IMG/VR virus record: IMGVR_UViG_3300031758_000053
DNA: 20,000 nucleotides
Direction: 5' to 3' (one strand)
Source of the DNA: an uncultured virus (IMG/VR IMGVR_UViG_3300031758_000053)
Lineage: Duplodnaviria; Heunggongvirae; Uroviricota; Caudoviricetes
Shown: positions 1 to 20,000 of the stretch, piece after piece
How the letters are laid out: every line of letters starts with the position of its first letter
Position numbering within the stretch: the stretch's first letter is position 1
Notes under the pieces: model-generated
What the model was told of the DNA's origin: nothing
Seen by the model: only the letters and a program-made list of their open reading frames with translations
Database searches by the model: none
Translations under genes and position numbers: made by a program

Positions 1-2
1 CA

Positions 3-3000
3 CTGGCCCGTCAGCCCGCTCCGCAACCTCGACCTGTCATTGAGCCCCCTAAGAAAGAGGGGGTGATGGCTGCGTTTGGCAAAGGGCTAGAAAGCCTGCT
101 GGGCTCTAGCCGCACTGCCGTTGGTGCGTTTACAGGATCTCCTGAAGAAGCTGCCCTGGCTGCTCTGGAGAGGCAGAAGCAGTCTCCCTACGCCGACCAA
201 GTCAGCTTAGAGAAGGTCTCAGAGGCTGCTAAACGAGGCCTGCTGCCCGCCGCTGGTGAGGTCGCTAGGCAGGTGCCTCTGGCTATTGCTGAGCAGGCTC
301 CGAACGTCCTGGCAACACTTGGTTCTGCCAAGGCTGGCTCTTTGCTTGGCGCAAAGCTGGGGACGGCTGTCGCGCCTGGAGTTGGCACAGTAGTTGGAGG
401 TATCGGCGGTGGCATCTTGGGAGCGCTTACCCCGTCTTTGCTCCAGCAGTTTGGCGGGAACATCCAGCGTCAAGCCCAAGAGCAGCAAGCTCAAGGCAAG
501 CCCATCGACATCAGCAGGACATCAGCAGGCTTGGCTGCTGTGCCCCAGGCAGGTCTTGATGTTGCCGCATCCCTAATCCCACTGGGCAGGACGTTTGCTG
601 GCAAGGTTCTAGGCCCGCAAGTTGAAGAACTGTTGAAACGCGGGTCAGTTGAGGGCGCAGAGCGTTTAGCTCGTGAGAGCCTGCCCACTGTGTTGGGCAA
701 GGGTGCTGCGATCAGCATCGCTACTGAAGTCCCGACCGAAGTTATCCAGACCATGCTTGAGCGCTCTCAGGCTGGTCTTGCCCTGACCACCCCGGATGCT
801 TTGGCTGAGTATGGCAATGTGGCATACCAAGCTGGTCTACTTGCGCCTATTGGTGCTGTGGGTCGTGTGGGTGAGCGTGCTGCAGCGCGGAGTGAAGCTC
901 TTCTGCCCGGTCAACGCCGTGGTGAGTCCGATATGGACTTCGCCAACCGGCTGAGTCAAGAGATCGGGAATGATCGTGCTTATGTTGCAATGCAGCAAGC
1001 AGAGCAGGCAGAAGCCGCTAAGCGTCAAGCTGCACTGGAGCAGATGAAACAGGCCATCGGTGATGGCTTGCTGACGCCCGAGGTGGTTAAACAGTGGGGC
1101 TTTGGGAAAGGCTCCATCTTTGATTCCCTGGTCAACAAGAACCTGAGCAATCCTGAGGATGCGTCCTTTGTGGCCGATGTCTTGGCCGCGTACCGGCCTA
1201 AGGCTCACCCCAATACGCAGGTCAAGATTGATGATGCGCTGGCTGGCATTGAAGCCATGTTTGGTGCCAAGCCAACCTCGCAAACTGAAGGAGCAGCAGA
1301 TGTTGGAACGGCTATCACCGAACCAAGTGGAGCGGGCGTTCAAGTGGCTGGCGAGCCCAGTGCAGGAGCCACCACCCCAAGACTTGGAGCCCCTGAACCA
1401 GCAGGAGTGGTTCCTCCTGTCGAGGATGCTAGACAACCTGCTGGAGGAGCAGAAGCAGCACCGCCTGCAGTAGCTCCGCCTCTTGCGCTGCCTGCGCCTG
1501 TTGAGCCTGAAGTAGTTACTCCTGCCGCAGAAGCCGTCACGCCGCCAACAGAGCCGGTTGTTGAAACGCCTGCTGCTGAGAAGCCCGTTGAAGCGCCGGC
1601 TGCTCAGAAACCTGCTGTTGAGTTGCCCAAGTCATTGCAGGATATGTCTCCTGCAAACAGGCAGTTGTATGAGCTTGATCGCAACATAGAAGAAGCGAAG
1701 ACTCCTGCATCTGGTATTGACTGGGAAATCAAGGACACGCTTGCCCCAGAAGAGAGGGGCATGACATTTGAAAGCGCGACCGACCAGCTTAACTCGTACT
1801 TGGCTGGCATCAAAGATCTTGACGGTAAGCTACGCAGTGGCAACAGGACTGGCTCCACCCCAGGTCGTTTGATTGAGATGTGGAAAAACGCTTCGCAAAC
1901 GCAGGCGTTTATAGAGCAGCAGAAACAACAGAAACCCGAGCTTTGGGCGAACTATCAAGCTCGTCAAGCTGATGTTGCCAATCTCAAGGAGGGTGATGCA
2001 GTTATCACGCCCAATGGCGAACAAGCCATCCTTGATAAGAAGTTCCCAAAGAACTGGCGAGTTAAGCTCCCCAATGAAGAGATGCGGCTGTACCCGCCAA
2101 CCAGCTTTAGACGCGCAGAGCCTGCCGCTAAGCTATCGGCAGCACAGATCCCCAAGTACAAGATTGTTCAAACGCAAGTCGAGGGTTTGGACGGCAAGAT
2201 CAAACGCGCCTGGAATGTTGTTGATGCCAAGGACGACTACATACAAGACACGTTTGATACGCGGGCAGAAGCTCAAGACTGGGTCCGTGGCGTAAAGGAA
2301 AGAGCAGCCAAGCCATCACTGGCTGAAGAAGCCAAGCCGCTGCCCATCACACCCGAGATACAGGAAAAGATTGATCAACTTGAGAAGGTTCTCAAGAAGA
2401 TCATGAACAAGTACGGCCTGAAGGATGTTGCCCTCAAGCTGATCGACAACATGAAGGCAGAAGGCGAGTACGCACAGAGCGTGGTTCGTCTGGCCCTGGA
2501 TGCTGTAAACCCGGTGCAGGCCTTGAGGCATGAGTCCATCCATGCTCTGAAGGAACTGGGCTTCTTCTCTCCACAACAATGGGCAGCACTTGAAAAGCAA
2601 GCCAAGAGCAAGTGGATTGATCAGTACCTTAAGACCAAGAACATCAACAAGGAAGACCTAGAGGAGGGCCAGAAGTCCCGCTATGACGCATACATGGAGC
2701 TTTACAAGGGCGACATGGACGCGATCATTGAAGAGGCAATTGCTGATGCCTTTGGGGACTTTGATGTAAACAAGGCTCCTCCGGGCCTGATGCAAGCCAT
2801 CCTGACCCGGCTGCGTAACTTCTTTGATGCGGTCAAGACTGCCTTTGGTGGTGAAGTCACCGCAGAGCAAGTGTTCCGTAAGGTTGAGAAGGGTGCTCTG
2901 AAGGCGGAGGCTAAGGCAGAAGCTGCCCCGGCTAAACAAAGTTTGCGTGAAGTTCCTCTGTCCACTCGTGGGTTGATGGAAGTTCAGCCCATCGTAGCGA

Positions 3001-6000
3001 TGCAGGAGCTTGGGCTCAAAACAGATGCTGTCCGCAAGCCGGGTGGCATTGAGTTGTTTAACGATGTCCGCTCCATCGCTCTTGCACTTAATCAAGACAC
3101 CATCCGAAACAAGGGCAAGATCGCCAAGACCGATACCTCATTGACCTCGGAAAAAGAACTTGCGAGGGCAATGGTTGATGAGATTGGCTACCAGCTAAAA
3201 GCAACTGCAGGGACCGGCACTGGCAAAGGTTGGTACTCGGACAACTATCCCAAGGCAGTTAAGAAGCTGGGCAAGCTGTTCCCAGAGCTTGAGACAGATC
3301 CATATGCCAGAACTGTTTTCTCTGCATTGGTTGCTATTACCTCCAATGGCGAGAAAGTATCTCTCAACGTAAAGAACGCCATTAAGCTCTACGAAGACAT
3401 TCGTATGGGCAAAGACCCGCGTAATATTGGTTCTCGCCGCAAAACTGCACTGGATAATAACATTGCAGTTGTCATGCAGCTAATGAAGCAATATGGTCCC
3501 ACTGGAATGCGCAATGAATTATTGCGTGAGATTACAGTTAAGGACATGAACGCTATCCTGCGTTCACGCGGAGAAAAGCCCGATACCTCTTATCTTGCGG
3601 ATACCAAAGTACCTGCTGCGGCATTGTATTTCGGGCCAAAGCTAGGCGCATTCTTCTCCAATCTTGAAGGCGCAGAGGGCTATCTGACGATGGATATGTG
3701 GTGGACCCGGACGGTTAACCGCATGCGTGGGCAGTTGGAATCAAAGGCCACCGAAGCGTCCATCAAGAAGTTTGCCGCGATGATGGATAAGCCAAATGCC
3801 ACCCGAGATGAGGTGGTGGCGGCAACCATCCCGCTGCGTAACAAATATGAAGAGTTTGGCTGGCACACTGAACTAGAAGAGTTAGTGGGCCGCAAAGAGC
3901 CAGCAGAAGATAAGGACAAGCCAGCCTGGACGGCAAGGGCGAAGCGTCAAGCTGGCCCCGCATATGAAGCTCTCTTGTTTGAACATCGTCTTGAGAAGAT
4001 GGCTAACACCATCTACAAGAACGAGTATGAGTTGCTGGAAGAGGCTCCGTTTACATCCACCGACCGAGAGTTCATGTACCGCACGGCTAGGCGGACTCAG
4101 AGCCTGCTCAAGGCCGAAGGCATTAACCTGTCACTAGCAGACATCCAGGCCGCTCTCTGGTACTACGAGAAGCGTCTGTATCAACATTTGAGTGGAAGGA
4201 AAGCAGATGACATCGGATACGACGAAGCCATCACCCAACTCGCAGGGGAAAGTACTCGACCCGCAGGACCCTCTGTGGTCTTCGCTGGACAACCTGTTTC
4301 TGGGGCTGGAGCCACAGGAGCGGGCGCAGCAGTTGCTGGAGTTAGTGCGCAGCCTGTCCAGCTAAAGCCAAGCCTGCGTGAAAAAGCATCCTGGGATGAC
4401 AAGCGCATTGAGCGTTTAATTGATCAATACGGCTACACCGATGGGCGTACCTACGGTATTGCTGCGTATGTAAACCCGGAAGAGTTTGTCCGCGCAACCA
4501 CTCCGTCCAAAGAGTTTGCCGATGAACTCAAGGCAGAGGCTGGGGCACTTGACCGCGATCAGATAGCCAAAGAAACTCAAACGCCATTCTTGGAATGGGA
4601 CATTGAGAAGGGCGTCATCGTTGGTCATGAAGGCAGGCATCGTATGTCTGCGCTTTCTGCTGAAGGTGTTGAGTCTGCCCCGGTCGTGCTGTACGTCAAG
4701 GATCGGTATGGCTCTAAAAAGCCGGATCAGTATGAGCGCCAGGATTCTGTATCCATCAAGGGGCAGAAATTCCAAGACGGTGTTGGCAGACCTCTGACGG
4801 CCACCAACCTGATTCCACTTGAGTACAGGCAGGCCAAGTCACTGAGAGAAGAATTTGCCGCAGCGGCTGGTGTTAAGTACAGCCTGCGCGTAAACATCCC
4901 GGCAAGCGCACGCGCACGGGTTGTTGCCACTATTGCCTCCCGTCAAGAGAAGGGCTTTGTTGAGCGCCTCATGGAGGCGATCTCTCCAACGTCCTACTCC
5001 GACTTCCGTGCCCAGGCTCTGAACCGCTACAACCAGCTTGGTGTTTACGACAAGATCCGCGCCAAGAAGATGGGTGGTGCTGCGCTGCTTGCTGATTCCA
5101 GCGCTGAGTCTGCTGCCCTGCTGTCTGACCTGGGTGCTGGTCTAACCGCTTCCGCGCTGGGTGTGCATGACCGGATGGGTGGCATTCCTGTGTTCAGGAA
5201 CGGTATCACCATCATCAGCAACCAAAACGGCACGATCAAAGGCCCGACCGCGATCTTTGCCCCGTTGGCTGCTGATCCGGCTCATTATCAGGACTATCAG
5301 TTCTGGGCTGGCGTGAAGCGTGGTTCGCGCTACATGCAAAACCCACAAGGCAAGTACGAAGAGAAACTGTTTACACCATCAGACGTCAAAGAGGCGGAAG
5401 TAATTCGCAAGGCATACCTCAAGGCGGGGATTGACTTTGAGGCCATGCAAAAGGAGTGGATCAAGTACAACGACGGTCTCGTCCAGTACATGGTCGATAC
5501 CGGCGTGCTCTCACAGGAGCGTGCTGACCTGTACCGTAAACACGCAGACTATCTGCCCTTCTATCGGCAGATGGACGGCAGAGAGACCATTGGCCCGAAG
5601 GTTTTCCAAGCCATCTCTGGTGTCAAGCCGCCTAAAGCCGCTAAGGGTGGAGAGGCCCTGCTTGATGACTTTTTAGAAAACATTGTCCGCAACACTCAGT
5701 CTGCGATCCAGGCTGGCGTCAAGAATGTCGCAGCCCAAAGAGCCGCCAAGGTGGCTATGGACATCGGCATGGCATCGCGGCTGGGCTTCAAGTCCTCCGC
5801 AGCCGGAACCTTTGATGTTCTGGAGAACGGTCAGGTTGTCACGTACCAATCAAAGGATGAGCTTTTCATCAACGCCATCAAGAGCCTTGGTATTCCTGAC
5901 CTGCCGTTTATAGGACTGTTGTCTGGCCCCGCGAACTTGCTTCGCAATCTGGTAACCAAAGACCCAGGCTTCATGCTTGCCAACCTGATGCGTGACTCAA

Positions 6001-7475
6001 TGTCCGCATGGGTTACCTCCGGCGTGAAGATGACCCCGATGGTAAACACCTTCACCAACTTTGGTGCTGCTATCGCAGGCAAAGACCCGGCCTTCCAAGC
6101 TCTGATGAACGCAGGCATTTTGGGTGGCTATGAGTTCTCGCAGAACGTGGAGCAGAGCGGGCGTGAGTTCGGCAAGGCTCTGAGGAAGCAAGCCAAGATC
6201 AAGTCCACCGGGCTCAAGGGCGCAGCAGAGATGGGCGCTAAGCCGTTTACATCTCTGTGGGATGCGCTGGAGAAAGGTTCCACTGCATCTGACGCAGCCA
6301 CTCGGATGGAGGTCTACAAGCGCACGCTGGCCGAGACCAACAACGAAGCAGAGGCTCTGTTTAGAGCGCTTGAGGTGATGAACTTCAACCGTAAAGGATC
6401 TTCTGCTGTCGTAAGAATTCTTACCGCTGCGGTGCCGTTCTTAAACGCACGCATGCAGGGCCTGGATGTTCTGTACCGCGCAGCTTCGGGGCAGATGAAC
6501 GCTCGTGATGCAGCGCAGATCCAGAAGCAGTTCTTTGTGCGCGGCGCAATGATTGCATCCTTGTCTGCCGCTTACTGGCTGCTGACGCATGACGATGAGG
6601 AATACAAGAAGCAGGAGCAGGAGACAAGAGACAACTACTGGCTTCTTCCTTCGCTGGGCGTCAAGATCCCGATCCCCTTTGAAATCGGTGTGTTGTTCAA
6701 GGTGATCCCTGAGCGCATCCTTGGTTACACATTTGGTAGCGACACGGGTGAAGACTTCCTGAAGTCGATGGCTCGGCAGTTGACCAGCACCCTTGCGTTT
6801 AATCCAATCCCGCAGGCGGTTATGCCTGTTGTGGAGACGATGACCAACTTCTCCTTCTTCACCATGCGCCCGATTGTTGGGCAGGGACTGGAAGGGTTGC
6901 AACCTGCGTACCAAGTTGGGCCGGGTACGTCTCGTCTGGCAGAAGGTTTAGGAGAGATGACCAAGGGGATGGCAAAGGAGTTGCAAGTCTCCCCAATGAA
7001 GATCGATCAGTTGATCAGCGGGTACACCGGCACGATGGGCATGTATCTGATGAACCTGATGGATGCCGTTTACGACATGAACACGGACTCGCCCAAGCCT
7101 GCCAGAAGGTTTGAGCAGATGCCTCTGATCCGTCGCTTTGCAGTTGATCCTGAGGCCCGTGGAAACGTCACCGCGTACTACGAACTCAAGAACTCGGTGG
7201 ACTCCATCGTCCGCACCTCCAACATGCTTGAGAGGACGATGAACTATGAGGAGTTGCCCGGTTACCTGATGGACAACATGAAGATGTTGGCCTCCAAGGA
7301 TTACATCCTTGATCTTGAGAAGACCATGAAGGAGTTCCGGGAGATGAAGATCCTGATCCGCTCAGCTTCTATGGACGCAGATGCCAAGAAGGACGCCATC
7401 CTGGCAATCGATCAGATGGAGAACCAATTGACATCCAACATCCAGTACATGAAGAAGCTGGCTAAGGGAGACTGA
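3..7475 (+). CDS. Giant polyvalent / internal virion (ejection-type) protein with LPD38-like C-terminus; 5'-partial
   Basis: The frame is open from the window edge (LARQPAPQPRPVIEPPKKEGVMAAFGKG...), so the true start is probably upstream; at least 2470 aa. Gly/Ala-rich N-terminus, Pro/Ala linker, HESIH...EEAIAD zincin motif (2529-2747), GWY..ITSNG..GPKLGAFFSNL..TMDMW..QAALW domain (~3000-4240), GHEGRHR ParB-like motif (4623-4643), and C-terminal RDNYWLLP..IPIPFEIG typical of LPD38. Confidence 0.9.
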   Translation: MARQPAPQPRPVIEPPKKEGVMAAFGKGLESLLGSSRTAVGAFTGSPEEAALAALERQKQSPYADQVSLEKVSEAAKRGLLPAAGEVARQVPLAIAEQAPNVLATLGSAKAGSLLGAKLGTAVAPGVGTVVGGIGGGILGALTPSLLQQFGGNIQRQAQEQQAQGKPIDISRTSAGLAAVPQAGLDVAASLIPLGRTFAGKVLGPQVEELLKRGSVEGAERLARESLPTVLGKGAAISIATEVPTEVIQTMLERSQAGLALTTPDALAEYGNVAYQAGLLAPIGAVGRVGERAAARSEALLPGQRRGESDMDFANRLSQEIGNDRAYVAMQQAEQAEAAKRQAALEQMKQAIGDGLLTPEVVKQWGFGKGSIFDSLVNKNLSNPEDASFVADVLAAYRPKAHPNTQVKIDDALAGIEAMFGAKPTSQTEGAADVGTAITEPSGAGVQVAGEPSAGATTPRLGAPEPAGVVPPVEDARQPAGGAEAAPPAVAPPLALPAPVEPEVVTPAAEAVTPPTEPVVETPAAEKPVEAPAAQKPAVELPKSLQDMSPANRQLYELDRNIEEAKTPASGIDWEIKDTLAPEERGMTFESATDQLNSYLAGIKDLDGKLRSGNRTGSTPGRLIEMWKNASQTQAFIEQQKQQKPELWANYQARQADVANLKEGDAVITPNGEQAILDKKFPKNWRVKLPNEEMRLYPPTSFRRAEPAAKLSAAQIPKYKIVQTQVEGLDGKIKRAWNVVDAKDDYIQDTFDTRAEAQDWVRGVKERAAKPSLAEEAKPLPITPEIQEKIDQLEKVLKKIMNKYGLKDVALKLIDNMKAEGEYAQSVVRLALDAVNPVQALRHESIHALKELGFFSPQQWAALEKQAKSKWIDQYLKTKNINKEDLEEGQKSRYDAYMELYKGDMDAIIEEAIADAFGDFDVNKAPPGLMQAILTRLRNFFDAVKTAFGGEVTAEQVFRKVEKGALKAEAKAEAAPAKQSLREVPLSTRGLMEVQPIVAMQELGLKTDAVRKPGGIELFNDVRSIALALNQDTIRNKGKIAKTDTSLTSEKELARAMVDEIGYQLKATAGTGTGKGWYSDNYPKAVKKLGKLFPELETDPYARTVFSALVAITSNGEKVSLNVKNAIKLYEDIRMGKDPRNIGSRRKTALDNNIAVVMQLMKQYGPTGMRNELLREITVKDMNAILRSRGEKPDTSYLADTKVPAAALYFGPKLGAFFSNLEGAEGYLTMDMWWTRTVNRMRGQLESKATEASIKKFAAMMDKPNATRDEVVAATIPLRNKYEEFGWHTELEELVGRKEPAEDKDKPAWTARAKRQAGPAYEALLFEHRLEKMANTIYKNEYELLEEAPFTSTDREFMYRTARRTQSLLKAEGINLSLADIQAALWYYEKRLYQHLSGRKADDIGYDEAITQLAGESTRPAGPSVVFAGQPVSGAGATGAGAAVAGVSAQPVQLKPSLREKASWDDKRIERLIDQYGYTDGRTYGIAAYVNPEEFVRATTPSKEFADELKAEAGALDRDQIAKETQTPFLEWDIEKGVIVGHEGRHRMSALSAEGVESAPVVLYVKDRYGSKKPDQYERQDSVSIKGQKFQDGVGRPLTATNLIPLEYRQAKSLREEFAAAAGVKYSLRVNIPASARARVVATIASRQEKGFVERLMEAISPTSYSDFRAQALNRYNQLGVYDKIRAKKMGGAALLADSSAESAALLSDLGAGLTASALGVHDRMGGIPVFRNGITIISNQNGTIKGPTAIFAPLAADPAHYQDYQFWAGVKRGSRYMQNPQGKYEEKLFTPSDVKEAEVIRKAYLKAGIDFEAMQKEWIKYNDGLVQYMVDTGVLSQERADLYRKHADYLPFYRQMDGRETIGPKVFQAISGVKPPKAAKGGEALLDDFLENIVRNTQSAIQAGVKNVAAQRAAKVAMDIGMASRLGFKSSAAGTFDVLENGQVVTYQSKDELFINAIKSLGIPDLPFIGLLSGPANLLRNLVTKDPGFMLANLMRDSMSAWVTSGVKMTPMVNTFTNFGAAIAGKDPAFQALMNAGILGGYEFSQNVEQSGREFGKALRKQAKIKSTGLKGAAEMGAKPFTSLWDALEKGSTASDAATRMEVYKRTLAETNNEAEALFRALEVMNFNRKGSSAVVRILTAAVPFLNARMQGLDVLYRAASGQMNARDAAQIQKQFFVRGAMIASLSAAYWLLTHDDEEYKKQEQETRDNYWLLPSLGVKIPIPFEIGVLFKVIPERILGYTFGSDTGEDFLKSMARQLTSTLAFNPIPQAVMPVVETMTNFSFFTMRPIVGQGLEGLQPAYQVGPGTSRLAEGLGEMTKGMAKELQVSPMKIDQLISGYTGTMGMYLMNLMDAVYDMNTDSPKPARRFEQMPLIRRFAVDPEARGNVTAYYELKNSVDSIVRTSNMLERTMNYEELPGYLMDNMKMLASKDYILDLEKTMKEFREMKILIRSASMDADAKKDAILAIDQMENQLTSNIQYMKKLAKGD
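1300..1473 (+). CDS. Nested overprinted small protein (57 aa) in the +1 frame of the giant gene
   Basis: AAGGAG (1288-1293) followed by ATG 1300. Product MLERLSPNQVERAFKWLASPVQEPPPQDLEPLNQQEWFLLSRMLDNLLEEQKQHRLQ looks like an amphipathic helical protein, while the host frame here is a low-complexity G/A/P/V linker. Confidence 0.65.
   Translation: MLERLSPNQVERAFKWLASPVQEPPPQDLEPLNQQEWFLLSRMLDNLLEEQKQHRLQ
4207..4365 (+). CDS. Nested overprinted small protein (52 aa) in the +1 frame of the giant gene
   Basis: GGAAGGAAAGCAG then ATG 4207; MTSDTTKPSPNSQGKVLDPQDPLWSSLDNLFLGLEPQERAQQLLELVRSLSS, TAA 4363-4365. Rich in CTG/GAG/CAG codons; the host frame reads GAGATGAGAAVAGV. Confidence 0.55.
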   Translation: MTSDTTKPSPNSQGKVLDPQDPLWSSLDNLFLGLEPQERAQQLLELVRSLSS

Positions 7476-7725
7476 GCTTCTTGACCGTGTCATTGAGCAC
7501 GGTCATCTCGTCCTTCTTGTAAACAGACCAGATCCTAGCCTGCCCGTGGATGCCGTTAAAACTGCCCTGGTGGCAGTCCTTGCATAACGGTATGCAGAGA
7601 TAGTGGAGCCCCTGCTTGATGTGGTGAGCATCAGAGGGGCCTCTTGCTTCACAGACCCCGCATGGGAGTTCCTTGATTCGCGCCAAATGTTCCCTGTCGA
7701 GCGAGGTCAGGTTTTTGCTGTTCAT
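7462..7725 (-). CDS. DUF968/Ref-like Zn-binding HNH-type nuclease
   Basis: LARIKELPCGVC...DAHH...CIPLCKDCHQG...GIHG motif; ATG 7725. Confidence 0.8.
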   Translation of the reverse strand: MNSKNLTSLDREHLARIKELPCGVCEARGPSDAHHIKQGLHYLCIPLCKDCHQGSFNGIHGQARIWSVYKKDEMTVLNDTVKKLSLP

Positions 7726-7954
7726 CTGCAATCTCAATGAGCTTCTGTAGGTAGTGCGCAGCTTTTTTAATATCAGTCACGCCGCCCTTTGCCGGGTTTC
7801 CAATGGTGTTGAAACGCGCCAAATATCCAATGGCAGACCCCAGCAGGAAACCTTGAAATTGTTCTGGCGTCATCCATGCTTCCATTGCGTCCCAAGGCTC
7901 GACGGACAACTGTTTATAGTGTGAGCCAGCGATCTGAATTTCATTAGCGCTCAA
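7649..7954 (-). CDS. DUF3310 family protein (T7 gp1.7-like nucleotide kinase)
   Basis: GSHYKQ..EPWD..GFLLGSAIGYLAR..KGGVTDIKKAAHYLQKLIE; TTG start overlaps the upstream TGA. Confidence 0.85.
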   Translation of the reverse strand: MSANEIQIAGSHYKQLSVEPWDAMEAWMTPEQFQGFLLGSAIGYLARFNTIGNPAKGGVTDIKKAAHYLQKLIEIADEQQKPDLARQGTFGANQGTPMRGL

Positions 7955-8061
7955 AATAGGGCCTCGCCTGCTTCTGTAGCCTGCGCATAAGCGGACTTAC
8001 GCGGGGCAGTGTTTATAAAACATCTTCCGTCTTTGTAGCTGAACATGAAGGGCCAGTTCAC
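7951..8061 (-). CDS. Small hypothetical protein (36 aa)
   Basis: GTG start overlaps the upstream TGA (GTGA) and its stop overlaps the next TTG start; MNWPFMFSYKDG...AGEALF. Confidence 0.55.
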   Translation of the reverse strand: MNWPFMFSYKDGRCFINTAPRKSAYAQATEAGEALF

Positions 8062-8321
8062 CACGGCATCTTTTGGAGCGCGGACGTATCGAACTTCGGT
8101 TCCTTTGGCTTCTTCTTGTAGTTTGACTTCGGTGTGTGGCGCATCACCTTGTCCAGAAACTGTTGCGTCTCCGCAGGCATCTGCGTCTCTGAACTCAGAC
8201 GCTCCTCCGTCAGCCACGAGTGATTGCATGACTTGCATATCCTCCTGCGCCATACCATGTCCTCTGTTCGTCGGGACTCTGGTGTAAGTTGTTTGATACT
8301 GCCGCATTTTGGGCATTTCAT
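8058..8321 (-). CDS. NrdR-like N-terminal Zn-ribbon protein
   Basis: MKCPKCGS..ESR..VWRRRICKSCNHSWLTEE; GAGGGGAGG RBS; ATGA coupling. Confidence 0.8.
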   Translation of the reverse strand: MKCPKCGSIKQLTPESRRTEDMVWRRRICKSCNHSWLTEERLSSETQMPAETQQFLDKVMRHTPKSNYKKKPKEPKFDTSALQKMPW

Positions 8322-8806
8322 TCCTCCCCTCGCAATCCACGCCACTGTCTGAACTTCTGCCCGTTCTTCTTGGGGCCGTAAGACATTGTGTACATCGCAT
8401 CCTTTGGTGATGATCCTTGTGGATACCAATCAATGCCATCCCAATAGGCATAGACAGACTCAATTTCCTGGCCGGGTCGCCAGCTTTGGTCAACCATGTA
8501 AACGCCGGGGCGAACGGGATCGACATCTGGCGGGAACCAGGGCGTGAGAAACGGGTCTTCCAGTTTTTTGTACTCCATACCAAACAGGGCATTTAGCCCT
8601 GGCAGTAATTCCTGAAGTAACGCGCTTCTGTCAACATGGCTGAAGTCCGCCAAAGGCTGTTCTCTGATGAAATCGTGCAGCTCCAAGATCACATCAATGG
8701 CAATCTTCACGCTGGCACCTTCGCCATCAGTGAACCTGATCCAGTCGCCGTAGAGTTCTACATTCTCTGCGCGGTCGATCTCCGCGCCGTCGTCGTTGAT
8801 GTTCAT
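8318..8806 (-). CDS. Hypothetical protein (162 aa) with a capsid-N-terminus-like peptide and a TPWF-PVR-WRGL domain
   Basis: AGGAG RBS (8811-8815), ATG 8806. Internal RSALLQELLPGLNALFGMEY; C-terminal domain similar to 11277-11486. Confidence 0.8.
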   Translation of the reverse strand: MNINDDGAEIDRAENVELYGDWIRFTDGEGASVKIAIDVILELHDFIREQPLADFSHVDRSALLQELLPGLNALFGMEYKKLEDPFLTPWFPPDVDPVRPGVYMVDQSWRPGQEIESVYAYWDGIDWYPQGSSPKDAMYTMSYGPKKNGQKFRQWRGLRGEE

Positions 8807-9090
8807 ATCGCTCCTAGTTGCCACACACTATTTGCCACCGGCTTGCGTACAGGCACAGCCTTGACTGCCTTGGGCTTTACTCGCAGCACAGGTGGCTTGC
8901 TCTTGGTTAGATATAGCCCACGCTTGGCACCGGGCACCATGTTTACAAGGCACCCCTTTTTGACCAAGTTGTGCACCGCATAGCGGGCCTTGTCGGGCCA
9001 CTGATGAAAGTGCTGACGGATCTCTTTCATGGTGCGTAGGCGGTAACAGAAGTCCAGCACAGCGGCGGAGTGTTCTTTGACGAACTTCAT
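8803..9090 (-). CDS. Hypothetical basic protein, possible winged-helix
   Basis: AGGAGAAGCA-ATG; TMKEIRQHF..ARYAVHNLVKKGCLV pattern; ends ANSVWQLG. Confidence 0.7.
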   Translation of the reverse strand: MKFVKEHSAAVLDFCYRLRTMKEIRQHFHQWPDKARYAVHNLVKKGCLVNMVPGAKRGLYLTKSKPPVLRVKPKAVKAVPVRKPVANSVWQLGAI

Positions 9091-9269
9091 TGCTTCTCCT
9101 GCGTTGGAAAAAAGTTCTTGGGTGAAGACCCAAAACACAACAGCACGGTAAGCGCAAACCACCACCCAGACCACCCGCGCTCTGCCACCAGCCAAGCAGT
9201 GCCAGTAAGGACAAAGATGTCAAACACAAGCATGCCGAAGTACATGAGCATGCGGTAGCTGTTTTTCAT
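9087..9269 (-). CDS. Small membrane protein (60 aa)
   Basis: Two hydrophobic segments around GWSGWWF; ATGA coupling at both ends. Confidence 0.75.
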   Translation of the reverse strand: MKNSYRMLMYFGMLVFDIFVLTGTAWLVAERGWSGWWFALTVLLCFGSSPKNFFPTQEKQ

Positions 9270-9517
9270 TCCTCCCCCTTCAGATACCGCTCCACCGCCC
9301 GAGCGAAGTGGTGGTGGAACCCGCCGTTCTGGTGCCACAGGTCAGCGATGACCTCGTCGGTGAGGGTGCGTTCAATGGGCGGGTGTGTGTAAAGAGGTGT
9401 TAGCCCTTCGGACCGATGGCTGGCTGTGTTTGCCCACGCACGTATGCTCATGTGCGAGCGAAGGTCGTTGAGTTCCTCCAACTGATGGTTCCATGCCCAT
9501 ACAACAGGTTCACTCAT
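9266..9517 (-). CDS. Phage hypothetical protein (EPV..PLYTHP..LTDE..FARAVE type)
   Basis: Common phage accessory motif string; coupled to neighbours. Confidence 0.75.
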   Translation of the reverse strand: MSEPVVWAWNHQLEELNDLRSHMSIRAWANTASHRSEGLTPLYTHPPIERTLTDEVIADLWHQNGGFHHHFARAVERYLKGEE

Positions 9518-9698
9518 CTTCCACCTCCACAAAGTCTCCGTTAGGACACGGACCATGCCCGACCCACGGGCCGATCCACGATTGACGCTGCGCGTCTGGG
9601 GATACAGGGTTGATGTTTACATTCCGTCTGCATTGTTTGCACTGATCAAGCAAGGGATTTGACATGCAGCGGGCGAAGTCTTGGGCGAGGTATTTCAT
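9510..9698 (-). CDS. Small Cys-rich hypothetical protein
   Basis: DFARC..CKQCRR..CP, 62 aa, in operon. Confidence 0.7.
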   Translation of the reverse strand: MKYLAQDFARCMSNPLLDQCKQCRRNVNINPVSPDAQRQSWIGPWVGHGPCPNGDFVEVEDE

Positions 9699-9866
9699 TT
9701 ACTTTGCCCTTACGCAGCGGTACTCAGTAGGCTTGATGCCTAACTCTTTAGCAGCGTTTTCACAAAGTTGTTGACCGTGAAACTCGCCGATTGGTCTCCA
9801 ATCAGTCTTGACATAAGAGCGGTTCATGGCTACCACAGTCCAAAGCATAAGAATGTACGTTGTCAT
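9699..9866 (-). CDS. Small hypothetical protein (55 aa), hydrophobic N-terminus, two Cys
   Basis: Not in the ORF track. AGGAG RBS; MTTYILMLWTVVAMNRSYVKTDWRPIGEFHGQQLCENAAKELGIKPTEYRCVRAK; fills the operon gap exactly. Confidence 0.75.
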   Translation of the reverse strand: MTTYILMLWTVVAMNRSYVKTDWRPIGEFHGQQLCENAAKELGIKPTEYRCVRAK

Positions 9867-10099
9867 GTTCTGCTCCTGATTGCCTCACCAACATCACCCA
9901 GGTAGTCAGCGTAACGTGATGTCTTGTCACGCATGCTGTCGGCCAGCTTGGCGCAGGCTTCTCGCTCCATCAGACAACCTGCTTCAAACGCTGCCCAGTT
10001 GCTGCTTCGTTTGATAACCTCAAAGTCTTCCACGGTAGGCGGTGAGGTAGTCTTGCGTGTAGCTTTCATCCAAGCCAGCCATGCTTCTTCGATGGTCAT
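9863..10099 (-). CDS. Phage hypothetical protein (EREACAK motif)
   Basis: AFEAG..EREACAKLAD..EAIRSR; ATGA coupling. Confidence 0.75.
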   Translation of the reverse strand: MTIEEAWLAWMKATRKTTSPPTVEDFEVIKRSSNWAAFEAGCLMEREACAKLADSMRDKTSRYADYLGDVGEAIRSRT

Positions 10100-10359
10100 A
10101 CTTGCCCCTCCGCTCTTGCAATAGCGGCGCGGGCCGCATTGATGTCGCTTTGCAAGTCCCACTTCTTCTGGAAGTAATCTGTAGCGTAGGTGCCCCAATG
10201 CTCAATTGCATCGGTTGCATCTTTCAACGCCTGTAGCAGGTCAGCATTCACCGCATGCAACCGGCGCAGTTCGGCGGCGGCTTCATCGCAGGTTGGGAAT
10301 CCGCTGTATCGCGCTCCCAATTGGTCAGCCAGCCGCAGTGCAGTAGGTTGTTCATTCAT
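10096..10359 (-). CDS. Phage hypothetical protein
   Basis: ALRLADQL..AAAELRRLH..DLLQAL..ARAAIARAEG motif string. Confidence 0.75.
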   Translation of the reverse strand: MNEQPTALRLADQLGARYSGFPTCDEAAAELRRLHAVNADLLQALKDATDAIEHWGTYATDYFQKKWDLQSDINAARAAIARAEGQV

Positions 10360-10667
10360 ACTTTCCTCCCCCACAAACGCCCCCAGCGTTTACGCCAAGC
10401 GTCGGCGGTCTCCTCAGAAACCTCCTCCATGATGGCGTCGGCTTCATTCAGAGCATGCTCCATCTCCACCAGCACACGGTCTTGCTCGGTGTTCTGCGCC
10501 TCTAGGCTGCACTTACTAGGCATGCAGTCCTGCGTGGCGCAGTGTGGCTGCTCCAGCGCGGCCTCCAACGCCCGCTCCGCATCACAAGGCTGCGTGCAAG
10601 AAATCTCGCGGCGGTATCCGCGCAGGGACTTCAGCGCCTGACGCGCAGCGTCTCTTAGGTTACTCAT
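10356..10667 (-). CDS. Phage hypothetical protein
   Basis: 103 aa, LRDAARQAL start, coupled in operon. Confidence 0.7.
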   Translation of the reverse strand: MSNLRDAARQALKSLRGYRREISCTQPCDAERALEAALEQPHCATQDCMPSKCSLEAQNTEQDRVLVEMEHALNEADAIMEEVSEETADAWRKRWGRLWGRKV

Positions 10668-10848
10668 CTTTCACCTCATCAAACTCAAACACTTCGTGAA
10701 TATCGCCCCAAACTGCGTTTTTGATTTGTTCAATGATCTCGTGCTGACTCGGGGCATCGGTGTGTTTATACGCACGGCGCAAACCGCGTTCGATGCCACG
10801 GTCGATGGCATCCTCAAGGATGACGCGAATCTTCGGTTTAATGCCCAT
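10660..10848 (-). CDS. Phage hypothetical protein
   Basis: 62 aa, AIDRGIERGLRRAYKH..IHEVFEF; GGAGG RBS. Confidence 0.75.
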   Translation of the reverse strand: MGIKPKIRVILEDAIDRGIERGLRRAYKHTDAPSQHEIIEQIKNAVWGDIHEVFEFDEVKDE

Positions 10849-11059
10849 GAGGTTTGCCTCCTTCGTCCAACGGCTGCATACCCATCATGTGCATAGCTTT
10901 ACGCACAGCGTCCGACAGGTCGAGCCAGTCGTTCCAGCCAACAACCGACGGAAGTTCAACTTTGACGCACACCCCGTCAACCATCGTGACGGTAGCCATC
11001 AGCGTTTTCATTTCGTCATCATCGATCTCGATCCTGGTCGGAGTTACAGACAGTTTCAT
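10838..11059 (-). CDS. Hypothetical protein
   Basis: 73 aa, AGGAG RBS, ATGA coupling. Confidence 0.7.
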   Translation of the reverse strand: MKLSVTPTRIEIDDDEMKTLMATVTMVDGVCVKVELPSVVGWNDWLDLSDAVRKAMHMMGMQPLDEGGKPHGH

Positions 11060-11280
11060 TTCAGTCTCTCCTTGAGCATGGCATCTGCGTAGTCGTAAGC
11101 CAACTTCGCCGCCTCTGTTGGCATGTAATCCTCACAAGTCACCTGCAGAGCATTCGCCGCGAAGTAATCGCGCAGGGTCATGCCTGTATAAACGATATTG
11201 TCTGTAACCCTGACGGTGAATGCGGGGCCGCCTGTGCCTTTGACATCAAGCGTTGCATCCCATTGCTCTAGTTCAGTCAT
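11056..11280 (-). CDS. Phage protein of the GMTLRDYFAA family
   Basis: GGPAF..GMTLRDYFAA..AYDYADAMLKER; AAGGAGG RBS. Confidence 0.85.
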   Translation of the reverse strand: MTELEQWDATLDVKGTGGPAFTVRVTDNIVYTGMTLRDYFAANALQVTCEDYMPTEAAKLAYDYADAMLKERLK

Positions 11281-11486
11281 ACATCCTCCTTCAACAGCCC
11301 TCTCCAGGGTAGGTCTTGGAACCGGGAAGAAACTTGATTGAGAGACGCACCGCCGACGGTCCTTGCCGCGAAGTTCCACCCGGCACCATTCCAGTACGAA
11401 TACTCACGGTTGCCGCAGTGGTCACGCTCGTAGATACCGATCCGCACGGGGTGCTCTCCCCCATCAAACCAAGGGGTTTTGTTCAA
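11277..11486 (-). CDS. Hypothetical protein, TPWF-PVR-WRGL domain
   Basis: TTG start overlapping upstream TGA; TPWF..PVRIGIYE..YSYWNG..W..WRGL. Confidence 0.7.
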   Translation of the reverse strand: MNKTPWFDGGEHPVRIGIYERDHCGNREYSYWNGAGWNFAARTVGGASLNQVSSRFQDLPWRGLLKEDV

Positions 11487-11683
11487 ACGAAGTACCCCAC
11501 AAGAGCGGCAATCAAACCAACCACAGCGAAGATCACCAAGACACCGATGGCAAACTTGGCGGTCTCCTCCAGCATCATTTCCCTGGAGTAGAAGTCTGGC
11601 TCTTCCTGCCCCACCTCCGTTGAGGCTTCTGCCGCTTCTGGATAGCGGCCCTGCTGATCGCATCCATTTGGAACTTTGTTCAT
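11483..11683 (-). CDS. Small protein with C-terminal transmembrane helix
   Basis: CDQQGRYPEAAEASTE then FAIGVLVIFAVVGLIAALVGYFV. Confidence 0.75.
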   Translation of the reverse strand: MNKVPNGCDQQGRYPEAAEASTEVGQEEPDFYSREMMLEETAKFAIGVLVIFAVVGLIAALVGYFV

Positions 11684-11904
11684 TGCATCCTCTCAACTTT
11701 CTTGGCGAGAAGCCACTTGTCCAGTAATGAAGGTTGTGCTGGCGGCTCATCGGGTTTTGCCTCAATCAACTTGGCAAACACCCACCTGTCACCGAGCCTG
11801 TTGATTGATCTTGACCACTTCAAGGCATTGGCCCGGTTTGTTTCACGTGGAACGTCCTTGACGTTCCACAACTCCCTGGCGTGTTTCAACAGCTTGGTGT
11901 TCAT
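11680..11904 (-). CDS. Phage hypothetical protein
   Basis: LLKHARELW..NRANALKW.RSI.RLGDRW; coupled. Confidence 0.75.
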   Translation of the reverse strand: MNTKLLKHARELWNVKDVPRETNRANALKWSRSINRLGDRWVFAKLIEAKPDEPPAQPSLLDKWLLAKKVERMQ

Positions 11905-12140
11905 TGCTCAACCCCTCTCTCAAACTTGCGGTAGGTATGGAGGATGCCCTCCATAAGGGTGTGAGCACTCATCCCTTCCAGGGATGCCAGCTTGCAGATC
12001 AGGATTGACAGTGCTGTGTAAATCACGACAGAGTCCATGCCGCCATGCTTCATTGCCAACTCTTCTGCGTTGACTGTGAAGTCTTTGATCAACTGGCTGA
12101 TCATGATGTTGTCGATCTCGTCTTGAGTTGCTTCTTCCAT
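11901..12140 (-). CDS. Hypothetical protein
   Basis: 79 aa, GAGGTG RBS, ATGA coupling. Confidence 0.7.
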   Translation of the reverse strand: MEEATQDEIDNIMISQLIKDFTVNAEELAMKHGGMDSVVIYTALSILICKLASLEGMSAHTLMEGILHTYRKFERGVEQ

Positions 12141-12143
12141 GTC

Positions 12144-12326
12144 TCACCTCTTGATGTTCTTCTGGCTCTTCTGCGGAGCCTTGTTCACCTCAGGGAATGA
12201 CGCAGGCTGAGTTCCTGCCCCTCGTTCAGAGGCCCAGATCAGGGTCGCCTTGTCCTTCGCCGCCTGCGCCTTGCGCTGGTTCTCCGGCTTCATGCTGTCG
12301 GGCATGGTCTTCTCTTTTCGCTTCAT
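12144..12326 (-). CDS. Small basic hypothetical protein
   Basis: AAGGAG RBS before ATG 12326; overlaps the tail of the upstream gene by about 100 nt. Confidence 0.55.
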   Translation of the reverse strand: MKRKEKTMPDSMKPENQRKAQAAKDKATLIWASERGAGTQPASFPEVNKAPQKSQKNIKR

Positions 12327-12621
12327 GTTGGTTCTCCTTGATTGCTAGTTTCTGAAGGTCTTCGTTTACAAGATCAGCGAATGACTTCCCAGACGGGAAC
12401 CTCATACGCGCTGCCTTGTTCTCTGCTACGGATCGCATAGCATCTTTGAGTGCCGTGTTGTAGCCATGTGAGTATCTATCACCTGCCGCAATACGCGCAT
12501 CAATACTTTCCCTAATGACCTGAGCCATCGGCACATCATTCTTGGATGCAAAGCGTTTAAGCCTTGCATACTGGTCAAATGTCAGGTAAGCCATGAAAGG
12601 CTTGAGGTTAGAAATCGTCAT
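12226..12621 (-). CDS. Ribbon-helix-helix DNA-binding protein
   Basis: KPFMAYLTFDQYARLKRFASKNDVPMAQVIRESID matches the RHH pattern; GAGG RBS. Confidence 0.75.
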   Translation of the reverse strand: MTISNLKPFMAYLTFDQYARLKRFASKNDVPMAQVIRESIDARIAAGDRYSHGYNTALKDAMRSVAENKAARMRFPSGKSFADLVNEDLQKLAIKENQHEAKREDHARQHEAGEPAQGAGGEGQGDPDLGL

Positions 12622-12994
12622 TGGCGTCCTCGTACTCTTTGACCAACTGATCAAACAGAGCCTGAGCCTTGGCATTGCCATGCAACTCGGTACGCGACAG
12701 GATGCCGCACCGTTTACACAACTCATCTACCGCCTCGTTTTCTGAGGTCGGCCACCCAAGGTGGTCCCAGAAGTTTGGGTTCTTGCACAGAATCCCGGCC
12801 TTCTGGACCCGGTTGTTGTATGCAGTCGGTGTTTCGTCGTCTTGTATTCGCACGATGGCGCAGGCATACCTTGTCCCGACAAAGTCCCGGAGGATCTCCT
12901 CCGGCACCTCGTCAGGGTGCAGAGACAGGGTGAGCACGTAGCCCGTCCGGTCCTGCTTCAAGGCTACCTTCCGTGCTTCAAACTGAAGTGCCAC
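12608..12994 (-). CDS. Conserved phage hypothetical protein
   Basis: 128 aa, FEARKVALKQ..LSLHPDEVP..CGILSRTEL; GGAGG RBS, GTG start. Confidence 0.8.
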   Translation of the reverse strand: MALQFEARKVALKQDRTGYVLTLSLHPDEVPEEILRDFVGTRYACAIVRIQDDETPTAYNNRVQKAGILCKNPNFWDHLGWPTSENEAVDELCKRCGILSRTELHGNAKAQALFDQLVKEYEDANDDF

Positions 12995-13301
12995 GGAGTC
13001 TTCCCTCCAGCCATTGAATGATGATGTTCAAACGGGCTACCTCTTCATGCAGGACAACAATGGTCTTGTTCTTGTCTGCAATCAACAGGTCATGCTGCGT
13101 CAATTCCTGACGCAGAACCTCCTGCCCTCGGGTGACCTTGGGCTTCTTGGAAGCCTTGCTGCGCTCCTTGGAGTTAACCAAGTAAACGTAAGTGATGTCA
13201 CAGCCAACAGCTACAGCCACATCCTTGGGCTTGGCGCTGGGGTTTTCCGCTTGGTACTTGCGAACAGCAGCGGCCTTGTTCATCTTCTTTTCAGAACTCA
13301 T
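12978..13301 (-). CDS. Hypothetical DNA-binding (HTH-like) protein with coiled-coil tail
   Basis: KAAAVRKY..NPSAKPKDVAVAVGCDITYVY; start could be 13310, 13301 or 13283. Confidence 0.7.
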   Translation of the reverse strand: MSSEKKMNKAAAVRKYQAENPSAKPKDVAVAVGCDITYVYLVNSKERSKASKKPKVTRGQEVLRQELTQHDLLIADKNKTIVVLHEEVARLNIIIQWLEGRLRGTSV

Positions 13302-13560
13302 CGAAGTCATCCTCCTTCTTGGGGGCAGCCTCACGGGTCATGCGACCCACAGACAAAGACAGGTACGTTGCACCGGCCTTGCTCTTCTTCTTCCACCCGG
13401 ACAGCTTGTAGATGTACAAGCCGTTCTCGATGGTGACGTTGCTCATATCCTTGGGGTTGATGGCAATCTCACCCCAGTAGTCAGGACTCTTCTCGCTCTT
13501 CTTGGATTGAGCGGCCATCAAACGCCCGGAGTCGGGCTTCTGTTCAAACGTGTTGTTCAC
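13291..13560 (-). CDS. SSB-like / DUF736-like protein
   Basis: PDYWGEI..LSGWKK..YLSLSV plus acidic tail EDDFDEF; in the recombination module. Confidence 0.75.
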   Translation of the reverse strand: MNNTFEQKPDSGRLMAAQSKKSEKSPDYWGEIAINPKDMSNVTIENGLYIYKLSGWKKKSKAGATYLSLSVGRMTREAAPKKEDDFDEF

Positions 13561-13730
13561 AGCTTCTCCACATACTTCTTGATTGCAGTCTCAACTGCGA
13601 GGGACTTGGAAACCTTCAACTCTTCCAAGCCTGCGGGCAGGGTCTTCCTGATCGCCTCTTGGATTTCAGAGATCAGGGCTTCAGTCTCCAGGGGCAGACT
13701 GATGATGTACCGCTTCTTTGCTTCACTCAC
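13557..13730 (-). CDS. Small RHH-like protein (57 aa)
   Basis: Not in the ORF track. AAGGAG RBS, GTG start; MSEAKKRYIISLPLETEALISEIQ..VSKSLAVETAIKKYVEKL; fills the operon gap. Confidence 0.7.
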   Translation of the reverse strand: MSEAKKRYIISLPLETEALISEIQEAIRKTLPAGLEELKVSKSLAVETAIKKYVEKL

Positions 13731-14397
13731 TTGCGTTCTCCTTGAACTTCGCCTTCATTTCGCTGAAGACATCGCGCACCCGAGTAAACAGATCCGGGTG
13801 ATTGCTCTTGAGGTCATCGATCTTGGTCTGGTTTGCTTTCCAGTAAGACTTCAAACCGGCTTCCGTCTTGCAGATCAAGACAAACTCCACCATCCCATCT
13901 GCGAACAACTCCGCAGACGCACGGTCCAACTCAGAATGAACCGCAGCAGCCTTGACTACCGGGTCTTCCTTCTTGGTCTCTTCCTTCTTGGGCTCCTCTT
14001 CATCCTCCGCCATCGGAAGGTCTTCACCTGCGTAGATGTTTAACCCCAGGCCATGCAGCGCCAGAGCCTTAGCCATGCAGCGCATGATTGCGGTGTTGAC
14101 TTGAAACGAATCCGGGTTTGGGATCGGCTTGTTGCGGTGATCCATCACGGGCAGGAAACAGGTCATCTCCTTGCCAAAGATCGTGACCCGCACCCACACC
14201 ATGCCTGTACCGCCGTTCACCTCCATGTAAGGAATGGTTGTGCCGTCTGCGCGTTCAAACGTCTCAACGTGGAACGTGGCTAAGGGGTCTGCCTTCAGTG
14301 CCTCTGCCCATGCGTGTGACCATGAGAGGTATGAGAGGTTGTTCTTCTTCTCAACGTGCTTTGATACGTCGAGCGCCAACAATTTACTGATCGTCAT
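13723..14397 (-). CDS. DUF1071 / Sak3-like single-strand annealing protein
   Basis: VSKHVEKKNNLSYLSWSHAW..LPVMDHRNK..NTAIMRCMAKALALHGLGLNIYAGEDLP. Confidence 0.88.
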   Translation of the reverse strand: MTISKLLALDVSKHVEKKNNLSYLSWSHAWAEALKADPLATFHVETFERADGTTIPYMEVNGGTGMVWVRVTIFGKEMTCFLPVMDHRNKPIPNPDSFQVNTAIMRCMAKALALHGLGLNIYAGEDLPMAEDEEEPKKEETKKEDPVVKAAAVHSELDRASAELFADGMVEFVLICKTEAGLKSYWKANQTKIDDLKSNHPDLFTRVRDVFSEMKAKFKENASE

Positions 14398-15256
14398 CTG
14401 ATTTCCTTTCGTCTTGGAACTGCTTGCACCATTGAGCCACGCCGCAGAAGTTGCCCGTACAACGGCGTGGTTCTCCCAGTCTTGTTTCAACGTATCCCTT
14501 CTCCTTCTCTGCCAATGCTTTGGCTTCTTCTTCATCCTTGAGGACGCGGATGGCTGTCTTCCTGCCCTCTCTCTTGACGGCATAGACCGTCTCTGACATC
14601 CAACGATCCTCGTTGGAACAAGGGGCCAACTCATCTCCTAGATCGTGATCAACCTTGGAGATGCGATGCGCCTCAAGCCTTTCCCGGATGTAGGCTTCTG
14701 TCTTCTCCAGAGGCCACACCTCAAGATCAACCATCTCAATCGGGGCCTTTGGATAGCCCTCCTTGGTCTCATGGCGGCTGAAGTCCCGAACCAGAGCGCA
14801 GATGCGAAGACCCACAACCTTTTTGCCCTTGACCTTCTCAACCAAGAACCTGTAGACGTTTAACTGCTGGACCCACTCCAGCTTCTCTTGCATCACTGCC
14901 CACGCAGATGTGAACTTGTAGTCTGTGATGATGACGCCGAAGGGCGTCTCCTCTTGCAGGTCAATCGCTCCGCTGATCGTTACTCCATCCACCTCATAGA
15001 ACAGGCGCTCTTCAGTAATGAAGCCTGGGGTCTGCCCTCTTTCCATCACTACGTGCAGTGCCGAGCCGAGCATCGACCACAGCATGTCAGAGACATCCTG
15101 CTCAATAGCATCGTCGTATTGTTCGCGCAAGCGCCTGATGCGCGGCGGGCTCATCAACTCCGTGACGCTGTACTGCGACTTGCCCTTGCTGTAGTATTCG
15201 CGGGAAGCGAGTGTCACTAGGGGAAGTGGCACATCATGTTTGTTTGTGATCTTCAA
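14384..15256 (-). CDS. PD-(D/E)XK (Cas4/RecB-like) exonuclease
   Basis: GSALH..EERL..ISGAIDL..DYKFT..QLNVY, C-terminal RRC..FC....C; TTG start after GGAGAG; adjacent to the annealase. Confidence 0.85.
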   Translation of the reverse strand: MKITNKHDVPLPLVTLASREYYSKGKSQYSVTELMSPPRIRRLREQYDDAIEQDVSDMLWSMLGSALHVVMERGQTPGFITEERLFYEVDGVTISGAIDLQEETPFGVIITDYKFTSAWAVMQEKLEWVQQLNVYRFLVEKVKGKKVVGLRICALVRDFSRHETKEGYPKAPIEMVDLEVWPLEKTEAYIRERLEAHRISKVDHDLGDELAPCSNEDRWMSETVYAVKREGRKTAIRVLKDEEEAKALAEKEKGYVETRLGEPRRCTGNFCGVAQWCKQFQDERKSDDDQ

Positions 15257-15268
15257 GGAAGCTCTCCG

Positions 15269-15712
15269 ATGTGTGATGATCCACATGATAGTGCTAGTGC
15301 GAACACTCTGCAAGTGGTATCGCTAAAAATATTTGGAGAGCCTGCGTCGAAGGCCAACTCAAGGCGGGTGGTCCGTATTGGTGGCAGGTCACGCTTGATC
15401 AAAAGCGACAAGGCTTTGAGCTACTCTGATGTGTTCAAACAGCAGGCACAAGGCATGTGCATAAACCCTGTGCATGGTGATGTGCGGGTGACGATGCACA
15501 TCTGGTATGCCTCACGCAGGCCAGACTTGGACGAGTCCTTGATCTTGGATCTGCTCCAAGGGGTCACGTATGTAAACGACCGTCAGGTCAAGGAGAAGCA
15601 TATCTACTGGCATCTTGATCCAGCAGAGCCACGCACGGAGATCGTGGTGGAGGAACTGCCGATGCCAAAAAAGAAGCCCCGGAGCCGAAGCTCGACGGGG
15701 CTAAAGGGCTGA
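15269..15712 (+). CDS. rusA: RusA-like Holliday junction resolvase
   Basis: GEPASKANSRR..RRPDLD..ILDLLQG..YVNDRQV..PRTEIVV; start codon uncertain (15269 to about 15314). Confidence 0.82.
   Translation: MCDDPHDSASANTLQVVSLKIFGEPASKANSRRVVRIGGRSRLIKSDKALSYSDVFKQQAQGMCINPVHGDVRVTMHIWYASRRPDLDESLILDLLQGVTYVNDRQVKEKHIYWHLDPAEPRTEIVVEELPMPKKKPRSRSSTGLKG
15285..15313 (-). promoter_or_regulatory. Putative sigma70 promoter of the leftward operon
   Basis: Minus strand TTGCAG-17 nt-TATCAT, about 30 nt upstream of the exonuclease start; overlaps the 5' end of rusA. Confidence 0.5.
15667..15702 (-). terminator. Intrinsic terminator (minus strand)
   Basis: AGCCCC-gtc-GAGC-TTCG-GCTC-c-GGGGCT followed by TCTTTTTT. 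Confidence 0.75.
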
Positions 15713-15755
15713 CGCCCCAAGGGAGAAGCAACTGCTCGGAAGGGAGTTACCGAGC
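15667..15755 (-). ncRNA. Putative ~90 nt small RNA with two anti-Shine-Dalgarno tracts
   Basis: Extended -10 upstream; 5' hairpin GCUCGG/CCGAGC with loop UAACUCCCUU; linker GUUGCUUCUCCCUU; 3' terminator with a cUUCGg loop and U tract. Confidence 0.6.
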
Positions 15756-15761
15756 GAGGAC

Positions 15762-15770
15762 ATCTTAGCA
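15762..15770 (-). promoter_or_regulatory. Extended -10 promoter (leftward)
   Basis: TGcTAAGAT on the minus strand; predicted +1 near 15755 coincides with the first base of the hairpin. Confidence 0.55.
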
Positions 15771-15816
15771 TGTCCTGGGTCTTCCTGGGGCTTCTTGAGT
15801 CTTCTTGAAAAAGGCG

Positions 15817-15845
15817 TTGACAAGCCCTTTGTTGTTGAGTAGAGT
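15817..15845 (+). promoter_or_regulatory. Sigma70 promoter (rightward, replication operon)
   Basis: TTGACA (15817-15822), 17 nt spacer, TAGAGT (15840-15845). Confidence 0.75.
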
Positions 15846-15849
15846 TGAT

Positions 15850-15948
15850 CCTGTTGGCGTGGAAACCGACGAGCGAGCCCTTGAGAAACCATCCGCCCTC
15901 TGCCCCAGAGGGTTTCCACCGGATGGCTCCTCAAGGGCTCTTTTGTTT
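15850..15948 (+). ncRNA. c4/CI-like structured leader RNA / attenuator
   Basis: Hairpin 15853-15870 has loop GTGGAAA. Long stem 15875-15885/15930-15940 encloses inner stems and a TTTCCAC bulge complementary to that loop. A U-rich tail follows. Confidence 0.65.
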
Positions 15949-16215
15949 GTTCTTCCGCCTACCGGGGCTATCACCCAGCCCTTGAGAATGTAGGTGCGAC
16001 AGACTCAGATAAGCGTGGTTCACCGGGCATGTGTCTCCTCCAACAGGTCGGGGCAGAGAAAAACCGGGCGGCAGGATTGACCAGACTGCCGTGTCCTAGA
16101 TAAACGAGAGCACCCACTGCCACGCAGTGTGTACCCGGCCTCCGGGTGCGCAGACGTTGGTCAGGCTGGGTCTGCCACACACTACTCAGTTTGTGTCTTT
16201 ATCTTAGGAGTAACC

Positions 16216-16407
16216 ATGAAGAAGTTTGTCATCCCTGTGATGTTGTCTGCCCTCTTGATGTCTGGCCCAGCAATGGCCTTTATGACATTGAAGTCCTGCA
16301 ACATGGTGAACACCATGAATGGTGTTCGGTGGCTCGGTGTGTACTGTGACTCACAGAGGAACTGCGTCCAGCAGTTGTTCTCTGAGTACTGCCCTTACAT
16401 GATCTGA
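16216..16407 (+). CDS. Small secreted protein with four Cys (63 aa)
   Basis: AGGAG RBS; signal peptide MKKFVIPVMLSALLMSGPAMA; mature part has 4 Cys. Confidence 0.8.
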   Translation: MKKFVIPVMLSALLMSGPAMAFMTLKSCNMVNTMNGVRWLGVYCDSQRNCVQQLFSEYCPYMI

Positions 16408-16417
16408 GGTGGGCATC

Positions 16418-16753
16418 ATGGAGCAAATGTCTTTTGATCTGTCCCAGGGCAGAACCCAAAGAGACACAGGGGCCTTGAGGGCTCTTGTAAACGCTGGTGA
16501 CTCATGGCATGAGAGGGCAAGTGATCTTGCCCTTTCCTTTTTTAAGTCTGCCGGATACGAGGGTTCCCTATTTGAAGATGCGCGGAATTACGCTACGCTC
16601 TTTGATCTGCCCCCGCCCCCGAGCCCCAATGCTTGGGGGGCAGTCTGCCTCAGTCTCAGTAGACGCCGCCTCATTGAGAAGACTGGTGTTTACATGAACA
16701 GCAAGAACGTCACCAGTCATGCGCGGGCACAGCCCGTATGGAGGATCAAGTGA
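16418..16753 (+). CDS. Conserved phage hypothetical protein (possible winged-helix)
   Basis: PPPSPNAWGAV..RRRLIEKTG..SHAR..VW motif. Confidence 0.75.
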   Translation: MEQMSFDLSQGRTQRDTGALRALVNAGDSWHERASDLALSFFKSAGYEGSLFEDARNYATLFDLPPPPSPNAWGAVCLSLSRRRLIEKTGVYMNSKNVTSHARAQPVWRIK

Positions 16754-16986
16754 GAGACTACAAACAAGAATACAAAACGCAGAAGGCCAGGGACGAACAC
16801 CCTGACCGCATGGAGAGGCAGAGAGCAAGACGCAAGCTCGATGCCAAGGGTGTAAACAGGGCAGGAAAAGACGTAAGTCATGTCAAAGCCTTGTCAAAGG
16901 GCGGCTCCAACAGTGATGGCATCAGGCTAGAGCCGCCGTCCAAGAACCGCTCTTTTCCCAGGACTAAGACGGGCGCGATGAAATGA
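16750..16986 (+). CDS. Small HNH-like endonuclease
   Basis: RDYKQEY..RQRARR..GKDVSHVKALSKGGSN..KNRS; GTGA and ATGA coupling. Confidence 0.75.
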   Translation: MRDYKQEYKTQKARDEHPDRMERQRARRKLDAKGVNRAGKDVSHVKALSKGGSNSDGIRLEPPSKNRSFPRTKTGAMK

Positions 16987-18668
16987 TCGAAGCTCTCGTT
17001 GAGCAAACACGTTTCAACGATCAGGCCCGAGTGGTCTGCCCCTTCTGCGGGCCGGACCGAAGGAAAAGCAACTCAAAGGACATGACCCTGTCCAGAAAAG
17101 ATGATGGGGCAGTTGTCTATTTTTGCCATCACTGTGATGCACAGGGATCGGTACAACCAAAGAGGAGAATCCAATTGGCCGCAGTGCCTCAACCCAAAAT
17201 TGTGAGCAACGCTCTCAGTCAACATCATTACGAGTGGCTTGCCAAGCGCGGCATCAGCAAGTACACCGCAGACAAAGCCAAGCTGTTCAGCGCAGACAAA
17301 TGGTTCGCCCGTCTAAACAAGACCGCAGACTGCATCGGCTTTCCGTACTACCGAGACGGTGCCTTGGTCGCAGCCAAGTACCGCAGCTTCCCAGAGAAGG
17401 ACTTCACACAGGACTCAGGTGGAGCCCACGACTTCTTTGGGATTGATCAAGTGGACAAGGGTAAACCCTTGGTCATTGTCGAGGGAGAGATAGATGCCTT
17501 GACCCTCATGGAGGCAGGCATTGAGAACGCAGTGAGTGTGCCCTCAGGGGCACCCATCAAGGTGGCAGATGGCAAGGTTCTGCCCAGTGAAGACAAGAAG
17601 TTTGCTTATGTCTGGAACGCCAGAGAGATCATTGACGCAGTGCCTTATGTGGTGCTGGCAACAGATCAGGATGGACCAGGGCAGGCCCTAGCAGAAGAAC
17701 TCGCAAGGCGGATTGGCAAAGAGAAATGCCGGGTCGCCAAGTTTGATGCCAAAGACTTAAACGACATCTTCCTTGACCCAACACGGCAGGGAGCCGAATC
17801 GGTCAAGGAGGTAATCGAGAAAGCGCAGCCGTATCCGGTCTCAGGACTGTCTGATGCCGGGACGTATGAGGACCGTATAAACGATCTCTTCAACAAGGGC
17901 ACAGGCAAGGGATTCTCAACCGGCTACTCGTCTGTAGACAGCATTTACACAGTGGCACCGGGGCAGTTGACTGTGGTCACTGGATACCCATCCAGCGGCA
18001 AGAGCAACTTCATTGATCAGGTCATGGTCAATCTAGCGCGGGCCAATGACTGGAAGTTCGCAGTCTGTAGCTTTGAGAACCAGCCCGAGATTCACATCAC
18101 CCGCCTGATGGAGATCTACACGCAGAAGAGGTTTTTTGAAGGCAAGGAGCGGATGACCCAACACGAAAGGGATGCCGCATTCGCGTGGGTCAAGGAGCAC
18201 TTCCTCTTCATTGACTCCCAGGGCGAGGAACCCAACACCCTAGACAGCATCCTTGACCGTGCTCGGGTAGCAGTTAAACGCATGGGCGTGCGGGGATTGA
18301 TCATTGACCCGTACAACTACATAGATTTAAACAGAGACAACGCCACCGAGACTGAGGCGATCAGCAACATGCTGACTCGGGTGCAGAAGTTCTGCAAGGC
18401 GCATGACGTTCACACCTTCTTCATCGCCCACCCCAGCAAGATCAATCGTGCGGGCGTGGAACAGCCCCGCCCGGACGGCATGAGCATTAGCGGGTCAATG
18501 GCGTGGTGGGCAAAGACTGACAACGGGATCACCGTTCACAGGCAGGAGCAGTGGGTGGAGATCGCGGTCTGGAAGTGCAGATACCGATGGGTTGGCACCC
18601 AAGGGGAGACCTCCCTGCTGTACAACAAGACAGCAGGCACCTACTCAGAGAATCTAGACAAGTTCTGA
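16983..18668 (+). CDS. Bifunctional primase-helicase (T7 gp4 / Twinkle-like)
   Basis: Zn finger CPFC..CHHC; TOPRIM VEGEID and DQD; Walker A GYPSSGKS; Walker B IIDPYN; IAHP and ISGS SF4 motifs. Confidence 0.95.
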   Translation: MIEALVEQTRFNDQARVVCPFCGPDRRKSNSKDMTLSRKDDGAVVYFCHHCDAQGSVQPKRRIQLAAVPQPKIVSNALSQHHYEWLAKRGISKYTADKAKLFSADKWFARLNKTADCIGFPYYRDGALVAAKYRSFPEKDFTQDSGGAHDFFGIDQVDKGKPLVIVEGEIDALTLMEAGIENAVSVPSGAPIKVADGKVLPSEDKKFAYVWNAREIIDAVPYVVLATDQDGPGQALAEELARRIGKEKCRVAKFDAKDLNDIFLDPTRQGAESVKEVIEKAQPYPVSGLSDAGTYEDRINDLFNKGTGKGFSTGYSSVDSIYTVAPGQLTVVTGYPSSGKSNFIDQVMVNLARANDWKFAVCSFENQPEIHITRLMEIYTQKRFFEGKERMTQHERDAAFAWVKEHFLFIDSQGEEPNTLDSILDRARVAVKRMGVRGLIIDPYNYIDLNRDNATETEAISNMLTRVQKFCKAHDVHTFFIAHPSKINRAGVEQPRPDGMSISGSMAWWAKTDNGITVHRQEQWVEIAVWKCRYRWVGTQGETSLLYNKTAGTYSENLDKF

Positions 18669-18679
18669 TGACCCAACAC

Positions 18680-18703
18680 AAGGCCCCCAGCGGGGCCTTT
18701 TTT
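18680..18703 (+). terminator. Intrinsic terminator after primase-helicase
   Basis: AAGGCCCC-CAGC-GGGGCCTT followed by TTTT. Confidence 0.85.
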
Positions 18704-18771
18704 CTGAGTTCCCGGCTTTTACGATTTTGCTTAACGCGACATTTTTAACTTGATTGCGGGAAGTCAAATCC

Positions 18772-18800
18772 GTTTACACGGCCAAAGAGTATGTGTAAAC
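18772..18800. repeat. Inverted GTTTACAC / GTGTAAAC pair
   Basis: 8-bp arms with a 13-nt spacer, between two convergent terminators. Confidence 0.7.
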
Positions 18801-18844
18801 AGTGGCTCATGGGGTGAGCTACCGGGGAACAAAGGGAACCAAAC

Positions 18845-18867
18845 AAAAAAGCCCCCGAAGGGGCTTT
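18845..18867 (-). terminator. Intrinsic terminator of the right-hand leftward operon
   Basis: Minus strand GCCCC-TTCG-GGGGC-TTTTTT directly after the stop at 18867. Confidence 0.85.
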
Positions 18868-19091
18868 CATCGTTGACTCATCTTGTAGATGGCTGCCTCT
18901 AGCGTCTGACATCGGGACACAAAACGGGGCACCCGCTCTGCTGTCATCTCTCGGATGACCCATGACCCGTCCCATTCGATGAACTTCTCCTGTGGGTCAA
19001 TGAACCCGGCGTGGTTCTGAAGATCCACCTCGGGGTTTGCGTAGGCGGCTTTCAGAAAAGCCGGGGCTCGGTTGGTGATGACCTTGATCAT
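18867..19091 (-). CDS. Hypothetical protein (74 aa)
   Basis: ATGA coupling with the upstream gene; ends at the terminator. Confidence 0.65.
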   Translation of the reverse strand: MIKVITNRAPAFLKAAYANPEVDLQNHAGFIDPQEKFIEWDGSWVIREMTAERVPRFVSRCQTLEAAIYKMSQR

Positions 19092-19351
19092 CTCGGGTAT
19101 GCCATGTCCAGAATCTGCTCGGCCACGAAGTAACCCTCGGAGTCGGCTGCGCCGTACAGGCTGTGCATTTTGAGCGCGGCAATTACCCATCGCGCTGCCT
19201 CTTCCCGGTTGGATGCTGCGTTGATTGCCTTCTCTACGTCTTTGTTGAGAATGCGGGCCACATCATCGCGGCCAGCCTCCATGTATAAACACCACTCATC
19301 TGCGGTGAGGTTGATGCTGGCTTGCACCTTGTGCGTAATGGTCACGTTCAT
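19088..19351 (-). CDS. Hypothetical protein (YGAADSE motif)
   Basis: AGGAGG RBS, 87 aa. Confidence 0.8.
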   Translation of the reverse strand: MNVTITHKVQASINLTADEWCLYMEAGRDDVARILNKDVEKAINAASNREEAARWVIAALKMHSLYGAADSEGYFVAEQILDMAYPR

Positions 19352-19363
19352 GTTGCCTCCTGT

Positions 19364-19681
19364 TTACACAAGCCCATCGGGCACAATCACATCGTCGCCC
19401 AGCCTGGATGCCACGTAGCAGCGCATGGCTGCAATCAGGGGCGTGGGACCGCCCCAGCAGAATGCGACCGGGCTGTCGGCAGCCCACTCAACATCTGCCA
19501 TGTCGTCCGACTCGTCTGGGTAGATTGAAATGCTCTCCCGCTCAATGATCGGCCCTCCAAACGCCCAATTACGGGATGGCTTGTAGGTGTAATACCCGTC
19601 AGGGCTGAGATCAAAAACCTTACCCTCACACTTCGCCACCGCCCAATCGAGCGCGGCTCCGGTCAGTTCACTTGTCTTCAT
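19364..19681 (-). CDS. ninX: NinX family (DUF2591) protein
   Basis: SELTGAALDWAVAKCEG..PSRNWAFGGPIIERE..GPTPLIAAMRCYVASRLG. Confidence 0.85.
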   Translation of the reverse strand: MKTSELTGAALDWAVAKCEGKVFDLSPDGYYTYKPSRNWAFGGPIIERESISIYPDESDDMADVEWAADSPVAFCWGGPTPLIAAMRCYVASRLGDDVIVPDGLV

Positions 19682-19695
19682 GTCAATGCTCCTGT

Positions 19696-19866
19696 TTACA
19701 CATCAACGACTTCAATGTCGCACTCGTAATCGTCCGGATCACGGTCTGGATTGGTGCCCCATTCCGTATGCGCGAGGTTTTCAATCTCATCGTCATCTGC
19801 CCCTTCAGGCACATCAAATTCGATGTAATAAGTGACGGTCTCAGTCACGATTGCTTTGCGCTTCAT
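19696..19866 (-). CDS. Small acidic hypothetical protein (56 aa)
   Basis: Not in the ORF track. AGGAG RBS; MKRKAIVTETVTYYIEFDVPEGADDDEIENLAHTEWGTNPDRDPDDYECDIEVVDV. Confidence 0.8.
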   Translation of the reverse strand: MKRKAIVTETVTYYIEFDVPEGADDDEIENLAHTEWGTNPDRDPDDYECDIEVVDV

Positions 19867-19887
19867 GTTGCTTCTCCTGTTTACACA

Positions 19888-20000
19888 TCAAAATGGAATA
19901 GGGCCACCCAGGATGACCCGCCTAGCTTCTGCCTCATCCGGCAGTCTTTGTGCTGCCATGTCGCACAGGTCTTTGCCTTCTTTCAGGCCACACCCGAACT
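19888..20000 (-). CDS. Partial gene, ribosomal L7/L12 C-terminal-domain-like motif
   Basis: FGCGLKEGKDLCD...GGPIPF then TGA; resembles bL12 GLGLKEAKDLVE. Only 36 codons are visible. Confidence 0.5.
   Translation of the reverse strand, partial: FGCGLKEGKDLCDMAAQRLPDEAEARRVILGGPIPF

Follow-up and report, generated by a model that had tools for sequence, protein, structure and literature searches.

A predicted small RNA beside rusA in an uncultured freshwater phage and its complementarity to the starts of some of the phage's own early genes

What does a short unit with its own promoter-like word, hairpins and terminator do when it stands on the opposite strand at the 3' end of a phage resolvase gene? 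The question is raised by a locus in the window, as we call the whole stretch of 20,000 nucleotides that was analysed, which comes from an uncultured freshwater phage. An earlier note on this DNA had proposed a small RNA (sRNA) gene at this place, with twin anti-Shine-Dalgarno (anti-SD) tracts that match ribosome-binding sites (RBSs) of the phage itself. Our main reading is that the unit encodes a trans-acting sRNA that would repress the translation of certain early genes of the phage itself, to which we give a probability of about 0.5. The features of the locus and of the genes around it are collected in Table 1.

After the long ORF at the left end of the window comes a block of small early genes on the minus strand. 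This block ends with the SSB-like gene, the gene for a Sak single-strand annealing protein and a PD-(D/E)XK exonuclease gene. The start of the exonuclease is placed at TTG 15256 by homology with relatives and not at the first in-frame start, 15313. The start of rusA is uncertain and may be ATG 15236, ATG 15269 or GTG 15314. To the right of rusA lie a plus-strand promoter, three small ORFs and the primase/helicase gene. A consensus scan found no plus-strand terminator between the rusA stop and 15925, and rusA transcripts would therefore be antisense to the whole sRNA. It is a speculation that they might add a sponge-like layer acting on the sRNA.

With blastn, no match to the window was obtained among named phages, and the primase protein is less than 33% identical to any named-phage record. 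Complete related records measure 60-66 kb, two of them with direct terminal repeats, and genome sizes in the lineage are put at about 60-67 kb. The nearest record, G001, stops at window position 9450, short of the sRNA locus. A scan of bacterial and archaeal genomes for RusA returned one small contig, which is probably mis-binned, and found no host. A 138-kb metagenome record contains the window sequence twice.

Table 1. Positions of the predicted sRNA, its parts, the complementary start regions and the neighbouring genes in the window
Feature	Position	Strand	Basis or remark
2490-aa ORF	3-7475	+	
GGAGAAGCAA, overlapping ATG 9090 of a 95-aa ORF (9090-8803)	9090-9099	-	10-nt complement of tract 2
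GGAGAACCAAC, before ATG 12326 of a 60-aa ORF	12327-12337	-	complement of tract 2 with one mismatch
GGAGAAGC, before GTG 13560 of an SSB-like 89-aa ORF	13562-13569	-	8-nt complement
Sak single-strand annealing protein	13723-14634	-	
PD-(D/E)XK exonuclease	14384-15256	-	first gene of the leftward recombination operon
rusA, Holliday junction resolvase	15236-15712	+	Pfam RusA, E 2.4e-7; PHROG 140; 55 related loci
Predicted sRNA, about 89 nt	15667-15755	-	start placed 7 nt past the -10; end at the U-run
Terminator U-run	15667-15674	-	inside the 3' coding end of rusA, like the terminator hairpin
Intrinsic terminator, two-tier hairpin with inner cUUCGg loop	15675-15702	-	consensus scan and fold
Hairpin 2, GGGGC-GUCA-GCCCU	15705-15718	-	
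Linker AGUUGCUUCUCCCUU, unpaired (anti-SD tract 2)	15719-15733	-	
Core of tract 2, GUUGCUUCUCC	15722-15732	-	
Hairpin 1, 6 bp, GCUCGG/CCGAGC	15734-15755	-	fold
Loop UAACUCCCUU of hairpin 1 (anti-SD tract 1)	15740-15749	-	
Extended -10, TGcTAAGAT	15762-15770	-	TG at 15770-15769, TAAGAT at 15767-15762
Divergent promoter, TTGACA-17-TAGAGT	15817-15845	+	10/12 promoter positions
Long hairpin-terminator RNA ahead of the replication operon	about 15852-15948	+	fold z = -5.48; 0/200 shuffles as good
Primase/helicase	16983-18668	+	
Second minus-strand block	18745 to beyond 20000	-	
GGAGAAGCAAC, RBS and spacer of a 56-aa ORF (19866-19696)	19867-19877	-	11/11 complement of tract 2

The earlier note had described an extended -10, a 5' hairpin with a loop, a single-stranded linker and a cUUCGg terminator, and all of these parts are found on the minus strand. 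The unit is convergent with rusA, and its promoter and terminator are predicted to be its own. It covers the last 46 nt of rusA, whose stop codon lies at 15710-15712, which bears out the antisense overlap that had been claimed. A convincing -35 was not found for the window promoter, which scores 7 as against 10-11 in relatives. The region of the sRNA, taken as 106 nt, folds at -44.3 kcal/mol (z = -3.48), a value equalled by 1/200 shuffles. Both anti-SD tracts are predicted to be accessible, with mean unpaired probabilities of 0.92 for tract 1 and 0.96 for tract 2. Of four sequencing runs compared with the window, the one that is clearly RNA has a single 168-nt contig, at 15220-15384, which falls short of 15667-15755, and contigs of this kind cannot show absence. 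A coding reading of the same strand was rejected: the 55-aa minus-strand ORF at 15604-15771 has no Pfam match, and its ATG is missing in the related locus L003.

Relatives give evidence that such a unit is a recurrent element beside rusA. A RusA search of viral contigs yielded 55 loci. In 45/55 of them the rusA end has a strong minus-strand terminator no more than about 40 nt away, and upstream of this terminator stand a short RNA carrying a CU-rich anti-SD motif and a sigma-70-like promoter. The remaining ten loci include two contigs that are cut at the end, and L046, where the unit is present with an interrupted U-run. Gene order is identical in all 14 loci for which ORFs were listed, namely exonuclease on the minus strand, rusA on the plus strand, the sRNA on the minus strand and then plus-strand ORFs. 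Within the sequence covered, 9/14 of these loci have a plus-strand ORF of about 560 aa, the length of the window primase/helicase. The loci provide 37 unique sRNA sequences, the window included. A sigma-70-like promoter is present in 37/37, and the predicted start is the first base of the 5' hairpin in most loci. An anti-SD pentamer lies 5' of the terminator in 37/37, as against 31% of composition shuffles, and at least 4/5 of the motif is unpaired in the minimum free energy fold of just 22/37 sequences. The -10 element is also held in position. The word TGnTAnnnT keeps its register ahead of the 5' hairpin in L003/L004 (TGCTACACT), L127/L128, L005, L013, L014, L010 and L023, and the DNA upstream of it differs among those loci; TGCTAnnnT is in register across three different upstream contexts.

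The sRNA sequences fall into several subgroups. The low-GC subgroup has the loop UAAGCCUCC or a variant of it, together with an invariant AGACCAGUAGGUCGGA hairpin, and an exact scan for this hairpin gave 35 viral contigs. Further subgroups are a GAUCUCCCUCCUGU type, twin-loop types and a CUCUCUCUCC type. Resemblance to the window at the DNA level is seen among the loci in L003 and L004 alone, which were also recovered through the RusA search. A 17-nt scan of viral contigs returned 12 stretches, in which the two relatives already known were the only ones; three identical copies, along with three variants, came from a scan of metagenomes. Over the first 36 nt of the sRNA, which take in hairpin 1 and the two tracts, L003 and L004 are 36/36 identical to the window. 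The rusA DNA of these two loci is 90.5-90.8% identical to that of the window, and their DNA upstream of the -10 is unrelated to it. The identity of the tracts in L125, L127 and L128 is not evidence of conservation, because the search pattern itself fixed the tracts.

The covariation check that the earlier note had called for found base pairs with compensatory changes. In six window-type sequences, five of them distinct, 110/110 cells of the 22 pairs are paired. All stem substitutions in these sequences are compensatory, and the other substitutions lie in loops. Hairpin 2, whose loop varies between GUCA, GCAA and GAAA, changes from G-C to A-U in L125/L127, and the terminator changes from C-G to U-A in L128. 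In the MAFFT alignment of the window-type sequences, 2/22 pairs have changed, a figure reached by 27/500 shuffles. A covariance model, R1, was built from the six window-type sequences and scores the window at 112.7 bits. R1 also finds a subgroup B (L020, L013, L021 and L025) at the syntenic place, with E of 1.3e-5 to 9e-4 (218 kb), and its alignments of these four span the model end to end. In the resulting set of nine sequences, whose alignment was fitted to the model and so leans towards the structure, 97.4% of 195 cells pair (shuffles 89.2 +/- 1.2; 0/500 reach this), 9/22 pairs are changed on both sides (shuffles 4.1 +/- 1.3; 0/500) and the covariation score is 0.348 against 0.176 (0/500 shuffles). 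When the structure was slid along as a control, no more than 52.7% of cells paired. All nine sequences have helix 1 fully (100%) paired, and one of its pairs is changed on both sides; hairpin 2 has 3/5 pairs changed on both sides in this alignment (A5).

R1 misses the low-GC, twin-loop and CUCU-type subgroups, and kinship across subgroups is therefore one of position and architecture only. In MAFFT alignments that mix subgroups the stems are out of register, and for this reason RNAalifold did not recover hairpins 1 and 2 from them. In the low-GC subgroup, hairpin 1 is thermodynamically weak: between 8 and 403 of 1000 shuffled flanks are as good, and in most of the sequences it is no better than these. 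Taken with the synteny in 45/55 rusA loci and the -10 register, the compensatory changes uphold the earlier proposal of a small RNA gene, and we consider it very probable that the window sRNA gene is real. In our main reading, the window RNA is one form of a syntenic group of such genes, set between the leftward recombination and the rightward replication operons in a lineage of uncultured phages.

If the gene is real, what would the RNA bind? The earlier note had reported an exact 11-nt complement of tract 2 directly before ATG 19866 and a 10-nt match at ATG 9090, and both words are present on the minus strand. They lie on the sense strand of genes 19866 and 9090, and thus sRNA and mRNA are truly complementary. 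Allowing at most one mismatch, GGAGAAGCAAC has 7 matches in the window, one of which is the sRNA gene itself, compared with 0.69 +/- 0.83 in shuffles, none of which (0/200) reaches 7; target counts for the window's phage cover these 20 kb. The gene-start matches at 19866, 9090 and 12326 all belong to minus-strand early genes. RBSs of the GGAGAA type recur at the minus-strand starts 9090, 12326, 13560, 13730, 18975 and 19866, and tract 2 is therefore the reverse complement of one preferred start cassette of the phage. Since an anti-SD sequence fits SD cores by construction, only the 6-7 nt beyond the core are informative. The complementarity of tract 2 runs 7 nt past the SD core into the phage-specific spacer. 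At start-like sites in the window, the window's own seed reaches 10 nt twice, and the sRNA seeds of other phages never do. The 11-bp duplex at gene 19866 extends to position -1, and the seed alone would contribute about -20 kcal/mol. By typical values, this duplex would exceed the pairing of an SD sequence with 16S rRNA.

The proposal of twin tracts matched to the phage's own RBSs thus holds for tract 2, with its extended complementarity, and not for tract 1, which is a generic anti-SD sequence. Tract 1 pairs with the SD core only, and its extended complement AAGGGAGTTA, allowing at most two mismatches, is not enriched in the window (13 against 11.8 expected; 87/200 shuffles). The exonuclease and primase starts of the window pair poorly with the window sRNA. 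The window primase, which is coupled to the ORF before it, lacks an SD of its own, and at the starts of the rightward operon of the window no match was better than weak. Genes 19866 and 9090 are small ORFs; neither belongs to a Pfam or PHROG family, and neither has a homologue among five related genomes. At the corresponding position of the L003 contig the 19866 site is preserved, and the L004 contig has one-mismatch sites only.

In relatives, seeds can be compared with start regions that vary. The low-GC loop shows complementarity of 9-12 nt to the SD and spacer of primase/helicase, sometimes including the first bases of the start codon, and of 7-11 nt to the exonuclease start. Seed UAAGCCUCC goes with primase spacer GGAGGCUUA, UAAGCCCCC with GGGGCUUA, UGAGCCUCC with GGAGGCUCA and UUAGCCUCC with GGAGGCUAA. 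Across 15 unique pairs, the mean match of the loop is 9.60 nt at its own primase start and 6.92 nt at foreign ones (0/10000 permutations), a result that is inflated because the test ignores relatedness, with about 3-4 independent seed switches underlying it. The corresponding covariation at the exonuclease start is not significant (8.36 against 7.82 nt; 813/10000 permutations). Window-type seeds are invariant among window-type sequences. In G004, a complete genome, complementarity of 8 nt or more occurs at six start-like sites. All of them (6/6) fall at 23.6-32.6 kb, adjoining the sRNA gene; three belong to the exonuclease, the primase and an AAA_5 ATPase, and the other three to small ORFs. 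A seed match specific to the own genome is absent in 3/6 genomes (G007, G008 and G010) and weak or modest in G006. In sum, extended self-complementarity is clear in two of the lineages compared and has not been shown for the rest. Two other measures were set aside. Counts of exact runs between the whole 5' part of the sRNA and whole genomes were swamped by chance 9-mers, and ranking of start-like sites by duplex energy was uninformative in high-GC genomes, where spurious sites dominate.

From this, a mechanism can be proposed. The host RNA polymerase would start at the extended -10 and stop at the intrinsic terminator, which would yield an RNA of about 89 nt. The RNA would present two unpaired CU-rich tracts, the first in a loop and the second in a linker. 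Tract 2 may pair with the SD and spacer up to the start codon at 19866 and 9090, and more weakly at 12326 and 13560. Such pairing would occlude 30S binding and lower the translation of those genes. In low-GC relatives, the equivalent loop could act likewise on the start of primase/helicase and, with a less exact fit, on that of the exonuclease. The amount of sRNA might rise with the genome copy number, by which early genes would be shut off. A trans-acting silencer of this kind, which the earlier note had proposed along with a temporal shut-off, fits the anatomy of the sRNA and the covariation of seed and target in relatives, and we infer it from these. A more specific version is offered tentatively, and we hold it to be somewhat less probable than even. 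It takes the seed as the reverse complement of the phage's preferred RBS and spacer, co-evolving with it, which would make the sRNA a dosage-sensitive brake or timer on replication and early genes. With the same reserve, the seed would track the primase/helicase start in low-GC phages and small early genes in the window's phage.

Other explanations have to be weighed against translational repression of the phage's own genes. The sRNA may be real and yet mainly target host mRNAs, with the matches at phage starts being secondary; such a role, in which mimicry of betaproteobacterial CU-rich anti-SD sRNAs would serve take-over or metabolic reprogramming, seems unlikely to us. It would agree with the generic nature of tract 1, with the 3/6 phage genomes that have no own-genome-specific match, and with the weak, full-length and sub-threshold Rfam similarities of the window, L005 and L006 to host sRNA families. 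According to PMC5688073, the CU-rich unpaired tracts of host sRNAs are also predicted to lie over ribosome-binding sites. However, the low-GC seed variants follow the primase spacer of the phage itself, and the 7 nt by which tract 2 passes the SD core enter a spacer that is phage-specific. Host targets have no direct support. Quite improbable, in our view, is an action in cis on rusA through convergent transcription or an RNA duplex, as lambda OOP acts on cII, and we say the same of the variant in which the unit merely insulates rusA from leftward transcription and the anti-SD words are incidental. The part that overlaps rusA is the terminator and not the conserved 5' part. The 46-nt overlap of the window shrinks to about 5-25 nt in low-GC relatives, and the overlap therefore looks like tight packing. 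Regulation of rusA would also leave the anti-SD motifs in 37/37 sequences and the covariation with the primase start unexplained. In its favour are the convergent position beside rusA, which is the most conserved feature, the overlap in the window and rusA transcripts that, with no plus-strand terminator up to 15925, would be antisense to the whole sRNA. OOP offers a precedent: this 77-nt RNA lies antisense to cII and brings on decay by RNase III (PMC12197685).

The locus might also hold no functional RNA at all, and a terminator, a promoter-like word and a decayed plus-strand gene-start cassette might have come together by chance or descent. GGAGAAGCAAC followed by ATG is in fact a recurrent gene-start cassette of the window's phage, and the plus-strand copy at 15722 would match it but for one base that is missing before TG. 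The transcript is not among the contigs of the RNA runs, which cannot show absence. We nevertheless regard this explanation as very improbable, in view of the promoter-hairpin-terminator arrangement in 45/55 loci across very different sequences, the compensatory base-pair changes and the 36-nt 5' part that is invariant while its flanks diverge. A related possibility had been raised in the earlier note, namely that GGAGAAG at 15722 functions as a mere plus-strand RBS, and it fails because the RBS-like words on the plus strand have no start codon after them: at RBS distance from GGAGAAGCAAC and from AAGGGAG there is no ATG, GTG or TTG.

How does a trans-acting repressor of early phage genes compare with known RNAs? 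Searches with Rfam 15 gave no family at threshold on the window or on 20 relatives. By design, the nearest RNAs are the Burkholderia double-hairpin (toxic) sRNAs (RF02278), anti-hemB (RF02837) and the NmsRs of Neisseria. The window scores 20.4 bits against anti-hemB, where the gathering score is 49.5, with E 0.81 for the window and 0.024 for 601 nt; L005 reaches 27.2 bits, also below the gathering score. The window RNA aligns with the anti-hemB model end to end, with CUCCCU in the first hairpin loop. For the Betaproteobacteria toxic sRNA model RF02278, no match at E <=1 was found in the window, and L005 scores 27.0 bits against a gathering score of 50. Scores against RF00519 (mmgR / suhB) are 19.0 bits for the window and 25.9 bits for L006, both below the gathering score of 41, and the C4 antisense RNA model (RF01695) gave no match in the window at E <=1. 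The window RNA exposes two CUCCCUU tracts, which is a feature of the RF02278 type as described in PMC5688073. The same paper reports that predicted interactions of the Burkholderia and Neisseria sRNAs cluster around start codons (PMC5688073). Unlike these sRNAs, the window RNA comes from a phage gene with a fixed position next to rusA, and the seed of the RNA enters the spacer of the phage's own genes. The likeness suggests that phages of Betaproteobacteria may have borrowed the CU-rich anti-SD design of host sRNAs.

By position, the nearest RNA is lambda OOP, which lies beside the O/ori replication genes, as the window sRNA lies beside replication genes. OOP is described in PMC12197685 as having its own promoter, a strong terminator, a length of 77 nt and a convergent 3' overlap with the neighbouring gene. 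It differs in being antisense to cII and acting with RNase III, with no anti-SD seed and no start-region targets in trans, and no relation to the window RNA was found in sequence or in Rfam. By mode of action, the proposed repressor would resemble plasmid copy-number antisense RNAs such as CopA of R1, a constitutive repressor whose dose follows the number of templates and which blocks translation of the replication protein, and RegA/RegB of T4, by which the start regions of early genes are silenced after the early phase. CopA differs in being fully complementary and cis-encoded, and RegA and RegB differ in being proteins. In terms of action on a phage RBS, the nearest RNAs are P1/P7 c4 RNA and P22 sar RNA. 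In these phage RNAs, loops base-pair with the place where ribosomes bind a phage mRNA and so prevent its translation (PMC12197685). Both act on an antirepressor gene, and so on immunity, and sar is antisense to its target. The predicted targets of the window sRNA are unlike theirs, being replication, recombination and small early genes that are encoded elsewhere. The phage sRNAs found in the review PMC12197685 and in literature searches are for the most part either regulators of host genes or cis-antisense RNAs directed at immunity genes. No account of the window sRNA was found in the literature covered, which leaves most subscription journals outside.

If translational repression by this sRNA is true, it would amount to a post-transcriptional self-regulation of replication in phages, exerted by a trans-acting sRNA that keeps one genomic position and whose seed follows the primase/helicase start of the phage itself. 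It would also provide a compact and testable pair of seed and target in a diverse lineage of uncultured phages.

The start region GCCACAGGAGAGCAACC-AUG near 29798 (-) in the related genome G006, to which locus L017 belongs, shows complementarity to its own phage's sRNA at two distinct places. One lies in the linker (10 nt) and the other in the loop of hairpin 1 (6 nt, GUUGCU); this two-part complementarity is a single case (n = 1). The GUUGCU word also lies within tract 2, the unpaired anti-SD linker of the window sRNA. In the window, a minus-strand block of three consecutive genes carries the same junction, GUGUAAACAGGAG, before each gene. The preceding gene's stop codon and the following gene's SD both lie within this junction, which looks like a repeated intercistronic cassette.

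Two related rusA loci, L008 and L009, have no minus-strand sRNA unit. A covariance model built from six window-type sRNA sequences (R1) gave weak plus-strand matches in them, at 3403-3486 in L008 (E = 0.24) and 3447-3536 in L009 (E = 0.053). Both matches lie directly 3' of rusA, and their end is a plus-strand terminator. In these loci, the sRNA element may be present in the opposite orientation, as an RNA of the rusA 3' end.

In the low-GC relatives, where the sRNA unit occupies the same place beside rusA, the word GAACGTT (palindrome core AACGTT) is conserved a few bases 5' of the sRNA promoter's -35, and could be a regulator site. Another palindrome, GTTTAAAC, is repeated across the low-GC contigs, within or adjoining terminator hairpins at many intergenic terminators. 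The rusA genes of this subgroup lack a Shine-Dalgarno sequence. Their exonuclease-rusA gap is 43-53 nt, and 24 nt by ORF call in L057; in the window, the spacing (15256-15314) is at most 57 nt and the starts possibly overlap.

Features of the window and of related loci
Feature	Position or loci	Strand	Remark
Exonuclease gene start	TTG 15256	-	head to head with rusA
rusA start	15236, 15269 or 15314	+	head to head with exonuclease gene
Near-consensus promoter TTGACA-17-TAGAGT and downstream long hairpin	15817-15948	+	divergent from sRNA
Three consecutive genes	19351-19890	-	starts 19351, 19681, 19866
GAACGTT word	L027, L034, L040, L042, L054, L057		upstream of sRNA -35
RF02932 matches	L035, L040, L042, L046, L050, L051, L057	+	~300-450 nt 3' of rusA

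The plus-strand promoter-hairpin element precedes the replication operon. Its hairpin spans about 95 nt, carries a U-run and has a fold z of -5.48. The element is one of two things: a second short RNA, or a leader-terminator, which would require antitermination or read-through.

The window sequence is present twice in one 138-kb metagenome contig (loci L129 and L130). Since the copies are 67,627 bases apart, the phage genome appears to be about 67.6 kb, assembled there as a dimer.

The window has no match to the Rfam family Betaproteobacteria-1 RNA (RF02932). Seven of 20 related loci match it with 68-93 bits, each between the sRNA gene on one side and the primase operon on the other. These matches suggest that RF02932, an orphan motif, is part of this phage lineage.
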